Source of the DNA: Corallochytrium limacisporum Hawaii
Lineage: Eukaryota; Protista; Pluriformea
DNA length: 54,084 nucleotides
Assembly: GCA_002811645.1 (NCBI GenBank)
Contig: PDIP01000084.1
Location: 44,609-98,692, forward strand
Direction of reading: 5' to 3'
Part shown: one piece after another, positions 1 through 54,084 of the stretch
Layout of the letters: every line of letters begins with the position of its first letter
Position numbering within the stretch: position 1 is the stretch's first letter
Translations under genes and position numbers: made by a program
The notes under the pieces: generated by a model
Seen by the model: only the letters and a program-made list of their open reading frames with translations
What the model was told of the DNA's origin: nothing
The model's database searches: none

Positions 1-571
1 GAATTGTGCAAATTTTTGTTGAACACCGGTTTTTCGAAATTCTGCACTTTTTTATTGAACAGAGGTTGGTACTTTTTGTACTGGGAGCACATGATCACCT
101 GATGATAAAGATTTCTAATTTGCAAAAGCTGGCAAATCACACCCCAGGGCTGGCTCCCATCCTGGAGTCCACGATTATATAGTTAATGTACTACATTTCG
201 AACGGCCATATCGGGACTATTCGGGTGCGTCGTCCGGACCGGGGACAGAGCGAGGAAGAAAATTTTCCTTTAATTTTTGACGATGTTTTTCCGTCCGAGG
301 TCAGCCGCATTTAAAGCAAGCAAAGGCAAAACACAGAAAAGACTGGGAGAGGAACCTCCGCCGCAAACACACACACCCTTCCCCCCCCCACCCCACAACA
401 CTGGCCGACTTCAGACGCCTCCAGCCCTGAGTATCGCCAGTCAACCGACCTTTTATTCTGCCAGCGGGTAGGAACCGAAATAAAAAAAAGGGAGAGAGAA
501 CTTTGTCAAAATCCCGGGTACACTTCTACGGCCGGACAATCGATGGTGTAGATAAAGACACACGGCGAGCA

Positions 572-591
572 AGAGAGAGAGAGAGAGAGAG
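572..591 (+). repeat. (GA)n microsatellite
   Basis: About 10 AG units. Confidence 0.9.
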
Positions 592-1728
592 GTACAAGAA
601 GGACAAAGTGGGGGTGTCTAACAAAAAAAGCACTGGGCTTTGGGGGAAGACGCAGGGATAAAACAGAAAAGTGACAAGCGGGAACGGAACACCCCTGCGC
701 ACCCCCGTACCCCCACACAACGGCCGGTGGAGGGCTCTCTGCCCCCCAACCCCCCATGAACTCCGACACTGAGGTCCAGGACCGGGGCAGGCGGGTGGGT
801 TTTGAAGGGCGTATGTTAAGTACTGGAGCGGGGGGAAACAGAGAAGAGAGAGAGCGACGAGAGAAGACTTGGGCACCCCGGGCGGCCCACAGAGCGGGCA
901 GTGTGGGTTCGCACGTCACCGAGAGGAAATGGGGAAGAAAGGGAGGGGGGGAAGGGACGACGGAAAGAGAGGTGGTGGTGTCGGTTCCCCGTCCGCCGAT
1001 TACTTTAGTATTTAATATATTGATTTTTGTTTAGCAAATTTCGTAATATTCCTTTTTTGGGTCCGGGATGGGGGAAGAGGCGAGCGGTCGTCCGTACGCA
1101 GCAAACGTAGCTCCTGTCTTAGCTTCCAGTGTTCTACCTGCTATCAAAATTTCTATACAATGGACCAAGTACATTCAGTATGAAAACATCACAACACAGA
1201 TTAGCGGGACGGGGAGAGAGGTGTCCGAACAACACCGTCACAGCTCGAGTACTGCGACATCTGGGTCCGTAGTGAGAGTACCCACCCGTTCCCCCGGGCG
1301 GGGGGCAGGAGCCCCACGGGAGTGTGGAAGGCGCGAATGCGGGTCTTGCGCCGCCACGCAGGGCGACCAGCACACAGGCACTTCATGTGGGGTCAGTTTG
1401 TACAAGAACTTTTTCTCTACCAAACAAGCCATGTGGTTCCTCTAGCTTCTTTTGGTTGGTAACGTGTCGAATTTCCTTTTTTTTTTTGAATCGGAAAATA
1501 TTCTTGCCCGTGCGCACAACTGGTATTTAGCTGCTGCCATCTGTGGTAGCCATGGCATTTGTTCAGAACCAGATGTAGTCTACATGTGCCATTGATACGA
1601 TTGGGATACACTGGCGATTCAGTTACTATTAAAATGTCTTTGTAGACTAGTTCTTTCATTTTTTCTGGACACGGCTAGAGACCAGTGAGTTCTCAATAAC
1701 AGGCTAAGGTGACTTAGGAGCGATCAGC

Positions 1729-4518
1729 ATGTCAAACACTTTACTAATCGTTAACTTCTCAGAATTTGTGTGGCTGAGGCCACCTCCTGATAGTGAACTA
1801 TATGAATGTGAAGGAAGCGGTGACCATGACTGCGAAAACGAAAAACAAAATCATTACACTGTTCTTCAGTTGTTAAAGGAGACGGGACCGGAGTTCAATT
1901 TGCACGATGTAAGGTGGGAGAAACCTGCAAAGTCTAAAGCATTGTCCAAGGAAGTCTTTGGAGGCAAGTTGGATGATGGAAGTGGTAGTCTCCACAATGA
2001 AGTCGATATGCCCAAAGTGGCAAGTAGCACCAGCATTGCCACTAAGGGGTCTGGAGAAAAGTTTGCCGTCACGGAGGTGTCAACTAACGATGAATTCTTT
2101 GACCGTGACGAAGAAACGGACAAGGTGAAAGGACAAGTAGCAGCCATTATCTTGGACTCAAAAGGTGACTCGTCGGATGGGATGCCACGGGCTGATTCCA
2201 CCCGCAGTGGAACAGGAAGTCGCTTCACGGTCAGGGAGTCAACATCTCAAGGAAGTGGCTTAGCAACCGTTGATCTGGATTCCCCCGAAACCCGAAACGA
2301 GAAGCCTCAGTCCGTCAAAGCTGGAGGCCGGAAGAACGGCGAAAAGAAGAAAGAAGTAGATGTGCGGCCATCAACTATGTCACAGAAAACGGGCAAGACA
2401 AAGCTCATCCAGTTCCATGCCGCCGCTCGTCTGCAACGTGTGCTTTACGAGCTGCAGGCAGTTAGACCAATCTGGCATGTCGCGATCGATGGCAGGACCA
2501 TCGGATTCCAAAAATTTGAAGACGTGCCTGACATGAATAAGGAATCTACTTCGCATCCGGACAGTGAGAGTGATGAGGACCTAGTTGAAGGCCGGCGCAT
2601 GACTGTCATCTTCTCTCACAATGATGGCCAGGAAGCCATGTCAGTCCTTAGCTCCCATGGTTTCGGTTCAGTGTTTGGTACTGTGCATTCGATGCCTTTA
2701 CACATTTCTAAGTACGGTGATGACGACTACGATTCTGAGTCAAACGATTCTGATTCTGATTCTGAGGATGAAGGTCTCATCACGCGGGAACCCTCCAAGC
2801 GGAGCAACGGAAAGAAGGACAAGAAGAAGCAAAAGGATCAACTTAAATTGGGAGGCCAAGGTGTTAACAAAGATGACATCATGTACAATTTTGTGAGCAC
2901 AATGCAATCCAAGCTGATTGTTGAACAGGTCGCGGAAGGTGTGCTGGCCTCTGCCGTCCCAACGTTTGACTACTTTGCCTTGGCTGTCGTAGCATCTCTC
3001 ATTTCCACATTTGGTTTGCTCTTCGACAGCGCTGTTATTGTCGTGGCTGCTATGTTGGTTAGTCCACTTATGGGCCCCATCATGAGCTACACTTTTGGAT
3101 GGGTCATTCGTAGTGACATCATGGTTTCAACTGGCTGGAGATCTGAACTGATTGGAATGGCGGTTTGCCTTGTCACAGGGTGGATCGTTGGAATCTTCTA
3201 CCAATTGTTTGTACACTCATACGTCGACGAGCTGCCATACACGGACCAAATTTCCAGCCGTGGTACCTGGCAGGCGTTGGTGCAAGGTGTCTGTATTGCT
3301 ATACCTTCCGGCGCTGGTGTTGCTCTGTCTCTTTTGAAAAACAATCAAAGCTCTCTGGTCGGTGTGGCCATCAGTGCCAGCCTGTTGCCGCCCATTGTCA
3401 ACTCGGGCTTGTTGTATTCATATGCCATGATTGGACCCAATTTGTTCACAATTACCCGGACCCGTGGCGAGTATGTGGTCGCTGCGTCCTACTCCCTTGC
3501 GCTGGCATTTATTAACGTGCTTCTGATTGTAGCTGTGGCCGCTGCAACCTTTAAGTTCAAGCAGGTGGCGCCCTTCCCGGGCAAAAGTGAATTCTGGAAG
3601 ACGGATGTCAACGCCATGCAGCAGACGAACGCCGCCCTCAAGGACATGGAGTACAATGAGCCAGGTGAGCTCCAGAAGCTCGCTGTTTGGGCCAAGTCGT
3701 TCGTCACGCGGAAGTCGGATGTTACCGATCATGCTCATGAAATGGAAGTTGGCAGCATCAAGTTTGACCAGGACCATAATTCACAGTCCATCATGTCTGC
3801 CGGACAAGTGCATCAACTGAATGGCCACGCGCTGGGCACTCTCGAAAGCGACCATGGCGTGTCTCACACGGTACATACGCACTCTCCTAGGCCTTCGAAT
3901 TCTCTGACTATGCGGTCCCGCAAAGGCCATCGTCGCGTCCAGTCAGCGGCCGCCGGCGCCGGCCAGCTTGGTCCTGGTTTTGTAGGCTCCAAGGAGACCA
4001 TCATGGACTTCCAAAGACGCCGCAATGAACAGCAGCGACAGGCTGCACTCCTGGCTGCGATCAACCATACAGGCTTGAACGTGGACGCTTACAATACTAT
4101 TGGACCCTTTACGCCGTCCAATGGTGACACTATTCATGCCCTGAGGACTCCAAACCAGCGCAACCTTCTGACAGTCACACCTTACGCAGTTCCGACTGTC
4201 GATGAGGCTGGAAATCAGGACACATTTGTGCCCACACCGGCCAATCTGGCCGCCCTATTTGGGTCCCAGGAGCATGAGACCATGGGTCACCAAGCTCGCA
4301 CATCAACCCTGCGCCGACGTCCTCGCACGCCCATTACCACAGGCACATCTGAAGGTGGAGAAGTTCGGCGCTACGTGTCCATCAATGCTGATGATGACGC
4401 CATCGAGGAGGTGCCTCCCACTATTCAGGAGATCTTTGAGGGTCGTAAGAGTGTGGTCCACGTTACCAAGCCCAGCCGTCGCTCTGGTGCCAAGAAGCAC
4501 TACAAGAAGAACCGCTAA
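1729..4518 (+). CDS. DUF389-family multi-pass membrane protein with long low-complexity N- and C-terminal extensions
   Basis: 929-aa ORF. Central hydrophobic block has DUF389 motifs (ASLISTFGLLFDSAVIVVAAMLVSPLMGPI; IAIPSGAGVALS; SSLVGVAISASLLPPIVNSG). Ends in KKNR, a KKxx motif. Start is uncertain because of a possible intron acceptor at 1762. Confidence 0.9.
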   Translation: MSNTLLIVNFSEFVWLRPPPDSELYECEGSGDHDCENEKQNHYTVLQLLKETGPEFNLHDVRWEKPAKSKALSKEVFGGKLDDGSGSLHNEVDMPKVASSTSIATKGSGEKFAVTEVSTNDEFFDRDEETDKVKGQVAAIILDSKGDSSDGMPRADSTRSGTGSRFTVRESTSQGSGLATVDLDSPETRNEKPQSVKAGGRKNGEKKKEVDVRPSTMSQKTGKTKLIQFHAAARLQRVLYELQAVRPIWHVAIDGRTIGFQKFEDVPDMNKESTSHPDSESDEDLVEGRRMTVIFSHNDGQEAMSVLSSHGFGSVFGTVHSMPLHISKYGDDDYDSESNDSDSDSEDEGLITREPSKRSNGKKDKKKQKDQLKLGGQGVNKDDIMYNFVSTMQSKLIVEQVAEGVLASAVPTFDYFALAVVASLISTFGLLFDSAVIVVAAMLVSPLMGPIMSYTFGWVIRSDIMVSTGWRSELIGMAVCLVTGWIVGIFYQLFVHSYVDELPYTDQISSRGTWQALVQGVCIAIPSGAGVALSLLKNNQSSLVGVAISASLLPPIVNSGLLYSYAMIGPNLFTITRTRGEYVVAASYSLALAFINVLLIVAVAAATFKFKQVAPFPGKSEFWKTDVNAMQQTNAALKDMEYNEPGELQKLAVWAKSFVTRKSDVTDHAHEMEVGSIKFDQDHNSQSIMSAGQVHQLNGHALGTLESDHGVSHTVHTHSPRPSNSLTMRSRKGHRRVQSAAAGAGQLGPGFVGSKETIMDFQRRRNEQQRQAALLAAINHTGLNVDAYNTIGPFTPSNGDTIHALRTPNQRNLLTVTPYAVPTVDEAGNQDTFVPTPANLAALFGSQEHETMGHQARTSTLRRRPRTPITTGTSEGGEVRRYVSINADDDAIEEVPPTIQEIFEGRKSVVHVTKPSRRSGAKKHYKKNR

Positions 4519-5027
4519 GCCTTTGAAAGTGTCAAATGCGAAAAAAATTAAATGTACCTAGATCACCCTTGTACCATAAAGGATCCTCCACCCGCTCAAC
4601 CCTGAAACTCTCACAATGGTCCCCTACTTTTCCACTGCGGTGGAGAGGGCGGAATAAATAGGCCCCCGTTCGCATAAAGAATCTTCCTCCTAGGCCAGTG
4701 GTAGAAGGGAGGGGGGCGATTAATATTGGTACCCATCGGTGCCCGTGGTACTGCCAGTGACGACAAATTTTTATCCAGTCTCTCCGTTTCTGTCTCTGGC
4801 TGTCCAAAACGGGGGCAGCATGAAGGTGCCCAGCCATTCCCCATACTGGTAAGTTGCGGGGGGGGGAGGGGGGCGGGGAGACGCCTTGGGCTCTCTCTCC
4901 GGCTTTAGCGATTTCGATTTCTCCGTGTCTGGTGCAATCCCAGAGAGTTGGGGGTGGGGAGGAGCCGGGCAGGTAACGCGCACTCCACCTGCTGCAACGG
5001 GTCGCAGTGCGAGGCAAGGGGCCACTC

Positions 5028-6525
5028 ATGGACGATCGACAAGGACTGTCGCTTCTAAATACGATCAATGCAGGTATGTAAGACTGAGCCATGCTCGTCG
5101 ACTTGCGGAAAATAGTGTCTGGTTTACTCATTGCGAGAAAGCCGCCAGGCTATGCAGACAGCCTTAACCAGATTTAAGCCATCTCTAGAACGCACGCGAA
5201 GCTTGCTTATCCAACGGTTCACGGGCATAGGGAAAACTTGACTAGCTGCAGCCATGAGAAAGATTAAGCACTCAGATGAGTCTGGTCACTATGAACAGGA
5301 ATTGGAGCGGGAGCTTTTCCTGGAAGACTTCCGCAAGGAATGGGCTGCAGAGATCAAGCAGCACGCGGAAACCAATGTAACCAAATCTAATACTTTCCAG
5401 GCTTCCTCATCGTCGGCCCAGCAGAGGAGTGGAGATCATGTCGTGCCCGAGAGCTCTGTGATGGAGGAAGCATTGGAGTATTTTGAGAAAGCTGTGGCCC
5501 TGGAACAAGCGGGCATGGCCAAAGACTCTCTACCATACTATCGAAAGGCCTTCCAGATTGTGCCAGACATCGATAGGAAGGTTGAGTGGACACGGAGACA
5601 AAGGAAAAATGACAGTCAGAAAGCAAGCGGTAGTAAGGGTGCCAAAGTAGAGTCATCAGAGATGGAACTGCAAACTGTAGTTCCGGAAACTGACTACCAC
5701 AGTGGATCGGTACTTATAGAGGCGTTTGAACGCATGAGTGTGGCTGAAAATGGACCGATCACCGTCCAACCCGCACGTCCTACATCCAAGACGCATATTG
5801 GTCAACTTCCGGATGAGATTATAAGCCGAATTTTGCGGTATGCGCTGGATTCAAACGTGGACACTCGCACTCTAGATGTTTGCGCACAGGTCTGTCGCAA
5901 GTGGTACCTCATCGCCCGTGATCCGGAACTATGGAAAGCCGCCTGTGTCCACATTTGGGGACCCAATGGCGCTCATGACCCTCGTTACAACAAGGAGTGG
6001 CGGCGCATGTTCGTTGACCGTCCTAGGGTCAGACTGGACGGGGTCTACATCGGCAAAAGCGAGTACACACGGCACGGAGAGAAGACCATAGATAATTACC
6101 ACCCTTTGCACCACGTCGAATACTTCCGCTATCTCCGCTTTTTGCCTCGGAACAAGGTCGTGTACACCTGCACCCCGGAAGCGCCGCAGACTATGGTTAC
6201 AAAGCTGAAGCGTGGAAATTTGCCAGCCGGTGACCAGGCCGCAGTCTACGGAGAGTATTTTCTTACGGGCGACAGAGTCATTATTATGGCGCACAAGGCC
6301 AAGGGCAAGAAATTAGATCCGTGGTTTAGACCACGGACCACACACATGGAACTTTCGATCGTGTCCGGCAAGACTCGGCGCAACTACCGTTTGCAGTGGG
6401 AGATGTATAAGATCCAAAACTTCAACCACGACGGCAGCACAGAGGAGACGGAGTTCGGCACTCAGTTTGGTACTGGATTTGAAGACATGATCTTCTCCAA
6501 GGTCAAGAGCTACGCTCTCCTGTAA
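5028..6525 (+). CDS. FBXO9: F-box protein 9 / Hrt3 homolog; probable join(5028..5073,5252..6525)
   Basis: TPR/MIT-like segment EEALEYFEKAVALEQAG..YYRKAFQIVPDID, F-box IGQLPDEIISRIL..VCRKWY..DPELWK, and FBXO9 C-terminal RPRVRLDGVYI..YHPLHHVEYFRYLRF. An upstream exon MDDRQGLSLLNTINA splices in frame through an intron at 5074-5251. Confidence 0.92.
5074..5251 (+). other. Spliceosomal intron (178 nt, phase 1) in FBXO9
   Basis: CAG|GTATGT donor, TTGAC branch-like motif, TGCAG| acceptor. Splicing joins ATG5028 in frame to the main ORF (1320 nt total). Confidence 0.75.
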
Positions 6526-6729
6526 TAAGTGTGCTGCAGTAATCACGAGCACAAGGATAATCCTAATACAGCATCACGAGTTTGCGAACTACAGGTTTAC
6601 TGGATCTGCGCTTGCTACACACTCCTACTCTACTCTGTGCTCTGCGTTCTGCGTTGTCGACATCGACATGGAAGACATTGAAGTAATCAAGAAGGCAAAG
6701 GAGCCACACAGAGGAGAGCAAAACCAAAA

Positions 6730-6777
6730 CCAATGGATCTATATTTACATAACCTAGCCAATGGATCTATATTTACA
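6730..6777. repeat. 20-bp direct repeat CCAATGGATCTATATTTACA x2 (period 28); reads TGTAAATA on the minus strand
   Basis: Exact copies at 6730-6749 and 6758-6777, in the convergent gap between FBXO9 and the phosphatase. Confidence 0.9.
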
Positions 6778-6932
6778 AAATACGGCAATGATATATCACA
6801 AGGAACCGGCCTAATGACATTTGAATACTTTCTGGATCGCACTGGGACCCGAATTTCTATGAAGCCAATGGAGCCATCAACGAGCAGCCCTGTTTTCTTT
6901 ATCTCTTGAAGTTACTAGTACGAATTTTCTAC

Positions 6933-8375
6933 TTATAAGCCATGGTCATGCTGGCGATGGACGTGGCGGTCAGAAGGCTGCTCGACAGTCCTCAGATGCT
7001 TGTCCTTTGTGATCGTCAGGTGGTCGACCTCTTGGTTGTCCGGAGCACTGTATTGGCGCCAAGACACGTGGGTAGCAGTAACTTCGAGCACACCGTATCC
7101 ATAACCTTCGTACTGTTTGGCAGTTGTAGGCGCCGTGGGCTTGAGGAAAGGTTCCACCAGCTCGCGGTTGCCACCATTGCCGACAGTCACGTGAACAGGA
7201 CTTTTGGGCTTGTGGTAGTGTGAGAGCATGATGCCATCATCCCGATCAGGGGTGCCCCAACGGGCAGGCCAGTTGCGCTCATATGAGTGGATATGGCCAT
7301 TAAAGTAGACATCAACACTGTGCTTGATCAGGAGTTCCTCGAATCCCCACTTGCGGATATGATTAGAACCTTCGCCGGTCATGACCCAGATGCCTTCAGA
7401 CAAAGTCTTGGCATTCTCACCGCAGAAATACTCCCGAGCACTGCAGTGCATAGGACGATGTCCAAGCACAATGACCCAAGGAGTTTTAGTGCGGTCCACC
7501 GCCGCGAGATCGCTATCAAGCCATTCATACTGCTCACGTACCGAAGTCTCGTTGGAGTAGAAATACAGCTCAGTGCTGAAACTCACAAGGTGAACATGGG
7601 GAATGTCTATGGACCAGTACATGGGGCTCGTGGACTTAGAGGCCTTATGGGGAAGAGTAAACCTGTTAAGGTAATGGCTAAAGTCATACCAAAACTCATG
7701 ATTGCCCATAGTAGTGAGGTAAGGCATGCGAGAGGCGACCGGCTGAATAGCACGCATGAAGCCATCACCAACAGTGCCATTGTCGGTATGGAAATCATAA
7801 GCAAAGTCGCCTAGCTGCACTGCACCGTGCAGAGCCTCCTCACGGGCACGCTTCTCGATAAGGGATAGGGACACGGGATTTTCATATCCCATGTCACCCC
7901 ACATGATCAGCTTCAAAGGTTCGTCGGAGTGAAGCCTCTTGGGCAAGACTTCGAGCATCATAGTCGAAGACCAACCTACAGTGTTATCGCCAACCTGGTA
8001 GCGAAAGTGACGGTGGCCTCCCTTAGACCACTTCTTGAGGTCAACAACAACTTCATGGAAGAGCTGGTCAAAGCTACCGGGTTCACTACCTGGCTCCTGA
8101 TAAAGCCAACTCCGGCCGGTAAAAATTTCACCATGTTCTTCATACTCGTCATGGTATTCCCAAATGTTAACCTGAGCATTGTAGTGTGAAAGCGGGTCCG
8201 TGCCATTCATCACACGAGGAGTCACGGCTGTGGCCCAGCGGAAAACATACTCGTTCTTGTGTCCGTTAAGGTTGTATGGACCAACATGGATCTGTTCCGG
8301 CGGCTGCTGCACGGCCCATCCCCAAGTGCCGACCACAGCTACCAAGAGAACCAGAATTGCATAGCTACGGTGCAT
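6933..8375 (-). CDS. ACP7: Secreted purple acid phosphatase (ACP7/PAPL type)
   Basis: Signal peptide MHRSYAILVLLVAVVGTWGWA, FN3-like PPEQIH..YQVG, and the five metal-binding motifs GDMG, GDFAY, GNHE, GHRP, GHIH. Confidence 0.93.
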   Translation of the reverse strand: MHRSYAILVLLVAVVGTWGWAVQQPPEQIHVGPYNLNGHKNEYVFRWATAVTPRVMNGTDPLSHYNAQVNIWEYHDEYEEHGEIFTGRSWLYQEPGSEPGSFDQLFHEVVVDLKKWSKGGHRHFRYQVGDNTVGWSSTMMLEVLPKRLHSDEPLKLIMWGDMGYENPVSLSLIEKRAREEALHGAVQLGDFAYDFHTDNGTVGDGFMRAIQPVASRMPYLTTMGNHEFWYDFSHYLNRFTLPHKASKSTSPMYWSIDIPHVHLVSFSTELYFYSNETSVREQYEWLDSDLAAVDRTKTPWVIVLGHRPMHCSAREYFCGENAKTLSEGIWVMTGEGSNHIRKWGFEELLIKHSVDVYFNGHIHSYERNWPARWGTPDRDDGIMLSHYHKPKSPVHVTVGNGGNRELVEPFLKPTAPTTAKQYEGYGYGVLEVTATHVSWRQYSAPDNQEVDHLTITKDKHLRTVEQPSDRHVHRQHDHGL

Positions 8376-9981
8376 GGTTCCAGATAATTTGCCGTGTCCG
8401 CGTCTAAACCATGCGTAACGTGTGTTCGATGCCTCGCAATGATAGTGACGTAAGACCTGTCAAGTACCATTAATGGATCTCAGTGCCGGTCAGTCAACAC
8501 AATTATTCCTGAGTTCGTCTGCCACGCACAACTCAACTCCAATTCGCTCGCCACCAAACCACTTGGCTTTTTAGCTATGCTCCTGATTTACACTACGCGC
8601 CAAAAAGGCACTCCGGGCCATATATAACCCACGGAACTTTGCCTTGACAATTGCGAGTATACGCAACTTGAGCCTCTGGGGTTCAAAGTTTCCGTCTTCC
8701 CACACGTCGGGGGGAGGGAGGGGGGGGCGGAGGCGCCACGCAACTCCGCCGACTCACCCACTATGCGGGTCTCTCGCTATAAAAAAACTGGCCTACGCGC
8801 GCGCACTGCCGCCCGCCGAAGGAAAAGCCGAGCTCTTCCGTGAGCAACTTCTTGGGCCAACCCGTTCTATTCCGGACGGGTAGGCTAGCAGGTTCCGGTA
8901 CTGAATGTCCCCAGTTTTCAGGAAGGGGACATATTAGGACAATTTGAGAGCAAGCGAGTCTCTGGCACTGGAAACAAGAAGAAATGACGATCTTCGTACG
9001 CGTTTTCCCATAATAAACGTACTACATCGACCGCACGTGTTGCTGACACAAGCTTTGTCAAGGGCAACTTCGAAAACGTCGGTCGCGAGCCGCAGGTGAG
9101 GAGAATCTTCGCTTGAAACAAGGAGATCGGGAGGTCAGGAGTGAAACAGCCAATCACCGCGGCTTGTGCGCCAACGATGTGTAGAGCCGGCAATTTGGAG
9201 GTCTGATGGAGATGTGTCTCCGATGGCGTACACCTCACCGGCGACCTGAACGTCTCGATCATTGTGGTCATCTTTGCCGTCTCCACTCACTTCAAGCGTG
9301 GTAGTTCACATGTATGGAAACTTTACTTTCGCCACAAACATCCTCTTTTCCTCGCTTTCATCAGACTTGAACATGTCCAGCAGGAGCATTGAGCTAATCG
9401 GAGATGATGACAGTCCATCCAGAGACCCGCTCCAGACTCTGTGTGCACTGGGCGACCCGAACTCACCCCTTGGTTTGTTTTAAGAGGCAGGATGAGATCC
9501 ACCTGCCGTCCCTTGAGCAGTACCCAGCAGTTGACCGGTAAAAATTGAAGAGTTAACTTGGGTTAGGGGGTTTTTTGTTAGCGCTTGGCCGGAACGGCAG
9601 GGCCTTCCAGCATTGTACCAACACCTACCCTCGCCCGTGCTGGTGCCCGCACACCGGTGCCCAATTTTCGAACCGAGCGTGGGGGACTGAACTCCGTCAT
9701 TCTTCCATAAGATACTATAATTGAACGGGGGTAGATCCTTCGAAAGCGAGTATCCTCAGTAGCAATTGTCTCTTAGGGAATGGGAGTCTATTTAATGTCG
9801 CTGCCCACTGGCCAAAATGGGGGCCGATTTAATTGCCTGGCTGCCAGTGGATGATGTGAGCTCGAGGCGTTACATATAGGACACAGCCAAACCTGCACAG
9901 ACTTGCTTCAAAAGGAAAGCAGTCCACACAGCCGTGCTGTTTTCATTGTGACATTTCCCCTTCCCCCCACTCCCCGCCCCC

Positions 9982-10189
9982 NNNNNNNNNNNNNNNNNNN
10001 NNNNNNNNNNNNNNNNNNNNNNNNNNNNNNNNNNNNNNNNNNNNNNNNNNNNNNNNNNNNNNNNNNNNNNNNNNNNNNNNNNNNNNNNNNNNNNNNNNNN
10101 NNNNNNNNNNNNNNNNNNNNNNNNNNNNNNNNNNNNNNNNNNNNNNNNNNNNNNNNNNNNNNNNNNNNNNNNNNNNNNNNNNNNNNNNN
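9982..10189. other. Assembly gap (N run) flanked on both sides by poly-C tracts
   Basis: Ns; CCCCTTCCCCCCACTCCCCGCCCCC on the left and CCCCTCCC on the right. Confidence 0.99.
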
Positions 10190-12422
10190 CCCCCTCCCAG
10201 CCTGTCCCTGTTGCCCTCTTCTTTTTTTTTGCAGCCGGTGCTTGGGAGAAAAAATTGGCACAGTGGGGTCAAATTTTACGGGTTCCACGCCTGTCATAGA
10301 AAATATACCGTATAGTAATGGACTTCCGCCCCAGATTTTGGTCCAGAGAGCAAGTTTTGCGAGGAGGGCAGGCAGATTTTTTGGGGATCCGCCCGCGTGC
10401 TGAGCTCGCTAACAGCACATGGACGGAAAACGGAACTCGGGAGTCCTTTGGTCCAATATTTGTCCGCATGTTCGGTATGGAATTCACGCCTGCTAGTAGG
10501 TATGGTGCCAATCTTAGGACCCGTCTTTGTGCGGTTCACTTCTGGGAGGGAGCGCCGCCCCTCTCGCACTCCGAAGCCAAGACCTGCGCAACCCGGCCAA
10601 GAGCATAAACAAACGGCCGCTACCATACCGGCTCCGTTGCTGACTTTGCTGAATTGCAGTATGTTTTCTATAAGAATTGTCGTCACGTTGATTACATCGC
10701 CGTGTGGGGAGGCAGTGGCATTTTCTCCGCTTGTGTGGTTGGGGTCGGGCAAGTTGACAAAGTCGGCTGCGCTCTCTTTATTTGCTGTCTCTCTACCCCA
10801 TTCCATCATACCCTCTCTAGCTACTTCCGTCGCCACGTATGACTTGCTCGACCTTTTTTTTTCCCGGTGGCCCTTGGTCCGTGTTACGGTACACTCTTAG
10901 TCCGTGCCCTTCCACCCATGTCTTTGTGACTGTTGCCCAGAGTGACTGAGGCGCATAACATCTTGTCTGGGCCCCGGTGTACTGAATCTGCCAGTTCCAA
11001 TGTTGTGCAGCCTAATCGAAGAAATTGAAGGAGGGCCCACCCGGGGGGGGGGAGGAGGAGGCAAAGAGGGAGGGCCTGTTCCACTTCCCCTGCCATTTTT
11101 TTTTGGTTCCGTAATTGGGCACTGGGTGGTATTGAAAGTACTGAGGTTCATTGGAAACGGTGTGGGTTGGTGGTTTTTTTGTCTTTAGGGAGATAAAAGA
11201 AGCGAGACGAGCTGTCAGCAGAAAAAAAATAGAGCTGGGTCCGTTCAGTATTTATCGTACCCGCACGATGAGCTCGATCAGTACCCTGTGTATGGCAAAA
11301 TCGGGTTATGGCATTGCGCCGAAGGAAAAAACTTGGACAAGGGGGGGGGGGTTCAGTGGGTTGCTCCTTTCGCCTCCTCACTATCGGCTAATGAGAACAG
11401 GGGAGTGGCAGGGATCGCCAAGGATCGACGTACCCGATAGGGGCCCGGGCACCACCAAGATAATGGAGACGAGGTTTGGACAATGCGAATAAAAGGAGAT
11501 AGAACGGGTGAAACCCCCTCGCAAACGAGAAAGACAAAAGGGGGGAGGGAGAGTGAAAAACTGAGGGCGAGAGTTGTGAATGTGGAAGACTTAACCCATC
11601 CGTGAGAGATATGGCTGGCCGTACAGGGGGGCAGTCACTCACACTCCCACACTAGGCCGGGTTTGCTGGGGGGGAGGGGGTGATTGAGCAGGGAAGGTGG
11701 TGGACACAGAGACCCGTACGGACGGCAGTGACCGGAAGGGCGAGAAGGTCCCCCCCCTGGCGGAGGGACTGCAAGGGATCATGCAGAGGTGCCGTCGCTC
11801 GCTCTTGCCGACTGCAAAAACGGACACCTCTCCATCTCCGATCGTGGGGAGGTTTGTTATTGCAAATATAGGCAGATTTGGTGAGTCCTTCGTCAAACTC
11901 TACCAACTTTGCGTGGAGCCGTGCTGACACTCCGGAACCATTGAGAGTTTCTTTTCGCGGAAGGCTGCTCTCTTTGACCCGCCTGCAAAAAAAAAAAGGA
12001 CTCGGCGGAAGAAAAGCAACGAGGACCTAGAGCGCCGCAGTACATTGGCTAGACGAATGTCCCGCTACTGGGTACATTTGACTTCCAGCGATATGGGTGG
12101 CTGCTGGCGGCCTTGTGCGGGAGGTGGATACGTTCACCTCTGGTGGGGGTGCCACCGCCAACTTTCTAGGAGAGCTGCCGTTTCGGATCTGATTGTTGCG
12201 TTAAGACCACTCAGAGGTTGCAGGCGGAATGAGTAACACCGATTGGAGGATAAATTTTCTTCGTTGACGACAGTTTTAACTCTATTCCGAGGACTGGTGC
12301 AGGTATATTAGGGATGATCAAACAGGGGTACAAGTTTATCCTACCTCAAGATTCATATCGGTATAAGTATGATCACACGAAGAAGTTAATCCATTATCAC
12401 TTAACTCCACCAATCTCCAGCC

Positions 12423-12608
12423 ATGTCCTCTCCTATCTCCTCGAACTTTGAAGAATACATGTGGATGGAACATGAAGATGAATTCGACATGGAAGTCCAA
12501 AACCGCCTGATGGAGAAGGCTGGCTTTGAGCCAATGCACAAAGACAAGGCATCCGCTGCCAGTCGCCTCAACCCGAACGCCCCTGTCTTCGTTCCACAGC
12601 AAAAATGA
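12423..12608 (+). CDS. PAIP2: PABP-interacting protein 2-like microprotein (61 aa): PAM1 core plus PAM2 motif
   Basis: NFEEYMWMEHEDEFDMEV resembles the human PAIP2 PAM1 core PFAEYMWMENEEEFNRQI (recalled). C-terminal SRLNPNAPVFVP is a canonical PAM2. Start context GCCATG; A-rich 3' flank. Confidence 0.88.
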   Translation: MSSPISSNFEEYMWMEHEDEFDMEVQNRLMEKAGFEPMHKDKASAASRLNPNAPVFVPQQK

Positions 12609-14452
12609 TTCTGCGCACTATGTGCAAACATTAATGAAGACATCTTGACCCGTGCAGTGCCTTGCACGTCGTTCAAACAGAGGATGGGTCTGCGCGAACT
12701 TTTGTCCACCCCTTTCAGTCACGAACTTGATCAACGCCACATTAACCTCATATCAACATCAAACATCAAATAGCGAAAAACATAATCTTTTCATTTATGA
12801 TTATTCATATCGTATTGTAAAGCAAAACAATAGCAATAAATATAGTAAAAGCAGACCTAGTACATCCACATACACGCATCTACAACATGAACTCCCCTAT
12901 CTGCACGCCAAGAGACTCCCCGTAGCGGATGTGCATCAACAGATGAAACTAGTTCATTGGACAGTTTCATACAAAAATTAAGAACAGAATCCACCATGTA
13001 ATAATCAACCGCCATCTACAGTCATGTCACACAATACCATGTCTGTCCACGGAGATAGATGGCGATTGCATACCAACAATGATGATCGACCAGAAGATTC
13101 TGGCGGCGGATCCCCCCCGTTTGGGTTCACCTCAGGCACTTCACTATACGAGCTGATCCCCATCCCCTTTTGAGTCACATCATTCCGCTTGTACTGGCCT
13201 ACGAGACCCTTAAGCAGGAGATACCACCCAACGGAACTTTAAAGACCTTACAGTAGAGAGAGTGCAAAATTTGGAAGTTCAAATACGATATACTCTCCTT
13301 TCGGCGTCTTTGAAATTGGACAATCTATTCGAAACCCTTCGGGTCTGGGGTTGCAAGGCGGTCCGGCTATTGGTCACAAGCTGAGGGCATGTGACAGTCG
13401 CACTTCTTGGAGGGTTCCGTGCGGTGGCCACTTTCCGGTACTGAACATACCGGACAAACGACCTCTCGAGGACCCCCATAGCGCAAAAGGTCCTCCGCAA
13501 TGCTGTCTCTATAATGTTCATGTCGACAAGGTTCCGGCTTGTATATGCAGTATATTTAATATACAATCTAATCTGTTGCAGGCAACTGTCTGCAGGAACT
13601 GCCTATCCCGAGTTCTTCACCTATTGGACCGATGGGTATCAGGGTTCGTCATCCTCTTTTTTCTCCGTCTATTGTCACGACATGTGAACCCCCCTACACG
13701 CTCTTGCAGAATTATAATGCGCCCAACAGGAGAAACACTTGTCCTCCACGGGCCACCGAGGCACACGCAGCAGACGGGTTTGTCAAGAAACTAAACGCGA
13801 ATATCTTTGGCGTGATAGTGCGTGAGCGCAGGTACAGATTGGCTATGGCTTCTGTTCCGCACAATCCGGCGCGAGCAGTAGGAGAGGGGGACCCAATGAA
13901 AGTGGCTGAAAGGGCGCCCACAAAACCACATACAAACGTATGTAGGATGCACGCACAGATCTATCAACTGTCCGCAACTTACGCACAGGGAAAAACACCG
14001 CCCCGTGGGGGAAGTCGAGAGCAGATTGGTCCGAGGGTGCGTGGCACAGGGTGGGCGAGTGCAGATATCGCGTGTCTTGTAAAAGTCGACAGAGATTATA
14101 TGGATTATGCCATGTCTATAATCCGGCAATATATCTATTCAAGGTTAGAGAAGTCCGCAAATAGCTCCCTTGGCTTCCATTATTGAAGGTAATTAAGCTC
14201 TGAACGACCTTTCTACGAATACGACGCGACTCGAAACCATAGCTTCGCAGAATACCGGTGGGTGATATAATTGTTGCGGGCAGTATGCGATCGTTAGTGA
14301 ATAGTCCCAAACCGAATCCTAACATGGCACACCCAACTCTGGCGTCTCAGATTATTGGCACGGTGAAACATGCTGTTCGTTTCGTTCAGAAGCCTTCCGA
14401 AAACATCCTGAGGTAAATAGGGGAGCATCAATAATCGTCGTACGCATCAATC

Positions 14453-15214
14453 ATGAAGGGCAAGTCTTCGATCCCGCCGCCTAGGTTTGGCAGCAAGAAG
14501 AGGTCCTCTACGGAAATCGCGGAAGCAGAAGAGGATCAGGTGCAGGTTCAGGAGCCTACGGTCATGGCGCAACCTGAACCAGTTGTAGAAAAGTTGTCCT
14601 CGGAACCAATAACGACAGCTGGACTTGAAGGGTCAGCGAAAGAAGGTCCCAAACAGAATACAGCTCTCCTGCTGGCCCAGAGATCCCTGCCCAATGTCCC
14701 CCTCTTCACTCGCCGATTAGAAACTCCAGAGCAAATTGCGGAATGGCGTGAAGAGCGCCGAAAGCGGTTCCCGCGCATGAAGAAAGCGGGCCACAATGTT
14801 GGGGCACAATCAGCTGCAACCAACAATCCACTTTTGGGTCTTATGAGTGGCTATGGAGATGATGAAGGTGACTCTGACTCGGATGCTGATGAAGCAACGG
14901 AAGCAGGGCCGAATGGCAAGTCATCGAATGGCGCACCCCAACCAAAACGGCGTCGCACTGGTCCGAAGCTGGCCCAACTCTGCCGCTACTTCCTATTGGG
15001 AAAATGTCACAAAGGTGACAGGTGCATCCATAGCCATGGTGAGACGAGTGGTGCTGCAATTCTGCACGCCTCACACGCCCCTGGAGGCAAAGGCTTTCTC
15101 ACAAAACTACTCGCCAAGGAAATTCTGCAGGACTACAACGTGATCCTGCAGTGTACGCGCTACATTGCTCAGCAGAACCTTTTTGAGGAGTCTACACACT
15201 GTAGTCAAACGTAG
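14453..15214 (+). CDS. NUFIP1: NUFIP1/Rsa1 box C/D snoRNP assembly factor with a CCCH zinc finger
   Basis: PEP motif LETPEQIAEWREERRKRFP, CCCH finger CRYFLLGKCHKGDRCIHSH, and C-terminal LLAKEILQDYNVILQCTRYIAQQNLF as in the NUFIP1 ZNHIT3-binding tail. Confidence 0.87.
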   Translation: MKGKSSIPPPRFGSKKRSSTEIAEAEEDQVQVQEPTVMAQPEPVVEKLSSEPITTAGLEGSAKEGPKQNTALLLAQRSLPNVPLFTRRLETPEQIAEWREERRKRFPRMKKAGHNVGAQSAATNNPLLGLMSGYGDDEGDSDSDADEATEAGPNGKSSNGAPQPKRRRTGPKLAQLCRYFLLGKCHKGDRCIHSHGETSGAAILHASHAPGGKGFLTKLLAKEILQDYNVILQCTRYIAQQNLFEESTHCSQT

Positions 15215-15404
15215 TTCGCATCAACACATATCCACATCCAAAAGTTCTCTTCAAGTTCGTGGTAGCATGGTATGGGGTATGTTTTGATACACAGTTCATT
15301 ACATGTTCAAGTAAACACATATATCCTATATTTGAAACTAGTTGAGTGGATGTTGTTCTCTAGATCTGGTATGTCATTGCAGTGGGAAGAATTCGATGTA
15401 AGAT

Positions 15405-16700
15405 TCATGATGAGACATCGGAAACCTCGGGCAGCTTGATGTTGCGATTAAGGGCATTGAAGGCATCGTATTTGGCCCGAGCTTCCCGCAGACGCAGTTC
15501 CGCATAGTCGCGGAGCAAAGCCTGCACTTCCTTAGTACGCTGTTGGTGGAACTCGTGAAGTTCAGAAATTGCTGCCTTCATAAACTTCTTATGCTTTTCA
15601 TGCAACTCCTCCAGGAGTTTGGTGCTTGACTCGATGTTCTTCTGAACCTGCTCCTTCTTGGCTTCCAACTTGGTCTTCTTGGCAAAGTCTTGGACTGGTC
15701 CTTCCAGTTGAGTGCTGACCCGTTCAAGCTCAAATTTTAGATCGTTAACGTACTTCTCTGCATCCTCTACCTCCTTTTGGTGCACTAGGTACCGCTTCCA
15801 CAAGCTGAGCATGCTGCGCATCATCATAACCTGCTCCTCATACTTTTCCACAAACTGCTGGGCCTCCGCTTCAATAAAGTCACTCTCCCGCTGGGCATTG
15901 GCCGCAATGAAAGTACCGACATGTTTCAGAGCCGCGGGCAGCACAGGATCCCCACCAATGCGTTCCCGTTCAATATCAGCCCAGTTCTGGAACCCCTTGC
16001 TCTGGTCACCAAGGCTGAGAAGAAGCAACGTTCGGATCTCCGTACTGTTATCAAAGGACTTGACCACGTCCTTCAGCAGCGCTTTCATCTTTTCGGCATA
16101 ATCGTGCATCTGTTCCATTCGTGGGTCAATGCGACTTGGTCGCGTTGCCGTAAGAGAGGACGGTGGCTTCGCCGGCAACTTGGGTGTGTACTCGGGGGCA
16201 CTTCTGATATTGGAATCTGTGTTTGTAGCATTGGTACCCAGAAACTCCTTGACACAGTCCAGTTCAAGGAGCTCGCTATGGTCTAGTACACGCCTCAGGA
16301 AACTCTCTAGAAGTCTCGCACGCTTGGCAATGAATTCAGGACTCTTAGCATCGAAAATTCGTGTTGTCAGAATGTCCGTGATTCCGTGCTTCGGAGGCAC
16401 CGGAGGAATGATACAGAAGGGTCGCTCGAAGGTCAGTTTTTGGTTGAGAGCATCAAATTCCCGGAATCGACGCCACACTTGGATCTTACCAGAGTCACTG
16501 CAGACCAAGTAGCAGATGTGACCGCCATCTGCCTTTTCTGTTTTGGTGATTGACACCTTGTACGCAGAGGGATCTTCCGCATAGGTGTCATTGTGTCCAT
16601 TATGAACATGCGGTGAGGGCTCCTTTCCTTTACCATTTCCATTGGCAGGTGTACTTGCCGCAGGATCAGTCGGGCTTGCTGCACCGTTGAATGCGTCCAT
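15405..16700 (-). CDS. PX-BAR sorting nexin (SNX4/SNX7/SNX30-like)
   Basis: PX domain VWRRFREFDALNQKL..CIIPPVPPK..EFIAKRARLLESFLRRVLDH followed by a helical coiled-coil BAR region. Confidence 0.9.
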   Translation of the reverse strand: MDAFNGAASPTDPAASTPANGNGKGKEPSPHVHNGHNDTYAEDPSAYKVSITKTEKADGGHICYLVCSDSGKIQVWRRFREFDALNQKLTFERPFCIIPPVPPKHGITDILTTRIFDAKSPEFIAKRARLLESFLRRVLDHSELLELDCVKEFLGTNATNTDSNIRSAPEYTPKLPAKPPSSLTATRPSRIDPRMEQMHDYAEKMKALLKDVVKSFDNSTEIRTLLLLSLGDQSKGFQNWADIERERIGGDPVLPAALKHVGTFIAANAQRESDFIEAEAQQFVEKYEEQVMMMRSMLSLWKRYLVHQKEVEDAEKYVNDLKFELERVSTQLEGPVQDFAKKTKLEAKKEQVQKNIESSTKLLEELHEKHKKFMKAAISELHEFHQQRTKEVQALLRDYAELRLREARAKYDAFNALNRNIKLPEVSDVSS

Positions 16701-16991
16701 GTTTTATCCGAGGTGATGTGCTATTTGGTCGCGACTTCTAGTCTACTTTTAGTACTCCATGCTACCACCGGTTCACAACTTTTAGTCTCTATCTCGCTTG
16801 GTCACGATGACCTATCTCCTGAGTCAAATTTTACTTCACTCATAGCGAGGTATAAATACCCCCACAACTCATGACAACACAAAGGAACTGATATGTACAC
16901 TCGCATGATATCAACCAACCCATCACCGTAAATCCTACCCTTGCGCTTCCTACCCGTACCCTGCACCACACTCATCCCCAAGCCCCCCCCC

Positions 16992-17052
16992 NNNNNNNNN
17001 NNNNNNNNNNNNNNNNNNNNNNNNNNNNNNNNNNNNNNNNNNNNNNNNNNNN
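16992..17052. other. Assembly gap (N run) after a poly-C tract in the divergent SNX/REV1 promoter
   Basis: Ns preceded by C9 (16983-16991). Confidence 0.99.
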
Positions 17053-17628
17053 CAGCTCTTCCCATTTCTGTTTTCTTGGCATTTTACCGGAAAGCACAAC
17101 CCAACGGAATTAAATGAACGCAAATTGCGGTTGAGAGGTAGGTCTGTACCCATACTAAATGTATGAGGAATTCAACCGGCAGACGCGGAAAGTGCTGCGC
17201 GGCCTTTTCGCAAGAGCGGTGATGAAATCGGGGGACTGAATCAAATCCGGCTGCCCCGTCAGAGGGTTACAGGGAAAGTGGAAGGTGACTGGAGGCCATC
17301 GACCAGTGGCGCTGATTTCCTTCAGTGCATAAGTTAACTATTGTTTAAGGTTGAATCGAAAAAACTTGAGGATGGACCTTAGCACTTTCGGTATCTGATT
17401 GAGAATGTTGCCATGTGAATCAGTAGTGAAGACACCGCGGAGCCGTTTCGTCTCATCGGCGCGAAAAATAAGACTGGAATGCGAGTGGGTCTCCCTGATC
17501 CGCTGGGTCGACCCCCGGTGAGCTCATGACCATCACTGCGCACTGGTCCAGGTTGCCTTCATCAGGGTACTTACGAGAAACTGCGCAACCTTTTCCGAGC
17601 CTTCCATTGCAGAATAAACTGTCAGACC

Positions 17629-17670
17629 ATGGATCTGAATAGATTTAGGCACAGTATGCTGGATTCATAG
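17629..17670 (+). promoter_or_regulatory. Candidate uORF (MDLNRFRHSMLDS*) upstream of REV1
   Basis: ACCATGG strong context; in frame with REV1; stops at TAG 39 nt before the REV1 ATG. TSS unknown. Confidence 0.45.
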
Positions 17671-17709
17671 AGCTGGTTGTGCGGGCAGTGAGCCCAGATC
17701 TGAATACAC

Positions 17710-20700
17710 ATGGAAGTTAAAGGGGTACAGGATTGCTCTGCGGTTGGCAAAGCAGTTTCGGAGTCCAAGCGGAAAAAGACAGCAGATGGTAAAGCACAGC
17801 TCAAGGCTCACGAAGATGAGTTTGCCTGGGATGGATGGGGCGAGTACATGAATGAGAAGCAACGGAAGCTTCGGGAGCAATACCGCCAAGATGCATCTGC
17901 TGCAGGGAGCGGCGTGCAGGAGGAAGTGCACAAATCTGAGATTTTCAGAGGTGTCAGCATCTTTATCAATGGCAGAACTCAGCCACCTGCACTAGAATTG
18001 AAGCGATTGATTGGGATCCATGGAGGTGCGTACGAGCACTATGACAATACCAACGCAACTGTGACACATACAATCGCCACCAATTTGCCAACGGCAAAAA
18101 TCCGCCAGTTGACAGGTAGAGAAAAGATTATGAAACCGGAGTGGATCACGGATAGTATTAAAGCCGGAAAGCTCTTGCCAGAGGATGGCTACCGACTATA
18201 TGTAAATATCGAAGGAAACCCACAGAAGAGTATCCTTAGCTTTGGGCAAAAGAGGAAGGCAGAGAACCCGCCGCCAGATGTCGATTCCCAAGTGAGCGAG
18301 TTCGTGCCGGAGACTCAGGAGAGTGAGGCCAACGACGCAAGTCAAACTAGTCCCAGATCTGAGGAACTGAATCGTGCCTTTGTTGAATACTATGAAATGA
18401 TCGGGACTGACATGCCGAAGACCCTTGCAAAACAGTCCAAAAGTCCGACACAGAAGACGGAATTGAGATCTGGGCACATCCATGGAGACCCGAATGATCC
18501 CGCTGGCTTCGCCATGGCGCGCATCAATACCATTGGCGATCCGAATTTCATCAAACACTACTACAACACTTCACGACTGTCGTTCTTGAGTCGATGGGGT
18601 GCCGAAGTGCGAAAAATTGCCAGTGATGCGTATGAGGAAAAACTACGGCGCAAACGCGAAGCCGGTGTAAAAGAGAAAATCAGTCAAGATTCCAATGAAG
18701 GCCGCTCACGATGGGTTGCTCATTTTGATATGGATTGTTTCTTTGCATCAGTTTACATTCGCGATCATCCTGAGCTGAAGGATAAGCCCGTGGCAGTGTG
18801 CCATTCTATAGGAGATCGCAAGAGAACTGCCACAAGGAGTGATGGTTTTGTATCAACGTCTGAAGTTGCTGCGTGCAATTACATCGCCAGATCCTTTGGT
18901 ATCGCCAACGGTGAATTTCTTGGTGGTGCCCGAGAAAAATGTCCTGAGCTGGTGACTGTCCCGTACGACTTCGATGGCTACCGGGAAACGTCCAAAGCCT
19001 TTTATCGAACCATCATCGAGTTTGCAGATGAGATTCAGGCCGTAAGTTGTGATGAGGCATTCATTGATCTCAGTGCAGCGGTAGCCGAGGCAATGAGCAA
19101 GCATGACAACGACCCCACAGTCCGCGAGGAACAAGTCGTTGCAGACGTAGTGAGAACTCTTCGAGAGCAGATCCACGAAGCTACAGGATGTCCATGTAGC
19201 GCAGGTATCGGTTCTTCCATGCTCATTGCCCGTCTTGCCACCAGGGAGGGAAAACCTGATGGACAGCATATCGTAACGCCATCTGAAGCCGCAGACTTCA
19301 TCGCTCCACGTAAAGTTAACGAGATTCCTGGAGTTGGTTGGCGATTCAACCGCAAATTCCGGGCATGGAATGTGGACACTATTGGAGATTTGCGTACCGT
19401 GAGTAAGGACAAGCTGCAAGAAGAGTTCGGTTTGAATCAAGGGCAAATTTTTTGGGAGATGGCCCGAGGTATCGACAAAAGACCGTTGAAGACCATTCAA
19501 GAGCGAAAGAGTGTCAGTGCTGAGATCAACTGGGGTGTTCGATTCACCGAGGACCACCAAGTTGAAAAGTTTCTGAGAGATCTCAGTGCTGAAGTAACTG
19601 AGCGACTCAATGATGTAAGACTTGCTGGTCGAAGTATGTGTCTACGCATTATGGCACGACGTATGGACGTTGTCCAATCGCACAAGTTTCTCGGTCACGG
19701 TTCCTGTGATGTGGTCACCCGAACCAAGCGTTTCATGAAGGCCGTCCGGGATGTGGACACGATTGCATCTTCTGCCATTCCCCTGTGGAAGGACATGAAA
19801 CTTCCTCCAAATCGAGTGCGTGGTGTAGGTATTCAGATCACGAAGCTTGAGAACCCTGAAGAGGAGATGAAGAAGGGCATCGGCAAGTGGATCAAGAGGA
19901 AGGACATTGCGGAAGCAGCTCCTGAGGCACCGGAGGCACCGGAGGCAACTGAAGCGTCGGAGGCCCCCAACAGTTTACAGCCTGTCCCATCCGAAGAAGA
20001 CAGCGAAGAACGAAAGAGATCTCCATTGAAGCAAAAGAAATTGCCCACTGCTCAGACCTTTACCTTTCCGACAGAGAGTCAAGTAGATATGGAGGTATGG
20101 GAACAGCTGCCGGACGATGTCAAGAAAGATGTGCTGCAGACGATGAAGAGATCGCGAAGAGAAGACAATGAAGGGGCATCATCAGCTGCTTTCATATGCG
20201 AAGAGAGCGGTGCTACAAGTACGGAAGCCCAGAACACCGACACGTACCAAGGTCCGTTTGCCAAGAAACAGAAGAAGGGCAAGCAAAGCTCTCTCTATAA
20301 CCACGTCCTACCCCAAGCTCTCATCGATGAATTTGCTGCAAGCAAGGGTGCAAAGTTGGATACTGAGCAGACACAGATACTGGCTCTCCTCAAGCAGGAA
20401 GGCATTGATAGGGATGTGTGGATGGGTCTTCCAGACGACATCAAGGCGGAGCTTCTGCAAGACATTCGCCAGCGTCATGGCTTGCTGGATCATGGCACCC
20501 GCGTCGGTGGTAATCAGCCATCGACGCGCACGGGACTGTCGACCAGTCCAAGCTGCCACCAACATCAGGCGGCAACCGGGCAGAATATAAAGGAAATCGC
20601 AGACAGTAATGAGGATGATGATCCGGGTTCGAACATCAGGTCCTCTATCCCCCCTGCACTTGGTAATGCGCGTGATCCCCAGGAAGTCCTCACTCTCATC

Positions 20701-20949
20701 CACCGCTGGACTCAAGAGGTGACAGAGCCCAACGCGGAAGAAATCGATGCCATCGTCACTTACATCAAGGCCTTGGTCATGCGCAAACAACTTGATGATG
20801 CAACTGTGGTCCTCAAACGTCTCCGTCGTTACGTCAACGTTATGGCAGACGACCGTCGCCTGCTCTGGCATGAAGCCTGCAATGTCGTGGTCGCGGCAGT
20901 CAACGATGAAGTTGCTCGGCAGTTCGAGGGCGCGACCCTCCTGATCTAA
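17710..20949 (+). CDS. REV1: Y-family translesion polymerase / deoxycytidyl transferase REV1
   Basis: N-terminal WDGWGEYMNEKQRKL, BRCT (IFRGVSIFINGRTQP..KPEWITDSIKAGKLL), N-digit YYNTSRLSFLSRW, catalytic HFDMDCFFASV and SCDEA, two UBMs (VWEQLPDDVK, VWMGLPDDIK), helical C-terminal domain. Confidence 0.98.
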   Translation: MEVKGVQDCSAVGKAVSESKRKKTADGKAQLKAHEDEFAWDGWGEYMNEKQRKLREQYRQDASAAGSGVQEEVHKSEIFRGVSIFINGRTQPPALELKRLIGIHGGAYEHYDNTNATVTHTIATNLPTAKIRQLTGREKIMKPEWITDSIKAGKLLPEDGYRLYVNIEGNPQKSILSFGQKRKAENPPPDVDSQVSEFVPETQESEANDASQTSPRSEELNRAFVEYYEMIGTDMPKTLAKQSKSPTQKTELRSGHIHGDPNDPAGFAMARINTIGDPNFIKHYYNTSRLSFLSRWGAEVRKIASDAYEEKLRRKREAGVKEKISQDSNEGRSRWVAHFDMDCFFASVYIRDHPELKDKPVAVCHSIGDRKRTATRSDGFVSTSEVAACNYIARSFGIANGEFLGGAREKCPELVTVPYDFDGYRETSKAFYRTIIEFADEIQAVSCDEAFIDLSAAVAEAMSKHDNDPTVREEQVVADVVRTLREQIHEATGCPCSAGIGSSMLIARLATREGKPDGQHIVTPSEAADFIAPRKVNEIPGVGWRFNRKFRAWNVDTIGDLRTVSKDKLQEEFGLNQGQIFWEMARGIDKRPLKTIQERKSVSAEINWGVRFTEDHQVEKFLRDLSAEVTERLNDVRLAGRSMCLRIMARRMDVVQSHKFLGHGSCDVVTRTKRFMKAVRDVDTIASSAIPLWKDMKLPPNRVRGVGIQITKLENPEEEMKKGIGKWIKRKDIAEAAPEAPEAPEATEASEAPNSLQPVPSEEDSEERKRSPLKQKKLPTAQTFTFPTESQVDMEVWEQLPDDVKKDVLQTMKRSRREDNEGASSAAFICEESGATSTEAQNTDTYQGPFAKKQKKGKQSSLYNHVLPQALIDEFAASKGAKLDTEQTQILALLKQEGIDRDVWMGLPDDIKAELLQDIRQRHGLLDHGTRVGGNQPSTRTGLSTSPSCHQHQAATGQNIKEIADSNEDDDPGSNIRSSIPPALGNARDPQEVLTLIHRWTQEVTEPNAEEIDAIVTYIKALVMRKQLDDATVVLKRLRRYVNVMADDRRLLWHEACNVVVAAVNDEVARQFEGATLLI
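19918..19968 (+). repeat. In-frame 9-nt tandem repeat encoding APEAPEAPEATEASEAP in the REV1 linker
   Basis: CCTGAGGCA CCGGAGGCA CCGGAGGCA ACTGAAGCG TCGGAGGCC. Confidence 0.8.
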
Positions 20950-21303
20950 GGAAGGGCGCCCTGCACAGAGCCCCCTCACCTGTCCCCTCCCCTCCTGGAC
21001 CGGTGATCACCGAACCGGAAAGAAAAGTTGAGGATCTTCTGACGTGGCCAACTGAAGCATAGAGCGGGCGGCCGCTGCTGGCCTTTTGCCCCCCCCCCTA
21101 TCCGTGGCCGCTCTCATGATTTGACCCGCCTCCGTCCCTACCATAGGGAGAAAGAGGGAGGGGCTCTGTTTTGGCATTTGTCATCCGTAATGGTGAACGG
21201 TGTTTCCTAACGGCCTCTCATTGTCGACAGGCAGGTGACGTGTACTATAAACGTATAAATTAAGCAGCTTAGCATAGACAGTGAATGAATCTGTTACGCT
21301 GAC

Positions 21304-22479
21304 ATGGATGGTTTCATGGCTGAAAGCTCACCGGATAGGACAATGACTCCGAAAGAAACACAAGCATGGTGGGTTGACCGGCCGGGGGATATCAATGCCA
21401 TTCGGCTGAAGGCCATTTCCCTAGAAGATCTCAAGGACGACCAAGTACGAGTCAAAGTCAGAGCCATTGGCTTAAATTTTGCGGATGTCTTCACGGTCCT
21501 TGGTCTTTATGAGGCCGCACCGAAGCGAGACTTTGTGCCCGGTCTGGAGGTCGCTGGTACTATAGACGCGGTTGGAAAGGACGTGACAGACTACAAAATT
21601 GGCGATCAAGTGCTCGCTGTGACGCGCTTCGGCGGGTTCATCAAGCACCTAGACATTGATCACCATTACGTACGACCACTGCCAGAGGGATATAGCTTCA
21701 GCCAGGCTGCGGCGCTTCCGTGCCAGGGGCTGACCGCATATTATGGTCTTTATAGACTCGGCAATCTGACCAAGGATAAATCTGTGCTGGTCCATTCTGT
21801 AGCCGGTGGTGTCGGTCTGCTCGCCGCGGACATGATCCGTAAGACCGGAGGTCTACTTATCGGCACCGTGGGCAACTATGGACCGGATAATGACAAAACA
21901 GACTTTCTGATCAATAAGTTCGGTTTGAAGAAGGAGCAAATCATCACCCGGGCCGACAGCGGCGTAGAATTTGGCCAGCAATTGAAGGAGGCAATGCATG
22001 CCTGCGGCATGAAACCGGCCGACCGCTTTGGCAACGGTGGCTTTGACATTGTTTTTGACTCCCTGGCTGGTAAATACTTTGACGCTGGTCGTGAACAGCT
22101 GAAACCCGGGGGTCGGCTTGTTCTATTTGGTACGGGATCCCTCATGCCTCATGGTGCCCTGAGCAAGAACCCCCTTAACTTCTCGTCAATGGCGAATTGG
22201 GTAAAGCTAGGGTTTGAGTACCTTACTGGCAAGCCTCGCCTGGATGCCCTTGATCTCGTTGGCAAGAACCAGAGCATTATGGGTTTCAATCTGATCTGGC
22301 TGTACTACCAAGACGACCTTTGGAACATTTGGAACGAGATGATGGAAATGGACTTATCGCCGCCCGTGGTTGGCAAAGAATTTGATTGGGAACAATTACC
22401 GGAAGCGATGACCTACTTCCAATCGGGCCAGTCGATCGGCAAGGTTGTTATCACGGTGAAAGATGAAGAGGAGAAATGA
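21304..22479 (+). CDS. MDR-family NAD(P)H quinone oxidoreductase, VAT-1-like
   Basis: GLNFAD..GLY, VPGLEVAG, VLVHSVAGGVG nucleotide-binding motif, and C-terminal SIGKVVI. The start may be Met at 21343; TATAAA motifs at 21246 and 21254. Confidence 0.92.
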   Translation: MDGFMAESSPDRTMTPKETQAWWVDRPGDINAIRLKAISLEDLKDDQVRVKVRAIGLNFADVFTVLGLYEAAPKRDFVPGLEVAGTIDAVGKDVTDYKIGDQVLAVTRFGGFIKHLDIDHHYVRPLPEGYSFSQAAALPCQGLTAYYGLYRLGNLTKDKSVLVHSVAGGVGLLAADMIRKTGGLLIGTVGNYGPDNDKTDFLINKFGLKKEQIITRADSGVEFGQQLKEAMHACGMKPADRFGNGGFDIVFDSLAGKYFDAGREQLKPGGRLVLFGTGSLMPHGALSKNPLNFSSMANWVKLGFEYLTGKPRLDALDLVGKNQSIMGFNLIWLYYQDDLWNIWNEMMEMDLSPPVVGKEFDWEQLPEAMTYFQSGQSIGKVVITVKDEEEK

Positions 22480-22580
22480 GCCATGGAAATCTAGAATACA
22501 AAATATTATGTCAAGCGACTGTGTTGTGTTTGAATTTCTAATGTACAATGTAATTTAGATGGGTACCATATCTGTTGAAC

Positions 22581-25151
22581 TTACAGGACCATCTTGTCCA
22601 ACAAGTGGTTGAGAATCTTCTTATAGCCCCAAGAATCGCCCGATATTCGACCACAATGCAGACCGTAAAGGTTCAGGCGCGGAATGTGACACACCTCGAT
22701 GCTGATCGTCGCGAAAGACCCATCAAAACCTGCTGTGGTTGTAAAAACACATCCGTCCCGCTCATAGGACTGGGCGTACTGTTTAAGTACGCGCTCCACT
22801 TCGCGACAAATGGCCTCTGGGGGTTTGCTGGATGTTGTGCCGACATTGAAGCGACCTGTAATGTTACGCACCCGCGTTACCTTCTGATCCGGACGTCCCG
22901 TGTCGGCTGCGGCATGACCGAGGGCCCCACCGGTGGATGCCGCCGCAGTCGTCTGCGCGACACCAACTACTTCCGGAGCGGTGGGCTTGGGTTTCGGTGT
23001 CGAAAAGATGCTTTCGTCAAGGCGCTCTGCCTGAGCTACACCAGTGAGCACAGGATTCTTGTCGCCAGGTTCACCGCTCGTAGATGCAGGTCCCACTTTC
23101 GATGCATCCGTCGGGGTTGGGAGGCCTTCTACCTCCTCATCCGATTCTCCCATGAGTTTGTGAGCATCGCCAGTAACGAAAACCTCCTCTTCATGCTCGG
23201 AACTGGAGGTGCGGCGACCGCGGGATTTGCGGCCGAAAATCTTGAGCGCACTGAAAGCCTGACCGAGGTTGAATTTTCCGATGAGGGAGTTGCGACGACT
23301 GGCCTTGGATTCCTTTTCTGCATCCAAAGATGCCGTTTCAGTTTCTACTGCACCGGCGACCTGTTGCGCTCCCGCCTCGTCGACGTCGGGAGTCAAGGTC
23401 TCTGGAGTATCAACCAGTACACCAGGTATCGGTTTGCCGTGGACATGGCGCAGAGGAGGCTCCGCCACCGGCGTCTCCCGGTCCACGTCCATAGCCTCCT
23501 TCTCCCTCTGTATCTCTTCGCTGTCCGGGGACTCCTGTTCTGGTAATGGCTCCGTGGCACCGCTGGGAATAACCACAGGGGGACCGACCGGGCCACTGAG
23601 CGCGTTTTGCCGATGTACAGAGTGCTGGAGGTCCAGGTTTGGTGCAGATGCCATCTCATCCTTGTCTGTGGTGGGTTTGGTAGCCGTGCTGCTGATGCCA
23701 GCTGCTGCTGCCACCGCCGCAACGGCAGCAGCATGGCCATTGTTCTGTTCGATCTCCTCCTCCTCCTCGGAATCTTCCTCCGGGTGGGCGACCAGCACAG
23801 GCAGGTCGCTGTGCTCTGCCCGCTCGATTCTTGGATCAACCCATGCAAGGCCATGCGTGCCAGTCTCAGTTTCTGGCAAGTGAACATGCATGGACTGCAT
23901 CTGTTGACGATCCGCCTTCTGCTTCTGCTTCCGCATACGTTGCTGCTGCAGAGCTTCAGTGTGCACCGAGTGGGGTCGTTGGGGCGGATTCCACTCCTGT
24001 TCGGTACTCGGAATGATATGGTCCTGCTTTCCGTGGCTAATTCGACGCAGTGCTGGGATCCGTGACACATCGTCCTTGTTGTCAATGATTTGTAGGTACA
24101 GTTTCCGGACTTCAGGGTCGTAACCATGAAGCTGGGCCAGACTACCCTCAATGTTACTGCGCTTGTACCCATAGCTGATGAGAATATCGATGGCCTGCTG
24201 GTCGAGCTGCTGCAGCTGGTCCGGTCGAACGTTGACGCGCAAGGGAATCTCATCATAGCCTTCGTTTACCCACGGATGGTTCATCAGTTCATCGATGGTG
24301 CATCGCTTGGAAGGATCGACTGTAAGCATTCGTCGCACCAGTGCACGGGCCTGCCGGCTCAGATGCGGGGGGACTTTGTAGACACCAGAGCTGATTTTCT
24401 GATACAGGATCTTAACATTTGAATCGTCAAAGGGCAAACAGCCACAGAGTAGAGCGTACAAAATAACTCCCAGGCTCCAGACATCTACCTCGGGGCCAAA
24501 GTACCGCCGGCCATTTACCATCTCCGGTGCAGCGTAGAAAGGGCTACCACAGAAAGTATCCAAATGGGACTGATCACGGAATGAGTTTGAGAAACCAAAG
24601 TCCACAAGCTTAATGTTCTTGTCACTATCCAGGAGCAAATTCTCTGGCTTCAAATCCCGATGCACAATCTTATTCTTATGACAGTAGTCAACAGCGGACA
24701 GAATCTGTCTAAAGAACTTGCGTGCTTCACTCTCCTTCACAAAACAGTGGGCGACGATATAATCGAAGACTTCACCACCACTACAGTATTCTAGGATCAG
24801 TACAATGTGCTGATCATCCTCCAATACTTCAATAAGGTTCACAATATTGGGATGATGGCGCAGCACCTTGAGCGCATAAATTTCCCGTTTGATCCTATTG
24901 AACTGTCTCTGTGTACGTAAACTACTCTTTTGGATGCACTTGATAGCAATCTGCTCTCCCGTTCTGAGATTTGTTCCCAGGCGTACTTTGCCATATGTTC
25001 CTTCACCTAGTGCTTTTCCCACAGCATATTTTCCAGCAATGATTGAGTCTTTCTCATTGTTAAGCTGGGCACCGATCCCCGCAGGTGCCGGTATTTCTCG
25101 AGCTGCTGTGTCCATGTCCCGTTGCGGACTTGTCGACGTAATTTCTGCCAT
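22581..25151 (-). CDS. MARK/PAR-1/Kin1-family Ser/Thr kinase (kinase + UBA + KA1)
   Basis: LGEGTYGKV, HRDLKPENLLLD, DFGFSN, TFCGSPFYAAPE; UBA-like LDQQAIDILISYGY; KA1 tail FNVGTTSSKPP..RISGDSWGYKKILNHLLDKMVL. First in-frame ATG is at 25151 (the ORF track start is TTG). Confidence 0.96.
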   Translation of the reverse strand: MAEITSTSPQRDMDTAAREIPAPAGIGAQLNNEKDSIIAGKYAVGKALGEGTYGKVRLGTNLRTGEQIAIKCIQKSSLRTQRQFNRIKREIYALKVLRHHPNIVNLIEVLEDDQHIVLILEYCSGGEVFDYIVAHCFVKESEARKFFRQILSAVDYCHKNKIVHRDLKPENLLLDSDKNIKLVDFGFSNSFRDQSHLDTFCGSPFYAAPEMVNGRRYFGPEVDVWSLGVILYALLCGCLPFDDSNVKILYQKISSGVYKVPPHLSRQARALVRRMLTVDPSKRCTIDELMNHPWVNEGYDEIPLRVNVRPDQLQQLDQQAIDILISYGYKRSNIEGSLAQLHGYDPEVRKLYLQIIDNKDDVSRIPALRRISHGKQDHIIPSTEQEWNPPQRPHSVHTEALQQQRMRKQKQKADRQQMQSMHVHLPETETGTHGLAWVDPRIERAEHSDLPVLVAHPEEDSEEEEEIEQNNGHAAAVAAVAAAAGISSTATKPTTDKDEMASAPNLDLQHSVHRQNALSGPVGPPVVIPSGATEPLPEQESPDSEEIQREKEAMDVDRETPVAEPPLRHVHGKPIPGVLVDTPETLTPDVDEAGAQQVAGAVETETASLDAEKESKASRRNSLIGKFNLGQAFSALKIFGRKSRGRRTSSSEHEEEVFVTGDAHKLMGESDEEVEGLPTPTDASKVGPASTSGEPGDKNPVLTGVAQAERLDESIFSTPKPKPTAPEVVGVAQTTAAASTGGALGHAAADTGRPDQKVTRVRNITGRFNVGTTSSKPPEAICREVERVLKQYAQSYERDGCVFTTTAGFDGSFATISIEVCHIPRLNLYGLHCGRISGDSWGYKKILNHLLDKMVL

Positions 25152-25709
25152 TTTTGGTCTGCTCAAATGTAATATACAATCCACGCGGAAACAATACGAG
25201 GAATGAAGCAGAACGTAAGATCTAATCCCAAAGTTCTGCCATTCCCTGTACAAATTTCACTCTCTTTTCGCTCTCTAGCTTATTTGAGTCTCGTCATCTT
25301 TCGTGCTCAACTCGTTAGCCCAGCTATATTTTTAGTCTTGGTAGCTCTGTAAACCCCGATCGCTCTACTTAGGGGTTTCCCGTCGCTGTTTTTAGTTGTT
25401 TTCGTAGGTTACTAACAAAGTAAAGTGATCCACAGCGCATATGATCAGTACACGTCATGTCCAAAGGACCTGTAAGCCCAAGCACCCACTGAAAATATGA
25501 TTACAGTCTTCACAGTACCACTGCCTAAGTAAAAGAGCCAACATGGGTCCAACGGCAACTTTTCTTCATTTTTTTTGTCCCAGCACTACCAATTTCTTTA
25601 TAACGGACGATGATTAAGAAAGGGGGGAAAAAGAAATTATCCCAAAACTGCTCGCAACAAAAGTGAGACTTGGTTGTGGTGCGCGTTTCTCGCCTGGGTC
25701 CAAATTCTA

Positions 25710-25860
25710 TCTCTTTCTCTCTCTCTCTCCCTCTCCCCTTCCCTTCTCACTCTCTCACCCCCTCCATCACTCTCTCGCTCTCTCCGTGTATGTCTCTTTC
25801 TGTCCAGCACTGGTCCGTACACACGCCCTCTCGCTCGCTCGCTCGCTGTCCTCTCTCTTC
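25710..25860 (+). repeat. (CT)n / (CTCG)n pyrimidine-rich low-complexity tract
   Basis: CTCTCTCTCTCTCT..., CTCGCTCGCTCGCTCGCT. Confidence 0.85.
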
Positions 25861-28800
25861 TGTGTCCTTTGTCGGTCACTGCTTCCCCGTGCCTGCCAGG
25901 GGCGGTTCGGTCCTTCTTCAGTAGTGACTCCATCACTCTTTTTTTGTGCATCGTGCCCCTCTCTCCCCCACAGTTTTTCCCTTTTTTTTTCTTTACTTCC
26001 TTTCGCTCGGGCCGAGAAAAAGTTTTCGGTGACAATGCTTGTCTCTCACAAATTTCAACACCCCCCACTGGCACAGCAGCGGTTTTGGAGGTTTATAACT
26101 GGCCCAATCCGAAGAAGAGTAGCTGAGCCAAAAAAAAAGTCCGTGAGGGCCCAAAAAGCCAAATGGCCAAAACTAGTCTAGAGGGCCAGAAATGGGAAAA
26201 AGGGGGTGAAAGACAATTTATGAACAAGCAGGAACCCCTCCCCCCCCTTTTTCCCCTTCTCTCTGTGGGGGGTCCATAGAAAATATACGGACCAACTTGG
26301 CCGACACAGGTCGACAAGGAGACTGAGACCCAGGAACTTGTGGCAGTGCAGGAGTCCAGTACATCCCGGGTGGCACTGAGTAGAGAGAGGGAGAGAGTGA
26401 CACAGACAGACACTCTCGCACCAGGGCGAAAAGGGGAAAAGCCCTGGCGGAATTTCCAGGCGGAACACACACAAAAAAAAAAGAGCAAAAGAAAAATAGA
26501 GGGAACCCAAAAAAATTGATGAGCAGCAGCTAAAAATTGTATTTCGAGCGGGGCGGGGCGGGAAACGGATCAAGTGATGAGTAATGTCGAAGATCCATGA
26601 AAAGCTTCCGGAAACTGTGGTGTGAGGCGTAAGAGGCGCGCATGCGAGCCCAGTCGAAACAATGGGCGAAGGACTCCATCTCCCCAACCCCCTGGCCCCC
26701 CTCCCCCCGGGGGCCGGCCCGCTGGGGAACCGGGCGGGCTGGTAGATCAAGGTGTTCCAGGGAGTCTGATGCACCGAGAGGTCACGCCATCCCTATCCTG
26801 GTCAATTTCAATACTGAGCTCATATGGAAATTGGGAAGCAAGATACTATAGTTCGGAAAGAGCCGGGCCTTGAGTGCCCTGGGAAGAAGGGCGGGGAGTC
26901 GACGTTTGTGGTTTTCCGAATGGACTTACATGGTCTTTCGCTGATCTCTTCTGTGTTATCTACTCGTCTCCTTCGTGTGGATTTGCTCATGGCCATATTG
27001 AATATATGTCTACTAATTCCTACTCCGCTGTATTAACCCATTTCTTTTTGTTTACTCGAGTTGAATAGAGTAGGAAGAAAAGAACGCAATGGAAAATTCT
27101 TTTCGGGACCCATACCTCAATGGATTCAACACCGTTCCATCAACGGTATGGGGTCCGGGGGGTAGGGAGGGGGGGGGGAGGATCTGGCTGCCGATATTTC
27201 AGCCCCCGCGGGGGGCGATGCCCCGTGCACGGACGTGGCTGTTACTTTTTCTATTGCCTTCTTGCCGGGTAATTCTACATTTTTTTGCCCTCGTTTTCTC
27301 TTCCTCGCCGGGAAAGAAGGGTTTTTCCGTTTCGTTCCTTTGTTGGTTTTCTCTACCTTTGTTTTTGACAACGCTAGGACCAGGCGAGTTACAATTTATC
27401 GCTGTTGAAGTAGTCTGTCTTCCAGGCAACAGCGGAATTAGAAATGAATATAAAAACAATGAGTTTCTACACCCATACCCAGACAGAGACGCCAAAAAAA
27501 AACCATCGGGGGGGCCATCGCACGAAATCCTTCCGTCTCCTACTGAGCCGGCCCCGCGGCCCTTCCCCCCTCCCCGGCTCTCCTCCTCTCTCTTTCCCTG
27601 CCGGTCGGGGGAACACCTCGAAAGAAAGAACGAAAAAGAGAGAAGGTAGGGTCCCGGCCATTTTGTCACCCGCCCCTCAGTCCCGGGGACTTCTCCTCTC
27701 TCCCTTCACCCGTCCTCCCACCGCCGACCGCCAACACGGACAGTGTGAAGCGAGAGACCTGGTAAGCCGTAGAAGAAACGGCGGGGGAGTGAGAGAGTGC
27801 TTTGGGAGAGGGGGAGCTTGACTCACTCTTCAACCAAAAAAAAAAAGTCGGCTACGAATCAAAGCACAACGGGGCTCTCGCAGGCCCCCTTACTTTCTGG
27901 AATCTCTGGCCTGCTTTTAATTGGGGATTTTGCTGCTTTCCGTTTTCTGAGATCTCGTCTACGGGCCAACCGTGAAATATGTCATGTTTTTTTAGGTCTG
28001 CATTTGAACGCGATGACCAGATAATGCCCGCTTGCGCTTGACGCCCGGTTCTCCCACTTCGAATGTCCCGCAAGCGATGATGTTCGCGAGAACTCCTGTC
28101 TTCGAAAAAGCCTTGTTATGTAGCGATTGAGGAGGACGGAAAGAGTGGGCGTATAGGTAAGAAATGACCGCATGGATGCCAACAAAAAAAAAAGGGGGGG
28201 AACCCCGGGTTGTCATGTTCTGCCTCGCCCTCCCTCCCCCCTCCCAATCGTCGGGGACTTGGGGGTGTCCGTAGAAAGAACCCTTGCTTCTCGCTTCAAT
28301 GTATCTCTCTCTCTGTAAGCGCAAGAGGAAAAAATAGCAAACCCCCAAATCAACAACCGGCCCTTTGGTCTCGCTTTCTCACCTCCCAGACTTTTTCACT
28401 AATTTAATTTGTGCGAATGAGTATTCCGTAGTCCCGTCCATTTCCCTAATATGGCCCTCCGCCCTTTTGAAAGGGGGGACCAACGAGAAAATTCGAGTGG
28501 AGAAGTGAGCGAAAGAACGCACACCCTTCCATCGCTCTTTTGTTTTTGTTTTCTTTGTTTCCTCGTGACACAGAATTTATGAGAATGATAGTGAACCACC
28601 GGAGAAACCAAGCTAGGGAGTGCGGAACGGCCGGTGTGCGGAGAACCCGAGTGGCCAGTTGAGGAAAGGCCACGGAGATTCTGTGAGAGATCGTCCCGGT
28701 GTGGCATTCGATCGGCCGTACGTGGTACTGAATGTTTGGATGTGGGAACTTAATTTGTCCAAAATTCCCGGGTAGAGTGGGACAGTGGTGACCCATCCAT

Positions 28801-28989
28801 CGTCACCAGCGTCAGAGGGTACTCCACCTCAAGCGGTCCCCAACCGAGAAAAAAAGTCATGGTTTTTAGGAAGGCATGACCTCTTTTTAACGATCTGACT
28901 CTCCCCTCGGTCCCTCGGTCACTCAATTCATCGCGACACCATCTGGAAACTCCCGAATCATGCCGGCCCTGATCCAGCAGCAAAAGGCC

Positions 28990-28991
<2 letters not shown>

Positions 28992-29050
<59 letters not shown>
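28992..29050 (+). repeat. (GT)~29 microsatellite
   Basis: Perfect GT dinucleotide run. Confidence 0.98.
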
Positions 29051-29053
<3 letters not shown>

Positions 29054-31959
29054 TGAGTTTTTCCGCCGCAGGTGGGGAGTCTCCGGAAATTAGCAGTCTC
29101 TCGCCATCGGTCTTTTCACAGGAAAAGGCCTGTGCACTTCATAGAAAAGCCACTCAGCTCTGGACTAAATGCGTACGCATTGCGCTCTGAACTTCAGCAG
29201 CAGCACCTTTTTTGGGTCTTGGGTACAATCACAGTAGAAATACGGCCAAATAAAAATTTGCTGTTTGCCGGTGGTGAGCTGGTGGTCCTGCTGTAGTCGT
29301 CGAGATGCTCCAGAATCTTGCATACGCAGCAACATCCAAGAGGAAAACATCATTTCCAATCCTGCTAGAGGATGCCCATGGCTAATGTACAGCAGCACCA
29401 AGGATCGCTTACTCTCGCTAACACCAAAACTGGCGAGAAAAAACAAGCAGGTGCGCCGCATCGATAGCTTCATGATCCTTACCGACTGACCCCGTGTCCG
29501 GTCTACACTCCATTGCTTTTGTGTGCTCCTGTCTTAGTGTTTTAACTGCCCCTATCATTCCGGTTTATCCTCAACGCTCGTATTCTATTTCGGGACAAAA
29601 ATGTTCCAATATCCGGTACTCATTTTTCTCCAACTCTCTCGGGCCTTACCAATTTTTCTACCGATCCGGCTAATCCATCTTTGGCCGCAGCATGAAGTGT
29701 ACCACCGGGATCCGCAGTCAGATAATGGACCAAAATGGAGTTTCCCCGCGGGACCGCTAATGATCAGCAAGAAAGATGGAAAAAGAAAAACAGCGGTACA
29801 AGCAACCAAAAGGAATAGGGGGATGGCGCGGAAGCCTGCCTCTCGCTTCCTTTTGCTTGGCCGCGGGTTGCCGACACTGCACCAATTGGGCCGATGAGTT
29901 GTTTCAAAGGTTCTTCCTTTAGAGTCCCTTCCGGTGCTTCACGGACAGTTTGCCAACATCAAATGCACTACTGCATCATGGTAAACCTCTGACAGGGGGT
30001 GAGGGGGTGTCCACCTGTTTTCCCTGTTGACTTTGTCTGTCTCAACTACGTGAACTCATGACGTACTAAATATACTGAACCTCTTGATCAGGGTAAAAGG
30101 AACGGCAATCGGCCCGGGAAGACGGGGGAGGGTGATGTTCCCGAGGAAGCGTCACGACTCAGCCTTATATGGTCTTTCCACGAAAAAGCATATGTATTGA
30201 AGGTGCAGAGAAATACCCATTGTCTGCCGTTTTTTTTTTTCATTTAGATTTTTTTGGGAGAGAGGGGAGGGGGGCAGGGGAGTTTCTTACTTGCAAGCTG
30301 CTTTCAGTGGTTCCAGCATTCCCCCTTCCAGTTGTTGCGTTGGGCAGAGGAAAAACTAGGTTCTCTGGTGGTAACATTTTCAGTACCAGTACCGTGGTAC
30401 TGCGGCAGCGGTGGATGAAAGAAAGGGGGAGGACGCGCCGCCCCCCCCCCCAGATATGGACGAGCGGGGAGAGCGCAACAGGTGCCGGCGAAGAGCGATG
30501 AAGTTTGAATCGCCGAACCCTTGCCGCTACGGGCTCGAAGAGTGGTACACCTTTGCTGGTGCCCCTGCTTGCATACCAAATGTTCTGGGATTCCATCTAA
30601 AGTTCTTGCTTAGTCTTCACATTTTCTCTTCTTAAACATTCTCCGAGCGGCGCGGCGCGTTCGGACCCTGCGTGTGCTGGGCGCGGTCCTCTGTCCCCCC
30701 TTGACTGCAGCGAAGCATCAAGGAGTGACAATTACAAAGTGGAATCTGCCACAGAATGCCGGGTGTATGTATACATCGTCATGCCAAAGCGCTCTATACA
30801 TCCCTTCGAGTCTGTTTCCATTGAGCAGGAGATAGCCTGAGCTTTAGCGGAACCTAGCAGGATCGGTGCCCCACTACACAGCATTCTTTAACTGCGACAT
30901 GCAAACACCGGTAGTTTCACCAGAGTGAGAGAGACAAGAATGTATGCTAATGAACAGTGATTTTCTTCACAGTAGTCCTCCATGTGGATGTCTGTTAGCG
31001 AGCTCTTACCTCGTGCGGACTTCGAACCGATGCTGCGGTTGCTTTGGGACATCGTTTTTCGCAAACATTGACACATGAATGAGATGTATGAAAAGATGAC
31101 CAGACTACGGCATATTCAGTGCAATACGCTCCGCGTGCGCGCTCCAGCGTGTGCATGGTTATGGAAGTACTCCGTGTCGGTCGGACTGGGTCGATGTTCT
31201 GCGGTTGTAGGTGTCTTCCGAGGAGCTCAATTAATACGGACACCAACAGAGCTCGTAGTTGCTATACTACTTCACTGCAAACGAATTGCTGCGGTACCCG
31301 TGTGCGGGGCATGGATACGATGGATGTGTTCCATGGTGTCAATGTTCTGTCGCACTGTCAATTACAGGGCAGCTTTGACGACGACAAGGAAGACAGCTTC
31401 TTGTCCATTTGTCACACTATCGCGTCGCGGATGGCCGGTCAAAGGTACCGGCCCCATCACATACCAACACCAAAAACAAATAATTGAGAGGTGCGAACGA
31501 TGGCGATAATAGCAAACTGTGCCGGGGACGGTTACCGGCCAATGTCCCAAAAAGGGACCGTAGCGTAGGCGGGTTGCAATATACACCCGAACATACAGTA
31601 GAAGAGGAAGAAGGCAGCAGAATGCGACACCCAGCACACGCAGCACCAGCAAGCAGCGATTACCAGAACGGGAGGGGGGGAAGCCAACGAATGACCAAAT
31701 TGGATTGCCCCCAATTGCGTTCGGACGCGGGGGTGTTGTTGTGTTTTGTGATCCAATTCTTCGTGGAATCGTAGAGATCATACGAAGAACTCCAGAGTGA
31801 GCATATCATGGCGTATAGTACTGTGTTCCAGTGGTGTGCCTGGTGCACTGATCTTTGGGTTTCGGATAAACGATGGTTGATGACGGTTGTGCGCTTGAGT
31901 TTGACAGAAGATTCCATGCTACGCCTCCCAAGTGCCCATTTTTGGAATCATGAAGAAGG

Positions 31960-32190
31960 AATCGCGTATAGACGCTGAGAAGGTTGCCTACTAAGCTGAT
32001 ACACCAACACAGTACCCTCTCGAGCATGTACGGCTCGTGGGCCAGGTATGGCGAGTTTGGTGGCGATATCCCTCCATTCACCCATTCTGGATGAGGCTTC
32101 TCGTCCGAACCATAGGACTCTAGGGAGCCGTTTTCGTCCATAACCCACGTATCGAGCGTATCACACTGCATAGATGCCTAGCGAATACAC
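31960..32190 (-). pseudogene. Possible decayed NDP-sugar pyrophosphorylase (NTP transferase) fragment
   Basis: With one 1-nt indel it reads ARY(G)VMDENGSLESYGSDEKPHPEWVNGGI..EPYMLERVL, resembling the RYGVV-D..F-EKP..WINGG..LER segment of the family. Stops upstream. Confidence 0.3.
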
Positions 32191-33335
32191 AAGTCGGATT
32201 GGCCGTGTATGGACCGATCGATGGCTACGGATGCTCGGATTGGGTGATAATGGATGTCGTTCAAATAGATACGGAACAAGATGTAAGTGTATGAATCAGG
32301 CACTTTTAGTCGCAGTTACGCCTCTGCTGCGGCACAGTACCGCCTGATGGCCACACAATACAACAGAATCGACATCTCAGACCTTATGTCACCATCACAA
32401 GAGAACTTAGGAAAGCACGAAGCTAGACGCAACATTCCCAGCTATGTGAGGGTGGGTTGTTTCATAACCCAAAGAGGACAAACAAGACCTGCGGGCTCAT
32501 GCGACAACACGCACCAAATTTATCATGATGAGTGCCTCCGTGATTCCCGAGTTCTCCAGGAGGAAACCTGTGGCTGCGTCCATCGTCTTCATCAGCAGAC
32601 AACAGCCATGCGTGTGTCCCGCAGTTATCCGTGGGGGGCGCATATCCTATTCTGATCTTCTGACAAAATACCCGACTCTCCACTGGCATTCTCTCGTATA
32701 TCTTCAGCCATCACAGCCCCAGAACATGGCACAACGGTAGCAAAGCATCCAACATCCAATTAGAGTGCAGAAGAAGAGGTTACCATATCAGACATCACAA
32801 GTGCTCAACAAAAGTCAACACATTTGCAACCTGCCGAGAATGTTACATATGATGTAAATGCGGCTTACCGTATGATGGCCTGGTGTTTGAGCACACCACC
32901 GATTAGGTCGGTTCGTGTTGCTTGCGGGTGGGTGGCCATCAAACCGGGTTCGAACCCGCTTGGGACCAAGCGGAATTCCGATTCATAACTTGGGGGCCTA
33001 TTTGATTTACCCAGATGGAAATATTTTTTGAATACGGTCGCAGAGGCTGACGGAGGCGCAGGTGGGTCGCTCGTGGTGGGGGGGACCGGAGTGAGTTCAC
33101 TGCCAGCGGGGGTGGGGGGACTCCGTCAGGAGCCGATTGCGGGCCTGAGAGCGTTGTTTTATGCCCATCGCATTGCTGCAGATGCTGCTATTTTGGATCC
33201 ATGTGACGGTTCAAGGGACGCAGCGAGCAAATAGTTTCTTCCTGTGACTGCTATTCCTGGATGTGAAAATACATTGACATAGTACCAAAGCATGGATGCA
33301 TAAAGAAATGTTAGGGACAAGCTCTGTGCACCACA

Positions 33336-35063
33336 ATGGCAGCATGGCTGAGGCTCACACCTAGAATCTTAAGCAGGGTAGGCATAAAAGTTTGGAGTGG
33401 TCGATGCTATGTTACATGTGCTAAGCCAGCATTGGAAAAGTTTGACATAATGAACACTAAAGACATGGACGAAAATAGTCTGTATGAGAAGGCTGTGGCG
33501 GGCCTCAATGGCCTCCAGACCAATGCGGCAGTGATCGAGGCTCTGCGGGTTAACAAAGGAGATATGAACTCGCGTTCGATCCCTGAAATGTTGTCATTTT
33601 TGGGGCGCCTGAACTGCTCTGTGGAAGAACTTGACGCTATGAATATTATTCATGTGGCGGGCACCAAAGGAAAGGGATCCGTGTGTGCCATGACCGAATC
33701 GATGCTTCGTGAGGAAGGATACAAGACTGGCCTCTTCACAAGCCCGCATCTTGTTGAAGTACGCGAACGCATCAGAATCAATGGAAAACCAGTATCAAAG
33801 CGACTTTTTGCGGAGACTTTCTTCAAGGTCCACGACCAACTCGATACGGCAGGTGAGGCTCACGGCCACGGAACCTCTGGTGATAGCCCTGGCCAGTCTT
33901 ACTTACGGGGACCGCATGGGGAGCGAATCATGCCCACCTATTTCCGTATGATCACTTTGATGGCGTTCGCTATCTTCCAAAACGAGGGTGTTGATGCTGC
34001 AGTGATCGAATGTGGCCTTGGGGGACGGTACGACGGCACCAATGTATTCAAGAAACCCGTCTGCACTGCAGTGACTTCACTTGGATTCGATCACGTAGCA
34101 GTGCTCGGGCACAAGATTGAAGAGATCGGATATCATAAGGGTGGTGTTTTCAAGGCCGGTGTGCCGGCCATCAGCACGCCACAGACCCACCCGGAGGGTA
34201 TGAGAGCCTTGATGCGGGCAGCGGCCGACGCCAGTACGACCTTGTTCAGAGCCCCGTCATGGGCTGACATTGCTGAGCAGGAACAAACAAATGGAGGCGG
34301 TCCCGTTGGACAAGCTTGCCCCAAGGAAATTTCGGTTGGCATAGACGGAGAACATCAGAAGATGAATGCAGCATTGGCAGTCAGCATTGTGGACACCTTC
34401 TTGCGAACGGTGCGTGAGCAGGAGACTCTGCTGGCCAATTTGCCGGTGACAGATGCAACAACGGATATCGAGTCATTGCCGGTGTTTGCACCAAAACTAC
34501 CCCTATCGTCCAATATGCTAAATGGTCTTGCCAACACACGATGGCCTGGACGCAGCCATATCCATCACGAAGAATTTGCGGATTACTACCTCGATGGGGC
34601 CCACACCGGCGAGTCCATTGGGGCGGCCGCAAAGTGGTTCCAGGATGCGGTACAGTCCGAGCAGCCTCGATACTTATTACTGGGCTGTGCCAAGGGCAGA
34701 CCAGCTGAAGAACTTGTGGAGAACCTTGTGGCTTTGCATAAGACACAGCCATTCTCAGTGGTGTGCTTCACGCCTCCGCTGCTGGGCAGAGCGGAAGAAA
34801 CTTCCGACAATAAGAACTACAATGCAGACCACTCAAAGGAGAAAGAAAGGGCCCAACAGTTGGAGAAGATCTGGCGAGAACAGGCAGATTCGGTGACACA
34901 GAAACCGACCATCCATGTTGAAGAATGTATTGAAGATGCTGTAGATACAATCAAGGGCTTTGCTCTAAACCGCCCCACGGACCGCAGACCGCAGATCTTT
35001 GTCACTGGCAGTCTGCACTTGGTTGGAGGAGTCATGAAGATGATGAATATCTCGGCAGACTAG
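33336..35063 (+). CDS. FPGS: Folylpolyglutamate synthase with N-terminal mitochondrial presequence
   Basis: YEKAVAGLNGLQTN, IIHVAGTKGKGS P-loop, FTSPHLVEVRERIRING, ECGLGGRYDGTN, WPGRSH, YYLDGAHT, VTGSLHLVG. Confidence 0.97.
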   Translation: MAAWLRLTPRILSRVGIKVWSGRCYVTCAKPALEKFDIMNTKDMDENSLYEKAVAGLNGLQTNAAVIEALRVNKGDMNSRSIPEMLSFLGRLNCSVEELDAMNIIHVAGTKGKGSVCAMTESMLREEGYKTGLFTSPHLVEVRERIRINGKPVSKRLFAETFFKVHDQLDTAGEAHGHGTSGDSPGQSYLRGPHGERIMPTYFRMITLMAFAIFQNEGVDAAVIECGLGGRYDGTNVFKKPVCTAVTSLGFDHVAVLGHKIEEIGYHKGGVFKAGVPAISTPQTHPEGMRALMRAAADASTTLFRAPSWADIAEQEQTNGGGPVGQACPKEISVGIDGEHQKMNAALAVSIVDTFLRTVREQETLLANLPVTDATTDIESLPVFAPKLPLSSNMLNGLANTRWPGRSHIHHEEFADYYLDGAHTGESIGAAAKWFQDAVQSEQPRYLLLGCAKGRPAEELVENLVALHKTQPFSVVCFTPPLLGRAEETSDNKNYNADHSKEKERAQQLEKIWREQADSVTQKPTIHVEECIEDAVDTIKGFALNRPTDRRPQIFVTGSLHLVGGVMKMMNISAD

Positions 35064-35132
35064 TGGTCGATTGTTGGAAACCGTAAAATTTTGTAAAATG
35101 TTTTGTTTGGTTCTTTATTTCTACTGATTTCT

Positions 35133-35753
35133 TTATTTTAACAATGTGCCGGGGTTTATGCCGAGCACATTGGACCTAAACCCTTTGTACGGGTGCCGCT
35201 GCAAACGAGGATCGCTCAGGTCCAGGTCGACCAGTAACTTCTCCACGCTCTTTGCTTCCAGGCCGTAGCGTTCGGCAAGATCCTCTATGGACTTTTCCAT
35301 TTCTTCAAGGCCTCGAATCCCTGACGCGCTCATCTGCGACTTCCGGGCAGCCTTCCATCGTTTGTAGGCTTCAACCCGGGCGTGGCGCTTCCTGGTACGG
35401 TCCACTGTGACGTAGTGCAGCACCTGGTCTTGAATGGTGGGCTGAATCATCAGCGAACCCTTCAAGATCCCAAAGCTGGGCATGTCTTCTACAGACTCAT
35501 CGTCATTCAATGGGCGCGAAAAGAGGACAGGTAGTCTGCAGTCCATGCATTGCCACCTCGCGTACTCAATGCACCTACCGTCGTCGTGCTTCACTGTAAC
35601 CGAAACCGGTACATCTGCAACTGAAAGTGCCCCTTGGGACTTTTTGAACCACTTCTGGTCGTATACTGTGGGCAACGTCTCAGGGTCAACCTGAAGCACC
35701 ACGCAAACCCTGTGACATACACACCGCAGAGCGAATAGTCGGTCGCCAGCCAT
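35133..35753 (-). CDS. STEEP1: STEEP1 / CXorf56 (UPF0428) homolog
   Basis: [23 protein letters not shown] ~ human [40 protein letters not shown] ~ [34 protein letters not shown] ~ VADSYAQNAKVIEKQL; C-terminal GTLL ~ GTLI (human sequence recalled). Confidence 0.8.
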   Translation of the reverse strand: [206 protein letters not shown]

Positions 35754-36046
35754 GGTCCTATTGCGCCACGCCGTATCACAGTCGCATTATTGCCTGTTCT
35801 GAGATCCCTTTTATACAAAGGTTTTCTGCTGGCTACAGACTGATCTCTTTTTAACGAGTTGCCGCAAAACCTGTATGCATGAACTACCACAAACATACAT
35901 TCGTCTAATTGACCCACCTGGCACCCGCCGCAAGGAACCAACACCCCTTGATCACTGCGTCGTCGGTTTCTCTCGCCAAGATTTATTTAAGTAAGTATTC
36001 CGTTTTAAAAACTGCCCGGGCCTGCCTCGGAGGAGGGGGGTTTTAC

Positions 36047-37012
36047 GCGCGAAAGTTTCGGACCGAGTCCGAAGCTTGCCCCTCCCTCCTTACCTCAGCC
36101 GGACACAGTCGTGAGCTCAGAGAGGCGCAGGAGACAGGTGAGAGCAGGCCGACCGCAAACTACAGGAAAGACGGTCACTCAGTAGTTCGGGTAGTGGCGT
36201 TTGACTGCTTCAGGCATGCAGGACTAAATGTTCCGTGCTTATGTGTGTCTCACAGGACGGTATGACAGTACGCAGCGAGATGCCCTCATCTCTCCCGAGA
36301 TAGTCTGTGTCGGAACTGCATGGATACCAGTACTCCATGTAGGCCACCCATGGCACGCAACAAGAAGAACAACAACGCTTCAGGGGGCAGCTCTGGACAA
36401 CACCATCCATTCAGAAGTAGGGTGAGAGCCATCGGTGTGATCTCTCACTCTGTGTGACTGCGATGTCTCTTCCATTCTAAGTGGATGAGACACCCATCGA
36501 CAAATTCTTCTCTATCAGACCATCGGGTTGTTGCCTCCATGGCGACCTGTGCATCTGTCGCATAGAACTATCGAACATGCACGAACATGCAGAACGAGGA
36601 GCAGACCAGTCCCTTCTTCCGTATTTGTTGAAAGAGGCTGCCTGTGTCTCAATCTCACCCCTGTGATGCTGCCCCTGTGGCACCGGCTCTCCGTTAGTTT
36701 CGGACCTCGGACCCGTCTCCAACCCCTCTCTCCTTTACTCGTTTGCCAATACCAGTTTTCGTCTGTGGGAGAAATCTAGTATGTTCACTATCACCTCTCG
36801 GAGCATTAAGTTTTCGCGCAATTTTGCCGATCCCCATTGCCTTCCCGTCACACTTTTTCAGGATGCGATCACACTTCAGCGACCAAACGTACAGAGACAG
36901 TGAGTCTGAAAATTCAGAAATAGATAGCAAACTTTCAAATATTCTGAGGTTCATTTATTATCATAATAGTCTCATACTGCTGCGACATGACCTATCAAAA
37001 GCGTTTTCCCGC
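36047..37012. promoter_or_regulatory. Three E2F consensus sites (TTTSSCGC) in the divergent STEEP1/RRM1 promoter
   Basis: GCGCGAAA 36047-36054, TTTCGCGC 36812-36819, TTTCCCGC 37005-37012. Confidence 0.55.
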
Positions 37013-37376
37013 CCTGGGCGGCCGCGCGGGGAGTGCGCGTGTGGGTTGGGATGGGCCCAACGCGGTGAGGTGCCTCGCTGCCACAGCTCTACTCCGAACA
37101 ATGCACACAACGAACGCACGCACCAGAACTCATTACCTTAGCCGTCCTTTCGAGAAAATCGCGCGCACCAGTTGCAGAGTGTGTTGTGGTGTCGGCTAGG
37201 CACTGGAGAAATATGGCAGGCGCATCTGTGGCGTTGAAATGAACGGTTGCAACCTTACAAGGTGTTTGAGAAGGTAGATCAGCAATACTATTCAGAAACA
37301 TTGGTGCTTCACAAACCCATTCACATTACACTAAGGAAAAGTGCTTGTTGCTTGGCTGTTCTGATAATAAGCAACC

Positions 37377-39758
37377 ATGGTGAATATGGAAGTTATTAAA
37401 CGGGATGGCCGCCGCGAGCGAGTCATGTTTGATAAGATCACTTCACGGTTGACAAAATTGTGCTATGGTCTAAACCAGGAGTACGTCGACCCTACCCAGG
37501 TGACCATGAAGGTCATCTCCGGAGTCTACGATGGTGTCACCACTCGCGAACTTGACAACTTGGCTGCAGAGACCGCCGCCTACATGACCCTGAAGCACCC
37601 CGACTTTGCCTATCTCGCTGCCCGTATTGCCGTAAGCAACCTACATAAGGAGACCAAGAAGACCTTCTCAGAGGTCATGACTGATCTGCACACCTACGTG
37701 AACCCCAAGACTGGCCGCCCTGCCCCCCTGCTCTCTGACCAGCACTACAAGATCATTATGGATAATGCCGAGCGCCTTAACAGTGCGCTTGTGTACGATC
37801 GGGATTTCAACTACGCCTACTTCGGTTTTAAGACTCTTGAGCGATCTTATCTGTTCAAACTGAACGGTAAGGTTGCTGAGCGTCCACAGCACATGCTAAT
37901 GCGTGTGTCCATTGGCATCCACGGTGAAGATATCGACTCTGCCATCGAGACTTACAATCTTCTATCTCAGAAAATGTTTACTCATGCGTCTCCTACCCTG
38001 TTCAACGCCGCCACCCCCCGGCCTCAGCTTTCCTCTTGCTTCCTGCTGACCATGAAAGACGACTCTATCGAGGGCATCTACGACACCTTGAAGACCTGTG
38101 CCATGATTTCCAAGACTGCTGGTGGCATTGGTCTGAATGTGCATTGTATCCGCGCCCGCGGCTCCTACATTGCCGGCACCAACGGTTATTCCAACGGCCT
38201 TGTCCCCATGCTGCGCGTCTACAACAACACTGCACGTTACGTCGATCAGGGTGGCAACAAGCGCCCTGGCGCTTTCGCCATGTACCTGGAACCCTGGCAC
38301 GCTGACATTTTTGACTTCCTGGACCTGCGCAAGAACACTGGCAAGGACGAAGTTCGCGCACGCGATCTTTTCTATGCCATGTGGATTCCTGACTTGTTTA
38401 TGAAGCGCGTTGAAGAGAATGGCTCATGGACGTTGATGTGCCCTCATGAGTGCCCTGGTCTGGATGATGTTTGGGGTGAGGAATTCGAGGCATTGTACAC
38501 CAAGTACGAGCAGGAAGGCAAGGGTATGCAGACTATCGAGGCTCAAAAGCTCTGGTTTGCCATTCTGGAGTCTCAAGTCGAGACTGGTACCCCCTACATG
38601 CTTTACAAGGATGCCTGCAACCGTAAGTCCAACCAACAGAACCTGGGCACTATCAAGTGCTCCAACCTCTGCACCGAGATTGTTGAGTACTCCAGCCCCG
38701 ATGAAGTCGCCGTGTGCAACCTGGCCTCTCTTGCCCTTAACATGTACGTTGAACAGACCTCCGAAGGACCGAAGTACAACTTTGACAAACTGCGTCAGGT
38801 CACCAAGGTCGTCACCAAGAACTTGAACCGCATCATCGATGTGAACTACTACCCCGTAAAGGAAGCCGAACGATCCAATATGCGCCACCGCCCGGTTGGA
38901 TTGGGTGTCCAGGGTCTTGCCGATGCTTTTATTCTCATGAGAATGCCATTCGACAGTGACGAAGCTCGCCACCTCAACAAGCAGATCTTCGAGACCATCT
39001 ACTACGGTGCCCTGGAGGCATCTAGCGAACTGGCTGCGATTGAGGGCACCTACGAAACCTACGAGGGTTCTCCGGCTTCCAAGGGGCAGTTGCAGTACGA
39101 CCTCTGGGGAGTGACTCCCACTGAGCTCTGGGACTGGTCTGTCCTGAAGGAGAAGATCGCCAAGACTGGTCTGCGCAACAGTCTGCTGGTGGCTCCCATG
39201 CCCACTGCCTCAACTGCACAGATTCTCGGAAACAACGAAGCCTTTGAACCCTACACATCCAACGTCTACCAGCGCCGTGTGCTCTCTGGTGAGTTCCAGA
39301 TTGTGAACCAGCATCTCCTCAAGGACTTGACCGAGCTCGGTCTGTGGAACGATGACATGCGCAACCAGATCATTGCCCACAATGGTTCCATCAAGAACAT
39401 CCCTGGTATCCCCCAAGACATCAAGGATCTGTACAAGACTGTGTGGGAGATCAGCCAGCGCAAGCTCATCGACATGGCCGCAGACCGTGGTGCATTCATC
39501 GATCAGAGTCAGAGCTTCAACGTGCACATTGGTGAACCCAACTTTGGTAAGCTGACCTCTATGCACTTCTACGCATGGAAGAAGGGTCTAAAGACCGGCA
39601 TGTACTACTTGCGCACTCGTCCCGCCGTCGATGCAATCAAGTTCACAGTGGATCAGACCAAGCTGAAGGCCAAGACCGAAGAGGAGCGCGCAGCTGAGGA
39701 AGCCGCCATGCTCTGCTCTCTGGAGAACAAGGAAGCCTGCATGATGTGCTCAGGCTAG
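37377..39758 (+). CDS. RRM1: Ribonucleoside-diphosphate reductase large subunit (class Ia)
   Basis: ATP cone [64 protein letters not shown]-terminal CMMCSG. Strong C-ending codon bias; no intein. Confidence 0.99.
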
Positions 39759-41095
39759 ACATACATTCTTCATCAACTAACTAATAGACAAGCGTAGTTT
39801 TCTATAGATGCATATGAGATTTTCTTTTCGGCAGGTGCCAGAACCCCTCGTTCGTTCACTTTCGCTGCGCTCACAAAAAACTGGCCCCCAATCCCGACCA
39901 ACAACCACCACCGCTTTCCCGGTAGTACATAAGGAAAAGGCGAACAATGCGCGGCGGTCCCTACCGTCGGCTGCCCGCTTACGTCTATTGTGTGTGCGCA
40001 GCACGTACTTGTGCTACCGTTGTTCAGGTATACACATTGCACGACGAAACTCCACAGGGCGATGCTGCCAAGTCCTAAGTTTACCTCCGAAATGTGCCCC
40101 AGTTAGCGAGACGAACCCAACTCCGGCAAGCGCAAGTGCCTGGCATGTGAATGACGGAAACAAACGCAGCGAAGCGAGAGAGAGAACACGTCCTTGGGAC
40201 ACTCTCGGAATCGAAAGAATTTAGGCCGGTACCCGCACGCCGGCCACAACTGGCTAGGTAGGGGAGAGTGTCCAACCGGGGGGGGGGGCATGGAGAGGGC
40301 AACCGGGCACACACACAAACACACACACAAAGGAAAACAAAGTACCGTTCACTCTATCCCTCGTCGTCCGCAACGTACACACAAACACAACAGACGGTTG
40401 CGGGTGCGCGCTCTGGCTTCGCTTGGCAGCGCAATCTGATGCCCCTCTGCAGATTCCCGGCTTGTTCCGTCCGTACGGACCCCGTTGGTCGGCCGGAAAG
40501 GGAAGGGGGGGGAGCAAAGCACCAAAGGTGATGGGCTCCGCAGAAGTAAGAAGGAGCGGGAAACTGGGGATCCTAGATTTCAATAGTAACAGTACTGAAC
40601 TTTTTCCCGATGCCTGGCTCAAAACGTGCTAACTTGTAAGGGGAGGTGTGTTGACCTGGAGGTAAGAAAGAGATGAAAGGACTTGCGACAGATTCCAATG
40701 CCTGAGCCCGGTGATTTGGTTTGGGGGGCGGGGGGCAAGGGTGGGTGGTTTGGGTTTCGATGACTTTTCTATTCCTTTGGGTCCTTTTTGCCCTGCTGGG
40801 TAGAGAGGTTGGAGGGAAGGCGGGTGGTTTTTGGAGGTTGGGTGGCAGCTAAACATTGGAAGGAAACGCTTGGGCGAGAAAGGGCTTCCATGGTGAAAAG
40901 CTACTTGAGAAAGAAATTCAATACTGGGTTTTGTCGGATCAAGCTTGGGCGCATAAGTGGATTTGTCTACCTATCAACTGCGGACGTATTCTCTTGGAAG
41001 AGGTAGACTATTGTAACCATGTGAACAATTCATTGGTGGGCAAAGCCTAACTCAGAAGTACATCAGCGGTAGCCTATTCCGGCGGGTAAAGTAAG

Positions 41096-43879
41096 ATGGC
41101 GACAGAGGCAAAGGACTCTAAATCTCCAAAGGGCTGGGCTCGTCGTCGCATCCAAGAGAACAAAGAGACTGAGTCACCAGATGCAGGGGCCAACAGTTCA
41201 CCCAGGCAAAGCCTGGCTTTGAACAAGCACAGGAGTAGTGAGGCAGACTCTGCACGCATACAGAGAACTATTTCTGGGGTGTCCGAAACGTCGAGTTTAG
41301 GTACTCCTGCGGAAACGCCGAACATGGAGCCCTCACATGTTACCTTTGACACGAAATTGGATGAACCTCGCCACGCTCCCAGACCTACCTTGGACGATGT
41401 CCCGGAGCTGAAGCATGATGTTCAAGACAGAGGCTCGGGAACGTCAGGCATTGCGAGTCTACACTCCTTCAAGGGAAGTAACGGCGGCTTGAGTGCACGA
41501 GGGATTCACAAACACTTGGCGTACGAAGCTAAGGGCTCGATGTCGGGAAAGAAGAAAGATCAAGAAGAAGCGGAAGGTGGCAGCATGCCTCCACGTCACC
41601 TGCGGAAATTGAGCCAGACGAGCAGCCGGAATCTGCACCAGGTGCATAACTTATACTTCTCTTTGGTCGATGATGACCCGCTGTCAGACATTAACGCAAC
41701 CTCGGCAGAGGACCTTACAGAAATGGACTCTATAGCTGATTCAGAGGTCAAGGACCATCCGCGCCCGTCAAAGCTGGGAGGATTCCTGTCCCGTCTGCGG
41801 TCCATCAGCCCGAGTAGAGACAAAGACTCTGACCCGGAAAAGACACCGCGAGCAGGTGAATTCGAGGATAGTCCCAGTCGCCGTACGCGTAGTCGGACAT
41901 TTAAAGCTACGGAAGCCACCAAATCGCAGTACAACAAGACACTGGAGATGTGCCGGAGGCTTAGTATGCACGGCCAGATAATGCCTGAGACTGCAATGAA
42001 TGTGTCTGTGGGGGATGTGGTCTTGCCAAACGATACGGGAGCACAGGGGCAACAATCCCGGGACGCGTCACCTGAGGCTCCCCATCGACTGCCCTCGCTG
42101 GACGAGTGGGCTAAGGAACGCGCTGGTACTGGCGCAGATGAAACTGGGCAAGACTTGCATGATCGGGACGATACTATTACGCCGTTGGTCTCAAACATAG
42201 GACCCCGTGGTCCCACCCCTCTGCGTGCGTCACTTCGTAGCACACGCCGAGCCTCCACACGCGGTTCCGCAGTAGGGTTCCATCAAGCCTTTGCTGAGTT
42301 TAATGAGATGAAACAAAACGTTTTGCTCGAGACCGGGTGCGATGAAGAGGACGCCATTCGCATTACTAATGAGCGGTTTGTTTCGCCATCGACTTCCGTA
42401 GAGCAACTGGCAGGCCATGAATCAGAGCAGGCTCCTGTACTGCATCACGTTGATGCAGAAAGGTATGGGGAGCTTTGGAATGAATGGGGAAAAGTCCTCG
42501 CCTCATGGCAAGATGGTGTCGTGTGGGTGACAGACGAAGTCCGGGAGCTAGTGTGCCAGGGAGTGCCAGATCCACTGCGATGTACTCTGTGGCAGATGCT
42601 TGCGGGTTCCTTTGGAGAGACTGAACTCAAGCAACAGTACGTCCAGTATACCAGTAGAGAGTCGACTCATGAGACTGCAATCATCAAGGACATTGGTCGC
42701 ACGTTTCCTGATCATGAAATGTTTCGAGCCGGTGAAGTTGATTCCGAAGAGGACGTCACCAGTCTGGGCCGCGCTGACAGCGGGGACCGTGTTGGTCGTG
42801 ATAGTAACGCTACCGAAGTGTCTGTGGCCACGGGGATGTCGGGTAGCACTCGGGAATCTTTCGAGCAGGCATCACAATGTTCCAGTCAAGGGTTCCGCAG
42901 CGCAGCCAGCACGAGCCGGCGGAACCCTCCGCCTGTGATCAAGAGTCGTGGACAACTGTCTCTCGCCCGCGTCTGCCGCGCCTATTCTCTCCATGATCCC
43001 GAAGTCGGCTTTTGCCAAGGGATGCCCTTTGTTGTGGGTATTCTATTGATGCATATGCCCGAGGAGGAGGCCTTTGCTTTGTTTGTGAACATATGCCAGA
43101 ATTATGGCCAGCGGCTTTTGTATCTCCCTGGCATGGAGTACTTACAGATGACACTTCATTCCTTTGAGTACTTCTTGCGCCAGCAGGTGGCTGCAGTCTA
43201 CAAGCACTTCCGCTCCCATGGCTTGCAGGCCAATATGTACGCATCCCAATGGTTTCTGACTATGTATGCATCATGCATGCCAGTAGAGATTACCTACCAG
43301 ATCCTGGACATGTATCTTTTGGAGGGTCGGGAATTTTTGATTAAGATCGCTGTCGCAATTATGAAGGACTTACAGGAGGACCTCTGTGAATCACCCTTTG
43401 AGCAATGTATGGAGATTCTCAAGGTTGTTGTGCCGCTCATGTACGCTCACGATCCAGACGAACTGATCGATAAGGCTCGGCATATTGAGATCAGCACTAG
43501 GAAGCTACAACGCATCGAGAAAGATTTCCTGGCCAAGCTACAGAAGCAGTCGCAGCAAGGGCAAATGATCATGATGTTGGAAGAAGAAAAGAAGGTTCTC
43601 AATGAGCGTCTTCAGGAAGAACACAAGAACGGCAAAGAGTTGGAGAAAGAGCTCAGAAAGTCAAAGAAACAGGTTACCCTGCTCGAACAACAACTGGCAG
43701 CGACGGAAAGTCAGCTTGGAAACGATATTGCAGAGCTCAGAGAGCAGATGGCCCGGAAGGATCACGTTGCTGAACAAAATGCTGTGACGATTGAGTGTAT
43801 GTCGGAAGAATTGCAGCAGTTGAAGGCAATGATGCGGGAGATGATCGAGAAGGAATTGAGCCGTGCTGAGGCGTCTTGA
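41096..43879 (+). CDS. EVI5/RABGAP1-like TBC-domain Rab GTPase-activating protein with C-terminal coiled coil
   Basis: LVCQGVPDPLRCTLWQMLA, IIKDIGRTFPDH (Arg finger), DPEVGFCQG (Gln finger), MYASQWFLTMY, heptad-rich tail. Confidence 0.93.
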   Translation: MATEAKDSKSPKGWARRRIQENKETESPDAGANSSPRQSLALNKHRSSEADSARIQRTISGVSETSSLGTPAETPNMEPSHVTFDTKLDEPRHAPRPTLDDVPELKHDVQDRGSGTSGIASLHSFKGSNGGLSARGIHKHLAYEAKGSMSGKKKDQEEAEGGSMPPRHLRKLSQTSSRNLHQVHNLYFSLVDDDPLSDINATSAEDLTEMDSIADSEVKDHPRPSKLGGFLSRLRSISPSRDKDSDPEKTPRAGEFEDSPSRRTRSRTFKATEATKSQYNKTLEMCRRLSMHGQIMPETAMNVSVGDVVLPNDTGAQGQQSRDASPEAPHRLPSLDEWAKERAGTGADETGQDLHDRDDTITPLVSNIGPRGPTPLRASLRSTRRASTRGSAVGFHQAFAEFNEMKQNVLLETGCDEEDAIRITNERFVSPSTSVEQLAGHESEQAPVLHHVDAERYGELWNEWGKVLASWQDGVVWVTDEVRELVCQGVPDPLRCTLWQMLAGSFGETELKQQYVQYTSRESTHETAIIKDIGRTFPDHEMFRAGEVDSEEDVTSLGRADSGDRVGRDSNATEVSVATGMSGSTRESFEQASQCSSQGFRSAASTSRRNPPPVIKSRGQLSLARVCRAYSLHDPEVGFCQGMPFVVGILLMHMPEEEAFALFVNICQNYGQRLLYLPGMEYLQMTLHSFEYFLRQQVAAVYKHFRSHGLQANMYASQWFLTMYASCMPVEITYQILDMYLLEGREFLIKIAVAIMKDLQEDLCESPFEQCMEILKVVVPLMYAHDPDELIDKARHIEISTRKLQRIEKDFLAKLQKQSQQGQMIMMLEEEKKVLNERLQEEHKNGKELEKELRKSKKQVTLLEQQLAATESQLGNDIAELREQMARKDHVAEQNAVTIECMSEELQQLKAMMREMIEKELSRAEAS

Positions 43880-43963
43880 GGTCCATGTCAGCAATAAAGT
43901 GAAATTTTCAGCGAATACTGCTTCCCTATGTAGAAGTCTATGATTTTCATATTTTCAGTTCGT

Positions 43964-46552
43964 TCACGCCCTGGGACTGAGGATGCGCGGGGTCCGGGTC
44001 CTCTGGCGGGGGGTATGGGCCTCCTCTAATGCCATGGAGGTAAACGAAGCGTCATTGGCTCCGCTAGATTGCAAAGTACGATTGAGCACCGTCTGACTAA
44101 GAGAAGTCATGCTCTCGCGAGGATGACGTGAAGTTGACGTGTGTTCTTCCATGTTGGTTGAGGAGCCATGCTCGCGCTCAAAGAGCCACGGAGCACGAGA
44201 GGAGTCACGCTCGTTGGCGAATGCCGTGGTGCTGGGGGAAGAACTGGTGGTAACGTTTGATGATTCCCTATGTACCGGTTGAGTAAGGCGTACACGATTC
44301 ATTGCACGCCTGGACGCTTGCTCCGGCTGTTCAACCTGCTCTATTGGTAGCAGAGGGCCAGAACGGTGCATGATCAGCGGCAGCGTGCGACGGGTTCCAC
44401 GACTTTCCACAGTCATTGAGGCCACGAATGCATCAACCGCGGAGTCAGCCACAGCAATAGCATTGTTAAACTCGTTGGTACCGGTATCTACAGGAATGAG
44501 AGAGAAAATGGATTCAGTTGCGGTCTCCCTTGACTGCACGGCATGTTGCCTAGCCTCCTCAGCCACAATCACGAATGCTGGTGACACCACCTGCTCCTCG
44601 GCGGTGCCGAATTCTCCTTCTTGAGTGCCATTGCGTTGATTTAATGTGACGCGCAGGTCTTGATGCCACTGTAAGGAGCGCACAATGCTTTCGCACAAGC
44701 GAAACAGCAGAGTACGCCCACCTGGGGCAGAGGAGGCGTCCGGGTACGACATATCAGGGAAGTGACGCCTTTGGTCAGTCTGGTTGCCTTGCAGAAGGGC
44801 AGGGTTCCTGCTCGCCACCAAATCACGAATATAAGCACTAGAGCAGGCACTGCTACACACAATGGTGGTCAACATGACATGACTACGTCCTACACGATCA
44901 AGACTGTGCAGGAGTTGTGAGTTCTGAAAGTATGTTTGATGGCACTGCATGCACTTGCGCTGCTGCATATTGAGATGGCGCTGTACTGCTTCAGGAAGGA
45001 GGGTCTGATTTACGGTGGTATTAGCCTCTCTTTCTTCAACCGTGGGCTGCAATTTAGTAATGGATGGCTTGACCCCAAGATGACGCATTTTCTTCCCGAG
45101 CTTACGCAGACGGAGTTTCTTTGGCTTTCTCTTGTTCACAGCCGTGTCCAGGACCGACGTGCTCTTTGCTTTGCTGTCAGCCATGCTTCTGTCTTGCATT
45201 ATCTTTCGTGCACATAACTCTACCAAAGTAGGCACCGTGTTTGTGGTCGGATCCTCGGTGATGAAACTGTGGACATTCTTGCACACACGGCGTGTGTTGT
45301 GGTCGATGGCCACTGTAGTGGACTCTTCAGAAATATCCAATACTCCTGCTATCTCTGCGGCGATCTCTGCATGAACCGTACTATTGTGCCCGAAACTGTC
45401 CATTGTGTTTCTGTGGCTACTCCCGCCGGACATGATCTTGTCTACAATGAGCTGTTCCACATGCAGTGGGTTGTTGGCGTATCTGAATTGCTTGAGGCCG
45501 GAGTGTTCTTTCAGTGCAGTCGGAAGGAGTACAATCTGATTATTGGAGATATCCAAACGACGAAGGTTGATCATGCTTAGTACACACTCCGGCAGACACG
45601 GCAAGCGATTATTTCGCAGGTTCAGGTTGTGCAGAAGTGACAGCTGTCCCATGCTGTCCGGCAACTCAACTAACAAATTTTCACTGAGATCCAGTCTCAT
45701 AAGTGAGTAGGTCTGGCCAATCTCGTTGGGTAAAGAGACCAGACGGTTGTTGTGCAGGGTCAGGCGACGTAGACTCCGCCAACCCTTACAGCATTGCGGA
45801 GGCAGGGTGGCCAGAAGGTTGCCTCCAAGCCCCAACTCCTGAAGTTGAGTGAGCCTACCCATCTCTGCGGGTAACTCCGTAATCCGATTGCTACATATGT
45901 TCAACCATTTTAGTCTTGTCAAATTTCCGATTTCTGGAGGCAAAGTACTAAGCTGGTTGTGACTCAAATCGAGTTTGACCATCTTTGTCAAACAGCACAG
46001 ACTCTTAGGCACTTCGCGCAAGCGGTTCTGGAACAGACCAAGCTTACGTAAGTCAATCAGTCTTGCAAAGGAATCCGGAAGTGTGGAGAGTCGATTGTCA
46101 CCCAGACCTAGACCGCGCAGCTTGCGACATGCACCGATCTTGTCGGGTAGCGTCTGCAAGCGATTGTGAGTCAGATCCATCCATTCCAGGGCTACCATCT
46201 CCGCCAAATCCTCCGGTAAGGACAACAACAAATTGGATCCCAGAGCAAGCCGTTCAAGGTGCTTCAGTCCGGCAAACGCCCCGATTTCGACTTCATCAAT
46301 TCTGTTACCGTTCATCGCTAGCCAGCGTAACATTCTACACTTCCCCAGTTCAACGGGAATTGTTGTAATTTGGTTACTGGCCAAGGTAAGTTCCGTCAGC
46401 TGGCTCCATGACCCGATGGACCGTATGTCGGTGATATCATTCCGTTCCAGCAAAAGGCTGCGAACATGCCTGTTCTTTCCAACTATTGGTACGAGTTCCA
46501 AGCCATTCTCATTCAACTTTAGGAACGTCACCGTACTGAGAATATTTCCCAT
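43964..46552 (-). CDS. Leucine-rich-repeat protein (about 15 LRRs) with a BC-box-like motif and a Cys-rich module (LRRC58/LRRC28-like tail)
   Basis: Tandem LxxLxLxxNxLxxLP repeats, then VPTLVELCARKI, LLPEAVQRHL, CMQC..YF..CSSAC. In-frame TAA just upstream of the ATG. Confidence 0.9.
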   Translation of the reverse strand: MGNILSTVTFLKLNENGLELVPIVGKNRHVRSLLLERNDITDIRSIGSWSQLTELTLASNQITTIPVELGKCRMLRWLAMNGNRIDEVEIGAFAGLKHLERLALGSNLLLSLPEDLAEMVALEWMDLTHNRLQTLPDKIGACRKLRGLGLGDNRLSTLPDSFARLIDLRKLGLFQNRLREVPKSLCCLTKMVKLDLSHNQLSTLPPEIGNLTRLKWLNICSNRITELPAEMGRLTQLQELGLGGNLLATLPPQCCKGWRSLRRLTLHNNRLVSLPNEIGQTYSLMRLDLSENLLVELPDSMGQLSLLHNLNLRNNRLPCLPECVLSMINLRRLDISNNQIVLLPTALKEHSGLKQFRYANNPLHVEQLIVDKIMSGGSSHRNTMDSFGHNSTVHAEIAAEIAGVLDISEESTTVAIDHNTRRVCKNVHSFITEDPTTNTVPTLVELCARKIMQDRSMADSKAKSTSVLDTAVNKRKPKKLRLRKLGKKMRHLGVKPSITKLQPTVEEREANTTVNQTLLPEAVQRHLNMQQRKCMQCHQTYFQNSQLLHSLDRVGRSHVMLTTIVCSSACSSAYIRDLVASRNPALLQGNQTDQRRHFPDMSYPDASSAPGGRTLLFRLCESIVRSLQWHQDLRVTLNQRNGTQEGEFGTAEEQVVSPAFVIVAEEARQHAVQSRETATESIFSLIPVDTGTNEFNNAIAVADSAVDAFVASMTVESRGTRRTLPLIMHRSGPLLPIEQVEQPEQASRRAMNRVRLTQPVHRESSNVTTSSSPSTTAFANERDSSRAPWLFEREHGSSTNMEEHTSTSRHPRESMTSLSQTVLNRTLQSSGANDASFTSMALEEAHTPRQRTRTPRILSPRA

Positions 46553-49500
46553 GACTGCTTACTAAGTTGCCCACTGTAGCTGCGGCACAAGAATTTCTCT
46601 AGCTGATCTCCATATCTCTTGCTAACAGGGCTTTCACTAAAACAAAGGCACGCAATATGTCACACGATGCCTCGGATGAGGTTGTATACATAGATATGCA
46701 CAAGCGAAAGAGATCAGGGAAGTATAAGCCCTTTCATACCTGCTCAAAGGGGACAAACGGATCTGGGATTTCTCTGTGCTGTATTCGACTGAGTGGCTGC
46801 TAGTCCACTTAACAGTGGCACAAGTTACACGAACAAGATTGCTCCACAAAAGAACCACATTGTACAAAGAGGTCACTAAATGTTGGGATTCCATATCAAG
46901 GGGTCGAACCGATGCACTCTTCGTCCTCGGTGGCCAAAAACTATCGCCCTCCCAACCCGACACTCGTGCTCAGTCCACTTGACATAGGTAGTCTCCGTTC
47001 ATACACTCTCCTTGGACATACTCAACGTATAGCATATTATCTCTCCAGTTTCACGATTGGGCAGTCCTACATTCCACCGATTTCCCGTGCTCGCCTGGCA
47101 AGAGTGCCTCAAACTCCCTCTCCCCCCTCCCGGGGGAGGGGGCCACGGGGGATCCGTTCGTCAACCGTCTCTCCGCTCAGGCCTCTCGGCCGTCCCCCCT
47201 CCCCCCCCCAACCCCCCTACCCAATAACGAAAAGGCCATCAAAAACCATACGCAAAGAAAAGATGCAGCAGAGGGGGGAAAAAAAAAGGGGAAGTCGCCT
47301 TGACTACCAATGCACAAAAACGGGAAACAACGAAAAGGAAAATAAAAAAAAATGAGGGACATTTTTATTGCACCGCCCCAGTCCAGTACACGAGAGAACT
47401 TGAAACCACCGGGGAGAGGGAAGCAGTGCAACGCCCAACCATGCTGAAACGAAGGGTGGTCCCGTCGGCCCCCCGGGGGGGGGGTGGGATCGCATAAGAA
47501 CCAGCCGCGGTAGTGGTGTGTGAAGTGGAAACGAAAAACACTCCCACCCACAAAATTCAATAAAAGTGGCAAAGACGGGAAAAAAAAAACCATCCCAAGT
47601 GGGTTTCGGCTTCGCTGTTTGGGCATGTGCGGGGCGCCCACGCGCTCTGCAATGTTTTCGCACTCTCGCATTTCCTTTTTGGATGTCGCACTCACCTTGT
47701 GTGTAGAAGGGCTATCTCTCACAGACCGCTGTCACCGCTCTCTTGCACTCTCTCCTCGCGCTCTCACACTCCCTCAGTGACTGCTGTCACTCTGTCGACC
47801 CAACGGCGGCGTGTCCGCCGGTCGCGCCCCTCAGCCTCGCTGGTCATTATTAAACCAGCAGCCTGCATTCTCCGAGGCCATTGGCGGGCGGTCGTACGAA
47901 AGACCCTCGTAGTGAAAGGTGCCAAGGAGAGCGGCGACACATGGGACATCCCGGAGAAACATGGGAATGAATGGTCTCTTTCATGCTGGTCGGTGGACAG
48001 CCTTGGGACAGTGTCTAGGCCTCCTGACCGGACAAGTCTCAGTAAATAAAAGCTGCGGAAGACAGAACTCTATAGCTGCTGCGTGCGGAAGGATGCAGGC
48101 GGAGCCATACGGACAGTAGCAATTATATTGCATAGTGAAATTGCAGTAGCACCGACCGGCCATGAGCGTTCTGGGAAAACTTTGAGATAACCTAGACCGT
48201 ACGTGTCTTCCACGGAAAGTGGACTTAGGGAAGAAACTAAGAACAGTATGTCATGTACTGAATACGGATACTATCAAGACCTTGTCCGTACTCGGTAGTG
48301 AAGCCGCGGTCCTCAGACTCAGTCTTTCGAGGAAAGAGCAGAATTGTCCGAGAAACAGTGTTTCCGTGTGCATTTCCCAATTTCTCGCATTCCATCTTTT
48401 GTCTCCGTCTTAGTCAGAATCCCACCCACAAATCTGGTTTCAAGGTGCGCGCGGGTGTTAGAGGTGCACACAAAGTTCAGCGGGATCATCGGATCAATCG
48501 ATGCATGAGCACGGCCGCAACATCGGCAGCATAGAATCCGCTGCCGCAGCATGCAAGACGATGGCAGGCTTGACACTGGGTTTACATTGAAACAAGGACT
48601 GGATCACCACACCCCGAAAGGCGCAACCATGCTGGCCAACCGAAGCAGTTGCGTCTGACGCAGTATTATTGGAAGAGTTTCTGAAGAGGTGTCTCTCCTG
48701 CTTCGGTGCTAGATCGAGCACGCATGCGGCCAGGCAGAAGGAATGGGATCCACCGATGGCTCTGAGAATGCGTACCGGACGCAGCGCCACAAATGAACTA
48801 GAACCCCCATGCATAAGAAAGAGATCTTGAGACATAGTTCTCATCGATTTGGTGAACCAGCCACAGCCAACATGTTGAACTGACATGCTTCCAAGGCATG
48901 ACCACCGGCGAAGAGAACGCCAAGCAAGCAGTGCTCTCTCACTATCCGTTTATGCCCCGAGCTCGGGAGGTCTTCCCTGTTTGACTCAAAAACTACGGCA
49001 TCGGATGGGTCCCACTGCCAATATCTCAGGAAGTGGCCGATTATGTTCAGTGTCCTTCTCAAAAGACAAACTGCCACACTTCAAGAAATGAAATGAAACC
49101 AAAGGCATGAGCCACACGGAGCAAGCAGGCCTTCGAAATGTGGCTCAGGGGTTACCCGAAGAATGCAGCAACGCAGAGGCCGATTTGTTTCGTACTCAAA
49201 TACACCGCTTTGTCTCGGTCCGTACGAAATAGCGCTGTCTTGTATTTTGCTTTGTATGCTTCATCGCTTTGGAATGTTCTTCCCGTTCTTAGGAAGACGT
49301 GTTCAGCCTGCAATTGTATACAGCCCCCGCAACTCGGTATCTCGATTGGAACAAAGAAGGACTTGCAACTGAGTGAAGAATAAGTGAATATCGCCAACCA
49401 GTGGATGACACGAACTGATTAGCTGGGATGATTTTCTGAGTTCATACGCTGTACCAGGACAGCGCTGGAGAGATACTGCCAGAGCGGACAGGAACAGAGG

Positions 49501-49936
49501 CATCTCCTGACCCTGACACGATTCCCTGTAGACTCTAGCTCCCCCGCTCACTCTCCATATCTTTTGTCCTGCATGCTCATAGAATATGAGTGTGTGACTC
49601 CCATACCTGTTCACCAGCGAAACCCCAACAGATTTCGACAAAAGTATTCCCGGTGTCGTGTAGGTAAAAGACAGCGTCGGACGATAATTAACTGCCAGGA
49701 AAATGGTCCCTTCTGATGAGTGAATAAAAGGGAATGAGATAGTGTATCTCGGAGGGACCAGAATTTTCCGAGAAGAGCAAATGAGAAACAAAGATACGCT
49801 GACCATTTGTGACGAATGTGCGAAGGAACGGCCGACCAAGGAAAGAAGGAAGCAAGAGAAAAAGTGACAGAGGGAAGGGGGCGCGTACTACGGACGGTGC
49901 GAAAGGGAGCGACAACACACGCGCGAGCGCACATGC

Positions 49937-50106
49937 AGAGAGCGAGAGACACACGAGCGAGCGAGAGAGAGGCAGAGAGAGAGAGAGAAAGAGAGAGACA
50001 CACACACACACGCACGCATAGGCGAGAGAGAGAGAGAGAGGGAGAGAGCGAGCGAGCGAGGGAGAGGCAGGAACCGAAGGGACAGACAGACACAGAGAGG
50101 GAGAGA
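49937..50106 (+). repeat. Compound (GA)n/(GAGC)n/(CA)n low-complexity tract
   Basis: GAGAGAGAGA, GAGCGAGCGAGCGAG and CACACACA runs. Confidence 0.9.
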
Positions 50107-50329
50107 TATATCCACAGGACCAGAGAGATAAAGGGCGCAAGGCGCGGTTAGAGCATATAGTACGTGATAATACGTGCATTCTGTGAGTATGAAGCGTTGC
50201 TGCTCTACTTTTCCCGAAGAGTGCGACACATAAGGGAATGCGGTGTGGTGTCGTATTAATGCGGTTAGAATCCTGAGAACAAATCCTTGCTCCAATTACA
50301 AGGATAGCTAATGGGCAACAGCAACTGCC

Positions 50330-50625
50330 TCACCCACCAAACCCTTTGGGCCCCCGAAATCTGCAGGGTGCACAGACACACCACCACACCAATTGGCATC
50401 CACAGAACATCGTCTGTAGACCACAGCACCCAAAATTTTTGCACCACGTACCAAAACCAGCAGTGCAGGTGATCATACCTTCTACACCGAGCTTAAACAC
50501 GATGACTGGGGGGATGTTGCGGTCGTAGTCACACTTTTGCGTATATCAAAATCAACCTTAAGATCCTCAAGAAGCCCAGGTTGATTTACATTTTGATCAT
50601 GGACCCGTTGATCAAGATGGCGGGG
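50330..50625 (-). pseudogene. Possible frameshifted FKBP-type PPIase relic
   Basis: Across two frameshifts: PGLLEDLKVDFD / YDRNIPPVIVFKLGVEGMI..GLQTMFCG / VHPADFGGPKG, collinear with FKBP G-LEDGK-FDSS-DRN-PF-F-LG..VI-GW--GL-TM--G..IPP---YG--G. Confidence 0.35.
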
Positions 50626-52666
50626 ATGGGCGACAATGGATCGCGGTGTGAAGGGAAACCAAACACAAAAACAAAACAAAAAACTAAAACAACATTGGGC
50701 GCGGTCTTCTGGCTGAGGGACGGTTCGTACTTTTGGTGTTCTGTGCTACAAGAGAATTTGGGTGCCCGAATTTTGAAACCCACACGCCTCGCTCGCAGGA
50801 GCCAAGGAACGCCGTTTTCGGCAAGCATGTCCCAAAGAAAGGAAGAAGGAGTCTATATAAACTGGCGATGGGGGCATCCGTTTGCTAACAACCGACCTTG
50901 CCCCTTCCCTTAGTTTGCGTATCCTAGAGAAGGTAGCGCTATCCCTCATTTAGGCGCGATACAAAACAGCAGAAACGTCTCTTCCCGGTTTTGTTTGATC
51001 CGCTTCCATGAATGCGATATCTCCCAGTCTATCAATTTACTATGGATGTACCCAGCCATGTTTTTTTAGGTTTTGAAACGCATTCCCCAAGGTGCGGGCA
51101 ATGCTCAGCCTCGCCGACCCCCGGAATAGTTTCGTACATTCCGTAGTCAAACCATTAGCCACCAAAGCCAGTCGACGTTTACCTTCAGGCTCGTCGTGCT
51201 CGCTCTGTCTCTCTCTCTCTCCCCCCCCCCGGGCCGGGCTCTTCGTTTTGGTAGCAGTAGGCATTCAGAGCTTTCATGGTGGATGCACTTCGGACCATGT
51301 GCTCTACGAAGGCGTGAGTGCCTACTCAGTTGTCAGCAGGACACCTATCCATTCGTCGTCCGCATGTCTTCTTTTCTCTGGTCACCAATGGCTTCGCGAG
51401 GTTTTTCCTCCCTTCCCAAGAAAACTTTAACGGACGCTAACAGAGGGGGTGGGGTAGTCCACAACACCCCCCCCCCCTTCCCTTGCCCATTAAATGATTC
51501 CGGTGTCCCTCAATCCCTAACAAAACATTATATACATTGTCACAGAAAACATAACACCCAATTCTATAGAACGACAAATGAGGTGCTGCATCATCACCTC
51601 TGATCTGTTTTGGTACTTCCGGTTGGGGACCCACTGGCAACTTTTATGACGTCTAAAAAGCAACATGTGAAACCATTCACGAGCACATCAACGCATCCCA
51701 AAGTAGATGGTGACCCATGTCAAAAAAGACGCAATCCCATCCGGGCCTACCATTTGACATCATTCGTGGCTCGCATGTGGCTACTGGTTCACTGGTGACA
51801 AAATCCCCTCCAATGGCTACATTGGTAAATGCGCGGAACGTTGGCAAAAATATAAGGTATTTGGTACGGGAAAGGAAGGAATTCATTAAGGGATAGGAAG
51901 AAGTCAATCGAAGTCGTTTTATTTTGAAGTTCTTTAGCCCCTTTGCATTTCGTAAAGTTTTAAGAAAGGCAAACTGTAATCACCGGTTCCGATCTCCGGT
52001 TTGCACTTTCTTGTGTTTATTATTGGGTTTAGGCGCGCGACAAAACCAAGAAATTAACGCCAGTTCGCAGCGGTAAGGAAGGGGGAGAGAAGGAAGGAAT
52101 AGGTATTTTCATTGCGTGCTCGCGCTCTGCAGACATCATCAACGGCTAACGTCCCCGGTGTCTTCAAAAAATCATAAGCAGACAAGAGTACGAAGAAAAA
52201 ATATGAGAAGAGGTGCCTACATAGTAATAGATGATCGAGATGAATATTGTCCATCAACCGAAGTACGCCGATAACAGGTGGTAGTAGAAAGGCGTGCCAG
52301 GTGTGTCGGTAAGGTGGTACCTCGGCAGCTGGGTGTGGGCCGGTGGTTGTTGAGGTGTGGAAAGGCGCACGATAACCCTGGCCCAATCCTCTCTCCAGTG
52401 TCCCATTGACAGACCTGACCACCATTCGACCACAATTTCATCGCTTTGGGTCGTTACGACCAGAGGAATGTTGGTGGACACCCTCGACGTGTGTAGGTGT
52501 GTACCCATAAAACAATCCCAAATTATATTACTCGGTGTCTCTGCCACGTATATGCTACGAAGTTTTCTGTTTCTTTTTGCGGCTGGGGTTTTTATTGTTG
52601 TGCCGTTTCAGGACCAAGCATAGGAGCTGAATGTTGTCCACGTATCGTTGCACTTCTGTCTTCTCA

Positions 52667-52772
52667 GTGTGTGTGTGTGTGTCTTTCTGTCTGTCGCGCG
52701 CGCGTGTGTGTGTGTATGTGACTGCCGTGGGTGTGTGTTGTGTGTGTGTGTGCGTGCGTGTGCGTGCGTGCG
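52667..52772 (+). repeat. Compound (TG)n/(TGCG)n/(CG)n alternating purine-pyrimidine tract
   Basis: GTGTGTGTGT, CGCGCGCGCG and TGCGTGCGTG runs. Confidence 0.9.
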
Positions 52773-54084
52773 TAGTGGTTACTCCCACCTTTAAATTCCT
52801 TTTTCGATCATCGACCGTTCTGCAACCCCTCCTCCTCTCCACAGGCCTTATTCTACTTCTATGTTTCTTTCGCCTCCCCCCAGCCACTATTATACCGAAG
52901 ACTTTTGCAGAATGCGGTTTATATTGTTTTACTATGATAGCCAAGGTACTATTGATGACCAACAACTCAGACGGAATGCGAGGCGATCGGCAGCCATAAA
53001 CAGTATCTGGTGAGCCACTGGCTGCTGTTAGAGTGTATCCTGTGACCTGACTAAACATCCTGAGTGGCTCTGTTACCCTGTGCAAAACGATTCACGACGG
53101 GGGCACGAAATGAACATCGTCTAGTTCTACACCAAGCTGGGTGCAAGAGCTGTGGATGCATCATCGTCACCAATCACTATCAACTATCGATAACTAGCAC
53201 ATATCGATGGAACTCAAACCAGAAACGACGCTCGTGAAATCGAAGTCGTTGGCAGGACTAAAATGGATGTCTCTGTTCAGGTTGGGCTATCGAAATCTTA
53301 TCCGCTCGCATGCACAGAACACACATCGATCAATGGGTGCTCCAAAACGAGAGGTACCTAGCCAGTGGATGGCCCAACTGCATGTCGAAGTCTCCCATCC
53401 TCACCAGGAACGGGCAAGACTTCGATTCGGCAACCGCGGGCGCCGCCCATCGGCGCGCTGCTTTTCACCAATGTCATGACAGCCAGTCCATCTCCAGTTA
53501 TTTTTTTCCTTGCTGCTTGGACTCTCCTTAATGTCCCACACGGGCATGTGCGGAGAATGGAGAATAAAAAATCGCCGCCCGAACAAGGAAGCGGGCTTTT
53601 CATTTGCTCCACGGACATAGAGATAATTGAATGGAAGCCTTGACATCATGGTTGTTCACGACGTTGCTATTGCACAGTAAAATCTCACTGTGATGTGGCA
53701 GGTGTGTGACTTCTAAAACTTGGACATTCGATTTCGAAGAGTTTGGTTTGCTGGCGCAGCGGCGTTTCTCCACCTGCTGCTGCTGCTGTTATTTCGCTAC
53801 CTATTCCATATGGGCACACTGGAAATGGCAGAGCGCGAGCGCACAGGAAGCGGGCTATTCACTTCGTGGTATCTGCAAGTTTTTAAGCCTGCAAGTTCCC
53901 AGACATGTGCTGTTGGTTGAACTTCCAGTGCTATACAATTGCTACTGGAATCCTCGACGTGATGCGGCAGACGTGCAACTTCTAAAGATTCGGAGATACA
54001 GTTTCAACAAAAAGCGTGGCCTTGAAGCCCCCTCCCGCGGGGGGGGGGGGGGGGGCGACGGCGAGGCCTTCGGGGGGGAATTGG

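What the first reader, a model, noticed from the sequence alone, without database searches (positions are those of the whole stretch)
12423..12608. A 61-aa minimal PAIP2 (PABP-sequestering translational repressor) in an apparently non-animal genome
Seen: a short ORF with FEEYMWMEHEDEF and a C-terminal PAM2 (SRLNPNAPVFVP). Known: PAIP2A/B and Drosophila Paip2 (about 120-130 aa) bind PABP through acidic PAM1 (FAEYMWMENEEEF core) and PAM2, displace it from poly(A) and repress translation. The family is generally described as metazoan and is absent from yeast. Inference: the host looks like an intron-poor unicellular holozoan, so PAIP2-type PABP control would predate animals. This copy is about half the animal length and lacks the long poly-Glu stretch, so it may define the minimal functional module. 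It falls below typical gene-calling length cutoffs.
Basis: partly seen in the sequence, partly recalled or inferred. Interest (0 to 1): 0.8.

Follow-up and report, generated by a model that had tools for sequence, protein, structure and literature searches.

The report
Half-size PAIP2 gene in animal relative
A single-celled relative of animals (most likely Corallochytrium limacisporum) carries a 61-codon gene that looks like a shortened PAIP2, a brake on protein synthesis found here otherwise only in animals; this suggests the brake is older than animals, but its expression and activity are untested.

Summary
It has an N-terminal FEEYMWMEHEDEFD segment and a C-terminal PAM2 (Pfam 24.2 bits, cut-off 20), the best PAM2 match in the genome.

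The likeness to PAIP2 goes beyond PAM2:
- Of 1.84 billion protein representatives, the only true hits are arthropod-type PAIP2 proteins.
- A profile built only from animal-type PAIP2, scanned over the whole 24.1-Mb genome, hits this ORF alone. It matches PAM1 (E 2e-6) and PAM2 in one frame.

Codon usage, start context, a TATA-like box and an AATAAA fit a small single-exon gene.

The host is not an animal. Assembly size and near-absence of introns match published Corallochytrium, and a Lys2-type lysine-synthesis enzyme is present. It has one PABP with four RRMs and an MLLE domain.

Limits:
- Only the first half of the animal PAM1 is present (24-residue predicted helix; motif spacing 37 residues against 63-140). 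"Minimal functional module" is therefore unproven.
- No second non-animal relative was found, and the searches could not reach other protist genomes.

Verdict: probable pre-animal PAIP2 variant; function inferred.

The parts
12423..12608 (+). 61-codon ORF plus TGA stop: PAIP2-like protein, 7.1 kDa, pI 4.77
12447..12518 (+). Residues 9-32: PAM1-core-like acidic, aromatic segment (FEEYMWMEHEDEFD...), predicted helix. It matches the first half of animal PAM1.
12519..12557 (+). Residues 33-45: short disordered linker. It stands where animals have the second acidic half of PAM1 plus a long linker.
12558..12596 (+). Residues 46-58: PAM2 motif (L49, N50, P51, A53, F56, P58), the predicted ligand of the MLLE domain of PABP
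12402..12404 (+). In-frame TAA six codons before the ATG; it bounds the reading frame upstream
12362..12367 (+). TATAAG, a TATA-like box 56 nt before the ATG (inferred promoter element)
   Evidence: function inferred
12835..12840 (+). AATAAA, a poly(A)-signal-like hexamer 227 nt after the stop (inferred)
   Evidence: function inferred

Best explanation
This is a real single-exon gene of a unicellular holozoan, most likely Corallochytrium limacisporum. It encodes a 61-residue, acidic, largely disordered homologue of animal PAIP2. Shown here: the protein has two PABP-binding elements in the PAIP2 order. One is an N-terminal acidic, aromatic helix (residues 9-32) homologous to the first half of PAM1. 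The other is a canonical PAM2 (residues 46-58) just before the stop. The genome also encodes the expected partner, a single cytoplasmic PABP with four RRMs and an MLLE domain. Inferred, by analogy with published human Paip2: PAM2 docks on the MLLE domain, and this raises the local concentration of the acidic helix. The helix then occupies the poly(A)-binding face of RRM2 and/or RRM3. Competition with poly(A) there, and with eRF3 and ataxin-2 at MLLE, would damp PABP-dependent translation. Because the second half of PAM1 is missing, I expect the helix to engage one RRM at a time, with weaker affinity than in animals. The protein would then be a PABP modulator whose grip depends mainly on PAM2. 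The animal form would be a later elaboration, or this one a secondary reduction.
For: Homology: an exhaustive phmmer search of 1.84e9 representatives gave six hits. Four are PAIP2-type (the two named ones are mirid-bug proteins, E 5e-7 and 5.5e-5) and two are repeat artefacts. The alignments show 17 invariant columns across both motifs. Profiles that include the ORF retrieve 612 and 395 proteins, and the named ones in the top 120 are all arthropod PAIP2. The reverse test, an animal-only profile over the whole genome, hits only this ORF. The PAM2 residues match those of the solved human Paip2 peptide, 1JGN chain B. Gene-likeness: single copy; best codon-usage score among the real short ORFs of the window; start context gCC-ATG like neighbouring genes; TATA-like box and AATAAA; no Pfam or Rfam match for the overlapping antisense ORFs or the flanks. 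Architecture: helix at 9-32 with pLDDT 74-80, the rest disordered; pI 4.77. Partner and network: one PABP of 714 aa, RRM1-4 plus MLLE at 95.9 bits; eRF3, ataxin-2 and a helicase carry the other PAM2 motifs. Mechanism in humans.
Against: Only about 24-30 of the 54-58 RRM-contacting residues of human Paip2 have a counterpart. No second non-animal homologue was found in any search. The ORF is short, so the statistics rest on about 35 aligned residues. The animal N-terminal MK.P motif is absent: K2 is invariant in the animal set, whereas this protein starts MSSP. No binding or complex model could be computed.
Confidence: 0.65

Rival explanations
1. The gene is real, but the product is only an MLLE ligand, a small PAM2 adaptor or competitor. 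The PAM1-like helix has another role or is too short to bind RRMs, so PABP is not displaced from poly(A) and translation is not repressed in the PAIP2 way.
For: The second half of PAM1 is missing, with motif spacing of 37 residues against 63-140. Human isolated-RRM affinities are only micromolar, and nanomolar binding needs the whole 26-83 region with RRM2-3. In human cells PAM2 is the element required for association.
Against: The most conserved block of the family, the aromatic core, is exactly the part retained, with every invariant position kept. That argues for selection on an RRM-directed function.
Confidence: 0.15
2. The ORF is not expressed. It is a chance ORF or a decaying relic of a once longer PAIP2 gene.
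For: No expression data were obtained. It is half the animal length.
Against: The frame is intact from ATG to a stop just after PAM2. Codon usage is gene-like in this frame only. All family-invariant residues are retained. Promoter-like and poly(A)-like signals lie at sensible distances.
Confidence: 0.08
3. The 61 codons are one exon of a larger gene, and the other exons were missed.
For: A CAG lies just before the ATG (…tctccag|cc ATG) and GT-containing sites lie upstream at about 12304 and 12361. The 1.5 kb upstream has no long ORF.
Against: The published intron density of Corallochytrium is about 0.0 per kb of CDS, and every large gene in the window is a single ORF. An in-frame stop lies 6 codons before the ATG. 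The stop comes 3 residues after PAM2, as in animal PAIP2, where PAM2 is near the C-terminus. No coding-like ORF lies upstream.
Confidence: 0.05
4. The gene is animal DNA: an assembly contaminant or a recent horizontal transfer.
For: All detected relatives are animal-type.
Against: The ORF lies inside a 54-kb stretch of intron-free genes whose GC content and codon usage it shares. It is no closer to one animal group than to another (37-54% identity) and has an architecture seen in none of them. It has no intron, whereas insect genes are split inside PAM1.
Confidence: 0.03

Closest known systems
Animal PAIP2 (human PAIP2A/PAIP2B, Drosophila Paip2, arthropod PAIP2 and PAIP2B)
   Same: It is a small acidic disordered protein. 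It has an N-terminal F-x-E-Y-M-W-M-E-x-E-[DE]-E-F-D core followed by V...L.E, and a PAM2 near the C-terminus with L, N, P, A, F and P conserved. Sequence search is specific in both directions.
   Different: It is 61 aa against 104-244 aa in the relatives fetched here, apart from one 80-aa record (human is about 127 aa, from memory). It lacks the second acidic, hydrophobic half of PAM1 (...EEALMEQCIEAMLEDE... in insects), the long linker and the conserved MK.P N-terminus. It has no intron. It comes from a non-animal.
PAIP1
   Same: It binds PABP through PAM1 and PAM2 (bioRxiv 10.64898/2026.07.31.742013).
   Different: PAIP1 has a central MIF4G domain and stimulates translation. There is no MIF4G here: Pfam finds only PAM2. 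That paper describes PAIP1 as restricted to metazoans.
Plant ERD15 / cucumber PCI6
   Same: These are small acidic PAM2 proteins that bind the PABP C-terminal domain. PCI6 represses translation in extracts (PMC4252990).
   Different: Their PAM2 is N-terminal, and that paper reports no EYMWME-type PAM1 core. They are functional analogues, not detectable homologues: none appeared.
Generic PAM2 carriers (eRF3, ataxin-2, SF1 helicases)
   Same: They share the PAM2 motif for MLLE. All are present in the same genome.
   Different: They are large multidomain proteins without a PAM1 core, and their PAM2 scores are lower (21.5, 20 and 16 bits against 24.7).

Membership tests
PAIP2 | PAM1 aromatic, acidic core (F-x-E-Y-[ML]-W-M-E-x-[EA]-[ED]-[ED]-F-[DN]) in the N-terminal part | tested here: met
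   Residues 9-22; invariant F9, E11, W14, M15, E16, F21, D22, V25, L29, E31. The animal-only profile gives 32.2 bits, E 2e-6, and is the sole hit in the genome.
PAIP2 | Full-length PAM1: about 54-58 residues contacting RRM2 and RRM3 (human 22-75 / 26-83), including the second acidic, hydrophobic stretch | tested here: not met
   The alignment ends at about residue 35 and the second half is a gap. Spacing from the PAM1 core to PAM2 is 37 residues against 63-140 (median 79) in 135 relatives; one 80-aa record has 42.
PAIP2 | PAM2 motif near the C-terminus | tested here: met
   Pfam PF07145 at 24.2 bits, above the cut-off of 20. Best PAM2 in the genome. It matches the residues of the human Paip2 peptide in 1JGN chain B, including the Phe that is critical in humans.
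PAIP2 | Small, acidic, intrinsically disordered | tested here: met
   7.1 kDa, pI 4.77, with 9 acidic against 2 basic residues in residues 1-35. AlphaFold2 predicts one helical segment at 9-32, the rest disordered. Human Paip2A is natively disordered.
PAIP2 | Sequence search is specific in both directions | tested here: met
   Forward: the only true hits among 1.84e9 representatives are PAIP2-type. Reverse.
PAIP2 | Conserved N-terminal M-K-x-P | tested here: not met
   K2 and P4 are invariant in the 15 animal-type sequences. This protein starts M-S-S-P, so only M and P align.
PAIP2 | Binds PABP RRM2-3 and MLLE, displaces PABP from poly(A), represses translation | not testable with these tools
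   Only the partner was shown: a PABP with four RRMs and an MLLE. The structure tool takes single chains only.
PAIP2 | Expressed gene | not tested
PAM2-bearing MLLE ligands (generic) | PAM2 motif, and an MLLE protein in the same organism | tested here: met
PAIP1 | MIF4G domain between PAM2 and PAM1 | tested here: not met
   Pfam finds only PAM2, even at E up to 10, and 61 aa leaves no room for the domain.
ERD15/PCI6 (plants) | N-terminal PAM2 | tested here: not met
   PAM2 is C-terminal here, at residues 46-58.

The most novel reading that the evidence does not exclude
The 61-residue protein is the ancestral, or a naturally minimised, PAIP2. On this reading a single 24-residue acidic helix tethered 13 residues from a PAM2 is enough to take PABP off poly(A) and repress translation. 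PABP-sequestering control of translation would then have existed in the unicellular ancestors of animals, and animals later lengthened PAM1. The protein would also be a natural minimal peptide inhibitor of PABP.
Probability: 0.3. Interest if true: 0.65.

Novelty: new variant of a known kind. Interest (0 to 1): 0.5.

Why it matters
PAIP2 is a central brake on PABP-dependent translation in animals, with roles in growth, spermatogenesis, memory and antiviral defence. Every relative found here is an animal-type protein.

A specific homologue in Corallochytrium would move the origin of this regulator to before the animals. It would add to the regulators once thought to be animal inventions that are in fact older.

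At half the usual size, it is also a natural experiment. It can show which part of PAM1 is needed to compete with poly(A), and how close PAM1 and PAM2 may lie.

Corallochytrium can be stably transfected (bioRxiv 10.1101/2020.11.12.379420, title seen). Function can therefore be tested in the organism itself.

The case also shows that short regulatory proteins of this size can be missing from protein collections.

Tried and rejected
- **Word-index search with the 61-mer alone:** no candidate of 34-107 aa.
- **PDB by sequence with the 61-mer:** only a chance match to SAE2 at E 0.42. NCBIfam gave nothing.
- **ESM Atlas:** a weak lead to a PAM2 cluster at 0.76, below the level that counts.
- **Two profile searches meant to expose non-animal relatives:** both were filled with arthropod PAIP2, and only the top 120 rows are shown. 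The second did not take the 61-aa length window I intended.
- **Metagenome scan:** 19 loci. All have the animal-type MK.P start or insect exon structure, and none is short or evidently protist.
- **SRA and JGI sample ids of two unnamed hits:** these gave no organism.
- **P0001 (511 aa) and P0003 (3100 aa):** rejected as repeat or compositional artefacts.
- **Two short ORFs that outscored the ORF in codon usage:** they span a run of N and are artefacts of my script.
- **Bacterial-type promoter and terminator scan:** irrelevant for a eukaryote.
- **Literature:** no paper in the library holds Paip2 together with holozoa or choanoflagellate. I found no explicit statement of the family's taxonomic range.
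- **The look-up of sequencing runs:** I did not try to get round it and did not use read laying.
- **Spliced model:** none was needed.

Full report
**What is there.** window:12423-12608(+) is an ATG-to-TGA ORF of 61 codons. An in-frame TAA lies six codons before the ATG (12402-12404), and the stop follows the last motif by three residues. The product is 7.1 kDa, with pI 4.77 and 9 acidic against 2 basic residues in its first 35 positions.

Pfam recognises only the second element: PAM2, residues 46-58, E 2.3e-5, 24.2 bits against a curated cut-off of 20. AlphaFold2, run with a 7-row alignment, predicts helices at 9-16 and 18-32 (block mean pLDDT 74-80) and disorder elsewhere.

**Is it more than chance?**
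- The ORF is single-copy in its 24.1-Mb assembly.
- DNA able to encode EYMWME occurs once in the genome.
- Its PAM2 is the best-scoring PAM2 in a six-frame scan of the genome: 24.7 bits, against 21.5 for eRF3, 20 for ataxin-2 and 16 for an SF1 helicase.
- With a codon table from the ten long ORFs of the window, the ORF scores +0.38 bits per codon. That exceeds 92% of in-frame 61-codon windows of those genes. The other five frames score from -0.51 to +0.05.
- Among 108 short ATG ORFs outside the long genes it ranks third. The two above it span a run of N and are artefacts.
- The longer antisense ORFs (88 and 102 aa) have no Pfam match and poor codon scores. Rfam finds nothing in 10800-13700.

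**Is it PAIP2 or only a PAM2 protein?**

*Forward search.* phmmer against 1.84 billion cluster representatives, with no length filter, returned six proteins at E <= 1e-3. Two are repeat or compositional artefacts (P0001; P0003, 3100 aa). Four have the PAIP2 layout. The two that carry names belong to mirid bugs, and a cluster member is named polyadenylate-binding protein-interacting protein 2B.

*Alignment.* Invariant columns span both motifs: F9, E11, W14, M15, E16, F21, D22, V25, L29, E31, and L49, N50, P51, A53, F56, V57, P58.

*PAM1 alone.* Residues 1-42 score about 30 bits against insect proteins with one PAM1 core, and 39-44 bits against those with two. The likeness is therefore not carried by PAM2.

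*Reverse search.* A profile of 15 animal-type sequences, without the query, was scanned over the whole genome in six frames. It gave two matches at E <= 10, both in this ORF, in one frame and in the right order: profile positions 37-70 (32.2 bits, E 2e-6) and 125-146 (17.8 bits).

*PAM2.* The same profile picks the human Paip2 PAM2 peptide from the PDB (1JGN chain B), and its L, N, P, N, A, F, V and P are all present here.

I take homology to PAIP2 as well supported.

**What is missing.** In the alignments the similarity fades after about residue 35. The second acidic, hydrophobic stretch of the animal proteins and their long linker have no counterpart. The distance from the aromatic core to LNP is 37 residues. 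In 135 relatives it is 63-140 (median 79). The one exception, at 42, is an 80-aa insect record that clusters with a 140-aa form and may be a mis-called model.

Published work on human Paip2A places the RRM-contacting region at residues 26-83 (NMR; PMC9019252) or 22-75 (bioRxiv 10.1101/2021.02.07.430161). Isolated RRM2 and RRM3 bind it with Kd 4 and 1.3 uM, and RRM2-3 with about 1-2 nM. The protein here keeps roughly the first half of that region. It also lacks the M-K-x-P start that is invariant in my animal set.

**The host.** The window is part of contig C269 of an assembly of 24,109,830 bases in 286 contigs. Ten genes of 423-1079 codons in the window (REV1, RRM1, a MARK/KA1 kinase, a TBC RabGAP and others) are each a single ORF.

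The published Corallochytrium limacisporum assembly is 24.1 Mb, with an inferred intron density of about 0.0 per kb of CDS (PMC5560861). The genome also has:
- a Lys2-type alpha-aminoadipate reductase above the curated cut-off, in one 1346-aa frame. Animals do not make lysine (my knowledge);
- no match to Wnt or to the nuclear-receptor ligand-binding domain. This is a weak negative, because those searches had no positive control.

Earlier agents of this scan also named the genome Corallochytrium. I tested that only through the features above. An animal host is very unlikely.

**Gene model.** Given the near-absence of introns, a single-exon gene is the default.
- TATAAG lies at 12362-12367, 56 nt before the ATG.
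- The start context gCC-ATG resembles that of neighbouring genes.
- AATAAA lies at 12835-12840, 227 nt past the stop.
- The 1.5 kb upstream is G-run-rich and has no convincing ORF.

These signals are inferences. I did not pursue it further and did not use read laying.

**The partner.** The genome has one MLLE-bearing gene (95.9 bits), a 714-aa PABP in one exon with four RRMs (L007:2814-4955:-). It matches yeast Pab1 (6R5K, E 4e-146) and human PABPC1 RRM1-2, RRM2 and MLLE structures, and its MLLE keeps the KITGMLLE signature. eRF3 (with the usual overlapping double PAM2), ataxin-2 and a helicase carry the other PAM2 motifs. The classical MLLE-PAM2 network is therefore in place.

**How it most likely works (inferred).** PAM2 docks on MLLE. 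In human cells this contact is required for association, and its Phe is critical; F56 aligns with it. The tethered acidic helix then competes with poly(A) for the RNP face of RRM2 and/or RRM3, as shown for human Paip2A.

With only half of PAM1 and a 13-residue linker, I expect weaker binding, one RRM at a time, and a greater reliance on PAM2. Whether that is enough to evict PABP from poly(A) is open.

**Distribution and novelty.** No non-animal relative appeared in any of these searches:
- the exhaustive search;
- the word-index search with the 61-mer, 34-107 aa;
- the two profile searches, whose named rows in the top 120 were all arthropods;
- the JGI metagenome scan, whose 19 loci all had the MK.P start or insect exon structure.

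This is a limited negative. The query is short, E-values are scaled to billions of sequences, short ORFs are often not called, and other protist genomes could not be scanned here.

No paper in the searchable library holds Paip2 together with holozoa or choanoflagellate. A 2026 preprint describes the related PAIP1 as restricted to metazoans.

I rate this a new variant of a known kind: a probable first non-animal PAIP2 with a reduced architecture. Its function and expression are still to be shown.

Noticed in passing
window:9982-10189 and window:16992-17052: Runs of N (208 and 61 bases), which are scaffold gaps. ORFs called across them, such as 16805-17153(-), are artefacts.
   Followed up: yes
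window:10900-12420: A 1.5-kb stretch upstream of the ORF without convincing ORFs. It is rich in long G runs and purine tracts (for example near 11040, 11340 and 11660). No Rfam match.
   Followed up: partly
window:13632-14186 (+): A 184-codon ATG ORF between the PAIP2-like gene and NUFIP1, with no Pfam match. Whether it is a gene is unclear.
   Followed up: partly
L004:1468-3039 (G000:C178): The eRF3 homologue carries the overlapping double PAM2 (LNPNASSFNPNAAE) typical of eRF3. Ataxin-2 (L005) and an SF1 helicase (L006) carry single PAM2-like motifs.
   Followed up: partly
L028 (G000:C246:151699-155532): A Lys2-type alpha-aminoadipate reductase, full length in one 1346-aa frame and above the NCBIfam equivalog cut-off. 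It is a fungal-type lysine-pathway marker in this holozoan.
   Followed up: partly
P0002, P0007, P0009, P0010, P0011: Mirid-bug and related PAIP2 proteins carry two tandem copies of the PAM1 aromatic core (DFSEYMWMEN... twice). This duplication raises their scores.
   Followed up: no
L012, L014, L015, L021 (metagenome contigs): Insect-type genomic contigs in which the PAM1 exon ends right after ...EEEFDKQ. An intron therefore splits PAM1 in insects, while the gene here is unsplit.
   Followed up: no
L011, L013, L016, L020, L025, P0005: A group of unnamed metagenome or transcriptome PAIP2 proteins shares WMEHE and, in part, SRLNP with the Corallochytrium protein. They keep the animal MK.P start and full length, and their organisms are unknown.
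   Followed up: partly
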